Source: Malacoraja senta | Lineage: Eukaryota | Assembly (NCBI GenBank): GCA_038087875.1 | Contig: CM075990.1 | Location: forward strand, 13,022,001-13,086,000 | Length of the DNA: 64,000 bases | Reading direction: 5' to 3' | In this document: one piece after another, positions 1 through 64,000 of the stretch | Layout: each line of letters opens with the position of its first letter | How positions within the stretch are numbered: the first letter of the stretch is position 1 | Translations under genes and position numbers: made by a program | Notes under the pieces: model-generated | The model's database searches: none | The model's input: only the letters and a program-made list of their open reading frames with translations | What the model was told of the DNA's origin: nothing

Positions 1-649
1 GCTGGAGAAAGGGAATAGGTGATGTTTCGGGTCGAGACCCTTTCATCGGGCTGAATGGGCCTGTACCTGTGCTGTACATTTCTAAGATTCGATAAAATGT
101 TCTTTGTAAATGTGATGAAGTTCCAGCTTTTCAGATTTATAAATAAAAATTCCTCAAATCCTTCCAATACTTCTTCTCATAGCCTTAATTATTTTCTGTC
201 TGTTTATTGAGCTCTTTCCTCCATCTGAGCATCCCAGATCCTGAAATCCGCAGCTCCCACACTAGACAGGGTTGTACTGTCAGAGAGTAATCTTTAATTG
301 AGGTCTCTCCTGTAGAGCCCTGGAAACAAATATATAATCCAATTTTCGTTCGACAGAAGCACTTTGTCAATGTCAGTGATATTAGACAGACTGATCCATG
401 CAGAGCAGATCAACTACCTTGTGCCTATTGCCATGGGGTTGGTCCTTTTACAGAACAAAAGTTGCTATTAACTTTACTTGTAAAAGCCAAATGACAACAG
501 ATGGCTCAGTGCCAAGGTTTGTCTAATTAACACTCCTATGAAGCACCTTGGGACATTTTAACATGTGCAAGTACAATCGTGAGGTTTCAGAAAGTTCTGT
601 GCTTGCCTACAGTGTACAAGGATATGGAGAAACGGCAGGTAAATGGCAC

Positions 650-1187
650 TGTGAAAAATATACATCTTTTAGATGCGCTGGGACGCATCCTCAGTGATGT
701 GATCTGGGTCATCGGGTGTTTGGGGTCTCACAACATCAGACACCCTCGCCCAGGCGACCCAGCTGGGGTTGATCAGGCCCCGACTTGCGTCCCAGCAGCA
801 TCCGCCCACGGATCAGCCATCTTAACAATTACTCTGCAGGGGTTGGAAGGGACTGGAGGGACTGGGCTCTGTGGGGTGAGTCCTGGCCGGGCTCCTCCTG
901 CGTCTCACCAGGTTCAAGGCCTGTATGTGCGTTGCACCTCTTTCTCCTTCTCCGAGCATTTCATTCTCGCCTGATGGATTTTTAGGCCACGGTGGTTCAT
1001 TAGTCCTTTCCGTAGCTTTATTGGGTGTCTTTCTCACGAAAGACACAGACTGGGGTGCTAACCCAGCCTGTCCCGGGTGCCGTCTTTCCGTGCCGTCAAC
1101 TGTCTCTCCAGTAGTCACCAAACTATTCTTGGTTGTCACCCAGTCTATTCCTAGGTGCCACTGGCTGAGCCAGACTTCAGTGTGAAG
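650..1187 (-). mobile_element. Internally deleted non-autonomous HERO-like element (5' part fused to C-terminus and 3' UTR)
   Basis: Minus strand encodes NHRGLKIHQARMKC, resembling the GLKIHQGKKKC zinc finger of the large element. It then jumps to KMADPWADAAGTQVGA*, resembling KRKDPCWAP*. The same structured 3' UTR follows. Ends are approximate. Confidence 0.75.
672..802 (-). ncRNA. Second copy of the HERO 3' hammerhead-like structure (G12 mutated to C)
   Basis: CUGAGGA at 694-688, GUC at 741-739, CAAA instead of GAAA at 722-719. Stems GGGUGU/ACACCC, UGAUGU/ACAUCA, GGGUC/GACCC, GGGACGCA/UGCGUCCC. Confidence 0.55.
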
Positions 1188-1734
1188 TAAGACAGACACA
1201 AAACGCTGGAGTAACTCAGTGGGACAGGCAGCATCTCTGGAGAGAAGGAATGGATGTCAAGACCCGTCTTCAAGCTGAGTCAAGAGAGAGAGAGAGAGGA
1301 AGGCCTTGGAGATCAAGTTCATGGATATTTTTTAAAGCAGGGACAGATAGATTCTAGATTAGCACGGGTGTCAGAGTTTATGGGAAGAAGGCAGGAGATT
1401 AGGGTTAGGACGGAGAGATAGATCAGTCATGATTGAATGGTGGAGTAGACTTGATGGGCTGAATGGCCTAATTCGGCTCCTATTACTTATGACCTTATGA
1501 CTAGAGATATGATTAGATAAATCAATATTCGTACCGCTGGGTTGTAAGCTGCCCAAGCGAAATATGAGGTGCTGTTCCTCCAATTGGCTTTGGGCCTCAC
1601 TCTGACAGTAAGACAACCAGGATCTGTCTCTATAACAAAATCAGGGTTGTAGGGGTGGAAATGGATTCATAATTTTCCAAAGAATTTAATGCCTCACTTG
1701 AAGTGCGACCCTGTCATAGTGTGGAGCTCTCAGT

Positions 1735-2330
1735 CATAGCGTCATAGGCCCTTCAGCCCAACTTGCCCACACTGGCCAACATGTCCCAGCTACACTAGTC
1801 TCACCTGCCTGTGTTTGGTCCATATCCCTCCAAACTTGTCCTATCCATGTACCTGTCTAACTGTTTCTTAAATGTTGGAATAGTCCCAGCCTCAACTACC
1901 TCCTCTGGCAGCTTGTTCCATACACCCATCATCCTTTGTGTGAAAAAGTTACCCCTCAGATTCCTATTAAATCTTTTCCCTCCCACATCTGTCCTCTGGT
2001 CCTCGAATCTACTCTGGGCAAGAGATTCTGTGCATCTACCCGAGTTATTCCTCTCATGATTTTATACACTATAAGATCATCCCTCATCCTCCTGTGTTCC
2101 AAGGAATAGAGACCCAGCCTACTCAACCTCTCCCTATACCTAGTCCTGGCAACATCCTCGTAAATCTTCTCTGAACCCTTTCAAGCTTGACAATATCTTT
2201 CCTATAACATGGTGCCCAGAACTGAACACAATATTCTAAATGTGGTCTCACCAACGTCTGATACAACTGCAACATGACCTCCCAACTTCTATACTCAATA
2301 CTCTGACTGATGAAGGCCAATGGGCCAAAA
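1735..2330 (-). mobile_element. CR1-clade LINE (HER1-like) 3' fragment
   Basis: Encodes MLQLYQTLVRPHLEYCVQFWAP...LERVQRRFTRMLPGL and RGNFFTQR..VWNKLPEEVVEA, the typical CR1 ORF2 C-terminus. Confidence 0.9.
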
Positions 2331-2937
2331 TGTGCTCTGTTAGTAACCTACTCCCATGGGCGTGTACCCAAACCAATGACCACACTACCATTCATCAAGC
2401 CAAGGAGATGCATAATAATTATGTTTTTTTAAGTGGAACATGATATTTCCGCTTGTGGCTGTCATCCTTTGGTACAGCGCAGAGAATACTTCAAATTACT
2501 TCAGGCATAACTTTTTGATTTTTTCCCCCCCCCTTCCTGCCAATATTCTCTTGTAATTTAAATCTTAATAATTGATTCCAGTAAACATCAACCTGAAAAG
2601 TCTAGCGGAGTGCTGGAAAAAGACTTGCTTTACAACTGCTGTGGATATGATGACAGCTCCGGGCAATCATTGGCTCCAATGGCCTCGATAGAGATTTTCA
2701 GCAGACTTTATTATACCCGTGGTTAAATACTGCACAGAATTAATTGATGTAGACTCTACAGTGGTAATGAAGACAATATTTTAGGCAGTTCTGCAAGATC
2801 ATGCTAGATGTCATGAACTTTGGAGAGACTGTGTCCTTCATTCATGGAGGATGTAACAGGGATATATGTTAATATAAATTCAATACGATGATCCTTATTA
2901 TCTAGGGATAAGGTTACACTATACCCTATATACTCTA

Positions 2938-3238
2938 GGGCGGCACAGTGGCACAGTGGTCGAGTTGCCGCCTTACAGCGCCACCGTACATAGGTCATGA
3001 CTATGGGTGCCGTCTGTACGGAGTTTGTACGTTCTCCCCGTGACCATGTGTGTTTTCTCCGGGTGCTCCAGTTTTCACCCACACTCCAAAGACGTACAGG
3101 TTTGTAGGTTAAATGGCTTCTGTAAAATTGGAAATTGTCCCTAGCGTGTAGGATAATGCTAGTGTATGGGGATCGCTGGTTGGTGTGGGCTCAGTGGGTC
3201 AAAGGGCCTGTTTCTACGCTGTATCTCTAAACTAAACT
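2938..3238 (+). mobile_element. HE1-type tRNA-derived V-SINE (representative; other copies at about 4370-4660, 28200-28525, 35500-35805, 36465-36770, 37480-37720(-), 37805-38080(-), 38540-38840, 49690-50030, 62660-63000)
   Basis: tRNA-like head gggcggcacagtgg, core gtctgtacggagtttgtacgttctccccgtgacc, CR1-like tail gggcctgtttc...ctaaactaaact. Confidence 0.8.
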
Positions 3239-5051
3239 ATAGAATTAGAAAACCGGAGGTTAGGAGATATGGATCGTATCATTTTTGTGCCGGAGCCATT
3301 TCACTAGTTAATTCCAATCATTAACGAGTGAAATGGCTCATGAAAGTCCAAATGGTTCATTCAAGTACCCTTCAAGAGTGGCACCAAGCATGTTCTTTGG
3401 TTGGGCACAGACAAGGAGGGTGAGTTTTCAACCGGTGACTCATTCATCACAAGAGATGCTGAGCAGATGGGTGGAGGCAGGAACTGGAATGGAGAGTGTG
3501 AAAGGCAGAGTTAATGCAGAGAGGTTGATTCAGTTGCTCGGTGCCCAGAGTCTTGGCATAGAATGGTTGGCCATTTAGGACTGGGACGAGGATAATTTTC
3601 TTCCCACAGAGGATTGTAAACCTTGTGTTCCAGACGACTGCGGATGCATTGGGAATATTAAGATCAGCCAGGAAAGTAGATGAGGCACAGGCATGACCTT
3701 ATTGATTGGCAGAGCCGGCTACTGCAGATAGCTATATGGGTAATATCTGCAATTACTTACATATTCTGAGCAACAGTGTACGGGGTTAAGAAACTGGACG
3801 TGCAGGAGGAAACTAATTTCTTTAAACAATTCCATCAACAAGGAGGGGTTAGAACAGAATGGTTACATCAGGCCAGAACATTGCAGGTTCACTTAGGTTC
3901 CTCCAACAACATGTGTAAAAAGCCACTTCCCATCCCTTCAAATCCTTACCTTCACCAACAATTGTGTCAGGACCAAGCACGTAGGGTGCAGCTGAAGCCC
4001 TTGCCAGACCTTTGTCACTCCAGCAGTATCCTGGTCCTTGAATGCAATTCCTTGTATCTGCCCTGTGCCCAAGTCGTAGCTCTGTCTCCAACTGCCCTGC
4101 CCATCTTCAACATTCTCAACCACACGTGCAGTTTTCAATTATTTCAGGGCCTTATAGGTTGGGTTCTGACAAATGTTATCAACACATTTTCAGTGAGTTG
4201 ATGCACGCAAAAATAATTCAGATGCCACACGTGTGAAATTAAGCAGAAAATGCTGGAAATTCTCAAGTCAGAAGACATCTGATGAATGGCCATGGACTTG
4301 TAATGCTACCTCTGCTTCTCTCTCCACAGACTCATGGAGAGGTATGTGTCATTGTATGTCATAGACTACAGGACAGCATAGTGGCTGCCTTACAGCGCCA
4401 GAGTCCCGGGTTTGATCCTGTCTACAGGTGCTGCCTGCATGGAGTTTGTACGTTCTCCCTGTGACTGCGTAGGTTATCTCCTGGTGCTCCGATTTCCTCC
4501 CACACTCCAAAGATGTGCAGATTTATAGGTCAATTGGCTTCTGGAAATTGTCCGCAGTGTGTAGGATAGAACTAGTGTACAAGTGATCATTGGTCGGTGA
4601 GGAGTCGATGGGCTGAAGGGCCTAATTCCACGCTGTCCCTCTAAATTAAACTAACCTAAAGTTAAAGTTTAAATCTGCATGAGGTAGAGTACAGATGTCA
4701 AATTTGTTTATAAAACTTTGTACCATTTCCATCATATAATATTTGGTAATTTCATGTAGCACCGTATGTCATTGCTTGTGCAGTGTTTGTAACATTTTGG
4801 GTGAGGTGTTAGTTCAGTTTTTAAGTGTTCAGGATTTGTTGCTCTGTGAGACTTGAGTTCTGGCTGATGGAGAATAGCTGTAAGAGAGAACAAATTGTAA
4901 CCTGGTGATATTTATAGCCGTTGGTAAACCGTGTCTACCAGAGCTGACAAAATGTGTAGGAAGGAACTGCAGATGCTGGTTTAAATCGAAGATAGACACC
5001 AAAAGCTGGAGTAACTCAGTGGGACACGCTGCCTGTCCCGCTGAGTTTCGA

Positions 5052-5420
5052 TCGACAATAGACAATAGGTGCAGGAGTAGGCCATTTGGCCCTTCGAGCC
5101 AGCACCGCCATTCAATGTGATCATGGCTGATCATCCCCAATCAGTACCCCTTTCCTGCCTTCTCTCCATAACCCCTGACTCCGCTATTTTTAAGATCCCT
5201 ATCCAGCTCGCTCTTGAAAGCATCCAGAGAACCTGCCTCCACCGCCCTCTGAGGCAGAGAATTCCACAGACTCACCACTCTCTGTGAGAAAAAGTGTTTC
5301 CTCGTCTCTGCTCTAAATGGCTTACTCCTTATTCTTAAACTGTGGCCCCTAGCTCTGGACTCCCCCAACATCGGGAACATGTTTCCTGCCTCTAGTGTGT
5401 CCAAGCCCTTAACAATCTTA
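5052..5420 (-). mobile_element. CR1-clade LINE 3' fragment
   Basis: Encodes KIVKGLDTLEAGNMFP...RGHSLRIR...FFSQRVVSLWNSLPQRAVEA. 3' UTR ends in a ctattgtctattgtc tail. Confidence 0.88.
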
Positions 5421-6302
5421 TTCTGCCAGAGCAACTTGACAGCAGATCTCATTCCAACAGGCTACAAATGCCTCGACATCCTGAGCCTTCCCCCACACTG
5501 GTGGCCTGATATCTCCATGAAGCGGAGATGCTGCGGGCCAAATGTGACCTCCCAAGAGCTCCTCTCGCGTGGAGCTACAAGTCAGCGAACAGCTGATACC
5601 ACTGGACATCTCAGTCCAAATGGGCGATTGGAATAAAAATGGCCATAGCGCTGTCCAGTACAAGAAGTGAATGGAGGAAGGGCAGGAGTGAATGCGGAAG
5701 CAGGGAAAAGATTGATAAAGGGCTGCAGAGAGGAAAGGTCTGCAGTACGGCATTCAATATGATTAAAGCTCCCTTGAGTTGATCCAATAGACGGACCTAC
5801 ATAAGTGTCACATTAACTGCTCAGCACAAGGACCGCGACGGAAGGCTTTCAGAGGTTGGTAGATGGCAGATGTCATCACTCCATTCACACGTTTGCTTGT
5901 AAGTTCTGACCATGTTCTCATCTTGCTTTCCACTGGTGAGTTCCTGGAGATTTATCCAATTGTGAACACGCCACTAAACTATAAAAAAAAAGTTAATATC
6001 CTTGCGACTGACAGAATAGCAATATTGAAACTGGCAAGCCGTCCCTCCTGAGGTTCACACACTGCTGAACACTGGAATTAAATCCAGAAGTCGGTGCGTA
6101 GGAGCCAGCTTCCTGATACACTGTCAATTTGCCGAGTTTTAATTTTCCGCCCTTGGGGTTGAACACATTAAAATGCAGCTCTTACTTCCCTGCATGCTAT
6201 GGGGAAGGGGGTAGGCCAGCATTTGTCAGTGAAGTGGGAGGAACAGAACCAGTCGTAGTAACTTCACTGATTAACAAATGGTACACCACCTTGAGTTGAT
6301 GT

Positions 6303-6501
6303 TTAAGAAAGAACTGCAGATGCTGGAAAAATCAAAGGAAGACAAAAAATGCTGGAGAAACTCAGCGGTTGAGGCGGCATCTACGGAGAGAAGGAATAGG
6401 CGACGTTTCGGGTCGAGACCCTTCTTCCGAAACGTCGCCTATTCCTTCTCTCCATAGATGCTGCCTCACTCGCTGAGTTTCTCCAGCATTTTTGTGCACC
6501 T
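6303..6501. repeat. Penelope pLTR-derived short inverted-repeat element (representative; similar copies near 10438, 12100, 12815, 12978, 13690, 24620, 25142, 26070, 27954, 28667, 30990, 32645, 34640, 36232, 40600, 46315, 62345)
   Basis: aaaatgctggagaaactcagcgg...cgtttcgg followed by its reverse complement ccgaaacg...ctgagtttctccagcatttt. Same sequence as the pLTR of the GIY-YIG fragments. Confidence 0.8.
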
Positions 6502-7110
6502 TGAGGTGAGTTTAGTTTATTGCCACGTGTACAGGTGCAGTGGAAAGCTTTTGTTGCACGCTAAACCAGTCAGCAGAAAGACTATACATGAAAAAAATAA
6601 TTGTCACTCTGGAACAAAAATAATTGTCACTCCCGATCTTTTCTAGAAAGGCCACAACTGTCAGAGTGCAGCCAATTGTAGTCCCTTAACTGTAGGAAGC
6701 ATACAGCGATTCTAGAGAAGGTACAGCAAATATTCACTGGAAGGGTTCCAAGGATGCAGGATTTTAGGTAGAAGATTAAAATGTAGCAGCCAGGACTGTT
6801 CTGCTGGGTTCAAAGAAGGATGGGAGGGTTATACAAGATTAATACTGGTTGAGTTAAAACACAGAGGGAGAAAAAAAAAACTGCAGGAAGAACTCAGCAG
6901 GTCAGCGATATCTGTGGATGCAAAGGGGTGATACTGTTTCAAGTCAAGAACCTGCGTCAGGACTGTGAGTGCTGAGGGAATGTAGCTGTGATGTAAAAGT
7001 GAGCGGGAGGGGTGAGGCACAGGCTGGTTGGTGGCAGGTGGAACCAGATTTGTAGCAGAGAGTGTTAAGACAGAAGCTGATGGTAGATGGAAACGAAGGA
7101 AAAAATGAAC

Positions 7111-7305
7111 AGATGGAGCCAGGCAGGGGAGAGGAAGGGGAAGGGGAAGGGAACAGAGGCTGGTAGGTGATAGGTGGAAGCAGATAAGGAAGGGATAATG
7201 GGCAGATGGAGCCAGGCAGGGGAGAGGAAGGGGAAGGGAACAGAGGCTGGTAGGTGATAGGTGGAAGCAGATAAGGAAGGGATAATGGGCAGATGGAACC
7301 AGGTA
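7111..7305. repeat. Purine-rich tandem duplication (about 90-bp unit, 2 copies plus a partial)
   Basis: agatggagccaggcaggggagaggaagggg...gataatgggc recurs at 7111 and 7204, with a partial third copy at 7291. Confidence 0.8.
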
Positions 7306-7407
7306 GGGGGGGGTGGATAGGTGAGGTACGCCAAGGGAGAGGAGACCCAGATAAATAGGTATGTGAATGAAAATCGGAAAGCTCAATGTTGATGGGGAGA
7401 CGCCACT

Positions 7408-7607
7408 NNNNNNNNNNNNNNNNNNNNNNNNNNNNNNNNNNNNNNNNNNNNNNNNNNNNNNNNNNNNNNNNNNNNNNNNNNNNNNNNNNNNNNNNNNNNN
7501 NNNNNNNNNNNNNNNNNNNNNNNNNNNNNNNNNNNNNNNNNNNNNNNNNNNNNNNNNNNNNNNNNNNNNNNNNNNNNNNNNNNNNNNNNNNNNNNNNNNN
7601 NNNNNNN
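7408..7607. other. Assembly gap (200 N)
   Basis: Run of exactly 200 n, a placeholder of unknown true length. Confidence 0.99.
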
Positions 7608-9637
7608 GAAATAGCCAAATGTATTTTGCATATCTTTCATTCACTTGTTCGATATCCGTCCACAACACCGTCTATATCTCTCGTTTCCGTTTCCCCTGAC
7701 TCTCTAGTCTGAAGAAGGGTCTCGAGCCGAAAAGCCACCTATTCCACATTGGAAAGCTAGTTTTAATGATTTTGACTGCCGTTGAATACATAGAATAAAT
7801 TTCACAACAGAGGGATGATCAGTCACTATCACAGTTGGGAGAAGTGGTCATGGGCAGAAGGTTGCAAACTTTTATGCAAGAGACCCCGGCCGCCGACATT
7901 TTGGACGAATATAGATACAATGACAAGTGCCTATAATCAAAATACCAAACACCAATGTGATGCTTTACACAATCACATTATCATTTAAAAGAAAAAAAGA
8001 AAAGAAATTTACGTTGGCCTGCACACATAAAAGATACTGAAAAACACAGGAGTTAAACTTATCTTTCACCCAACAGTACCACAACAGGGTACCTGGCAAA
8101 TATTATGCTTTGTTTATGAAAGCTAACAACAAAGTCCCACAAGAACTATATCACAACAATGACTTCATTTCAAATTTATGTCGTGGTTGGAAGACCTTTG
8201 GGATGGCTTAAAGGATGTAAACAATGTTTATCGAAATGTACTCTATTTCCCATGTAAGTGTCTTCTTCAGTTTACTACAGATGCTTTCTGCTGTGCCCTT
8301 CCTCTCGGAACATTGTAAGCACCACAACTGTGAGATCTTTACGCAAGTGTGTTTAAAAGCATTTCAGAGGGACACTATTGATAGTGCAGCAGTCTCTAAA
8401 TACTACCCCTCAGCATCATTCTCGGCTGCATGCACTGAAGTGGTATTAAACTCCTGCCACCTTTTGAAGAGACCGTGATACCAGTTGAGACACAATCAAC
8501 TACACATGCTGAAACCTTGAGCAAAGCACAAAGTACTGGAGTAACGCAGTGGGTCAGGCAGCATCTGTGGAGGATGTGGATAGGCGATGTTTCGGTTCAG
8601 GACCCTTCTTCACGATACCAATTGAGCCAAGTTTATCAAATTAAACTGACAAGATTGAAGGGAGATGAAAGGCCACAAAAAGTCATGTACTTTAAAAAAA
8701 CATCTGTAAATGCTAATGGGAGGATAAAGCAGGGTCTCACCACTGGATTTAAAGAGTTTGAATTTTTACAGTGACAATATTCTAAGAACGAGTGAACTCA
8801 ATTGAGTAATTCCACAGTCAAACAAGTTGAGTGATCATGCTGGTTTAAATGATAGGCACCAAAATGAAACAAAATCTGGTAGTACTATTTTTGCTTCAAA
8901 AAATCTTTGCTTGGATTGAGAGGAGATGCTGTGCTTCATTCAATTACTCTGTTTCTTTTGCTCTTATAATTAGACTGCTTTCTGAACACGCTGATTGTGT
9001 TTGTTTTACAATGGCCTGTTTGCTGTGAGCCCATATAGACACCCATCTTACTGCTAGCTGACGTCAGTTTTCAATGGAGAACCTGTTCAAAAAATACCCC
9101 CCACAACCTGCTTCAATGCAAAGCCTTTTCTACTTCTGCTGTGATAAGTGCACCTGAGGAAGATGCTTAATCCACTGAACAACCAACATAAACTACTCCA
9201 CATCTCACATATACTTGTTATGTAAACCAAAAGATGCTCTCCTAACAAACATTAATCTAAGTGTGAGTCATGATCTCCTGAGAGACAATGTTCCAATCTT
9301 AACACTCGCCTTGGAAATAACTTATTGCTACGTGTTTACTCAAGTAGAAGTTGAATCCACTGGCACTCATTTGTATTCATGTCGCTGGTGAATGTGAGCA
9401 GACAGGGGTTGTATTGCATTACGTTCAACAGAGACAAATACAATGAATATGTGACAGAAACAAGCGACTGGATGTAAAACATTTCTAACTAAAGATGCTG
9501 GTGATAGAAATGCGTATGGCCCTTCAGTGGAAGTGCTGAATACAATTACTGCCTCCCCGAACCAAATGCGAATCATCAAAACCCACCAAATGTAGGGTTT
9601 GGAATCTGTCTCACAACCAGGTAATCATAGCCCCTAC

Positions 9638-10033
9638 CAAAGATCCTATAGCGGAGCAAGATAGACCACTCCTGCTAAATGCAATGGCCTGACGTGTAGT
9701 ACGCAACGGAACGGAACGTGGGCCTTTTTTTCATCCATTTCCATAACCCGACCCGACCCGACTCGCAGTGTAATCAACGTTGCGGGGGAACAGTTTGTGT
9801 TAATAAATTAAAATTCTGAAAATGAGGAGAAGATTTTTACCAAATAACTTTTATTTTTACGAGGATGTTGCCGTAACCGGCTTCCGTCTCCACACTAGTA
9901 TCCTATGGGATCTTTGGTGCGGAGACGGAAGCCGGTTACGGAAATGGGGGCCGAAAATTACCCATGAATCTGCCCATGACCGTACTACATCTTTTTCGTC
10001 GAGTGGACTCTCTTGCTCGCTATAGGATCTTTG
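9638..10033. mobile_element. MITE with about 35-bp imperfect TIRs (CAAAGATCCTATAGCG...) and 8-bp TSD
   Basis: caaagatcctatagcggagcaaga and tcttgctcgctataggatctttg are inverted. Flanking gcccctac is duplicated at 9630-9637 and 10034-10041. An 8-bp TSD fits hAT or P superfamilies. Confidence 0.8.
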
Positions 10034-10044
10034 GCCCCTACTAC

Positions 10045-10425
10045 ATCCAGATTTCTTCCTGCTGTACCATGATCCACCTCCATCCAGCCCCTTTTACCCC
10101 TCCTCCACCTGGCTCACACTGTTATTCCATCTGGCTCCATGCAGTATCCACCCCCCGTTCCCCGCCTCCACCCAGCCCTCTTGCTGCTCCTCCATTCAGC
10201 CCCTTTACCCCTCCTTCATTCACCCCTCATCCCATTTTGCTCCATCCAGCTTCATTCCCCCTGGACCATCCGGCCCCCTTGCCCCTCCTCCATCCAGCCC
10301 ATTTCCCCTATCCAGCCTCCGTTTCTCCTGTGCCATTCAGCCCCATTCACCAATGCATAAAGCTGCTTTCCCTGTGTCAAACGGCCCCCTTCCAGCCTGG
10401 GCCACACACCCTCTTCCAGCCATCC
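10045..10425. repeat. Pyrimidine-rich degenerate minisatellite (ctccatccagcccc-like units)
   Basis: Recurring ccatccagcc and ccattcagcc motifs. Explains the Pro-rich spurious ORFs here. Confidence 0.6.
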
Positions 10426-13400
10426 TCTAAACTACACTAGGAAGAAGGGTTTCGGCCCGAAACGTTGCCAATTTCCTTCGCTCCATAGATGCTGCTGCAC
10501 CCGCTGAGTTTCTCCAGCATTTTTGTGTACCTTCGATTTTCCAGCATCTGCAGTTCCTTCTTAAACACTTTGTCTACTCCACTGCGAAATCTCCTCATGG
10601 TATGCCTACTTTGAAGAAGTTCTCCTCCTCTCTCCGGAGACATTTTCACAACCTCCTCTCTAACTGCCCCCCCTCTGTGATCCCCCTTGCCCTCCATCTC
10701 CGAAGAAGGGTTTTGGCCCGAAACGTTGCCTATTTCCTTCGCTCCATAGATGCTGCTGCACCCGCTGAGTTTCTCCAGCATTTTTGTGTACCCTCTAAAC
10801 TACACGGCTGACTGCAGGACTTCTTGTACCTGCCATTCAACAAACAATTTGGCTCTGAAAGGGCATCAACACAAAACGTTAACTCGCTTCCTCTTTCCGC
10901 AACTGCCGATCTACCAAGTATTTCCAAATTTCCAAACACGCGCTACATTTTGCTTTCAAGTTCAGTAAAGTTTGTTAACCACCAAGCACCTTCTCTCCTT
11001 CCCCTTCCACATAAAGCAATTCGAAAGCTTGCAGTGTCTTTAACAGCCAAGTGGAAAATCAGGTGCTAGATTTTTCTCCCCACAAACCACAGGACTAAAT
11101 GTATCACTTCCTCCCAGCCTCAAGCTTCAGTTTCCCGATTCCACTATCCACAGACTCAGCAACAAATTATATTTAATGCATCCAAACATGCAAAGGCAGG
11201 TAAATAGATAATACAAGTTTAGAGCGATATGGGCCAAATGCAGGCAGGTGGGACTAGTGTAAATGGGGCAACTTGGTTGGCATGGACAAGATGGGCCCAA
11301 GGTCCTGTTTCTATGCTCTATGACTCCATGGCACTGCACAGCAACGTATAAAACCACGTTATGCAAGGTCAGGGTATCAAAAACTTTGGGTCAGTGGGTT
11401 TTGAAGGAGAAGATGTGAAGAGGTGGACAGGCTTAGGGAGGGAATCCTAGAGTTGCAGCCAAGGAGCTGAAAAAGTAGCCACAAATAGCAGAATAATGAA
11501 AATTAAGTAACGGTAAGAGATCAGCCTTGGAGAAGTACTGATATCTGAAGGTTACTGGGCACAGAGCAGTAGAAATAGGAATGAGAATTTGCAATAAGGA
11601 ATGAGAACTTTAAAAGCAAACCAATGCTGATGTAAGTAAACAAGCACATGATAGAACAAATGGCATTCAGTTGTGAAACCTACTACCTTCTCCCCTCGCC
11701 TCCTGTAACTTGTTATAAACTGCTGTGGTTACAATTCAGAACATCATTTGCCTAGAATACCATTTTCAGCTTCACATAACGCAGCATAACAATCTGGTAA
11801 GCAGCAGAGAAAGAATATATAGGTTCTTTAAACATAGATGTTATTCATTCAATTTAAAATAGTGAGACCACATGCATGGAGTCTCATCATTGATTCAAGT
11901 AACCTTTGCATCCCCTCTCTCTCCATCCCACCCCCACCCTAGTCGTCGCATTAGTTTCACTGTCATCCTGCTGAGTTTCACTATTTGTATTACTCGTTAT
12001 CACCTTCTCCACAGCCAACAATAGACCATTGTGGACTCCACCTTTCCTTGATCATCGTTGCTGGCTTTGATCTGTCTGTTTGCATATCTTTCATTCACTT
12101 GTTCTCAGTGTCTTTTCATGTTGCTTGGTTCCCTCTTCCCTGATTCTCAGTCTGAAGAAGGGTCTCAACCCGAAATGTCGCCTATTCCTTTTCTCCAGAG
12201 ATGCCGCTTGACCTGATGAGTTCCTCCAACTTTTTGTTTCTATCTCCAGTTTATTTTAAGGTAGACACAAAATGCTGGAGTAACTCAGCGGGACAGGCAG
12301 CATCTCTGGAGAGAAGGAATGGTTGAGGTTCTGCATCAAGACCCTTCTATTATCTGAGAAAAATGCTTGCATATTTGTAATGCCAAAGGATTACGAGTGA
12401 AATCATATAGTAAGGAGATCTGTCAGATTTACTGGCAAGGCCCATTGAAGATCTGAAAAAGAGTCTCGGCCCGAAACTTCACCCATTCCTGCTGAGTTAC
12501 TCCAGCTTTTTGTGTCTACCTTTGGTTTAAACCAGCATCTGCAGTTCCTTCTTACCCATTGAAGATCTTCACTGTTCAAGATAATCTAAATTTCTTTCTC
12601 CCATTTCCGAAGCAAATAAAATAAAATTATATTAAAAATAAACAGCAGAAGTAGGACATCTTGCCAATTTAGCTTGTCTGAAAGCAAATAAAATAACATT
12701 GAAAATGAACACAAAACAGGAGAAATAGGACAACTTGCCAATTTAGCTTGAGGAACTGCTTCAGAATGGAGTACCAGACAGCGTCATGTTTTTATACGGC
12801 CACTGTATTCAATCTAAAGAAGGGTTAAGGCCCGAAACGTTGCCTATTTCCTTCGCTCCATAGATGCTGCTGCACCCGCTGAGTTTCTCCAGCATTTTTG
12901 TGTACCACTGTATTCAGTCTGCCTGTTCCTGTCTATTTAATTATTTAACTCCACTCCAAATGAGCATTATATTCTGTAGGTAGACAAAAATGCTGGAGAA
13001 ACTCAGTGGGTGAGGCAACATCTATGGAGCGAAGGAAATAGGCAACGTTTCGGGCCGAAACCCAAGGGTTTCGGCTTCGAAACGTTGCCTATTTCCTTCG
13101 CTCCATAGATGTTGCTGAGTTTCTCCAGCATTTTTGTCTACCTTTGATTTTCCAGCATCTGCAGTTCTTTCTTAAACATTATATTCTGTCCATTGGCATT
13201 GCATCTCTACCTCATCTCATCTCCCCTTGAACTCCTATATGAGCATTTGGTATTTCTAAACTGTTTCGATGCTACCTTGATTGGCTTTCAATCTCCATGA
13301 ACCAGAACTCATCTGAAACTCTGCTTACGAATTTTAATGCAGCACAGTTCTTGGCCAAAGGCACAATCTAGATTTCATGATGAGCACGATTTATGACAAT

Positions 13401-14960
13401 CTGATGGACTGGTGGATCTTCAACTAACACCTCATCTAAACAAGTCGTCCTAATCAATTGTCTGACCAGGTAGTAAAATAACAGCAAATAAAATAGAATG
13501 CTTAGTATAGTAAAATCCAACAAAAAAGGGATGCTAAGGTGGTATTAGGAGCAATGATTAAACAGCCTGATTTAACGCAGGGTTTTCATGGAATAGAGAA
13601 GCAGAAGGTTTCAGGATCAGAATTTCCAAGTACAGGCTTTATTATAACCAATGAGGGGGGGATTTGCACAGAGGTCAAAGTTGGAGGAAATGTGTGGGAA
13701 GGAACTACAGGTATTGGTTTAAACCGAAGATAGACACAAAAAAGCTGGATTAACTCAGCGGGACAGGCAGCATCTCTGGAGAGAAGGAACGGGTGATGTT
13801 CCGAGTCGAGAAGAAGGGTCTCAACCCGAAACGTCACCCATTTCTTCGCTCCAGAGATGCTGCCTGTCCCGCTGAGTTAGTCAAAGTCAGAGGAAGACGG
13901 TGTTTGGAAGAGGCCAATACAGGTCAGAGGGAGACGTGAACTAATGAAGGCAATTAAACATAAGAATGTTAGGACAAAATGCTTGAGGGAGCCATAGCTT
14001 CATAACTCTCCAGGTTAAAAAACAAGTTACAAATGTTGAATAACTGAAAATATATATTTCTAATACGCAGCAGACCCACCATCATTTCAGAGGAAAACAA
14101 TGTTAACATTTCCTCTCTCAGAGACTGGTAAATGTTATTCCCTTATCCTGTACCTAGACACTGTAAATGGCTCAATGGTAATCATGTATTGTCTTTCCGC
14201 TGACTGGATAGCACGCAACAAAAGCTTTTCACAGTACCTCGGTGCATATGACAATAAATTGAACTGACTGTCAAAACTTCATTTCCACTTTTATTTCTGC
14301 AATTTACCAAAACAGTTAAATGCACAATTTGGTAAAGTAACTACTTCCTTAAGTTACATAAATATTAGATTTTTCTGTTACCTTAACAGCGGAAATCCCT
14401 AAAGCTGCTCAGGACAGAGGATTAATAGGCAGCCCAGGGTTTCTGAAAGACTTGCTGTAAACCTTATCACGAGTGTGATGAGCTCGCACCTCATTGTACT
14501 AAATGCACAAATCGTTTCTGTTGAATAATCAGTTTTTCATTCAAAGACAAAGCCCCGGTTTGTTCTTAGTTTAAATCAGCCCTGATGTGGTTCTTCCAGC
14601 TATCAAGGGGAGCTGGGGAACAAGGTCCATTTTTTGGCTGTGGCTGTAACAACATGTTGTGCCACGGAGTATCTTGGCACAGTGCTCTGCACATCGGTGT
14701 GTGAGTTCAAAAACACACGTAATCCACGGCTGCTCTTTTTAAACTACGCTTGTTTACAAATTTTGCTTTGACAATGATTTGTGGCAAAGAATAACCTCAT
14801 TTATTTTCTTTTGTGCAGACAAGTGAAGGAAAATAAGAAGCACTTCTCAGTTCCATCACAGCCCACTGCTAACTTGATTCACCTGTTTATTTTTACTGCT
14901 AAGTTCCTGTGGAAATAAAGCTGCAGCTTTCCTAACATGGATTTAAAGTCGTAACCCTTA

Positions 14961-15150
14961 TGGGCCTGTTCCACTTAGGCGACTTTTTAGGTCAGGGACT
15001 AGTTTTAATGGAATTCACCTACGACACCTGGCGACAACCCACGACAGCAAAAATTGTCGCCACTGACGCCGAAAAATTTTCAACATGTTTAAAGTTTTGT
15101 GGCAGTCGCCTGTAGTCGCCCAAAAAAATCGCCTAAGTGGGACAGGCCCA
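14961..15150. mobile_element. PIF/Harbinger-type MITE
   Basis: TIRs tgggcctgttccacttaggcga and tcgcctaagtgggacaggccca, flanked by TTA on both sides (3-bp TWA TSD). Confidence 0.8.
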
Positions 15151-18100
15151 TTAGGAGCATCACATTGAAGATGCTTGGCATCATTCATTACAGGAGCTCA
15201 CTCAACTCTCTGTGCCTGTGGCAGCTCTATAAAAGAATCATTCATAAGTTCATAAATTCTAGGCGCAGAATTGGGTCACTCAGCCCATCAAGTCTACTCC
15301 GCCAAATATATCTCACTCTCCTGTTTTTTCCCAATGAACATTGGGAATTGGGAATTGTTCTTGCTTTTAAATATAAAGACTTGCACCTACAGTATGTTCT
15401 GATGCTTTCCTATCTTTACTGTATACCTGCAAACTAAGTTTATTTACTCCTCTCAACTAGAAGAATTGTTAGCTTTTAAAACACATATCTTTCTTTTGTT
15501 CTTGCATACTAATGTAACTTAATATATTATTGATTGTAATTTAATAATTTAATATAATCCCATTTTTTTTAAGATGGTCTGTATCTTCCCTCCTTTTGCC
15601 CATTATACTAATTAACCTTTGTGGCCCTGGAGTATTTTGCAGGTCTTATTATCTTTTCCTATTGTCCCTCTACTCAATATGGCATCAGGAAGTTCAGCTA
15701 TTGTTTGCACAACCCCTAAGATTCAGTTTCAGATGTGTTTATTGTCATATACACCAGGGTGTAATGAAATTCCATGTTTGCATGATGCTCACAGAGTGCA
15801 CATGGTCATGATAGATACAACCATAAGTAGGACAAAACAGTAGAATGGTGCAAATAAAACTAAAGTTACAGAATAACTGAATGAGGTCGAGTTAATAATA
15901 AGGCCACGTGACCGCACCTCTGAGAAGAGGGTGTGAAAAAGGTTAGGAAGAAACTGTTCTTGTTTAGATGTCTGCGCTTTCAAGCTCCTATGTCTTCTCC
16001 CAGAAAGTAGAAGAGAGAAAAGAGAATGGCCACGGTGGCATGCATCCTCAATGATACATGCAGCCTTCCAGATGAAGTGCACCATGAAGAGAACTTGTGC
16101 ATGTTATGGACTGGGCTGTGTTGATTGATTGTTTGATTGTCACATGTACCTGGTACAGTGAAATTCTTTCTTTTCCATACCATGCACAAGTATGCAAAGA
16201 GACGCCATGTATAGGATGCTGACAAAGTCACAAAAGTATCCACTATAGTCCCAATGGATCCTCTTCCATCTCATCTCATCCTCATCCCCCCCCCCCCCGT
16301 CCCTCATTGTTCTTGACCCCCCCCACATCAGGTCCCGTTGACCATTTCCCGTTGCTGACCATTCTCTGCAGCTTCAGGCAAAGCAGTTGCCACCGTAATA
16401 CTTTCTATAACACACCGAAAGAAGTTCGAGACAATCCTCGTTTACATGCCGAATTTTCGCAGACGCCTAAGAAAGTAAAAATGAGGTTGCGCTTTCTTGA
16501 CCACTGCATCAGGCCACGATGGAGAAAAGGACATGAAGAAGAGATTAAATAAAGACTGGGAGAAGCACCACACTACACCAGTCTTTATAGACCTTTGGGA
16601 ATAAGTAGCCCAGTTCCTTGTCAAAAATGTTATGTGCTAATAAATGATAATGAGGGGATTGCTAAAAGTTATCGTTGGGAAATAAATAATTGCAAGTCAT
16701 TACAAAAGGTGGTTTGGTGATTTTAAAACAAATAAGATTTGGCAATTTCTGAATTTCTTTAATTGTATCTGCACTAGATTTTTAAGTCGTCTTCTTATGT
16801 AGTCCAACAACCATTACCCAATAAAATGGGGAGATTTGGCAAGCATAAAAGTCTACAATACTACATTAGAGAGCAATTGAACCCGGGTCTCTGGCGATGT
16901 GTAGCAGCAACTCTATCACTGCGCCAATGTGCTACCACTGCAAATCTATTCATCTCTGTCCCTGTCTTTTTACTCCTCAGGTGAAGGAAATAGGTCCTTG
17001 CTATTTACTCTGTCTAAATTTAGTATAATTTTACAAACACCTCAATTGCATTTTGTCTCTGGCTCCTCTGTTCCAAACGAAACAATCTAATCTTGCTTCA
17101 TAGCTAAAATTTTCCAGTGCCCAAATCATCCTTGTAAATCTCTGGATATACCAGATGCATTGGCTTCTAATATTTGTGTTCTTCTGTGACTGAGTTACTG
17201 TTCTTTTTGTTCCGTTGCCATGCATGTATAATATATTTGGCTGCTGCAATAGCAGTATCTCCCTTTGTTTTGCCAGCATATCTTTCTGAAATTTGAACCA
17301 GAATCTTGAGGATGTGTCGCCGTTTATTTGTGAGAGTCCCTGAAACCATGTTGGCCAATTCCGTGAGATTCCTATAAATTTGTAGTCTTTGCAGGAAGCC
17401 ATTGATTTAAAACATATGCACTGGAGTCAACATTGATTTTCAGAGGGGGCATCGTGGACAGTGACAATCATTTTAGGTAGCTCTCTACACCCGATTGTTT
17501 GAAAAATATCGATACAAAAATCATGAATCTAATTATTGCCGATTCTTTAACTTAAATTTATCACTGCAGTCATAATTCATCACCAGTATTATCAGTGGAT
17601 TTAACAACATGGAATTTGCATTGGAAGCAGTGGATTCCTTCACTATTGAACCCAGTCCGACTGCAGTTATTTCACTGCAGATCTAAACTGGTCCAATCCA
17701 GATTGAAGAAAAATGATGCCACAAAGTAACATTGCTCAGAACATTTTCAAGTGATTAATGACACCTAGTGGTGGATAAATCCTACCACTTATTGCATGAT
17801 AGTCACACTAACTTCAAGGAAGGAGAGAGACCCTTTCAACCCATCGAGTCTATGCCAGTTCAAAGCGCAATCCCATTCCTCGCTAATTTTCCACTAAACC
17901 TACAAACTTATCAACTCCTCTCAGATTCTACCAATCACCTCCAACGGGCAATTTACAGAAGCCAATTTAGTTACCAACCTGCATGTCTTTGGGATCGGGG
18001 AGAAAACTAAAGCACCTTGGAGGGGAAACCACACACTCAGAGTGAACATACAAACTCCACACAGACAGCACCAGTGGGCATGGCTTAAAGGAGATGTTCG

Positions 18101-18248
18101 GGGCAACTTATTTACACAGAGGGTGGTGAGTGCCTGGAACGTGCATGCTGCCAGGGCAGGTAGTCGAGGCACATACAATAGTTGGATAGGCACATGGATA
18201 TACAGGGAATGGAAGGATATGGATTATGCACAGGCAGATAACAGATGA

Positions 18249-18667
18249 TCTGATTCAGATTCAGATTCAGATTCAACTTTATTGTCATTGTGCAGTGTAC
18301 AGTACAGAGACAACGAAATGCAGTTAGCATCTCCCTAGAAGAGCGACATAAATATGAGCAGTAAATAAATAAATCTAATAAATCCTGGTGGGAGGAGTGT
18401 CCGGGGGGGGGGGTGTGATTGGCAGTCACCGAGGTACAGTGTTGAGTAGTGTAACCGCCGCAGGGAAGAAGCTGTTCCTGGACCTGCTGGTCCGGCAACG
18501 GAGAGACCTGTAGCGCCTCCCGGATGGTAGGAGGGTAAACAGTCTGTGGTTGGGGTGAGAGCAGTCCTTGGCGATGCTGAGCGCCCTTCGCAGACAACGC
18601 TTGCTTTGGACAGACTCAATGGTGGGGAGTGAGGAACCGGTGATGCGTTGGGCAGTTTTCACCACCC
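18249..18667 (-). mobile_element. Rex1/Babar-clade LINE 3' fragment (related pieces at about 15718-16085, 16340-16590, 50085-50490, 62055-62305)
   Basis: Encodes RVVKTAQRITGSSLP...HPNHRLFTLLPSGRRYRSLRCRTSRSRNSFFPAAVTLLN. 3' end is tgacaataaag plus (tgaatc)n. Confidence 0.8.
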
Positions 18668-19812
18668 TGGGCAACATTATGGGCTGAAGGGCCTGTACTT
18701 GTGCTGTACTGTTCAATGCTTGTAAGAATTAAACATGGATGCCGGAACTGTGAGGCAACAGTTCTACTCACTGCCACCCCAAATGATGTTAGTTATCAGT
18801 TAATTAAATATGCTTATCTGGAATAAACACTCCTATACTCGGTGAATGAGTCAAGTTATCTGCAAATAAATAAAATAAATTCTCCCCTGACTCAGTCTGA
18901 AGAAGGGTCTCGACCCGAAACATCACCAATTCTTTTTCCCCAGAGATGCTGCCTGACCCACTGAGTTACTCCAGCATTTTGTTTCTATCTATCTGCAAAT
19001 AAATATTTACCCTCCATTATACTATGAACTGCAGCTCTTTATGTCATAAGTGATAAGAGCACAATTAGGCCATTCGGCCCATCATGTTTACTCCGCCATT
19101 CAATCATGGCTGATCTATCTCTCCCTCCTAACCCCATTCTCCTGCCGTCTCCCCATAACCTCTGACACCCGTACTAATCAAGAATCTATCTATCTCTGCC
19201 TCAAAATGACCCAATACTGGGGCTGTGAGGCAGCAGCACCACTAGTTACACCACTGTATCACCATGAAGTCAGACATGGAGTCAGTCTGGTTGATATATC
19301 TGTGACCACACAAGAACAAATGGAATAAAGCTTCTGAATAAAACCCCAGTGGGAAAACTGAACAAATAAGCAATATTGAAGCCACCGGCATTCCAAGTTA
19401 CAACCTGGTTCTGAACTTTCGGTTATTTGCTTATAAAGTTGTCGAGCCTTGACAATTGGTGCAGGGAGTGAGAAGATTACAAGTACAAAATGCTTAAACT
19501 GGTGATCATAAAGTAAGCAAACAAAACATTTGATTATTAGTAATTAAAGGTATGGAAGATATGACAAGCTTGATCATACCTTAGTTACCTAAATAGTGAG
19601 AATGTGCATTTTCTACCACAGTGAGTGATTGAAGCGTAAGGTATGGAAACTTTCAAGGGATGATTGGCCAAGCTTGAAGGAGTGCTGTGCTGAGAGATTT
19701 AGGTGCTAGTGATGCATAGACTGTTGTGGCAAATGACCGGTTTTAGTGCCGTCTATCCTATGTAATGCTAGTTAATGCGGGAACGCAGAAAATTGCCACG
19801 GGTTTTACTCAC

Positions 19813-19949
19813 TCAATAAAGTCCTCCTTGCATTTCCGCAGCAGTTCACAGGCTTTTGTCACTTCTTGGTCATTAAGTAGGATCAGCGTTCCGATTGTTA
19901 GGTGTAGCTTTGCGGGGTTCTGGAAAATACTGTCATCAATCCCACGGTC
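19813..19949 (-). CDS. ASCC1: ASCC1 coding exon 5 (2H-phosphoesterase domain, first HxT motif)
   Basis: ctccag|GAC...GA|gtgagt, 137 bp. Encodes DRGIDDSIFQNPAKLHLTIGTLILLNDQEVTKACELLRKCKEDFI, with the HLT motif. Confidence 0.95.
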
Positions 19950-21589
19950 CTGGAGGGGATAAGTTCAGAAGATCATAAATGATAGGAGCAGAATTAGGCC
20001 CTTCGGCCCTTCAAGTCATTCAATCATGGCTGATCTGTCGCTCCAGCTCAACCCCGTTCTCCTGCCTTCCCCCCCCCCCCATAACCCCTGACGCCCATAG
20101 ACATCAAGAATCCATCTATCCCTGCCTTAAAAACATCCATCGACTCCACAGCCTTCTGAGGCAATGAATTCCATGAGTTTAGTGTGGGAGGAAACTGGAG
20201 CACCCAGAGAAAACCCACGCGGTCACAGGGAGAATGTACAAACTCCCTACAGGCAGCACCCGGAGTCAGGATCAAACCAGGATCTCTAGCGCCATAACAA
20301 TTCAGATATTATTGAAGTAGTGATTCTGCTTCCCAGATTATAAAAGCATTTGCACTGAAAAGCATTATTATGGAAAGAGGCATAAATACTGCCCAAAGTC
20401 TGATGAGGTAGGTAGGAAACTAACTCTCCATTGCTCTTCTGGATCCTCTTTGAACTGTTAAGGGTCGAGGGATTGCACTTTTATCTCCAAGTACTTATCA
20501 CTGCTGTTATGGAGATCCAATTAGAATGCTGACGTAAGGGCAGCTATCAATACGTGATTGCAAGCCGCTTTGCTGTGATTATATCAGTTTGCACAACATG
20601 AGCTTCAGGTTTTCTTGCAACTTGACCTGTGCAACATCAATAGAATGGCCTCGGGGCTATCCAGATTAATCTGTACGTGTAGCAGAGCTCAAATTGGTTA
20701 GACTCCATTAATACCACACCACTGTGCATCTTTGATCAAAGGCTTAATGTAGTAGGCTTGATTCAATTAGCAGTGGTTCTCTTTTGATCAGAAAAACTTG
20801 GATCAGTTGTAATTATTTCCATACCATGGAGATATGCAAAGTGTTAATTTCTTCCTTGATATAATTTAAAATATTCATATCATCATCTACTGGTAGTTAG
20901 ATATAAGGGCAAATCACCTCTTGAAAGATTTAAATTGTCTGGACTGTGACTGTGGCATTTAACTGCTAACTTGACGCCTCCCTGAAGGTCAGTATTCCAA
21001 GCACACCTCTTGTCTGAATACTTTTAATCCTACAGTATTCAAACTGCTTATGTTAAAAGGTAATTCGCTTGCAAGTTTCATTCTCCACATCAATGAATGT
21101 TTTGTTTTAATGATCACAAATTCAGGAAAGTTCATCTTACCATGGAAGAACATTTGAGGGGATAAACTGAACTGATAATTTCACAGAACGGTTACAACCC
21201 ACGAGATAGTTGTTTGGCCTGTCAAATGCACAGACTCTCTTCAAGAGCAATCCTACAAATCACACTCTGCTGCCTTCTCTGCAAGTTCTTCTCTTTCCAG
21301 AGCTTTTCCAGCACCCTTTTGAACTACTGATTGTAGCATTGTGTATTAATGATGAATGCGTTGGGGCTGGTGGATAGAATGACACAGCATGGAAGCAGGC
21401 CGTTTGGCACACCATATCCAAACTGACCATCAACCACCCATATACACGAGTCCAACATTAATCCTAGTTTTAAAAATCTCCTCACATTCTCATCCCCTCC
21501 CTCCAGGTTCTATCACTCACCTACACACCAAGGACAATTTACAGTGGCCTACAACTTACAACTACAACTTGCATCTAGCCTGGCCTACA

Positions 21590-21945
21590 ACAGGCTAGAT
21601 GCAGGAAGATTGCTCCCGATGTTGGGGAAATCCAGGACAAGGGGTCACAGCTTAAGGATAAGGGGGAAATCCTTTAAAACCGAGATGAGAAGAACTTTTT
21701 TCACACAGAGAATGGTGAATCTCTGGAACTCTCTGCCACAGAGGGTAGTCGAGGCCAGTTCATTGGCTATATTTAAGAGGGAGCTAGATGTGGCCCTTGT
21801 GGCTAAAGGGATCAGAGGGTATGGAGAGAAGGCAGGTACGGGATACTGAGTTGGATGATCAGCCATGATCATATTGAATGGCGGTGCAGGCTCGAAGGGC
21901 CGAATGGCCTACTCCTGCACCTAATTTCTATGTTTCTATGTTTCT
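21590..21945 (+). mobile_element. CR1-clade LINE 3' fragment (similar pieces at about 33500-33790, 46100-46312, 56420-56700, 23540-23760)
   Basis: Encodes SRTRGHSLRIRG...FFTQRMVNLWNSLPQRVVEA, with a (tttctatg)n tail. Confidence 0.88.
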
Positions 21946-22468
21946 AACCCGTGTGTTCTTGGGACGTGGAAGGAAACCGGAGCATCTGGAGGAAACCCAC
22001 CCAGTTACAAGGAGAACACCAAATTCAACTAGACTGCAACCCTCATCTGAGGTCAAGAAGGAACCTGGGTCTCTGGCAACGACAAGGCAGCAGCTCTACT
22101 AGCTGTGCCACTGTGTAATCAATCCCGAGGTATGATCGAATAGGTGGCAGCTCCGGTTTCCTCCCACACACAGGTTAATTGGCTCGGTATAATTGTAAAT
22201 TGTCCCTAATGTGTGTAGGATAGTGTTAATGTGCGGGGATCATTGGTCGACATGGACCTGGTGGGTCGAAGTGCCTGTTTCCATGCTGCATCTCTAAACT
22301 AAACTAAAACTCAACACTCTCAGCAAACTGGTATTCAAAGACTGCGCTGTGGGAAATGAACGTCCAAACCTCTTGAAGGACCCTGAGCACTTCACACCGA
22401 AGGACCTACATCCTTCAACTCTCCCTGGTCTAGAGGATGATACCTTGTCCCCAGCCCAAGTACTGTAC

Positions 22469-22647
22469 CTGCGAGTGGCTCTCCAACACCTCCTCTTTAA
22501 ACTTCACAAACTGTTCCTGAATGGCGCGGTGATTGATGGCAAAGGACAGGAAGTGAGTGAAAGGTTGCTTCTTACGGAAACTGTCCAGCATCACCTCGAT
22601 CCGTGTTTGGGCTGATGCCACGCCTGCTCTCTGCTGCCCAGTGATAA
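22469..22647 (-). CDS. ASCC1: ASCC1 coding exon 4
   Basis: tttcag|TT...CAG|gtacag, 179 bp. Encodes VITGQQRAGVASAQTRIEVMLDSFRKKQPFTHFLSFAINHRAIQEQFVKFKEEVLESHSQ, including the conserved RKQPFTHFL. Confidence 0.95.
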
Positions 22648-24030
22648 CTGAAACAAAGTTGCTCGAGGTTAGAATTCATCTCTTCACTTTGTACTTTGTG
22701 AATTGACGATGCACCCTGCGGCGGGAGGCAGGACAGAGCTTTTCACTGGATCAGCCAGAGTCTGGTAACATTAACCTGCAGAACATCGGATGCACTGGAG
22801 TTTTATAGGCATTTATAATATGATCCTCCTGCAATCACTCCATTGAAATCGTGCACTAAAACACTCACACGGGGCAATAAATCAAGAACCAGTTTCATCC
22901 ATGTTTTGTCACTTCCAAATTTGATCACTTCTCCACCAGGTTTCCCACATTCAACCGTCTGTAACTTAAGATCAACCATAACAACCTGGTGGCGCCACCA
23001 GCAGTGGCTGCCTCAACAACAGTCTGTCTGTCCTTTCTTCTTTTTTGTTATTTTTAGTATGTGTTAAAAAGTATGTTTTAGTGTTCCTTGATTTGTTTCA
23101 TATAGGGGTGGGGTTGGGGATTTTTTTTTTTCAATCTCTTACTTCACGGAGATGCGATTTTTTTTCCGCATCGTTCTCCGTCCCCACTGCGGCCTAACAT
23201 CGTGGAGTTGGCGGCCTTTCCTGGAGACCGACCCGGCGCTCCAAGCCTCGGGACCTTAACCATCGTGATGTTAAACTCCCCAGAGATGTTTACAGTCCCA
23301 GAGATTTACTATTCATCATGAGGTAATATTAACATCCTTGCCCTCGAGAGACTGTGGCTCACATATAGGCCTATTATCTATCTACATCTAGAATGCTATG
23401 CTTTACTTTTACAATATCATCATGCAAGTATGGTAGCTGGTGGAGCTGCTGCCTCACAACACCAGGGACCTGGGCTTGATCCTGACCTCGGACGTTGTCA
23501 GAATAAATTGATGTTCACTCAAGATGGAGGTGGGAGGAACTACGCTCAGAGGATTGTGAATCTTTGGAATTTTCTACTCCAGAGGGCTGTGAAGGCAGAC
23601 TCCGCGAATATATTCAGGTTAGAGTGCGGCAAACATCCAGACCATAAGAGAGTTGGGGAATGGGAAGAACGCAGGTAAAGGTGTTCAGACCAAGAGCCAA
23701 TCAGCCATGATCTTACTGAATGGCAAGGCAGACTCAAAGAGCCAAATAGCCTACTCCTTCTCCCCTTTCTTACATTTGTTATTCTGAATCAATACCTTTC
23801 ATTCTGGTAACCCCTCTGGATGAAAGATAACCTCAGCAACTTGCTAATCCTCCTCAGAATCTTATTTAATTCAATAAGATCTTTCATTTTTCAATACTCC
23901 AATGAGTATAGGTATGACCGGTTCAACCTTTCATCATACGTCAACCCCTTCAACAATGGAATCAACACTGAGAACCTACTCTGCGCTCCCTCCATTACAA
24001 ACACCTCCCTCCATCCCAAATTAAGCTCAC

Positions 24031-24128
24031 CAATCGGTCCTTCCACTCCATGTTTGGGAATAGTTATGGAAGTCCGTGTTTCAGTCTCTAATCTGCGTTT
24101 GGTCTCAGCTTTCTTCCCAATTATATAT
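24031..24128 (-). CDS. ASCC1: ASCC1 coding exon 3 (KH domain)
   Basis: tcacag|A...G|gtgag, 98 bp. Encodes YIIGKKAETKRRLETETRTSITIPKHGVEGPI, the KH-domain GXXG-loop region (here GKKA). Confidence 0.93.
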
Positions 24129-26453
24129 CTGTGATAAAGAAAATGTACATTATTATTACACAGCTGGAATGCTCCAGATGACGAGAGACAGAGCTATGCC
24201 CTCCAGCTGAGCAGAGTGTGCTTCACACTGCGTAAAGGACAGTGCAATGAAAGGCCAAGTATTATTACAATCGACAGTCAAGTGAATCGAAAAAGAATGA
24301 AACTGTCAAAAAGATTTTCCGGAACTGCGAGATCATGTTAAGTTGTAGCCATTTTTATGATGGTAAAGCACCCATACTTTGACCTTTACGAAGGAATGAA
24401 CATTAACCACTTGTTAACACATCTCAATTACATGTTGTGTAGGAAGGAACTGCAGATGCTGGGTGACACCAAAGATAGACACAAAATGGCAGCATAGAAT
24501 CATAGAAAATAGGTGCAGGAGGCGGCCATTCGGCCCTTCGAGCCAGCACTGCCATTCATTGTGATCATGGCTGATCGTCCCCTATCAGTAACCCTTGCCT
24601 GCCTTCTCCCCATATCTCTTGACTCCACAGTAAGTTTAATAAAGAACTGCAGATGCTTGAAAAATCGAAGGTAGACAAAAATGCAGGAGAAACCCAGCGG
24701 CTGAGGCAGCATCTATGGAGCGAAGGAATAGGTGACGTTTCGGGTCGAGACCCTTCTTCCGACTTATTTGAAGAGTTACTCCAGCATTTCTGTGTCTATA
24801 TTCAATTACAGGTTCGTATGATTTTACAACAACCTTGTATATATCAATGAACGTAAAACCTTTCCTTTTCTGTAAACCTGTACCACTCGAATTAGAGAAG
24901 TGATAACTGACAAAGCTCAGTAAATGACCTTCGACTTAATATGAATGATATTTACCTGTTCCTAAAATGCAGTATGCAATGTCTGGCCACTCCCTCTCCA
25001 ACTATGATATATGTAGCGCCCATCTATGTATCAAATGCCTGCCCCCAAGCATTCAAAATAATACTGCTAGAAATAGCTAGACAAAATAATATAATATGCC
25101 AACAGTAACTAGCCTAGGCATAAATGGATCCTGCACAGTAAGTTTAAGAAAGAACTGCAGATGCTGGAAAAATCGAAGGTAGACAAAAATGCGGGAGAAA
25201 CTCAGCGGGTGAGGCAGCATCTATGGAGCGAAGGAATAGGTGACGTTTCGGGTCTCGACCCGAAACATCACCTATTCCTTCGCTCCATAGATGCTGCCTC
25301 ACCCACTGAGTTTCTCCAACATTTTTGTCTACCTACATAGTAAGTTGACCATTTTGCTCCTCCCATTGCAATATTTTAGTTGCATTTGCGATGAACAATG
25401 GATTAATAAATCTCGAAAGATTCATTCAAACATTGGAAGGAGCGAGTTTTCAGAATCTGCGACACATCAGCAGGGTCACTCAACATTCCAGTCAGAAAGA
25501 ATAGAATGCATTGCACTGAATGTGTAGTTTTTGGACATCAAAATGCTCTGGTCCTCAGGTTTCATTATGGGAAATAAGGAGGCTGCCATTGTACATCAAG
25601 CCCACTGCCCTTCTAACCACCAAAAAGGGAACTACCTCAAACTTTGTCATTGTCTCCCTAAACATTTCTGCCTTGATCTCAGACTATTTGAAAACTTACC
25701 CTCACTTTTACCTTAATTCCATCTGCTTCCACCTCCCTGACACCCACCTATAATTCATTGTGGGACATCTTAACGCTGTCAATGGTATTCAACAGTGAAC
25801 GTTACTCTTGCTGAACCTTTGTACATCGTAGCATACGATGGGAACAACTGACTTAAACCAATTTTCTATATCGCTGTCAAGAACAGCTACATTGCTCATA
25901 TCCAGGCTGATTTCCTCCCTAGAAAGACATCAATTAACTTGATGGGCTTTTACAACAATCTTGTATTTATTTTCCCCAAAGGCTTCCATTTTATTTGAAA
26001 TTACAGATCATTAATTAAATTTAAACCTCAGCTTGTTGTGGTGGGATTTAAAGCCAGTTTCTAATAGTTAAGGAAGGAACTGCAGATGCAGGTTTACACC
26101 AAAGATAGACACAAAATGCTGGAGTAACTCAGCGGGATGGGCAGCATCTTTGGAGAGAAGGAATGGGTGACGTTTCGGGTCGAGACCCCTTTTCAGTCTG
26201 AGAGTCAGGGGAGAGGGAAACTAGTCTGAAGATGGGTCTCAATCGGAAACGTCACCCATTCCTTCTCTCCAGAGATGCTGACTGACCCGCTGAGTTTCTC
26301 CAGCATTTTGTGTCTAATTTCAATAATTAATCCAGGTCTGTGGATCACACGGCTGGTCATTTATCTGTCACACCACCAGAGGTGGTGTGGCAGGGTCAAA
26401 CTTAAACCACACATAGAAACACGCTTGATAAATCTGTAAAGGTCATGGCTCAC

Positions 26454-26553
26454 TTGTAAAGTGTACTGGGCACATCCATGGTGCATCGGTAACCTTGCTC
26501 CGTCTGTTCTATGAGTACAGAGTCACAAGGCTCATCCATACAGTCCACAACTC
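26454..26553 (-). CDS. ASCC1: ASCC1 coding exon 2
   Basis: ttgcag|GA...AA|gtgag, 100 bp. Encodes GVVDCMDEPCDSVLIEQTEQGYRCTMDVPSTLYK (compare human CADEPCDAYEVEQTPQGFRSTLRAPSLLYK). Phase fits both neighbours. Confidence 0.93.
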
Positions 26554-27002
26554 CTGCAAGACAGAAGATAACTCATTGAAACAAAGGCCAAACATCCACT
26601 TCACAGTAAGCAACATCTAGCCACATGAATCTCAAATAGGATGGCTGACTTTTTGGAATCAAGCAACTGCATGGACTGAAAAAATGCAAAGTTAAAAAAA
26701 GCAACACTAATTTCTTGGTACTCAAGCTTCATGTAGAGTGCTCCACATCTATCTCCCATTCCAACTGGGCAGCTCTAATAATCCTCAAATGGAAATGTTA
26801 CCAACATTTTGATTCCTACTTCCTACTAGGCAACAGATAAAATGTCACATATCTTTCTAGTTCAGCAGATACAAACTAGTCCGTCAAACCATTAATTTAC
26901 AAGATTGCCCGCCTATTCCACATATTAATCTAATAAACTTTATCTGAACTATTTCAAATGCATTAACATTCTTCCTTAAATAAGATCACAGCTGTACACT
27001 GT

Positions 27003-27004
<2 letters not shown>

Positions 27005-27051
<47 letters not shown>
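27005..27051. repeat. (AT)n microsatellite
   Basis: About 23 AT units. Confidence 0.95.
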
Positions 27052-27053
<2 letters not shown>

Positions 27054-28005
27054 CAAATAAAAAGTCCCTACATTTTTTAACTCCCTCAGCAATATACAAT
27101 AAAGGTGTATTAGTCTTCCTAACTGCAAATTAGTATTTATTGAATCATGCAGTAGCATGTACAGATCCCTCCACATCTCAGAGCTCTTCAATCTTTCACC
27201 ATTAGATCCTTAAAAAATATTCCGGACAAAATAAACAATTTTACATTACCCCACATTGATCTCCATTTGCCAGATCTATTCCCACTCACGTAACTTGGCC
27301 ATTTCCTTTTATAATCTCATGTCCTCTTCACAACTTACTATAGGCATCATCAGCAAATTTAATAATGATTCCCTCAGTGTTTTCGTCCAAACTATTTACA
27401 TAAATTGTAAAATGTTCAGGCCGCAGCACTAATAATTCCTGCTGGCATTTCACTCACTGCATCTTGTTAACCAGAAAAATACCCATTTTGCCTATTCTCT
27501 GTTTCCATTAACCAGTCAGTCTTCAATCCATGCCAATACTGTACCTCCCACTATTAGTTTTTTTTCCCCACAATAACTTTTGATGCAGTACCTTATCAAA
27601 TAATTTGAGAAATCTAAGTACAGTCCTGCCAACTACCCTTTATCCACAACTAATATTGCTTCTTCAAAGATATCTAGTAAACTGGTCAAACTGAATTTCT
27701 TTTTCACGAAACCATGTTGACATAGCATGATTATCTTCAATATTTGAAGATCAAGCAATGCTCCATTTATTACTTTTAATAATACCTTCCAACATTTGCC
27801 CGATTGACAAATGTTAAGACTACTGGCCTAAGGTTCCTTGTATTCTATCTCCCTCTATTCTGAAGAAGGAAGTCACATTTCTGTTTACCAATTCTGTGGA
27901 GCCTGCCATAAATTTGGGGTAATTTTGGAAAATTAAACATTAAATATCTCACGGGTACACAAAAATGCTGGAGAAACTCAGCGGGTGCAGCAGCATCTAT
28001 GGAGC

Positions 28006-28133
28006 GAAGGAAATAGGTAACGTTTCGGGCCGAAACCCTTCTTCAGACTGGAAGGAAATAGGTAACGTTTCGGGCCGAAACCCTTCTTCAGACTGGAAGG
28101 AAATAGGTAACGTTTCGGGCCGAAACCCTTCTT
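28006..28133 (-). repeat. Tandem 45-bp repeat (about 2.8 copies) of the Penelope minimal hammerhead motif
   Basis: Unit gaaggaaataggtaacgtttcgggccgaaacccttcttcagactg starts at 28006, 28051 and 28096. Confidence 0.85.
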
Positions 28134-29515
28134 ATCTCACCTTCTTTTAAGATTCTATGGTAAAGTCTGTCAAAGCCCAGAAACGAGCATATCTGAAACA
28201 TCAGGCCACAGTGCCAGGCACAGCAGTAGAGTTGCTGCCTTACAACTCCAGAAACCCGGGTTCGATCCTGACTACGACCATGATCGACCATGCTGTCTGC
28301 ATGGAGTTTGTACGTTCTTCCTGTGACCGTGCGGATTTTTTCCAGGTGTTCAGTTTCCTCCCACACTCCAAAAATGTACACGTTTGCAGGTTAATTGGTT
28401 TCGGTAAAATTGTACAATTGTCCAACTTGTGTAGGATGGTGTTAGTGTACGGGATGATCGCTGGACAGCGTGGACTCGGCAAGCCGAAGAGCCTGTTTCC
28501 ACAGTGTATCTCTAAAGTCTAAAGTAAATTTGTTCAGTACCACCACGATACCTGGTGACTTTAAATTTCCTGTATTCCTCCCTCCTTCCCAATTCCTGAT
28601 TTATAACTCTTTTTGGATGTTACGTGTACCTGCTTTTGTGAAGACTGATATAAAATACCTATTTGTTTAAGAAGGAACTACAGATGATGGAAAATCAAAG
28701 GTAGACAAAAATTTAGACTGAGGAAGAGTCTCGACCTGAAACGTTGCCTTTTTCCTTCGCTCCATCGATGCTGCCTCACCCGCTGAGTTTCTCCAGCATT
28801 TATGTCTACCTAAAATACCTATTTAGTCATCTGCCATTTCCTTGCTTTCTATTATTAATTTCCTAGAAATTAATTTCACTTTCTGGAAGATTGTTCACTT
28901 TGTTGACTTACTTTATAAAATATCTATCCACTTATATTTCAGTCCATCTTTATCTCAAGCTCTATTTCTTGTCTTCCTTATTAATCATTCTGCATTTGTT
29001 GATTATTTCAGTAGTTCTCACCGGTCTAATAATAACAGGTATTGTCTTTTAGAGATTAAATTAATAAGTATGCCATTCTTAGAAAGGAGTGTCCAGATTG
29101 GTTCTCAATGCCGAAAAACATTCAGACCATTGATAAAGTGCTTAGTACAAAGTGGAAAAACACAGGCTCAACAAGGTTTGGGAGAGATGTAAGCAAATAT
29201 TTCTTCTGATAGGCCATGACCAACAAACCTGAGACGAGCTTAGAAAGACACCTTAGTTGGAATGGACAAGATGGGTCAAAAGGCCCAATACTGTGCTGTG
29301 ATTCTAACTGAGACAGAGGGCTGTGGCAAATCATTACAGATGTAAGCAAAATGACTTTCCTTAGTCAAAACTATAATAATTGTGATTTATTTCAATAACA
29401 CATATATAGAACTATAATATGATACATTCCTCCTTCTTTGGTCAATAGTGAAAAACAGCAATGCTTTCATCTGTCAGTGTTTACATGTACAGTTATAATC
29501 AATGCTTGCAAATAC

Positions 29516-29627
29516 CTGAGTAGGTAAAGTCATCTTCTTCCTCATTTGGATACACCTGTTCTTTCACATGGTTTTTGCGGTAAATCCGTCCATGGATATT
29601 AATGAGTGTTGGACGAAGAACATCCAT
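29516..29627 (-). CDS. ASCC1: ASCC1 (activating signal cointegrator 1 complex subunit 1), first coding exon
   Basis: Translates MDVLRPTLINIHGRIYRKNHVKEQVYPNEEEDDFTYS(G), matching the vertebrate ASCC1 N-terminus (MEVLRPQLIRIDGRNYRKN). 112 bp, ends TCAG|gtattt, phase 1. Confidence 0.93.
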
Positions 29628-30151
29628 TGTAGTTTCTCCTCACCCAAAAGGCACAGCTGGCAGTGGGCAAAATGTGATACAAGCTCTGTTGATCAATAAA
29701 ACAAGACTCGCACTGCATCAAAACTGCAGATTAAACATTTGATCTTTAATTATCAGATTAAAAGATATTGAACACACAGTGATAGGATGGTGTGTATTGC
29801 AGTGCTGGTGATTGTGTGAGTAGCAATCACGAGATTTTGACTGACAATCAAAATTCAACTAGTGCAAATACCGCCATGGCAGCTGTGGAGATTAAATTCA
29901 ATAATCTGGAATTTAAAAGAACAATTAATCTTTGTAACAATAACGCAAGAACTACCACACCAATTTCTGACTGTATAAACCTGGTGTTTGCCTCCTTTTT
30001 CCAAAGCTTCAATATCTCTCATCACCTAAATTTGCCACCTTGTCCTTCACCATAACAGAATCATCCTGTCCTTAAATTCTTGCTAACACATTTTTAAAAG
30101 CCTTCCACTTGTCATACATCTCTTTGCCAGCAAACAGTCTCACCCTGTTGA

Positions 30152-30664
30152 TGCCAGCTGATCTACATCGGTGAGACCAAGCGGAGGCTTGGCGATCGTT
30201 TCGCCGAACACCTCCGGTCGGTCCGCAATAACCAACCTGAACTCCCGGTGGCTCAGCACTTCAACTCCCCCTCCCATTCCGTATCTGACCTCTCTGTCCT
30301 GGGTCTCCTCCATGGCCACAGCGAGCAACACCGTAAATTGGAGGAAATGCACCTCATATTCCGCTTGGGCAGTCTACATCCTGGTGGCCTGAACGTTGAA
30401 TTCTCCCAATTCTGCTAGCCCTGGCTGTCCCCTCCCCTTCATCAGCCATCTGGTTGTCTCCTCCCCTCCCCCAGCCCTCGGGCTCCTCCTCCGCCTTTTC
30501 CTTTTTTCCTTTCTTCTCCCCACCCCCCATCAGTCTGAAGAAGGGTTTCGGCCCGAAACGTTACCTATTTCCTTCGCTCCATAGATGCTGCTGCACCCGC
30601 TGAGTTTCTCCAGCATTTTTGTGTACCTTCGATTTTCCAGCATCTGCAGTTCCTTCTTTAACAC
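30152..30664 (+). mobile_element. Penelope-like element 3' fragment (GIY-YIG endonuclease end plus pLTR)
   Basis: Encodes CQLIYIGETKRRLGDRFAEHLRSVRNNQPELPVAQHFNS. Followed by pLTR with ctgaagaagggtttcggcccgaaacgtt. 19-bp TSD aacagtctcaccctgttga at 30133-30151 and 30665-30683. Confidence 0.88.
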
Positions 30665-33019
30665 AACAGTCTCACCCTGTTGACCTCTACAAGTTCTCAC
30701 CTAATGCCTGCAAAATTAGACCTGACACAGTTCAGGACCTTAACTTGTGGACCATGTCCTATCTTTCTCCATTCATAGAATAATGGTCACTTGGACCCAA
30801 AGTACTCCCACGCCCACAATGCAGTCACTTGCCCTACGTGTTATTAAGAAACAGCACAGGTTGCAGCAAAGTGGGATCACAACACATCGCAGCCTTAAAT
30901 GTGAACACCTACACTCCAGAGTTAGCAGTGCTTCTAGCCAAGATGCCTTAGTACAGTCACAACTGCAGTGACGTTTTGGACTCTACAAGAGCCTGAAGGG
31001 GTCCGAACCGAAACACACCTATTCCTTTTCTCCAGAGATGCTGCTTTACCCGCTGAGTTACTCCAGCCTTTTGTGTCCATCTTCAGTATAAACCAGCATC
31101 TGCAGTTCCTTTCTACATAACTACTATCAGACATCCAGTTTGTGTTTTGTTCAGACCACTGAGCTTCGGACTGCATCAGAACCTTGGTCCAAACTTGAAC
31201 AAAGAGTTGAATTTCCAACAAACTCGGGGGGCAGAGAATTTCAGAGATTCACTACTCTATGAGGGAAGATGTTACCACACACCTCAGTTTAAATGATCAG
31301 CTGCTTATTTAGTAGCTATGTCCCTTTGTTTGTAACTTGCTCACTCGTGGAAGATTTCAACATCTACTCTGTCAAGCCTCTTTAGGATATGTTTAAATAA
31401 GATCCCCCCTCGTTCTTTTAAACTCCAAAGAATACAAACCCAAACTGTCATGTTTCCATGAAAAGAAGGCTATGTGCTAACATGATATATAGAAGGACTT
31501 ATGTAACTGAAGACTAAGATGAATGGATCTATGTTACCAAAAGCAACTCCATTGAAAGATGTGATGAATAAAACCGTATTGTATTGTAAAATATATAAAG
31601 ATGCAGTTTCCTCTTGCTAGATGCCTCATAATCTCAGTTAATGTTGAGGACACTTTAGGATTAAAACAAGTGTAAAGTGGACGCAGTGGATTCTGAGGTT
31701 TTGATTACTCTATCGCTTAGTCAATGCACGTTCTGTAATCTGACAGAATTTCAAATGCTCACAGCATTAAGGGAAATTGGGTTCTGATGGGTAATTATCT
31801 GCTTTCCTGATCTGCTTCTGTAGCTAGCAAGCTATTGAGTGTCAGCTAGTTATCTATGTGTGACCTCAAATTTAGATTCTACATCAATGTGAGTGAATCA
31901 CCTATCTGATCCACTCCCATGAAAGATCATCGAGCTAAAATGTTGACTCTGCTCCTCTCTCTCTGCAAATGATATTCTTGTGAATATTTCACCCTGTAAA
32001 TATCTCTGCTGCCCTCCTTTTATTCACGACTCAAAAGGTACAGCAAACAGATTTGCACATCAACCGACATAGAATCACAAAACACAATCAGACCCAGTTT
32101 GTCAGTCAACTCAATCATTTCCGACCTGTTCACCGTGGAAATAATTCCCCCTCACTTGGTCCGACAAAAGGGAATTAAAAAAAAATTCCCCAAAAAAGCT
32201 TTGTTTTATTAAAAGTATATTTTGCGGTAGGCCACCTCGCACTCTTACTTTAGTAGCGGGGAAATAATAAAAGACAGATGTTCCTAGACGTTAAACATTT
32301 CTCTCTCCACAGATGCTGCCTGACCTGCTGAGACTTTCCAGCATCCTCAGTTTTTATTTAAGTTTTCCAGTGAAATGTACAAAACACATCCTTATATTTC
32401 CAGCAAAAGCTTACAGAAACACCAATGGACCAACAACTCAGAACTGTGCCTGAGTGATGAAGAGGGAGAGAGGAGACTGAACATTGATCATGACCGCAGG
32501 GGTTAATCATCATACCCACCTCCGCGCAACCACTTTTATATTAGGATCGACAACTAAATTGCCCCAGTGGGCAGAGGGTTCAAGGAATATTTGTCTGGAA
32601 GGCAAACTCACAACGACATGCTTTGTAAACACATTGCACAGGATGTCAACGGGTGAAGCAGCATCTATGGAGCGAAGGAAATCACTCAAGGTATGCCTAC
32701 TTTGAAGAAGTTCCTCCTCTCTCCGAACCTATTTACTTCGCTCCATAGATGCTGCCTCACCCGCTGAGTTTCTCCAGCATTTTTGTCTACCTTTGATTTT
32801 CCAGCATCTGCAGTTCCTTCTTAAGCACAGGATGTCAAGATATGCCTACTTAATTAATTAATATTGATTTTTCTAACTTCAAGTAACCCTTGCATCCCCG
32901 AAGTCAGGGGATATGGGGAGAAGGCAGGAACGGGGTACTGATTGGGAATGATCAGCCATGATCACATTGAATGGCGGTGATGGCTCGAAGGGCCGAATGG
33001 CCTACTCCTGCATCTGATC

Positions 33020-33232
33020 CGAAATTCCGAGTCCCTCACCATCTTCCAGTCCCGCCTCAAGACCCATCTCTTCACCTCTGCATACCCTTAGTCCCATGTT
33101 CCCCTCCCCTTTGCATCTCTGTCTTACTGGTCTATTTTGTTTTGTTTATTCTTGACTCTCAATGTAAAGCGACTTTGAGTCCTGAAAAGCGCTATATAAA
33201 TAAAATGTATTATTATTATTATTATTATTATT
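33020..33232 (+). mobile_element. L2-type LINE 3' end with (TAT)n tail
   Basis: tgtaaagcgactttgag...gaaaagcgctatataaataaaatg(tat)n is the typical L2 3' stem-loop and tail. Confidence 0.65.
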
Positions 33233-34074
33233 GTCTATTGTCTCTCTCCATCCCTCACCCACCCTAGTTCAGTTCAGATTATTAGGGGCCCCCAGTCGTT
33301 GTACTAGTTTCACTATCGTCCTGGGAGTTTCATGAGTGTATAATGCGTTATCACCTAGCCCACAGCCAACAGTTTCCTTGATCATCGTGACTTTTTTTGC
33401 ATATCTTTCATTCATTTGTTCTATATCTCTGTATATCACCATCTTCATCTCCCTTTTCCCTCTCCCCTGACTCTCAGTCTGAAGAAGGGTGTCGATCTGA
33501 ATAAGAATAAGGAGTAAGCCATTTAGAACGGAGACGAGGAAACACTTTTTCTCACAGAGAGTGGTGAGTCTGTGGAATTCTCTGCCTCAGAGGGCGGTGG
33601 AGGCAGGTTCTCTGGATGCTTTAAAGAGAGAGCTAGATAGGGCTCTTAAAGATAGCGGAGTCAGGGGATATGGGGAGAAGGCAGGAACGGGGTACTGATT
33701 GGTGATGATCAGCCATGATCACATTGAATGGCGGTGCTGGCTCGAAGGGCTGAATGGCCTACTCCTGCACCTGTTGTCTGTTGTCTATTGATCTCTCCAG
33801 AGATGCTGCCTGTCCCACTGAGTTACTCCAGCATTCTGTGTGTACTTTCAGCAGAAAGACAATACACGATTACAATCGAGCCACCCACAGTGTAACAGAT
33901 AGATATATACATGATAAGGGAATAAAGTTTAGTGCAAGGTAAAGCCAGCAAAGTCGGATCGAGGATAGACTCGGGGTCCTATTTATGAGAGGTCCCCCCC
34001 TTGTGACAGATCAGTATATTAAAGATTTGATTTAGTAGCTACTGTCCTTACATTAACAAGGCAGCGTTAATGAT

Positions 34075-34600
34075 CGATCCGCTCCCCAGGCAAGAGTTGT
34101 CTTCCCTTCCTTCCTTCCCTCCACGTCCCACAGAGGAGCCCGGCTGCCGTAAACTAAGCGCGTCGCGACCTGGCCACTTACGGCAGTGTGTCATCCCCAT
34201 TGTCCCGTGTTGGTGCAGCGGGAGAAAGGACCTTCTGCCGTAAAGGCGGAAACTTCCATGGTAAAGACTGACCTTCTGCGGTAAAGTTCTGTGGTGAAGG
34301 TCGACCTTCCGCCGTAAAGCGTATCGGCCATGGCCACCTCGGCGTCTTCGTCTGCCTCCTCGGCGGCCGGCGGAGTGGGAGTGGGAGTTGGAGTGGGAGT
34401 TGGAGTTGGAGGAGGAGGAGGAGGAGGAGGGGGAGGGGGGGGAGGCTTCGGCGTGTCCGAGCTGTCGCCGCCGCGGAAGGTTCTCTTCACTTCACCCAAG
34501 GGAGCGGGCGAGCTGCTGGAGGGTGAGACATGGCACCAGTCCCCCCCCCCACACACACACACACCCGGCCTGCTGGGCAGCCCAGGCCCTCCAGCACATT
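34075..34600. promoter_or_regulatory. CpG island / probable bidirectional ASCC1-ANAPC16 promoter
   Basis: Sharp rise in GC and CpG between two divergent genes. Contains the ANAPC16 ATG and a minus-strand donor (GCC|gtaagt at 34182/34181) that could end a non-coding ASCC1 first exon. Confidence 0.7.
34330..34522 (+). CDS. ANAPC16: ANAPC16 (anaphase-promoting complex subunit 16), coding exon 1
   Basis: Kozak context gccATGG. Encodes [15 protein letters not shown](GV/G repeat)[25 protein letters not shown] (compare human [25 protein letters not shown]). Ends G|gtgag, 193 bp. Confidence 0.92.
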
Positions 34601-36103
34601 GCTCACTCACTGCAGCTTGTCCCCTTGGCAGAGACACTGTGTATGAAGGGACTGCAGATGCTGGTTTACACCCAGGATAGACACACCATTGCTGGAGTAA
34701 CGACGCAGCGGGTCAGGCAGCATCTGTGGAGAGAAGGAATGGGTCTGACAGGGAGACCAGCATCTGTGAATTTCATCTCCAGCCTTTGTCTGCCCATCAA
34801 CCCTCCTCCTCCTCCACCACCACATGCATCCACTTGCCTGGCTTTGACCCACTTCTCTCTTTTCCAGCGTTCCCCTTGCCACGGTCAGTCTGACACTAGA
34901 CAATAGGGGCAGGAGTGGGCCATTTGGCCCTTCGAGCCAGCACCGCCATTCAATGTGATCGTCCCAAATGATCATCTGAAGAAGGGTCCCAACCCGAAAC
35001 ATTGCCTATCCAAGTGTGTAGGAGGGAACTGCAGATGCTGGGTTACACTGAAGATAGACCGAATTTGAAGAAGGGTCTCGACCCCAGAACGTCACCCATT
35101 CCTTCTCCCCAGAGATGCTGCCTGTCTCGCCGAGTTACTCCTGCATTTTGTGTCTACCTCCAGAGAAGTAGCCTGCCCCATTGAGTTACTCCATTTATAT
35201 TCTGCTTTTCCATCAGGCTTTACTTTTGCCCCAACCCTGAAAATACAACACTGAACGTGCAATTCGCTCAAAGCTCCATTTACCTCTCATACCGGTTCTG
35301 CGTCTACACTGGATCCTGCAATGAGCAATGCCCAGATTCTGAATCACTCTGAAGCGTCCTGGTCTGAAATCTCATCTATCCATTTCCTTCACATATGTTG
35401 CTGGACCCACCGTGTTCCTCTAGCACCTTTGTTTTACCTGAATTTTAAAATATTGACCATGTTTTCATCCTCTTGCTTCTCAACCTGACTGATTCTTCTC
35501 CAGCTCAGTAATAACTGGTAGAGCCACTGCCTCTCAGTGCTAGGTTACACGGTTTGATCCTGGCATCGGGTACTATCAGAGTGGAGTTTGCATGTTCTCC
35601 CTGTGACCGTGTGGGTTTCCTCTGGAATCTCTGGTTTTCTCTCGCATCCCAAAGATGCAGTTTGTAGGTTAATTGGCCTTTGTAAATTGCCCCTAGAGTG
35701 TAGGGAGTGGATAAGAAAGTGATATGACATAGAACTAGTATGAACAGGTGATTAATAGTCAGTGAGCTGATGAGCCAGTTTCCATTTAGTATTTCTAAAC
35801 TAAACTCTTGCATGTCCTCTGTTTCCAAAACCACACCACTGGCAAACATCCCTAAAGCTGTGCAATTTGCTTCTTAATCCTTCCTCTCTCTGCTTAAAAA
35901 CATCTTATTAATCAAACTTTTCATTACAATGGGTTCCAAAATTTAAATGCATTATTACTTGGTGTACCATATACGATTAACCCCTAAAGCTTCACTGTTG
36001 TAAAATAACAGTTGAGGAGTAGAGTGTGCTAATGGTGTGATATTTAATGGTGCTTAAATAATTTAGACTGCATTTTAAATGTTTTGTTTCTATGTTGACA
36101 CAG

Positions 36104-36178
36104 ATGCCACAGAGAGGTTCCTGTGTGAAGCAGTTTTCAGCTATCAGGTAGCTCACACATTACGGCAGGTCAAACGAG
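36104..36178 (+). CDS. ANAPC16: ANAPC16 coding exon 2
   Basis: acacag|AT...G|gtaagt, 75 bp. Encodes DATERFLCEAVFSYQVAHTLRQVKR. Confidence 0.95.
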
Positions 36179-38124
36179 GTAAGTCACAGTGCAGTTTAAC
36201 TGCAGTTAAAAGAACCAAGACTACTGTACTGGGTAGACAAAAATGCTGGAGTAACTCAGCGGGTGAGGCAGCACCTATGGAGAGAAGGAATAGGCGACAT
36301 TTCGGGTCAACCCGAAACGTCGCCTATTCCTTCTCTCCATAGATGCTGCTTCACCCGCTGAGTTACTCCAGCATTTTTGTCTGCCTTTGATTTTTCCAGC
36401 ATCTGCAGTTCTTTCTTAAACTAGACTACTGTACTGTATGCTTTTTGCACTCTGAAGAAAATGATCGGGATGGCACAGTGACTGCCTCATAGCAACAGAG
36501 ACCTGGGTTTGATCCTGATTTTGACTGTTGTCCTTGTACATTCGCACTTTGATTGCGTGGGATTTCTCCGGGAGCACCGGTTTCCTCCCTCATCCCAAAG
36601 ACGTGGGTCTGTAAGTTAATTGCATCTGTAAAGTTGGCCCTAGTGTCTAGAGCGTGGATGCAAACGTTTGATAGCGTAGAACTAGTGTGAACGGGTGATC
36701 AATGGTTGGCATGGACAGTGGGGTGAAGGGCCCATTTCCATGCTGTATCTTTCGATCAATCAATCTATTCAGTGCTATATTTGTAACTTCTCTTTTAGAA
36801 AACATACACAAAAAACATACTTTTTATTGATGGAAATGCATGTTTTCAGTTCTTGCGTTACAGTGATTCAATGGAATTTGTATGAAGTTGTATGATGTGA
36901 GAACAGCAAGTGTATCATTTGAAGGTAGACAAAATGCTGGAGTAACTCAACGGGATGGGCAGCATCTCTGGAGAGAAGGAATGGGTGACGTTTCGGGATG
37001 AGACCCTTCAGACTATAATTTGAAAATGGATTGATAGCTAGAATACTGGCATAAACCTACATTTCCTTAAGTATCCTGTTAAAAGGAATGTGGTAATGTG
37101 ACATTCAGTGTTGTGCAGATGTCATTTGGATTAAATACTGAATTTCTGGAGAAACGTGTATCGCTGAGACCATCTAAAATATTGGTGTATACCAGTAACA
37201 ATGGTGTTTGGTGCTGTTTGTCCTGGCTGCCTTCAGAGGTATAAGGCAAACATTTAACAGATTTCCAAGTAAAATCATCCACATTCTACATTCATTTATT
37301 TGTATGCTGGCTTTTCAGGTGTGTAATCAGTTTTAAACTCGAGCACCCAGAAAATATGCACAAACTCCCAAATCGATAATGTTGAGAAAGCAATGCATCT
37401 TTCTTTTCTGGGGGGAGAAAAATTGGTAAACATGGGATTGAAAGGGAAACTGAAGCACATTCATAGATTAGGCTGAAGTTTTAGTTTAGTTTAGACATGC
37501 AGCGTGGAAACAGACCCTTCGGCCCACCGGTTCGGTGCTGACCAGCGATCTCCCATATTAACACAATCCTACACACACTAGAGACAATTTTTACATCCAC
37601 CAAGCCAATTTACCTATATACCTGTACTTCTTTGGAATGTGGGAGGAAACCAATGATCTCTGAGAAAACCCACGCAGGTCACGCGGAAAACATACAAACT
37701 CCATACAGACAGCGCCCGCGCCTCGGATATTTGACCCAACATCCAAACTTTATTAGCAGAATAATGCTGCCTGCTGGGAAGCATTGTGAAATTACAACTG
37801 AAACATTTAGTTTAGTTTAGATACAGCGCGGAAACAGGCCCTTCGGCCCACCGAGTCCGCAACGACCAGCAATCACTGCACATTAACACTATCCTACACG
37901 AACGAGGGACAATTTACCAAGTCAATTAACCTACAAACTTGTAGCTCTTTGGAGTGTGGGTGGAAACTGGAGGAAACCCACGCAGGTCACGGGGAGAACG
38001 TAGAGACAGCATCCATAGTCAGGATCGAACTTTGGTTTCTGGTGCTGTAAGGCAGCAACTCTACTGCTGTGCCACCGTGCCACCTCGATTTTTCCAATCA
38101 TAATATAATTTTCTTCCCCCTTAG

Positions 38125-38240
38125 AGCAACAGTGCTCACGGATGGAGAAGCTGGCCAGTTTGGTTGAAGAATTGGAGGCAGATGAATGGCGCTACAAACC
38201 GATTGAACAGTTGCTGGGATTTACACCTTCCTCTGGATGA
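38125..38240 (+). CDS. ANAPC16: ANAPC16 coding exon 3 (to stop)
   Basis: ccttag|AG...TGA. Encodes [38 protein letters not shown]. Total CDS 193+75+116 = 384 nt, 127 aa. Confidence 0.96.
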
Positions 38241-39124
38241 GATGAAACATTGAGTTGCAATGAAAGCTTTATGCTTCTCAGCAAGTTAAAACTATGGGAG
38301 GAATAGACAAAAATTAACCCTGTAAAAAATGTACACAAGCGTTTTTAATGTTGTTTTTATTAGACATACTGTACATGGAATTCCGTGCTCAAGAGATTTA
38401 TTTGAAATGATCTTTTTCATGTCACATGGTACACTAAGTTAATACATTTTGGTTTTACTTTTACAGATTAATTTCCTGAGCTAAATAGTAAATTCTGAAG
38501 TCTGTTTTAACCTCAACATGAGGGTACTGTAGTGAAGATAGGGTGGCACTGTGACGTAGCAGTAGAGCTATTGCCTTACAGCGCCGGAGACCCGGGTTTG
38601 ATCCTGACGACGGGTGCTGTCTCTACGGAGTTTGTACATTCCACTCGTGCCCTGCATGGGTTTTCTCCGAGATCTTCGGATTCCTCCCTCACTCCAAAGA
38701 CGTACAGGTTTGTAGGTAAATTGGCTTGGTGTAAATGTAAATTGTCCCTAGTATGTGCACACTAGTGTTAATGTGTGGGGATTGCTGGTTGGTGCGGACT
38801 GAGTGGGCCTGTTTCTGCGCTGTATCTCTAAACTAAACTACACAGTCTGGGTTTGCATCCTGGTAGGTTACAAAGGAAACCCAGCTTTTAAATAAGGCAG
38901 TTTAGACTCTGTGAACTCTCCCAGTAACTACAGACCAGTCACTGCAACCTACAGATGCTGCAGTCTTGAGCATAACACAAAGTGCTGCGCTAACTCAGCG
39001 GATCAGGCAGCATCCGTGGAGGGAATAGATAGGCGACGTTTTGGATTGAGACCCTTTAGAGTGTTGGACAGGCTCAAGGGACTGAATGTTATAGATGTGG
39101 GCAAATTAATGCAGAGACGAGCGG

Positions 39125-39538
39125 AATTGTCATGGTACAGATTTATTTCTATAGAAGAGCAAAATAAGTTACAACTGATTTCAGCCCCCGCATAAAGTAC
39201 AATGTATATACAACTATAAATAATTTCCAAATCATTAATTTAACACATTTGTTGATTTGTTCCATTAGAAGTGACTAGTGCACATGTACAAACTTGGTTC
39301 ATGCGTAGTCATATCTCTTCTCTTGGTTGTCTCAGTCTCTGACCAAATCCACTGTATTGTAGTTTACACAGCAGGGTGCTGTCCAAGAGATCTCGGGGCC
39401 TCTTGATCCAGTTCATGTGAAACAGTTCAGTATTTGGGAGCTCCTAGGCTGTGAGTATTTTCAGCAGTGTTGCTGGCTAATCAAAATCCAGTGTTAAGAC
39501 AAATTTCAAAAGTTTTTTTTTAGTAATCGTCTCTATCG
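39125..39538 (-). other. DNAJB12: Probable non-coding last exon (3' UTR) of DNAJB12
   Basis: Donor CAG|gtatgt after the stop codon (40257). Polypyrimidine acceptor ttttgtcttttcacttaatttag| at 39539. Minus-strand AATAAA at 39147-39142. The 3' end is approximate. Confidence 0.55.
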
Positions 39539-40290
39539 CTAAATTAAGTGAAAAGACAAAAAAGGAACAGAAATAATTTGAAAACATAACAGCATTTGTT
39601 CCACAAATCCAGATTACTTATATCGTTCAAACTTTCTAAACAGACTGTTATTTCAGATCAATCCTTTAAATATCTTTGAAGATGCCTTTTCCTTATTCTA
39701 CCAGTCCTTCTATAATCAAGATAAGCAGAATATGTTATCAAGTGTTACAATATTTTGATCCAAACATTAAATTGCAGACAAAGAAAGTAAAACTGAAAGG
39801 AAACAAAGAGTTTGTTTTTAGCAATATGAGTGTTTCCAAATAGAGATCGCATAATCTTCAGTTTGAGCTTTGAAGATCTGGAAGCTTTAACCCTTGACAC
39901 TGTGCCTGAATGCTAGGATTTACCTGCACGGCTCTGCAGGGTGGGCAAGGAAACTCCGTTTCATGCACACAAACCAACTTGTAATTCAGTAATTGAAGCA
40001 ACAAACTGCAGACACTGAAAATACAAAACATTGAAATTACTGGCAGCACTCAGCAGGTCAAGCAGCATCAAGGAGCAAAATGAAATGTTTCCCCACGGAT
40101 GCTGCCTTACCCGCTGAATACTTCCAGCATTTTCCTTTTTTTGTTTTGGGTAATCTCAGTAGCTTGTTTTGGAGTCTTTTCAATGTATTACTGTGTTTCT
40201 CCTAGCGGATACCTTAGCAGATGTAGTAAATGAATAATGGTGCATATTGTACATACCTGGTCTCTGGTTATTGTTGTGGCAGACTCCATC

Positions 40291-40412
40291 CTATCCATGT
40301 AGGGATGCCTGAACTTCTGATAGTCTGGTACAGCTTGGTGTGCTCATTTTCTGGGCTTTCTGGTAAAGATCGACGTCTCCAAAATATCGGGCACGGTACA
40401 ACAATCCCTCTT
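40291..40412 (-). CDS. DNAJB12: DNAJB12 coding exon 8 (to stop; exon continues to donor at 40257)
   Basis: ctatag|AA...TAG. Encodes KEGLLYRARYFGDVDLYQKAQKMSTPSCTRLSEVQASLHG*. The C-terminus matches DNAJB12 rather than DNAJB14. Confidence 0.96.
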
Positions 40413-41822
40413 CTATAGAAAAATAAGTTTTCTTAGTCCATTCATGTTTCCTAAAATCCATTGTAATTTTTTATAAGAAATCAGGAAGAACTAAAAATAT
40501 ACTTCCATTCATTTAATGAGATCACAATATATTAAAGTGCTGAAATTATGGATTTTGATGTATCATTATTTACATAAGCAAACATTATCACCAAATTGTT
40601 CGAGACACAAGGAAATCTAGATGGTGGTTTACAAATAAAAGGCACCAAGAGCTGGAGTAACACAGTAGGTCAGGCAGCATCTCTAGAGAACATGGATAGA
40701 TGATGTTTTGGGTCAGGACCCTTTTTCAGACTCGGACTCAAGAATGGTCTGGACTTGAAACTTTTCTTATCTATGTTCTCCAGAGATGCTTCCTGACTGA
40801 GTTACTCCAGCACTTTATGTCCACAAATATTAGATATGAGTCTGTAACAGGTGTCCCTTATTAAGGGAGAGTGCCTTTACCGAACCATCAAGCATGGTGT
40901 GGGAGAGGAAGTCTTGGAAAAGTAGGACTACTGTCAGAGATAGGTTACGATTGAAATTAACTGATTTTACTAGGATGGCAAAGTATGGGAATAAATGCAG
41001 AAAAGTATTCGCTGCAATGAAGGTACTCGCCAATCAGTGTGGCTTTGGGATTGACTTGTTTAATTGAGCAACAGAAGCCAAAGCTATGGAATAAGTTGTA
41101 GAGTCAGAATAATGGTCAGAAGGGCTTGAATCATTGTTGTATCTCTAAACTCAAGTAGGATAGGCAATGTTTTGTGCTAGGACCCGTCTTCGGATTCTGA
41201 ATCCGAGTCTGAAGAAGGGCCCGAAACATATTCAATCCAGGTTACTCAATATAACATCATCTGTAGCTGCTTGTGTCTGCTGGAAGAACTCGGTGGTAAG
41301 TCAAATGTTTTTGGTTGAAACTGCATCAGAACAGAGGGAAGAGGAAAGCAGTAGGATGTTAGGTGGGATAGAGACAGGTGCAACCAGATAGGGAGGAGAT
41401 GATGGACAAATGCAAATAGATGAGAGGAGGAGGCTGAGAGGTGAACAAAAGGAAATGAAAACCAGATGCAAGGGTGATTGTGTCTGGGAGAACACTGAGG
41501 GTGTGGGTTACCTGTAACTGGAATAACACAACGTTCATACCCTGGGAATGTCTGCTACCCATGTGGAATACGAGGTGTTAATCTCCAATTAACCTTTCAG
41601 TTGAAGTATGGTATCTCCCAAAATTCGGCAGTACCCAACACTGGAGTGTGCTTGGTGCAGCTTGAAGCATTGAGATTCTGATTCAGAGGTAATAATCTGA
41701 TTGACCAACTCAAGAACATCATCCTTGCTTGAAGCATCCTTCTTCCTTTACAGTCGCCCGCCCACCCTCCAGTTGAATTTTCCAACCAACCTCCTTATCC
41801 CATCTTCTCCACTATTACTTAC

Positions 41823-41995
41823 TCTGTTGTTTCTCTTTCCAGCAGTTATTCCGTAAATTTGCAATGAAGTCCTCTTCTACACTCCGTTCTACCATCTTCA
41901 AGTTCTGTCCTGTATATTCTTCTGCAAATTTTTCTGCCACAAAATAATGCACGTTCAGTACTTCCGTTGCCCTTCTGTGAATGTGACCAATGGAC
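41823..41995 (-). CDS. DNAJB12: DNAJB12 coding exon 7 (DUF1977 luminal domain)
   Basis: ttccag|G...A|gtaagt, 173 bp. Encodes SIGHIHRRATEVLNVHYFVAEKFAEEYTGQNLKMVERSVEEDFIANLRNNCWKEKQQ. Confidence 0.96.
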
Positions 41996-43296
41996 CTGGA
42001 AACCATAATAGCCTACAATTAGAATGCTCTCATAGGTGCTAAGTATTATTACCACAAGCGGGTCATGGTGCACACACAGTGCATTTTCAGCATTTTATTT
42101 TGCAATATCTATTTTGAGATAAATCTTAAGCAATTGGTTTATGATGCTTTGCTACATGGCCATCTTCGGTCAGTTTCACTGGTAACTCTGGGCAATAATA
42201 GGTGTGAACTCGCCTTCTACTACTGACTGGAGAACCCGCTGGTAGTTATTCATATACGAGTAAATTTATAATAAATAAATTATTTAATTAACATCATTTT
42301 AAAAAGGACATCCTGAGCCCCAGTCGCCTCGATGCTGCAGTTGGACTGCTGGACCGTGGGAGAAGAACAAAGGGAAGAGATAAGACTTTTGCCTTCCATC
42401 ACAGTGAGGGGTTGTTGGAGATTCACTGTGATGGATGTTTGTGTTAAGTGTGTGTCTTGGTTTTTTTTGTAATGTCATGACTGCAGGAATGAAATTTCGT
42501 TCAAACCTTGTCTGTTTGAATGACAATAAAAGGCATTCTATTCTATTCTAAAAGCATTTCATACCCAACTTATTTTGTTGTGTGTTACTGGAGTTTCTGC
42601 AGTGACACAAAATCCTGACCTGGTCTTAATTTCTCATATCTTCTGTACTCCATAGCTCTACCATTGCAGCCTCTAAGGCTTCTGATTTCCCACTTGTTGC
42701 TTGCGTTACTTGTTTGACTTTCCTCGCACTCCTTGTTGGCCTTCTGATTTCTTCAAATGCCAATCTGTCTAAAATTCTACCACTCCATTCTGTTCTACCT
42801 GATGACCTGTTGCCATGAGAAAACCCTTGCTAATCTCTCTCATCCTGAACTGAAGCATTTCTCCAAACCCTTCCTTTACAAAGACCACTTTAAATAGCTT
42901 GGGGTTTTTTCCTGCCCACAGACTCCTTCCTACCAATGCAACCATAAAGAGATGGCTATTACTGTTTTTTATATGATGCGTAAATCAAAAAAGTCTCCAA
43001 ATAGGTTCCATATCATTAATTTAAAACCCAAACTTTTGTTTACTGAAGATTTCTTATATGAATGTTTGCCAATGTGAAGACCTCCATTGTCAACTGTTTG
43101 GATGCCAGATCAAATGGCTTTAATCCTCTTACCAGTTAAACATGCTTCTTGATAAACCTATTCACGTTAATTAAAGCTTTCAAGCTAAATAATAGATCTC
43201 TTGTTCCATGTGTTGTGACCACATTTGGTTTGAGAGGGCAATTTATTCACTCTTATCCCGAAGCAACCCCATGATAAGAACTCAGGATTTACTTAC

Positions 43297-43406
43297 GGCC
43301 TATGGCTCAGACTGTAGGGAGGGCTTGATACCATCATCTGACTGATCACAGAGACAATGACCAGGATCAAGATTGGCATTAATTGCACAAAGAGTGCCAA
43401 CCCACC
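43297..43406 (-). CDS. DNAJB12: DNAJB12 coding exon 6 (transmembrane helix)
   Basis: ttccag|GGT...CC|gtaagt, 110 bp. Encodes GGLALFVQLMPILILVIVSVISQMMVSSPPYSLSHRP. Confidence 0.95.
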
Positions 43407-43549
43407 CTGGAAAAATGAACACAGAATTAAACTGGATCATGCACACAGATTGGTAACATTTATGTACTATCAATACTACACATAGATAGGCACTGCACTA
43501 TTTCTACATGGTATCAAGAGTTCTACTGACATTCAAGGACTTGGTGACA

Positions 43550-44058
43550 TTCAAGGACCCAAGCAGTCGTTCCAGGTGCGTCAGAGGTTCACCTGCACCT
43601 CCTCCAACCTCATCTATTGCATCCGCTGCTCTAGATGTCAGCTGCTCTACGTCGGTGAGACCAAGCGTAGGCTTGGCGATCGCTTCGCCGAACACCTCCA
43701 CTCGGTTCGCAATAACCAACCTGATCTCCCGGTGGCTCAGCACTTCAACTCCCCCTCCCATTCCGAATCTGACTTTTCTGTCCTCGGCCTCCTCCATGGA
43801 CCACCGTAAATTGGAGGAGCAGCACCTCATATTTCGCTTGGGCAGTTTGCACCCCAGTGGTATGAACGTTGACTTCTCTAATTTCAGGTAGTCCTTACTT
43901 TCTCCTCCCCTTCTCAGCTCTCAGCCCACTGGCTCCGTCTCTTCCTTTCTTCTCCCCCCCCCCCCCCCCCCAACGTCGGCCCAAAACGTTGCCTATTTCC
44001 TTCGCTCCATAGATGCTGCCTCACCCGCTGAGTTTCTCCAGCATTTTTGTCTACCTTA
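43550..44058 (+). mobile_element. Penelope-like element 3' fragment (GIY-YIG endonuclease)
   Basis: Encodes VRQRFTCTSSNLIYCIRCSRCQLLYVGETKRRLGDRFAEHL, a GIY-YIG domain with a Neptune-type Cys motif, followed by pLTR. Confidence 0.88.
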
Positions 44059-46612
44059 AATGTTAACTCTCTGTCTTTGTAAATCATGTTTCATTAACTC
44101 AGCTCAGAGAACATTTTATTATCCATAGTATTTGTTGAGAAAATTTTTCTATTAACGCTCTCCATTTATTGACAAGAACCAGTTAGTTCCATCTAGAATC
44201 CATGATAATTTATTTTGTTTCATTATTAATTCTAAGTAGCTGAAGGTCCTGGGAAGACGAGCAATTATTGGAAATTACTAGTTACTTTAGATAGGTTGAT
44301 ATGACTGAGTGCTTCACAGGTCTGTTCCTGAGTGAGATTGAGTCAGCTACACTTACATGAGACTGGCATATGTTGCCCAGGCCGAGTAATGTTTCCTTCT
44401 AAAAAGAGCATTAGTGAATCTAAGGAAACACATCAAATAAAATTCCTGCAAGGTCCGTACATTTTTCTAAAATTCACATTTAAGGATCTGAACATTGTGT
44501 TTGAGGCCAGTAGTTATTGCCTATTCCTAAATGGACTAAGTGGCCAACTGGGCCTTTTCAGAGGCCTTTAAAGAGTCAACCACATGAAGCGGGTCTCAAG
44601 TCACATACAGGCCAGACAGAGTAAAGAGAGCAAATGTTCTTCTCTGACGAATTAGTAATGGATTGTGATGATAATCCAGTAGTTTTTATGGTCATTATTA
44701 CTAATTGGTTATCATATCCTCCAATACCATCCTAATTCTAAATTTAAAAGAACCATGGTGTGATTATAACCCCAGTCTCAAAATTGTCAGTCTTGGCCAC
44801 TGGATTTTAACTGCTAATCCACTACTAAATACAACCTGATCATGAGGGAATGTTGTGAGATTTAGCTATGCTTTACATTTTTAATTATTATAGCAGACTT
44901 TGTGATGTGTAGAAAAGTATGTACCATCAGTCATTTGATAACCCAAAACCTTTAAGATGAGACCAAATTGTCCTTTTTTTTTTTTACACCAAATTGGTGC
45001 AGTTGGGGTGTTCTGTTAAGCAAATATGCTCCCATGACACCAGTTTAGGACCTTTCCTTAAACCCAATCCTGTCGTTTCCCTGTACTGTGTAAAATATGT
45101 TGAGGTGCAGTCAAAGTGTAGTTTTGTTGTAAAGAAACAAAACTACAGATCATATGAAACAAATGCATTTGGCCATCTGCTCTGTTAATCTAAATCCACA
45201 GCAAATGGAAATCCCCTTTAAGGTAATGCATTTAATCTGCCCCTTACTTAGATCAGTAGATTGTTGTGCAGTGCTGGTGAATGCAAAAAATAATTCCCTG
45301 CAAATTAATTAATGAATGAACATCTGATAATTGAAAAGCTAAAACATATTCTAGCAGGGTTGTAGTGAATTTGAGTATTACTTTCAACTGCAACCCAATA
45401 ATCTACACAAGGCAAGACATGCCAAAAATCAGAAATAACTTTAATACATGGCAGATGAAAAGCAAGATTTTGACTTATTTTACAGTTGATCAAAAATAAA
45501 GTATTATTAACATACTCGATTATTTACAATGCAGAATGTTCATAACAGAGCATTCTTATAAATATTAAATACACAAAGCTGATGGGGATGACAGTGCAAA
45601 CTGATGTACTAGAGTTTGTTTAATCATCTTGTGTTCATAGAGAAAATTTAACTGAGACTTTTGCTTCTCTAAGGAGGGGGAAGAAAGGAGGAGAAAAGTG
45701 GGTTCAATGGCACAAGTAGGTTGGCTAATGGTGGCATTTCATAGCCTTAATATAGAAGCTAGTCTTTGCTGAGCGGTTGTGCAAAAATTAAAGAGAGAAA
45801 CATCTCGATGTAAATATCGAATCCCAAAGAAATAGAAAATAGAACACACAGTAAACAAATTGGACATTAGAGCAATCCAAGTTTATTCGTTTAAAACATA
45901 AGAGGTGGAAAACTGTCCAGGGTGCTGGTATGGTATTAATTTAAAAGATAAAAGAGTGAGGCAAGTATGATCCGGTTTATGCAGAAATTGTTGGTACTCG
46001 GAATAACGGAACAAATATATTGGAGAAGCAGAAGCCATAATAGCTTCTTAAGGAAGTACGATGAAAATTTGATTTAAAGATATATTTAAATGGTATTTAA
46101 ATTCTCTGCCTCAGAGGGCGGTGGAGGCAGGTTCTCTGGATTCTTTCAAGAGAGAGCTCGATAGGGCTCTTAAAGATAGCAGAGTCAGGGGATATGGGGA
46201 GAAGGCAGGAAAGGGGTACTGATTGGGGATGATCAGCCATGATCACATTGAATGGCGGTGCTGGCTCGAAGGGCCGAATGGCCTACTCCTGCACCTATTG
46301 TCTATTGTCTGTTGTATGTGTAAGAAGGAACTGCAGATGCTGGTGTACATCGAAAATAAGACACAAAATGCTAGAGTAAATCAGCAGGACAGGCAGCATC
46401 TCTGGAGAGAAGGAATGGGTGACGTTTCAGGTTGAGACCCTTGAAGGGTCTTGGCCCAAAACATCACCCATTCCTTCTCTCCAGAGATGCTGCCTGTCCC
46501 ACCGAGTTATTCCAGCATTTTGTGTCTATCTCAAATGGTATGTGGTTGGGTGAAGCCGGCACAGGTAAAACAGGTTGAGTAGCTGAATCACCGTACAGTT
46601 CTATATACTCAC

Positions 46613-46689
46613 ATCACCATGTTGTTCTCGTCGCTCAGGTCTGTGGTATGTGTAACGCATTCGCCCATTACTATATACATGTACATTAC
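46613..46689 (-). CDS. DNAJB12: DNAJB12 coding exon 5
   Basis: cctcag|GT...GAT|gtgagt, 77 bp. Encodes GNVHVYSNGRMRYTYHRPERREQHGD. Confidence 0.95.
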
Positions 46690-48749
46690 CTGAGGCAAGG
46701 ATTGGGAGGGGTGGACAGAACAGAATAAATTACAATACAAAGAGGACATTCAACTTCCCAAGCCGTGCAGTGAAATTAGAGCGGCTATTTCAATATTTCT
46801 AATAAAAATAAAATTACAGTTTACTTAAAGGTATATATACAACAAACACGAAGCTGGATATTGGATAGAGAAACAAATCTACTTCTAATCCTATTTATCA
46901 GATAGTTATGTGAATCTTCTCACATGGTTGTGTTTCGATTTTCAGTAATAGTTATACATTCTTAATTTCACTCTTATGGCCACACTAGAGACAATGCTGC
47001 TGCTTTGCTACCAGAGGAGATTTACCAAGCAACAGCTAAGGCTCCAAATTCAAGGTAGTTTAATCCTACTTTAAATGGTTATCATGAACAAGTGGGCCAC
47101 TCTTATGTGTCAACCCTCATTTTGATCACTGCCTTTCCATACCGATTTTCCAAAACCTGCACGATTTCAATCATAGAACCGAGGCCAAGGAGGGAGTAAG
47201 GAGTCCAAGAGAGGGAGGACGCGGAAAAGAAACAGTACAACAGCTTGTTTTGTGCACATGCAGTTCAAAGGTAATTCATTGTGTGAACTGCTTTGAGTAT
47301 TTTGCAGAGACTTAATAAGATATTAAGGTGCTTTTTTTCTTTGCAATAAAGTAGAACGGTACAAAAACATTAGGTAATCCAGGCATACTATTTTTGCACA
47401 ATGTATTACGGGTCTTTAAAGTGGAGAACTGTAAGGCTGGATAATGAAACATGCTTTTGTTTTTGCCAGCTAGTGATCTTACATCAGATCCAGAATGAAC
47501 CTGGTGCTAGTGATCTTACTTCAGATGCAGCATGAGCCGACCCAACTATATATCTTCATATAAATCTGTCCAATAAAGCTCCTTTAATAATAGAGCAACA
47601 GCTATATCTTTATTTACCGTTCCACAAATCCCACGCACACCCAAGTCCCAATGTCAATTTAATGTCAATCAGCACTGAGGCTGGCTTAGGCTAAATGCCC
47701 GTGTTCCCTGGAAACCAAGCTGGAACTGCCAAAAAATGCACTTCAAATATGATTCCCTTGAGACAGAGGAAACATTCAGCAGTTGAGGCCCGGGGTTCAG
47801 ATGGATGCATGTCAGAAGAAGTGGTGGGAAGGAAACCAAGAAGATGCTGAAATAAAAATCAACTCCAACTCAGTTAAGAAGCTGTTTTGAATGCAGAATA
47901 CCCGATTAGAATCGAATACTAAAGCCCATTCGATCCTAAAACGAAATAAATATCTGGAAAATTGAATCAAATAAAACTAATACCAGCAATTAGATCCTAA
48001 TAAATTGCTGGAGAACCAGCAATTTGGATCCTAATAAATTGAGTAACATTTTAAATTTAAATGTTATGCTAATAAAGTTCCTACCTTTGAAAACAGCTTT
48101 GAACCGAATCCCCTTCAGGTAATATTACTCCCACCCAAGCAGAATTCAAACCACAACTTTCTGCCAGCTCGAGTAACCTATAGCTATACTTGCATAATTA
48201 ACATTCTGCACTGAACTGAAGCCCAATTAGCGTTTAAAAAGTAATAACATAAAGACTCGGAGGCAAAAATGTTGAAGGGTAAGGGATGAGCAAATTAATA
48301 TGATTAGTCAGTTAAATAGAGAAGCTAGAATGAGCATATTAATGTTGGCCGAATAATCTCCTTCATGCTGAACCTTGTGGGTGACGAGTGTGCCGAATTG
48401 CTTCAACTGTGATTTCATTATAAATCAGCCTGAAACACTTCCAACTGAAAAGGACGCAAGTTTTAAGTTGCTTGTTATTTGAATTCCCCAAACTTCATCC
48501 TCACCTTAACATTCTGCGGTGTATGTAAGACGTAAGGATTTTGTTTCACCTTTATGACATAGAAAGTGGCCACTTCAGCCAATTGAGTCCATGCCAGCTC
48601 ACAGAGAAATCCCATGAGCCCAAGTCATTTTTCCTGTAACTTATTCTCTTCACATTCCCATCAATGTCGCAGATTCTAACACTTCTACACAATGAGGGCA
48701 ATTTCTAGTAGCCAATTAACCTACCAACCCACCCATCTTCAGAAGGAAT

Positions 48750-49240
48750 GCGTGACATTTCGGGTCGAGACCCTTCTTCAGATTGATGTCAGGGGAGAGG
48801 GAGATACATAGATAAGGAAGTGTAAGGTGTGAAACCAGGACAAGGGGGATGGTGATCAAGGAAAATATAGACTAGATTGTTAGCTGGGAGAAGGTCATAA
48901 AAAAGTAAATAGAGATAAAATAAACTCGGAGACAGTCAGACTGGTCGGAGAACTGGGAAGGGGGAGGGATGGAGAGAGGGGGAAAGCAAGGGTTACTTGA
49001 AGTTAGAGAAGTTGTGGTCCTGACCACGGGGGAAAATGGAGGAGGACTGACTGAACTTTGTGCCTTCCACCACAGTGATGAATGCTGTGGTGGATGTTTG
49101 TGTTAAATTTTTATTATGTATTGTGTGTTTTTTATTGTACCGCTGCTGGCAAGTTCATTTCACTGCACTTCATTGTGTATGTGACGAATAAATCTGACTA
49201 TTGACTATACCGCTGGGTGTAAGCTGCCCAAGCGAAATAT
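48750..49240 (-). mobile_element. Penelope-like 3' fragment interrupted by a short Rex-tailed repeat (about 49013-49207)
   Basis: tttcgggtcgagacccttcttcaga pLTR core and the endonuclease-end sequence gtaagctgcccaagcgaaatat. The inserted segment ends tgacgaataaatctgactattgactat. Confidence 0.65.
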
Positions 49241-49300
49241 ATGGAGTATTTATTTACTGAAGTAATTGGAAATACATTCTGAACCACAAATATCACATAC

Positions 49301-49486
49301 CAGAGGGGAATCCGCCACCAAAGAACATATTGAAGAGGTCCTCAGGTGAGATGTCTGCCTCAAACCCTCTGTGATAGTCCGTGGGACCGTGACTGTGCCG
49401 GTTTGTGGCCTGGCGTTCATCGCCATATACGTCGTACTGTTTCCTCTTGTCTTGATTGCTGAGCACTGCATATGCATTCCCAATGG
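49301..49486 (-). CDS. DNAJB12: DNAJB12 coding exon 4
   Basis: ctgcag|CC...G|gtatgt, 186 bp. Encodes [62 protein letters not shown]. Confidence 0.96.
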
Positions 49487-51102
49487 CTGCAGGAACAGGG
49501 GTAGGATCAGAACAAATGCAAGAAACGGCACAGTGCCTTCGACCAAATCATGCCCATGCTGTGCTTGGCATCAGCATTCAGCCATTCACATTCAAATCAA
49601 AACATCCCATTAATTTATCATCAATTTGTACGCATCAGCTAGAATCCCACACAAAAAAAAACTTTGCAGAATTTGATACATATTTGGAACGACTATGGCA
49701 CAGCTGGTAGAGCTGCTGCTTCATACAGCCCAGTGTCCCGGACTCAAACCTGACCTCTAGAGCTGTTAGTGTGGAGGTTGCTCATTCTCCCTGAGAATAT
49801 GTGTTTTCTCTTGGTGCTCTGGTGTCCCTCTCTCATGGCAAAGACGTGCAGATTAGGAGGTTAATCAGCCACTGTAAATTGACACTAGTTGTAGAGCGAA
49901 TGGCAGGATAAGGGGGTACTTCATGAGAGTATGGGGAAAGAAAATGGGATTAGAATAAATGGGCGCTTGATGCTCAGCATGGACTAGGTGGGCAGAACAG
50001 TCTTTATCTATGTATTAGGAGACTATGATTTAATATAATAGTAAGCTTTCAAATTACATTTCTACTTCAGAAAACGGTTCAGGTTGTTTGTTATTTTATT
50101 GTGTACCGAGGTACAAGGAAAAGCTTTATTTTGCACGCTATCCAATCAAATCAAATAATATTATACATAAATACAATCATGTCAAACTCAAGTACAATAG
50201 GTAGAGCAAAAGGGAAGAAATAGTGCAGAATATAGTTCTCAGCATTGTAATGCATCAGTTTCATAGACAAAGTCCAATGTCGGCAATGGGGTCGAGGTGA
50301 ATCGGACAGTACCCTAGCTTATGGAAGGACCATTCAGAAGCCTGATATCAGAGGGGAAGAAGCTGTTTCTGAGTCTAGTGGTGTGTACTTTCAAGCTCCT
50401 GCTCCTTTCCCCTGACAGGAACAGGGAGAAGGAATAACCGGGGTGGAACAAGTCTTTGATTACATTGGCTGCTTTTCCGAGGCAGCGTGAATGGTCAGTT
50501 GTTGTTCATTAGTTGATTCTCAGGTACTTGGGAGGAAATGTAATATTAAACAACAATTGGATTGAATTTCAGAGCAAGATTATGTCCTTTCAAGATCAAA
50601 CAATTCTGCTTCATAATTTGGCTGATGGAATAAATATGGAACAATACTACCCAGGTGCGTTTTTTCTCGTAAACCATGCTATTTAACAAAAGAATTTGCA
50701 AAGCTAATCCATTTCCTATTATGAAATGGCACCTGAGCAGTTTTGTCCCATGTTTCTTCCATTGGCCAAACTATGAAGCAGAGATGTGAATGTATGAATG
50801 AATGAATGCTACATTATTGTCACGTGTACCCAAGTACAGGGAAATAGTTTGTGTTGCAGACAATCTGGGCAGTACACAAGTGTGGCACGTTTTAGCGCCG
50901 ACAAAGTTACTAAACTACCGGACAGTCCTATTTACTGTCTGCCGATTCCCCATTGTCCTTGACCTTGAAATAGAATCAAATACACAGGACAAGATGTTAA
51001 GAAGTCCCTTGTGCCAATAGGTGGGGAGCATTTCACGACATTCGTTGATTGTTGAGAGTGGTAGACGCTCAACATCGGGGGGGGGTGGGGGGGGTAACCT
51101 TC

Positions 51103-51247
51103 AGGACAGTTGGGCACAGGACACATCATCAGTAGTGTACCCTTGCATCACTGGGTGTTTCGGCCTTTTAACACTATACACCCTCCACAAGGGCGGCCCG
51201 CTGCAGGATGATCAACCCTCAGCGCATGTCCCGTGTCAAACCGTCCC
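51103..51247 (-). ncRNA. Structured 3' UTR RNA of HERO with hammerhead-ribozyme core and kink-turn (candidate ribozyme)
   Basis: CUGAUGA at 51132-51126, GAAA at 51161-51158 and GUA at 51179-51177, each flanked by complementary stems. Covaries with the copy at 672-802. Confidence 0.6.
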
Positions 51248-51253
51248 AAAGAT

Positions 51254-54200
51254 TCACCCCGACATACTTGGGGCCCAGCATGGGTCTTTCCGCTTGAGCC
51301 AAATCCACCGGCTGCTTCTTTCAGCCGCCTCTGAGAGTGATCTTATGGTCTTCCGCAGAGCCTGACCGTGGATTCCAAGCTCCTTCAGCAGTCTGATGGT
51401 AGATGACGCAACAAATCCTCTGCATCCCACTTCAACTGGATAGACTTTGGTGTTCCAGCCACGCTGCGTTGCCTCTGCTGCAAGCTCTGCGTAGCGCAGC
51501 TTCTTACGCTCATAGGCCTCCTCAACAGAGTTCTCCCATGGAACTGTGAGCTCTATGATGTAAGCAGTCTTCTGTGAAGGGGACCAGAACACCAAGTCTG
51601 GCCTGAGGGTGGTGGAAGCAATTTCAGGTGGAAAAATTAGTTGTCGGCCGATGTCCGCCAGCATCCTCCAGTCACGGGCCCTGCATTGGCTTCCTTCTTC
51701 TGATCTGGTGGAAGGAAGTTTAGAAGTTTTCTGTCCTTCTCGGACAAAGGTTATTACCCTTAGGGGAGGGTTGCTTGCTCTCGGAGGCAAGGAGTTGGTC
51801 GCACACCGCCTGTTCTCAAGGGCTGATGCCAGGCTTTTTAGTACCTGATTATGCCGCCACGTGTATCTCCCTTGCGTGAGGCTGGTCTTGCAGCCTACCA
51901 TGATGTGTTTGAGGGTCGCTGGGGTTGGGCAGATGGCACAGGTTGGATCCTCGCCGTACCACTGATGGAGGTTCTTTGGTGATGGAAGCACGTCATATGT
52001 CGCTCTGATGATGAAGCTGATCTTGCTTGCTTCCATTTCCCATAGTTCTTTCCAGCTGATCTTCCTCCGCTCCACACCTTCCCACTGCATCCATTGCCCC
52101 TGCTTGGCAAGAGAGACCGCCTTTGCACTTCTTGCGGCCTCCTCCTGTCGCCGCACCTCCTCAACCACCAACGTCCTCCGCTCTGATGTTGTGGCCTTTC
52201 GCCAAGTTGGTTTACTTGTCGTAAGGCCAAAGCCTCCTCTTCCCTGCTGGACTTGCCCCACTATGTCTTTGTGCCTCAGGGCTGATGAAGCTTGCTGTAC
52301 TGCATCAGATGGTGTCCACTTCCGGCCAGTTGCTAGGGGCGGCGCAACAGCACTGATGATCTTGTCTCTAGAGTCCCTCAGTGTCATCTGGAGTCTTACT
52401 TTAGAACACTTATATTCCTCTGTTAGACTAGTGAGAGGTAGTTCCAGGACCCCTTTGCCATAGAGGCCGATGTTAGTTAGACATCGTGGGACACCGAGCC
52501 ATTTCTTCACGTATGAAGTTATGGTTCGCTCCATCTTCTCCACAGTTGTTATTGGGGCTTCATAAACGGTCAGTGGCCACATTGTCCGAGGAAGGAGTCC
52601 AAACTGTAGGCACCAGAGCTTCAGTTTCCCAGGCAGTAGGGTCTGATTGATGTTCTCCAGTCCATTGACAATTTCTTGCCTTAGTTGTTGCACCTGCTCT
52701 TTGTCCTTGAGACTTGCGTTATACCATCTTCCCAGGCTTTTAACTGGCTGCTCAGACACTGTTGGTATTGGGTCGTCACCAATACAGAACCTTGTGTCTC
52801 TAAGCACCCCCTTGACTATGGAGATGCTTCGAGATTTACTTGGTTTGATTTTCATTCGGGCCCACTTGATGTTCTCCTGCAGCTTTCCAAGTAGCCGCTT
52901 GGTGCATGCTGCAGTAGTGGTTAGTGTTGTCATGTCGTCCATGTATGCCCTGATGGGTGGCAGACGGAGCCCAGCCCTGGTTCGTTCACCGCCCACCACC
53001 CATTTTGAGGCCCTGATGATGACTTCCATGGCCATTGTAAAGGCCAAGGGTGAGACTGTGCAGCCTGCCATGATGCCTACTTCCAAGCGCTGCCATGTTG
53101 TACTGAAGTCAGCTGTTGTGAAGCACAGCTGCAGGTCTTGGTAATATTTCTTGACCAGTGTGGTGATGAGCTCTGGTACATGGAAAAAGGCAAAAGATTC
53201 CCAAAGGAGTTCATGGGGAACTGAACCAAATGCATTGGCCAGATCGAGGAAGATCACATGTAGGTCTCTCTTGTCCTTCTTAGCTGCTTGGATCTGGTGC
53301 CAGATCATGCTTGTATGCTCCAAGCAACCCGAAAATCCTGGAATTCCTGCTTTCTGTACAGATGTATCAATGTACTTGTTTGTTACCAGATAGGTGGACA
53401 GCCTTTGTGATACAATGCTAAAAAAGATTTTTCCTCGACGTTGAGGAGACATATTGGCCGGAATTGGCTGATGTCTGACGAATCCTTTTCTTTAGGTATT
53501 AGCACGCCGCCGGCCCTTCGCCAAGCCTTAGGTATTGTTTGCTTCTTCCACACCACCCTCATGAGCTTCCATAGAAAGCGTAACACATCTGGTGCGTTCT
53601 TATAGAGCTTGTATGGTACTCCGTTTGGCCCCGGAGCTGAAGCTGCTCTTGCTCGCCGGACCGTGTTCTCCACCTCTTTCCATCTCGGAGGGCTGGTGTC
53701 CATGTTGAATTCAGGTGGTTGAATAGGCGGGATGTCATGTGGGATGACCAACTGCTCATGCCTTTTCGTGTCTTTGTGGGCCTTTTCCAGGTGTTCCTCC
53801 AATTCCTGTTTTGATGTTTTCAAAGTTCCACTTTTTTCCTTTGCGAAGAGGTCTTTGATGAACTTGAAAGGGTCTTTATAGAACCGTGTTCTTGTGTGTT
53901 CTTTCTTCTTGCGAAGTTTCCTCAAGTTCTCTGCTTTTCGCAAGGTTGCCAATCGGTTCTTGATGTCCTCTTGGAGTAGCATGAGACCTTCTCTCTCTGC
54001 GTCAGTTGCTTTTTTCCATTGCTTTTTCAACTGTCTCCTCTCTCTGATTAGCCTCTCGATCTCCTGCTGCCTCCTGGACTTGATTGGTGTTGGTAATTTC
54101 TTTCCACCTCTCCCTTTACTCACCCCAAACCGTTCTTCTCCATAGCTGTAGATTGTGTTGCCCATCCTTTCAAGCTTTTCCACTGCTGTGCCCGTTTGTT

Positions 54201-54618
54201 GCTCCAAGATATGTATAAGGTCACTGTTGACCGTCTCCCACTCTTTCTTTTCAACAGCCTTGGGCCATTTCACTCCAGGTTTGTGCCCTTTGATCTTTCC
54301 CTCCAATGGAGGTCTTTGTAGTTGTTGCGTGGGCTCCTCCACCGGCATTTCTGTGCTTGTATCACCCTCTTCAGTGACATGGGTGCTGATGCTCTGCGAA
54401 CTTTGGTTTGTGTCCCGTCGCTGTGCTTCACTCGACTGATTTGACTGGTTGCTTCGTAAGAAGTACTGGTCAATGCGAGGCCCATGTTTCTGCTCTCTCA
54501 AGCACTTTTTCTTCCCTTGGTGGATCTTCAAGCCCTTCACTGATGTTAATTTCTCCCAACCACAGATGCACACCTGAAGTTTGTGTCCCGCAGCTGTTGT
54601 GGATGTCTCATGTGCCAT
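51254..54618 (-). pseudogene. HERO ORF (about 1121 aa if repaired) broken by a single 1-nt deletion at about 53433
   Basis: ORFs 54618-53383 and 53452-51254 overlap. Adding one G (GAGGAAAAATC to GAGGGAAAAATC) restores the conserved RPICLLNVEGKIFF. No other stops or shifts in 3.4 kb. Confidence 0.85.
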
Positions 54619-56896
54619 GAATATGAATGAGAAAGAATCTGGCCAGAAACCAACCTATGTCCCATATCATGGTACCTAACAGTTTCTAAATGAAGGAAAA
54701 GAATTAGGAGTAGGTTAACATCTCGTCTTTGCATTCAGAGGTACAATATGCCGGTTTCCTGTGTAATTATACACACAGCCAGCTCCTGCATACTGGCATT
54801 GCTGCTCTAGACAGAGCGAGCAGCTTCAATATCAGGTACTTCTTCGACAAGAATAACACACTTCAGACTCCCATTGACTCACTAATGGCAAAGAGTGGGA
54901 ACTGATGGGCCAAATACTCCTGGACTAATTACTAAATCAGAAAAATCCTTTGTGCAAGAATTAAAATCAAAAGTCCCCGCATCACCCGGCGTACTACATT
55001 AGAAATAACATATTCTTTAAATCAGCGGTGCTTTTGAGCAAATCCTAAAAGCCTGGGGGAAAGATTTCTGATAATTGCTTGCTTTAACATTTTGTGACTG
55101 AATTGAGTGGATGTCTCAGGAGAAGACGATGAATTTGTCTCAACTCAAGTTTTAATGAGGTTGACCAGTGGTATTTAAATAGTATCATTAAAAATGTGCT
55201 TCTAATTCATAACCTTTAAGATTATTCCTTTGATGGATGAAATGTGGTTTATTTGAGTCATCTAAGCCACGATGTGCGTTTTGTGCAGTGCGTTTGAAGG
55301 CATCATGCAAGTTTGGATGGAAAGTGCCCAAATCTCTCCAACACTGGGGCAGTGGAGTGGGGTTTCACATCAACTCATAACTTGATCTATGATTCACTGA
55401 AGAATCGACAACAAATGTTACAATTAATCAACACCTCCATTATCGTTGAACCATGTTACACCATGTCCACAGTAGTAAAACTTGGTCTGTTTTTACAACC
55501 ATGAATTGTGTGTTCCTAACCATCACACGTAATTTTATTCAGGGATGAGAATAAAAGAGTGAAATAAAGTACCTATCCAACATCAAAAATTCTGCAGCCC
55601 CCTTTTTGTTCTCACACTATATTAAGGTCCGATCTCTCAGGTTCCCTCTCGCCTATACTATTACAGGTGACTGCGCTAGGAACAAGCAGCACCCATTCAA
55701 ATCAAAGCAAATTTTCCACTTCAATGGAACTGGTGTGTAAAATTTGAGTGATAGATCTATCTAAACGATCATTGTCAAGAAGTATTTTCATCTTACACCG
55801 CACGACACCTGAAAGAAGTGTGGATCTGTGCAACTTAGTTCACTGGGAAATACATGTCTATCTGATCCGGAAGGTTGCTGTTCAAGACAACATTCCAGGA
55901 TTTTGGCACATTCCTATCAAATCCGTAGCGCAGTAGGAATGCTGCAATGTCAGAGATTCTGCCTTTGGATTAGACATTAAAAAGTCCTCCTATTTGTTCA
56001 GGTGGACGAGATTCCACAGCGCTATCTGGAGGTCAATAACGGATTCTTCCAATGCCCTTGATCAGTAGCCTTCCTTCTAATGAGCCATTAAAAAAAGATC
56101 ATGTCATCATTCATCTCTACTTGTTGAGAAAAATGAGAGATGATACCTCTAGTTTCCCCCTCCCCCGACTCTCAGTCTCAGGAAAGGTCTCAAACCAAAA
56201 CACCACCTATTCCTTTTCACCAGAGATGCTGCCTGACCAGCTCCAGCATTTTGTGTCTATCTTCAAGTCAAGTCAAGAGAGTTTATTGTCATGTGTCCCT
56301 GATAGGACAATGAAATTCTTGCTTGCTGCAGCACAACAGAGTATTGTAAACAAAAATGCAGAACAGTTCAGTTCAATCTTATTGATCTTACTGAAGCGTG
56401 AAATATTCTAATGTGGATTGATTCGGGTATATGCTGAGAGAATGATTCCCCTTGTGAGGGTATCAAGAACCAGGAGGTGTAGTTAAAGAATATGTCATTT
56501 AAGACATGAGGAGGAAGGATTTCTCTTTCAGAGGGTGATGGCTCTTTGGAAATCTCTACCTCAGAGCTCTGGAGGCAGTGTTAATGAAAATATTCAAGAT
56601 GGAGTTAAGGGGTATGGTGAAAAAGTAGGAATGCAATGTTGAGGCCGAGATTAGATCAGCCATGATATTACTGAATGGGTGGAAAAACCTGAAAGAACCA
56701 GTTGGCCCTGTCCTGTTTGTGGAATGTTTCCATCCACTGGTTAGTACAGTTCAAGTAATTTACTGTGTGAAATGTTTGTGAGACACGACAACTTAAATGA
56801 TGTTTCAGTCCAGTAGATCCATTCATTCTGCTTTCTGGAGTCAATTTACAATGGAATTAAGTTGCCTATGTGACACGACAGTGCCATTGCACTTAC

Positions 56897-57042
56897 CTTT
56901 GAATGCGTCTGTAGCTCCTGGTGCCCGGTTCTTATCGGGATGAAACTTTAAAGCTAGTTTTTTGTAGGCTTTCTTCAAGTCATCCTCTGAGGCTTCTTTG
57001 TTTAGCCCCAGGATTTCATAGTAATCTTTACATTTTTTTATT
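56897..57042 (-). CDS. DNAJB12: DNAJB12 coding exon 3 (J domain, HPD motif)
   Basis: gtgcag|A...G|gtaagt, 146 bp. Encodes [48 protein letters not shown]. Confidence 0.96.
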
Positions 57043-59014
57043 CTGCACATAGGACAGAACGCAGAGCAACTTATCAGTTTCCAGTAAGTAAACACTTCCA
57101 TGCTCAATGTGAACAATGTAGAAAATAGCACAGGAACAGGCCCTTTGACCCACAATGCGCTGAACATATTGTCAAGATAAACTAATCTTATCTATCTGCA
57201 CAATGATCAAAGGCAATTTGATAGGAATGATGCAATTTTATAGGAGCGGCAGTATAAATTAAATGACACAATTTTAAGAATGGCAGAGAAACTAAAATGT
57301 TGAATGCACACACAAAAAATAGAAACTAGTTGGACAGGTTTGGAAGACTATTCTAAAGACGGTTGGACAACAACAAATGATCAAGATATGCTAAACGCTC
57401 ATTAATCATTGATTACACCAGGTCTTTATAATCACTTCCTAAGTGAATAATATCAAGGCTTAGAAAGATTCTAGAATGGCATCAAGACTGTGGCACTCCA
57501 GTCATGTGGAGAGAGTCGAGAAGCAAGGATTGTTTCTCTGAGAGGAAAGAAAATGAAGAGGAGATTTAATAGTGGACTTCAAAACCACGAATCAAGAACG
57601 TCATCCCTCATTCTTCTGAACTCCAATGTGTACAAGTTTAACCTGTTCTAACACTTCTCACAAGACAACCCCTTCAGCCTGAGAATGAATCTTGTGATCA
57701 TTCCAATGCAAGTACATCCCTTCTTAACTAAGGAGATCCAAACTGTGTGCAGTGTGCTTTCATCAAAGCCCTGTACAATTGTAGCAAGACTTCCCTACTG
57801 AACATCGGGCCGTCCGTAGCGGCGACTGCGGAGGGCTCGGGGAGGCCCCGACCACGGGTGAACATTGGGGGAACATAAGAGGAAGAGACTGACTTTGGTG
57901 CCTTCCCTCACAGTGGCTAACTTTGATTCTGCTGTGTGGGGATGTTTTATGTTTAACTCTATCGTGTGTTGTGTTCTTTATTTTATTGTTTGGCTGTACG
58001 GTTATCTCATTTCACCGTGCCAACTGGCACATGTGACAAATAAATGTATCTTGTATCTTGTATCATACTTCATTCCAATAAAGTATAACATGCCACTGCC
58101 TTCCTAATGATATGCTTTGCTTACATACTAACATCCTGTGTTCAACTATGGGACTACTCAAATTTCTCTCTCTGCAGCATTTAGTTTCCCTCTGCTTAAA
58201 TAATATTCTACTTATCTAATCTTCCTAGCATAGTAATAATCTTAGATATCCCACTTTATTTTACCCTGCCAAATCTTTGGCCACTTCCTGGATCTTTTCG
58301 CAGACTCTATATTCTCCTCACAACCTGCTTTCCCATCTCTCTTCTCATCTTTAACAAATCTGACTCCATAGACACAGTCCTTTCATGCACATCATTAATA
58401 CCTTTCATACCATTAATCTCTTTCTGCAACAGTTTATAAAACAGTTATTTTTCCAGATCACCTTAATATCTTTGTGATTGGTTATAAGTTTAAGGCACTA
58501 AGTTCAGATCAAAGTTTTGCCAACTAAACACAGAATTTTATCAACATATATTTATTCTACTGAGGATCTTTGACACTGAATTATCAATTAATCATATTTC
58601 ACTGCACGAGACCAGATCTAAAATAAACCCTCCCATAAAACATTGTTTGAAGAAAATTACAAATGTGCAGATATTGGAAATCTGGAGTAAATATAGGAAG
58701 TGCTGGAAAATACACAACAGGTCAGACAGCATTTGTGGAAAGAGAAAGAGAGAGATGCTTCATCAGGAGTGGGAGAGATAAAAAGTGATTTTAAGTTTGT
58801 GGAGTCTGCACATTCAAGTGCCCAGTTGAAATCCCAAGCTTGCCACTTTCATTCTCCATCCCACACCCACTCTGGCCTTTCTGTCTGTGGCCTTTCTGTC
58901 CGTGGCCTCCTGCACTGTTTCAATGAGGGAAAAGGTAAACCTGAGGAACTACACATCATCAACCATCTGGATTATTTGTGCATTTTAGTGGGACATTCCA
59001 GCTCTTGCCCGTAC

Positions 59015-59195
59015 CTTTTCACAGCCTCGAGCTGGTCGACTGTATAGGTTTTACTCGTTTCTCCTGCTCCCTCTCCAGGGCTGGAGCCAGCGAACTTGTT
59101 TCCCTTCCTTTGGTGACAATCTGATGACTCTGAGGCATCTGTTGGCTTGAAGTTACCAGATGGATAACCATTCTGTGTCAAAGACTCTATCACAT
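59015..59195 (-). CDS. DNAJB12: DNAJB12 coding exon 2
   Basis: ttgcag|AT...AG|gtacgg, 181 bp. Encodes VIESLTQNG...GETSKTYTVDQLEAVKR (compare human LIESLNQK...YTAEQVAAVKR). Confidence 0.9.
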
Positions 59196-62100
59196 CTGCA
59201 AAGGCAATTAAAGTACATGTGAAAATGTGGAAACAAGGAACTGAAAATGCTGATTTATAAAACTCTTCAAAATTATGAAAGCTTCTGGTAAGTAAATAAT
59301 GCTAGATTTTTATCGCCATACTGAATTGGTAACAAAGAAATGGAGACTCCTTTGTCATGAGCAGAACGAAGAGGAAGTTAGTCAAAATTCATTTGCGCTA
59401 GATTATTAAAACAAGGAAATGTTTTACACTCGCAGCCTTTGAGATGAAAAGCTTTCTGTACTTTGATGAAGTCATCAATCTGAAACTGTACTGGTTTTTC
59501 TCTCTGCAGTCATTGCCTGACCTATCGAATATTTTCCAAAACTGTTCCCTTGACTTCTTCATTGTAATTCACTGATTTACAAAAACCCAGTTACAAGTTT
59601 TGACTATAAAGCCTCTTTGTAGGGCTATGCGTGTCTTTAATTTACAAAGCTATTTTTTTTTTCCTTTACTGAATAGTGTACCACTCTTCAGATGCAGAAT
59701 CACGCTGTATTGAAACTCTCTACTCATAAGACACCATTTTGTCTACTTTTCATCTCCAGCCTATGTCCACCCATCTGCCAAACAAACCCTCCCTCACTTG
59801 CCAGGCTATGTCCCGTCCCCACCTATTTTCCAGCTTTCTACACCCTACTACAATCAGTCTGAAGAAGAGTCCCTTGCCAAAATGTCACAGATGCTACCTG
59901 ACCCACTGAGTTACTCCAGAACTTTACGTTTTGCTGTATTGAATTGCATTATGCATTTTATACCAGTGTTTTCAATTTACGAAATATTGGTCACTTAAAT
60001 GTTTACATACTTTTGTTTTATAATAGGATTTTTGTACAATTGTTTGAAGCACAAAGAACAGTTTGCTCTCTGCAATAGCATCATTCTATAATGCTACACA
60101 TACATAATTCAATAACATAATAAACACCTGATTATTCATCATATTTCATGCACAGGGCATTTGAACCAAAGTTTATCACAGACTTGGAGGGACATAAAGC
60201 TGTATGTAGATAATGCTGCTCTTATTTCAGGTGCACATGAAGCTATGAGAGCTATGAATGGAACTAAGTATTGTGCCAGCATTACATATTAAACTAATAA
60301 TATCCTGTTGCAGAACATCAGGTGAATAAGATAAACGTCACAATGATCTCTTGTTTAAGCAAGAATATATTCCTTTAAATTGTACCAAACACTCTGGCTT
60401 GTATCTCACAGGCGGATGAACTTCTGTCGCTAAATTAAAACTTCATGAGGAAAGAGAGTTTAAATTTTTGCTCTATTTTAAAAGCAAACGGACCAACAAT
60501 TGGACAGCATCTTTAGGCCGCATATAACAGTTGAGGCATGGTGGGCCAATGTACATTTTGATTGGAGTCACACCATTATAAAATTTGTGGTGCATGATAC
60601 CCACTGAAAGGTCCTTCCATTGTCAACTTTATTGATAGAAATCACGCAATTCTGAGCTGTGTTGGATCAAGCCAAGATAATGTTGGTTGTGGGGCTGTAC
60701 GGAGTAGGATAGTGGTGGGGGAAGAATGGGGCTGGAGATGATGCTGGGAAGTGGGGGGTGGGGAGGAGAAAGGTTGGGGTCATTTAGATAGAGATGAGGG
60801 CTTGGTGCGAGAAGTGAGCAGTGCGATAGTGCGAGAGCCAATGTGGGAGGTCAGGGGAGTTGGGTGGAGGAAGGTTGTCAGGTACAGGTTGATGCAGGGA
60901 ATCGAGTGTATAGGAAGGAGGCGGTGAGGATTCGTATGGCCAAGTGGGGAATCTGGGGTTTCAAGTCAGTGCTGCCAACACGGTTTGGGTATTTCACTTA
61001 AATCCTGCAGGCAGTGCATGACCAGAAACAGGCTCCATTTCTTGGACCAGTCCAGACAGATCCCCTGTAAATAATGACAAACCTGCCCTTAACTTATGTG
61101 ACAGTCTTGGCGAGAAACCCTCTCTCACGCACACAATAGTCATTGTCGCCCATGGACCAAGCACGCTTTGACCCAAATCACAGCCGTGGTTGCTGCTGTG
61201 CATGCCTGGGCTCCTCTGTGTGTTGGAGCATCAGAATCACAGAAGGAAAACCTTGGGCTTTGTGGGACTGCCAGCACGTTCACAACTAATCTCTCCAATT
61301 AATTTTTTACATTGAAATTTAATCACGCGGCACATAAAAATATTATGACACCTGACCTTCTTTCTTGGAAAATACATTTACCCAATCCATATTTAGTCAT
61401 ATAAGGCAACAGGAGGGAGTGGGGGAGGGGGGTGCGGTTAACTAAGTACAGTTGTTTCTCTATTGTGGTGCAAGGGCCACCATAGAGATTAAATCAAGAT
61501 CTAACCATTTAACAGCACATCCATTCAGCATATCTCTGAAGTCTCTACAGTGGGAAAAAACTCAATTCCCTCCTGATACAAAACGTGAGATCAGAAAAGT
61601 GGGTCCGAAATTACAGTAAAGTAATCCCAAAAGAAATTAAAAATGGAATTGTCTTTAAAATTCTGCTCTGGGGTTTGCACTACAATTTACACTCAGTTCT
61701 CAAGCGATACGCTTGGAAGTTAGAATATACTTTAGGTTTATTTTATTACCTGTCCAATCATCATCTGGTCACCTGTACCAATCATCATCATCGTTGAAAA
61801 CATCAACGGGCACGGTGCCTGACAATGCTATGTATGACAGTGATCGCAACTTCTACTGAAGTGTGGATGGCCGTTGGCTCGCTAGGAGCTCATCCGCCCT
61901 TTGACAGGTCTTGGTTTTGGTCCTGCTGGGGGTCCACAGCCCTCTCCTCACCTGGCAAACCAGGTGGGGGAGACGGTTTAGTCGCCGACTATCCGACCAT
62001 GTAGCAGGTAGCACGTGATTACATGGTACCCGTGGCAGGGGGAACCCCCCCCCCCCCCAGACCTGACCTAGGTACCAAGGTACAGTGAAAAGTTTGTTTT

Positions 62101-63067
62101 GCATGTTATCCAAACATAGTTACAATTAGTTCAAACTCAACTATAGTAGATAGAGCAATGGGGAAGACACAGAGTGCAGAATATAGTTATCAGCATTGTA
62201 GCCCATGAGTTCCTAAGACAAAGTCCATTGTCCTTAATGGGGTAGATGTGAATCGAACAGTATCCTAGCTTACGGAAGGACCGTTTGAAACCTGATAACG
62301 GTGGGGAAGATATAAGTAGCTCAAAATACTTTCTAAAAACTGTTGGTAGATGAAAAATGCTGGGGAAACTCAGCAGGTGAGGCGTTCGGGTCGAGACCCG
62401 AAACGTCACCTATTCCTTCTCTCCATAGATGCTGCCTCACCCGCTGAGTTTCCCCAGCATTTTTCGTCTACCTTCAATTTTTCCAGCATCTGCAGTTCTT
62501 TCTTAAGCATTTCTTCTAAAAACTGTTACAAATTTGTGAATGTAACTAACACAGTGGAGCAGAATAATCCAAACATTTCACAACAATTGACTTCTGACAA
62601 GTGGCCACATCTCCATATTTAAGGATTGTTTAAATTTGTGTGTTGCCCACCTTAAGGTTAGCAGCACAGTGGCTCAGCTGGTAGAGCAGCTGCCTCACAG
62701 TGCCAGAGACCTGGGTTTGATCCTGACCTCGGTTGCTGTCTATGCGGAGTTTGCACGTTCTCCCTGCGACAACGTGGGTTTCCTCCGGGCGCTCCAGATT
62801 CCTCCCACATCCCAAAGATATGGGAGTTTGTCGGTTAACTAGCCTCTGTAAATTGCCCCAAGTGTAAGGGGAGTGGATGAGAAAGTGGATTAACATAGAA
62901 CTACTAGTGTAATCAATGGTCGGCGTGGACTCGGTAGACCTCAGGGCCTGTTTCTATGTTGTATCTTTCAAATTAAAACCAAAATTAAAAACTAAAATCA
63001 AAGAAAGACACAAAATGCTGGGTTAACTCAGTGGTCCAGATAGCATATCTACAAAGGCTGCTACTTA

Positions 63068-64000
63068 CAGTGCCCTCCATAATGTTTGGGACAAAGACCC
63101 ATCATTTATTTATTTGCCTCTGTACTCCACAATTTCAGATTTGTAATAGAAAAAATCACATGTGGTTAAAGTGCACATTATCAAATTTTATTAAGGGGTA
63201 TTTTTATACATTTTGATTTCACTATGTAGACAGCTGTGTTTATACATAGTCCCCCCATTTCAGGGCACCATAATGTTTGGGACACATGGCTTCACAGGCG
63301 TTTGTAAATGCTCAGGTATGTTTAATTGCCTCCTTCATGCAGGTATAAGAGAGCTTCCACCAGTCCTTCCATCAAATTTGAAAAATTGTATTGCTGTTTA
63401 TCAACATGAGGATCAAAGTTGTGCCAATGAAAGTCAAAGAAGCCATTATGAGACTGAGAAACAAGAATAAAACTGTTAGAAACATCAGCCAAACCTTAGG
63501 CTTACCAAAATCTACTGTTTGGAATATCATTAAGAAGAAAGAGAGCACTGGTGAGCTTACTAATTGCAAAGGGACTGGCAGGCCAAGGAGGACCTCCACA
63601 GCTGATGACAGAAGAATTCTCTCTATAATAAAGTTTAAAAAAAAAAACACCTGTCTGACAGATCAGAAACACTCTTCAGGAGTCAGGTGTGGATTTGTCA
63701 ATGACCACTGTCCGCAGAAGGCTTCTTGAACAGAAATACAGAGGCCACACTGCAAGATGCAAACCACTGGTTAGCCACAAAAATAGATGGCCAGGTTACA
63801 ATTTGCCAAGAAGTACTTAAAAGAGCAACCACAGTTCTGCAAAAAGGTCTTGTGGACAGATGAGATGAAGATGAACTTATATTAGAGTGCAGGCAAGAGC
63901 AAAGTATGGAGGAGAGAAGGAACTGCCCAAGATCCAAAGCATACCACCTCATCTGTGAAACACGGTGGTGAGGGTGTTATGGCCTGGGCATGTATGGCTA
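63068..64000 (+). mobile_element. Tc1-family DNA transposon, left part with decayed transposase
   Basis: TA followed by a CAGTG terminus. Inner direct repeat ccataatgtttgggaca near 63268 (IR/DR layout). ORF from 63406 has an HTH region and GRPR, later WTDE and VKHGG.GVM. Frameshifted. Confidence 0.9.

What the first reader, a model, noticed from the sequence alone, without database searches (positions are those of the whole stretch)
51103..51247. Hammerhead core in a non-standard pseudoknotted topology, closed by a kink-turn, in the 3' UTR of a HERO retrotransposon
Seen on the minus strand just after the ORF stop: every hammerhead core element with its flanking helix. Stem III is GGGUGU(51183-78)/ACACCC(51158-53), enclosing GAAA(51161-58). 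The cleavage triplet is GUA (predicted cut at 51177/51176). Stem I is UAGUGU(51176-71)/ACACUA(51138-33), directly followed by CUGAUGA(51132-26). Stem II is GGCC(51198-95)/GGCC(51165-62). The strand order is [III-UH-I]...[II-GAAA-III]...[I-CUGAUGA], which is none of the three circular permutations (types I, II, III), so it would be a pseudoknot. An extra helix GCCCUUGUG(51194-86)/UGCAAGGGU(51147-39) links the far end of stem III to stems I and II. The joint matches the kink-turn consensus: CCC, AGU bulge, GA on one strand, and GA, GGG on the other. That supplies the sharp bend the topology needs. A9 runs into a closing helix (UGUGUCCU/GGGACAUG) and a hairpin instead of directly into G10.1. Established: RLE elements such as R2 carry 5' HDV-like ribozymes and Penelope elements carry hammerheads. 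I do not know of this architecture described for HERO 3' UTRs, and descriptor searches for types I-III would miss it. Inference: either a new hammerhead variant involved in 3'-end processing or re-ligation, or a catalytically silent hammerhead-like fold recognised by the RT. The integrated copy keeps sequence on both sides of the predicted cut, so cleavage cannot be complete and irreversible.
Basis: partly seen in the sequence, partly recalled or inferred. Interest (0 to 1): 0.92.

Follow-up and report, generated by a model that had tools for sequence, protein, structure and literature searches.

The report
Rewired hammerhead ribozyme in retrotransposon tail
A jumping gene present in hundreds of copies in this animal genome, and its relatives elsewhere, carry just after their protein-coding part a conserved RNA fold with every hallmark of the self-cutting hammerhead ribozyme, wired in an order that I found described nowhere.

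Summary

It is not chance. A covariance model built only on the nested helices P2 and III found the module just 3' of the ORF in 58 of 78 related loci, and in 55 of the 63 with at least 147 nt after the stop.

The two pseudoknotted stems were not in the model, yet they covary:
- Stem I is 84.5% paired, with double changes at 6 of 6 pairs.
- Stem II is 82.5-98% paired.
- Slid controls give 31-42%.

The hammerhead core letters are near-invariant and H17 is C/U/A, G once. A kink-turn signature, the closing helix P0 and hairpin P1 are also conserved.

The S-G-C block order is already published as the "type SGC" hammerhead, which cleaves in vitro (Eckert et al. 2023). Here block C is split: stem II's 5' strand lies upstream, and A9/G10.1 is bridged by P0 and P1.

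Catalysis is untested. RNA-seq at about 10x depth and 452 genomic copies show no sign of a cut. It is a new variant of a known kind in a new host, an RLE retrotransposon that forms head-to-tail tandems.

The parts
51254..51256 (-). Stop codon (TGA) of the RT/RLE open reading frame. The ribozyme domain begins about 20 nt downstream.
   Evidence: Pfam RVT_1 E 7.3e-19
51225..51235 (-). P0 5' strand, the closing helix. It pairs with 51125-51115.
   Evidence: 11 consecutive pairs starting directly after A9; in the MFE; in relatives, 41 of 56 have at least 7 bp
51199..51224 (-). P1 hairpin between P0 and stem II, with apical loop UUGAUCAU containing the palindrome UGAUCA
51195..51198 (-). Stem II 5' strand (positions 10.1-10.4, GGCC). 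It is detached from A9 and lies upstream of the cleavage-site block.
   Evidence: 82.5-98% paired with double changes. The alternative partner after A9 is rejected: 47.3% paired against 46.0% in shuffles.
51186..51194 (-). P2 5' strand. P2 is the helix that bridges the far ends of stems I and II.
   Evidence: 58.8% paired on A4 because the register shifts between families; per-sequence parse
51184..51185 (-). GA of the non-bulged strand of the kink-turn
   Evidence: G in 43 and A in 50 of 58 distinct rows (one a gap)
51178..51183 (-). Stem III 5' strand (GGGUGU, ending in U16.1)
   Evidence: 92.9% paired; 5 of 6 pairs have double changes
51177..51177 (-). H17 (A). The predicted scissile bond lies between 51177 and 51176.
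   Evidence: H17 is C 25, U 20, A 11, G 1, gap 1 among 58 rows. The cut itself was not tested.
51171..51176 (-). Stem I 5' strand (UAGUGU)
   Evidence: 84.5% paired; 6 of 6 pairs have double changes, on an alignment not fitted to this stem
51166..51170 (-). Short A-rich linker (UAAAA) joining the far end of stem I directly to the far end of stem II
   Evidence: 2-6 nt in all but one of the 35 parsed relatives; 25 nt in L062, probably a mis-parse
51162..51165 (-). Stem II 3' strand (GGCC, 11.4-11.1)
51158..51161 (-). G12 A13 A14 A15.1 (GAAA)
   Evidence: G 53 of 57, A 57 of 57, A 57 of 57, A 58 of 58
51153..51158 (-). Stem III 3' strand (ACACCC)
51148..51152 (-). Kink-turn bulged strand: AGU loop followed by GA
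   Evidence: G in 48 and A in 50 of 58 distinct rows; third loop letter U in 39
51139..51147 (-). P2 3' strand (UGCAAGGGU)
51133..51138 (-). Stem I 3' strand (ACACUA)
51126..51132 (-). C3-A9 core strand CUGAUGA
   Evidence: C 54, U 56, G 57, A 55, N7 free (U 32, C 15, G 5, A 5), G 55, A 57, each of 57
51115..51125 (-). P0 3' strand. It starts with no linker after A9.
51077..51094 (-). C8-A-C9 tract. The second C run varies from 9 to 14 between copies.
50986..51008 (-). Hairpin near the 3' terminus, GGGAC...GUCC(U), with UAACAUC in the loop. The same word recurs near the 3' end in several relatives.
   Evidence: read by eye, no statistics
50972..50973 (-). 3' end of the element (...GAUUC(U)). 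Copies diverge after it or run into the 5' end of the next copy.
   Evidence: (loose ends)
680..793 (-). Second, decayed copy of the same domain from another subfamily. It has G12 changed to C, and compensatory differences in stems I, II, P0 and P1.
   Evidence: 32 bits, E 8.4e-07

Best explanation
Window 51235-51115 (minus strand) is a conserved, non-circularly permuted hammerhead ribozyme domain. It sits directly after the stop codon of an RT plus restriction-like-endonuclease (R2-superfamily, HERO-like) non-LTR retrotransposon.

Shown here:
- Strand order: P0 - P1 hairpin - stem II 5' strand - P2 - (GA) - stem III 5' strand - H17 - stem I 5' strand - 2-6 nt linker - stem II 3' strand - GAAA - stem III 3' strand - (NNU GA) - P2' - stem I 3' strand - CUGANGA - P0'.
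- All core letters of the hammerhead and all three stems are conserved and covary.
- The far ends of stems I and II are tied together by the short linker and by P2.
- P2 joins stem III through a kink-turn-type internal loop.
- The core strand is broken between A9 and G10.1. There the chain leaves into P0 and returns through P1, without linker nucleotides, making a four-way-junction-like crossover.

Inferred:
- The domain folds into the normal hammerhead active site and cuts between A51177 and U51176.
- The two products would stay held together by P0, II, P2 and III, about 30 bp in the window copy (11 + 4 + 9 + 6). The reaction should therefore sit near a cleavage/ligation equilibrium rather than release products. 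That fits the intact site in all integrated copies.
- My best guess for the role is based on the head-to-tail arrays. There the domain lies between one unit's ORF and the next unit's 5' UTR. I propose that it processes multi-unit or read-through transcripts into unit-length RNA and can reseal them, possibly into circles. I give this roughly 0.35 on its own.
For: Sequence and fold.

Conservation:
- 58 of 78 related loci carry the module, and 55 of the 63 with enough downstream sequence. Every hit is on the ORF strand, with a median of 27.5 nt from the stop to position 10.1.
- Core letters are near-invariant; N7 is free and H17 is not G.
- 38 of 58 rows have all 11 fixed core letters.

Covariation:
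- The alignment was not fitted to stems I and II. Stem I is 84.5% paired, II 82.5-98%, III 92.9%; slid controls give 31-42%; 0 of 500 shuffles reach the percentage paired or the covariation score.
- Raw MAFFT alignments show the same.
- Stem II uses the upstream strand, not the strand after A9.

Other conserved parts:
- K-turn letters.
- P0 begins at offset 0 after A9 in 35 of the 41 cases with at least 7 bp, out of 56 examined.
- P1 hairpins covary.

Precedent for activity: type-SGC hammerheads have the same S-G-C order, the same I-to-II linker and the same bridging helix. They cleave in vitro at the predicted site; five candidates cleaved, and in one of them (SGC-3) all four stems were validated by compensatory mutants (PMC10085705, sections 13, 14 and 18).

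Tandem context:
- 115 exact 3'-end-to-5'-end junctions against 438 exact 3' ends in the own genome.
- In 12 of 13 related loci examined, the N-terminal part of an ORF lies downstream of the domain.
Against: - No cleavage was observed by any means here.
- RNA-seq raw reads (four runs, about 10 reads deep at the site, both orientations) cross 51177/51176 without a pile-up of ends.
- Of 452 genomic copies with the exact 26-mer that starts at the cut, none has unrelated sequence just upstream. Run-off on cleaved RNA would leave such sequence.
- Rfam 15 hammerhead models give no match at E up to 10, as expected for a permuted order.
- No natural hammerhead with the chain broken at A9/G10.1 is known to me, so activity with this break is unproven.
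- 20 of 58 rows carry one or more deviations from the core. At least 3 of these (L065, L070, L075) are alignment slips by the parse; most of the rest look like decayed copies.
- 8 of 63 loci lack the module.
- The proposed role in tandem processing rests on position only. Template jumping by the RT explains tandems equally well.
Confidence: 0.58

Rival explanations
1. Catalytically silent scaffold. The hammerhead-like fold is kept as a rigid three-dimensional platform that the element's own RT, or a host k-turn protein, recognises right after translation ends. That would give cis-preference for target-primed reverse transcription. The core letters would be conserved because the fold needs them, not because it cuts.
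For: - The domain starts a median of 27.5 nt after the stop. In the short families the stop lies inside P1 and the P0 5' strand is coding.
- No trace of cleavage was seen in reads or in genomic copies.
- The heavily cross-braced design would not release products.
- R2 proteins are known to bind a pseudoknotted 3' UTR (abstract of PMC12222951).
Against: - The pattern of free and fixed positions (N7 any base, H17 anything but G, G10.1-C11.1, A15.1-U16.1) is the pattern known from hammerhead catalysis.
- The closest published relatives with the same order are active.
- A separate conserved hairpin near the 3' terminus could serve as the RT handle (read by eye).
Confidence: 0.3
2. A structure that acts on the ribosome or on nucleases rather than on itself, for example a termination-coupled switch or an exonuclease-resistant knot protecting the 3' part of the RNA.
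For: The domain overlaps the ORF end in many families and has a closed, pseudoknotted topology.
Against: Nothing in these roles requires the full hammerhead core.
Confidence: 0.06
3. Chance co-occurrence of CUGAUGA, GAAA and GUA with short complementary words inside an otherwise unrelated structured UTR, or a box C/D-like k-turn RNA.
For: - Weak Rfam matches to archaeal C/D box models (sR52, 17.7 bits, E 1.3).
- The relaxed topology gives a lone reader much freedom.
Against: - Covariation in all helices, with 0 of 500 shuffles reaching the percentage paired or the covariation score.
- 58 related loci carry the module at the same place.
- The C/D matches are far below the gathering score of 50.
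Confidence: 0.01

Closest known systems
Type-SGC hammerhead ribozymes (HRIMA-1 motif and type-SGC variants; Eckert, Friedrich, Weinberg and Weinberg, Nucleic Acids Res 2023, PMC10085705; abstract, sections 13, 14, 15 and 18 and one supplement search read)
   Same: - The block order is cleavage site, then GAAA, then CUGAnGA.
- Stem I is joined to stem II by a linker of about 3 nt.
- An extra helix ties the other sides of stems I and II together (our P2).
- That helix is connected to the far end of stem III.
- There are two pseudoknots in the core, and the same conserved core letters.
   Different: - In type SGC, the authors assumed block C (stem I 3' strand - CUGAnGA - stem II 5' strand) to be uninterruptible, and it is contiguous. 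Here the stem II 5' strand lies upstream of the cleavage block, and A9/G10.1 is bridged by P0 and P1.
- The 5' and 3' ends of type SGC are here joined by a kink-turn-type loop.
- The hosts differ: metatranscriptome RNAs found near hairpin ribozymes, against the 3' UTR of an animal retrotransposon.
- Neither 'retrotransposon' (other than in a reference) nor 'kink-turn' occurs in the main text or the held supplement.
- Their activity is shown; ours is not.
Classical hammerheads of types I, II and III (three-way junction)
   Same: The core letters, the three stems, the A15.1-U16.1 and G10.1-C11.1 pairs, the H17 rule, and stems I and II held side by side.
   Different: - The order here is not a circular permutation of the three-way junction.
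- The loop-loop contact is replaced by covalent ties.
- There are extra helices P0, P1 and P2.
- Rfam models find no match.
Hammerheads of Penelope-like elements and retrozymes (PMC4209133 and PMC7229834: titles and abstracts seen in search listings only)
   Same: A hammerhead carried by retroelements that occur as tandem or partly tandem copies, placed between units.
   Different: - Those are type I or minimal forms, in elements with a GIY-YIG nuclease or in non-autonomous elements.
- This one is a permuted, much larger domain in an autonomous RLE element.
HDV-like ribozymes at the 5' end of R2 and other non-LTR elements (PMC3774820, abstract in search listing)
   Same: A self-cleaving RNA in an RLE-type retrotransposon that would free the unit from a co-transcript.
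   Different: - It is a different ribozyme class and sits at the other end of the element.
- No HDV-like match was found across a unit junction of this family.
Kink-turn (Kt-7, box C/D, U4 snRNA type; consensus recalled, not from a call)
   Same: A canonical stem, a 3-nt bulge often ending in U, and tandem G.A/A.G pairs on both strands.
   Different: Only the sequence signature was tested; neither the bend nor protein binding was tested. About a fifth of rows have C, U or A in place of the G on the non-bulged strand.

Membership tests
Hammerhead ribozyme (class) | Conserved C3 U4 G5 A6 N7 G8 A9 | tested here: met
   C 54, U 56, G 57, A 55, N7 any base, G 55, A 57, each of 57 rows with a letter
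Hammerhead ribozyme (class) | Conserved G12 A13 A14 followed by A15.1 paired to U16.1 | tested here: met
   G 53, A 57, A 57 of 57; A15.1 58 of 58; U-A pair in 52 of 58
Hammerhead ribozyme (class) | Cleavage-site nucleotide H17 (not G) after U16.1 | tested here: met
   C 25, U 20, A 11, G 1, gap 1
Hammerhead ribozyme (class) | Stems I, II and III abut the core strands and covary | tested here: met
   I 84.5%, II 82.5-98%, III 92.9% paired, with double changes in 6 of 6, 3 of 4 and 5 of 6 pairs
Hammerhead ribozyme (class) | Site-specific self-cleavage giving 2',3'-cyclic phosphate and 5'-OH | not testable with these tools
   Indirect looks only: no end pile-up in reads; 0 of 452 copies broken at the site
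Hammerhead types I/II/III | Unknotted three-way junction and a match to Rfam hammerhead models | tested here: not met
   The strand order gives crossing helices; no Rfam match at E up to 10
Type-SGC hammerhead (Eckert et al. 2023) | Block order S, G, C, with a short stem I to stem II linker and a helix bridging I and II | tested here: met
   definition from PMC10085705 section 13
Type-SGC hammerhead (Eckert et al. 2023) | Block C uninterrupted: the stem II 5' strand directly follows CUGAnGA | tested here: not met
   The strand after A9 pairs with 11.x in 47.3% of cells, against 46.0% in shuffles; the 10.1-11.1 position pairs in 5 of 56. The true partner lies upstream.
Kink-turn | 3-nt bulge flanked by a canonical stem and tandem G.A/A.G pairs | tested here: met
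   GA on the non-bulged strand (G 43, A 50) and on the bulged strand (G 48, A 50), each of 58 distinct rows with 1-3 gaps per column. Sequence signature only.
Kink-turn | Sharp bend, and binding by L7Ae/15.5K-type proteins | not testable with these tools
   No tool for this.
RLE-type non-LTR retrotransposon (R2 superfamily) | Reverse transcriptase followed by a C-terminal zinc-knuckle and a PD..(D/E)..K nuclease | tested here: met
   RVT_1 E 7.3e-19. C..C..H..C and RPD...E.T.P motifs read in the translation and invariant in alignment A1. The nuclease motif assignment is by eye.
HERO clade | Placement within HERO in an RT phylogeny with named reference elements | not tested
   No named references were available. 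Consistent features: non-specific insertion sites and homologues in fishes, lamprey and amphioxus. HERO is described as largely non-specific in PMC4640811 (passage).

The most novel reading that the evidence does not exclude
This is a seventh connectivity of the hammerhead, and the first natural one in which the catalytic-core strand itself is interrupted, between A9 and G10.1, by a four-way crossover. The fold is closed into a cage by a kink-turn. It is carried by a whole clade of autonomous animal retrotransposons. There it would act mainly as a ligase/nickase that turns multi-unit transcripts into unit-length, possibly circular, templates. Reverse transcription around such templates would generate the head-to-tail arrays typical of these elements. 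A palindromic P1 loop that pairs two RNAs may help.
Probability: 0.2. Interest if true: 0.92.

Novelty: new variant of a known kind. Interest (0 to 1): 0.82.

Why it matters
The 2023 description of non-circular hammerhead permutations rested on the assumption that three sequence blocks cannot be interrupted, which gives six possible orders. This domain, supported by covariation in 58 loci, breaks one of those blocks. The space of natural ribozyme topologies is therefore wider, and descriptor or covariance searches built on that assumption would miss it.

It also places a hammerhead-type domain in autonomous RLE (R2-superfamily) retrotransposons of animals. So far these are known for 5' HDV-like ribozymes. 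The domain sits at a spot that links the end of translation, the 3' UTR and the junction between tandem units.

If the domain is active, it offers three things:
- a natural, topologically locked hammerhead for studying the cleavage/ligation balance;
- a kink-turn solution to the geometric puzzle that Eckert et al. noted for type SGC;
- a testable route to the origin of tandem retrotransposon arrays.

Tried and rejected
- Rfam scans of the region and of two unit junctions found no hammerhead or HDV-like match at E up to 10, only sub-threshold C/D box hits.
- The viral-contig scan found no relative.
Other subfamilies in this genome were therefore not surveyed, apart from the second copy in the window.
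- Sequencing runs: no RNA holder was listed. Four raw-read RNA runs of the same species label were laid. Coverage was low, with no place where molecules begin or end and no joints.
- Search for copies 5'-truncated exactly at the predicted cut: 0 matches, against 452 copies of the downstream 26-mer.
- Terminal overlaps of 49 whole metagenome contigs, as a sign of circular assembly: none.
- Constrained MFE folding to score P0 and P1 automatically gave inconsistent parses. It was replaced by a direct count of consecutive pairs with shuffles.
- A strict no-mismatch descriptor parse recovered only 35 of 70 UTRs, and several of those were mis-parsed. It was replaced by the covariance model.
- The pairwise alignment of the window's upstream region to a family 5' end was uninformative.
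- The alternative stem II, formed by the strand after A9 as in true type SGC, was rejected.
- Earlier findings of this scan: three look-ups, nothing found.
- Literature: ten searches (two more failed on syntax) found no paper describing a hammerhead in HERO or other RLE 3' UTRs. The library holds only CC-licensed PMC papers and bioRxiv, so a description in a subscription journal or in Repbase/Dfam notes cannot be excluded.
Full report
**1. The observation**

On the minus strand, the ORF of a retrotransposon ends with TGA at 51256-51254. Its product has a reverse-transcriptase domain (RVT_1, E 7.3e-19). It also has a C-terminal zinc-knuckle and a PD..E..K-type nuclease region (read; invariant residues).

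- stem III, GGGUGU with ACACCC;
- GAAA;
- G-U-A with the predicted cut at 51177|51176;
- stem I, UAGUGU with ACACUA, followed directly by CUGAUGA;
- stem II, GGCC 51198-95 with GGCC 51165-62;
- the extra helix GCCCUUGUG with UGCAAGGGU;
- the GA / AGU-GA internal loop;
- the closing helix after A9.

The 166-nt stretch folds far better than shuffles (-70.8 kcal/mol, z -4.62, 0 of 200). Its nested minimum-energy structure already contains the closing helix (P0), a hairpin (P1), the extra helix (P2) and stem III. Rfam 15 finds no hammerhead, HDV-like or other ribozyme family at E up to 10, only sub-threshold C/D-box matches.

**2. The element**

The 221-nt query around the site has at least 40 copies at 100% identity in the window's own 1.94-Gb genome.
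- The 26-mer that starts at the predicted cut occurs 452 times.
- A 29-mer at the 3' end occurs 438 times.
- The element ends at ...GAUUC(U), about 50973/50972. After that point copies diverge into unrelated flanks or run straight into the 5' end of another copy.
- The exact 3'-end-to-5'-end junction occurs 115 times. About a quarter of 3' ends are therefore followed by another unit, with a period of about 3955 nt.
- Flanks differ between copies. This fits a non-site-specific element, as the HERO clade is described (passage in PMC4640811).
- I could not test the HERO assignment itself.

**3. Relatives**

A protein search with the C-terminal 346 residues found 326 relatives. Those with a source name come from fishes, a lamprey and amphioxus. 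Full lengths are about 1170-1180 aa.

A scan of metagenome contigs with an alignment of these proteins returned 78 loci; the viral collection returned none. I extracted the sequence after the inferred stop in 69 of them.

The same module is visible by eye in relatives at 38-82% identity over the last 148 residues. All helices differ in sequence but stay complementary, for example:
- stem III: GGUGU/ACACC, GACGU/ACGUC, GAUGU/ACAUC;
- stem I: UAGUGU/ACACUA, GUGGGC/GCCCAC, CCAGGA/UCCUGG;
- stem II: GGCC/GGCC, GAUGA/UCAUC, GCUCC/GGAGC, GUUGA/UCAAC.

**4. Statistics**

On raw MAFFT alignments of 19 sequences, the four helices pair in 77.7% and 80.2% of cells. With the partner slid they pair in 33-48%. 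No shuffle out of 500 reaches any of the five observed measures.

I then built a covariance model that contains only the nested helices P2 and III. I searched the window and all 78 loci, 310 kb on both strands.
- It gave 60 matches at E up to 0.01.
- 58 loci had one match each, always on the ORF strand just after the ORF.
- The window site scored 78.9 bits.
- A second, decayed copy lies at window 680-762 (32 bits).
- Of the 63 loci with at least 147 nt after the stop, 55 have the module and 8 do not.

Results on the resulting alignment (58 distinct rows):

| Helix | Cells paired | Pairs with changes on both sides | In the model? |
|---|---|---|---|
| Stem I | 84.5% | 6 of 6 | no |
| Stem II | 82.5-98% | 3 of 4 | no |
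| Stem III | 92.9% | 5 of 6 | yes |
| P2 | 58.8% | 8 of 8 | yes |

- P2 scores low because its register shifts by one between families with 4- and 5-bp stem II. The per-sequence parses show 3-12 bp.
- The whole structure is 78.1% paired against 31-42% slid. The covariation score is 0.476 against at most 0.119, and 0 of 500 shuffles reach either the percentage paired or the covariation score.
- The sequences are related, so the shuffle control overstates significance. The slid control keeps relatedness.

**5. The core**

Counts among the 58 rows:
- C3 54, U4 56, G5 57, A6 55, G8 55, A9 57, G12 53, A13 57, A14 57 (each of the 57 rows with a letter), A15.1 58 and U16.1 52 of 58.
- N7 is free: U 32, C 15, G 5, A 5.
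- H17 is C 25, U 20, A 11, G 1, gap 1.
- Positions 10.1-11.1 are G-C in 42 rows and G-U in 8.

This is the conservation pattern of the hammerhead. 38 of 58 rows have all eleven fixed letters and a non-G H17. Among the 20 others, most carry a single deviation, one is cut off by the contig end, and at least three are alignment slips judged by the parse.

**6. Extra parts**

- The internal loop between P2 and stem III has GA on the strand before stem III (G 43, A 50 of the 58 distinct rows). After stem III there is a 2-3-nt bulge, usually ending in U, followed by GA (G 48, A 50). This is the kink-turn sequence signature (consensus recalled).
- Directly after A9 a helix P0 forms with a segment upstream. 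41 of 56 sequences have at least 7 consecutive pairs starting within 0-2 nt of A9, 35 of them at offset 0. The mean is 8.8 pairs against 5.6 for shuffled 3' strands, and 21 exceed all 50 shuffles.
- Between the P0 5' strand and position 10.1 lie 16-27 nt that form a hairpin P1. Its stem sequences differ completely between families.
- In the short-UTR families the stop codon lies inside P1 and the P0 5' strand is coding.
- The median distance from the stop to position 10.1 is 27.5 nt.

**7. Topology**

The order is P0 - P1 - II(5') - P2 - GA - III(5') - H17 - I(5') - linker - II(3') - GAAA - III(3') - NNU GA - P2' - I(3') - CUGANGA - P0'.
- Stems I and II are tied at their far ends by the 2-6-nt linker and by P2 abutting both. 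That is where natural hammerheads make their loop-loop contact.
- P2 returns to the far end of stem III through the kink-turn.
- The chain is broken between A9 and G10.1. It leaves into P0 and comes back through P1 without linker nucleotides.
- I read this as a four-way crossover that could leave stem II stacked on the A9.G12 pair as usual (inference).
- From established hammerhead structures (recalled), the metal site at A9/G10.1 uses the phosphate 5' of A9 and N7 of G10.1. Neither is removed by this break.

**8. What is known**

Ten literature searches found no hammerhead described in HERO or other RLE 3' UTRs. They did find Eckert et al. 2023 (PMC10085705; abstract, sections 13, 14, 15 and 18 read, one supplement search).

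That paper does the following:
- It divides the hammerhead into blocks S, G and C.
- It assumes the blocks cannot be interrupted.
- It reports natural "type SGC" ribozymes with a roughly 3-nt stem I to stem II linker and a helix bridging I and II.
- It shows site-specific cleavage in vitro and compensatory rescue of all four helices.
- It notes as unexplained that the bridging helix connects directly to the far end of stem III.

Our domain has the same S-G-C order, linker and bridging helix. Its stem II 5' strand, however, is not after CUGANGA. The strand after A9 pairs with 11.x no better than shuffles (47.3% against 46.0%, 142 of 500 shuffles as high; 10.1-11.1 pairs in 5 of 56).

It is therefore a circular permutation of type SGC, opened inside block C and closed at the old ends by a kink-turn. 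That form lies outside the six orders considered. A November 2026 paper still cites only that work and a fungal-virus study for "alternative permutations" (passage in PMC13725137).

**9. Is it active?**

This was not shown.

Against activity, or neutral:
- Four RNA runs of the same species label give about 10 reads over the site, in both orientations. There is no pile-up of ends and no dip.
- None of the 452 copies carries unrelated sequence just upstream of the cut.
- 3'-terminal words are about as frequent as the ribozyme word (438 against 452). Few copies are therefore truncated inside the tail.

For activity:
- The catalytic pattern of conservation holds over deep divergence.
- The nearest published relatives are active.

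The two halves would remain joined by about 30 bp in the window copy (P0 11, II 4, P2 9, III 6). I therefore expect a nick-and-reseal equilibrium rather than product release (inference). That is consistent with the intact site in integrated copies and with the reads.

**10. Role (inference)**

Tandem arrangement is not peculiar to this genome. In 12 of 13 related loci examined, the C-terminal ORF part, the ribozyme domain and a short tail are followed by the N-terminal part of another ORF copy. A 5'-UTR word shared with the window family follows the domain in 9 of 49 loci.

The domain thus lies between units, as hammerheads do in Penelope-like elements, retrozymes and satellite transcripts. 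My preferred reading is that it processes multi-unit or read-through transcripts. Because the ends stay paired, it could also reseal them, possibly into circles. I give that about 0.35.

The main rival, at 0.3, is a silent scaffold for the RT or a k-turn protein at the point where translation ends. Template jumping by the RT explains the tandems without any ribozyme.

**11. Verdict**

- The fold is real and conserved (about 0.9).
- It belongs to the hammerhead class by core and stems.
- It fails the membership tests for types I-III and for type SGC as defined.
- It is best filed as a new variant of a known kind, in a new host.
- Interest is high for ribozyme and transposon specialists. The decisive experiment, in vitro transcription with core and compensatory mutants, is simple.

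Noticed in passing
own genome; L048-L091; junction just beyond window 50972: Head-to-tail tandem arrays are a trait of this retrotransposon group. In the own genome, 115 exact 3'-end-to-5'-end junctions stand against 438 exact 3' ends, with a period of about 3955 nt and arrays of 2-3 units. In 12 of 13 related metagenome loci, the N-terminal part of an ORF lies downstream of the ribozyme domain.
   Followed up: partly
window 51209-51216 (P1 loop); P1 of L034-L105: The apical loop of P1 often holds a self-complementary word that changes between families while staying palindromic (UGAUCA, UGGCCA, UCAUGA, UGUACA, UUGGCCAA, CUGAUCAG). 19 of 30 distinct P1 segments have a palindrome of at least 6 nt, against 9.4 expected from shuffles. 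This is a possible kissing-loop dimerisation site.
   Followed up: partly
window 680-793, minus strand: A second, decayed copy of the same domain from another subfamily (32 bits). G12 is changed to C, and stems I, II, P0 and P1 differ in sequence but stay complementary.
   Followed up: partly
window 51077-51094: The C8-A-Cn tract downstream of the domain varies in length (second run 9-14 C) among otherwise identical copies.
   Followed up: no
window 50986-51008; 3' tails of L031, L034, L038, L040, L041, L073, L080, L100: A hairpin near the 3' terminus, GGGA...GUCC, has a loop containing UAACAUC or a near variant. It recurs in several relatives. More distant families instead end with a small CAGU...ACUGUAU hairpin 15-30 nt after P0'. 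It is possibly the RT handle at the 3' end. Seen by eye only.
   Followed up: no
window 51254-54654, minus strand: The window copy reads as two overlapping frames (423 aa and 745 aa, overlap 53383-53491). Relatives have one product of about 1170-1180 aa. The copy also lacks the family's 5'-terminal word (0 matches with up to 3 mismatches). It is probably a frameshifted and 5'-incomplete copy.
   Followed up: partly
window 50972-50973 (loose ends): In the RNA reads that run past the 3' end, 33 continue into an element 5' end and at least 19 into other sequence, while 26% of genomic 3' ends are joined to a 5' end. This may mean preferential expression of arrays or circular RNA. The numbers are small and the reads are not independent.
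   Followed up: no
L048-L105: In the short-UTR families the stop codon lies inside the P1 hairpin and the P0 5' strand is the last coding stretch. A terminating ribosome would unwind part of the domain.
   Followed up: no
5' ends of units: L001 after the junction; L048-L068: The 5' UTR begins with repeated words of the form CCAGUGAC...GGAAAGAC, shared between distant families. Rfam found nothing there.
   Followed up: no
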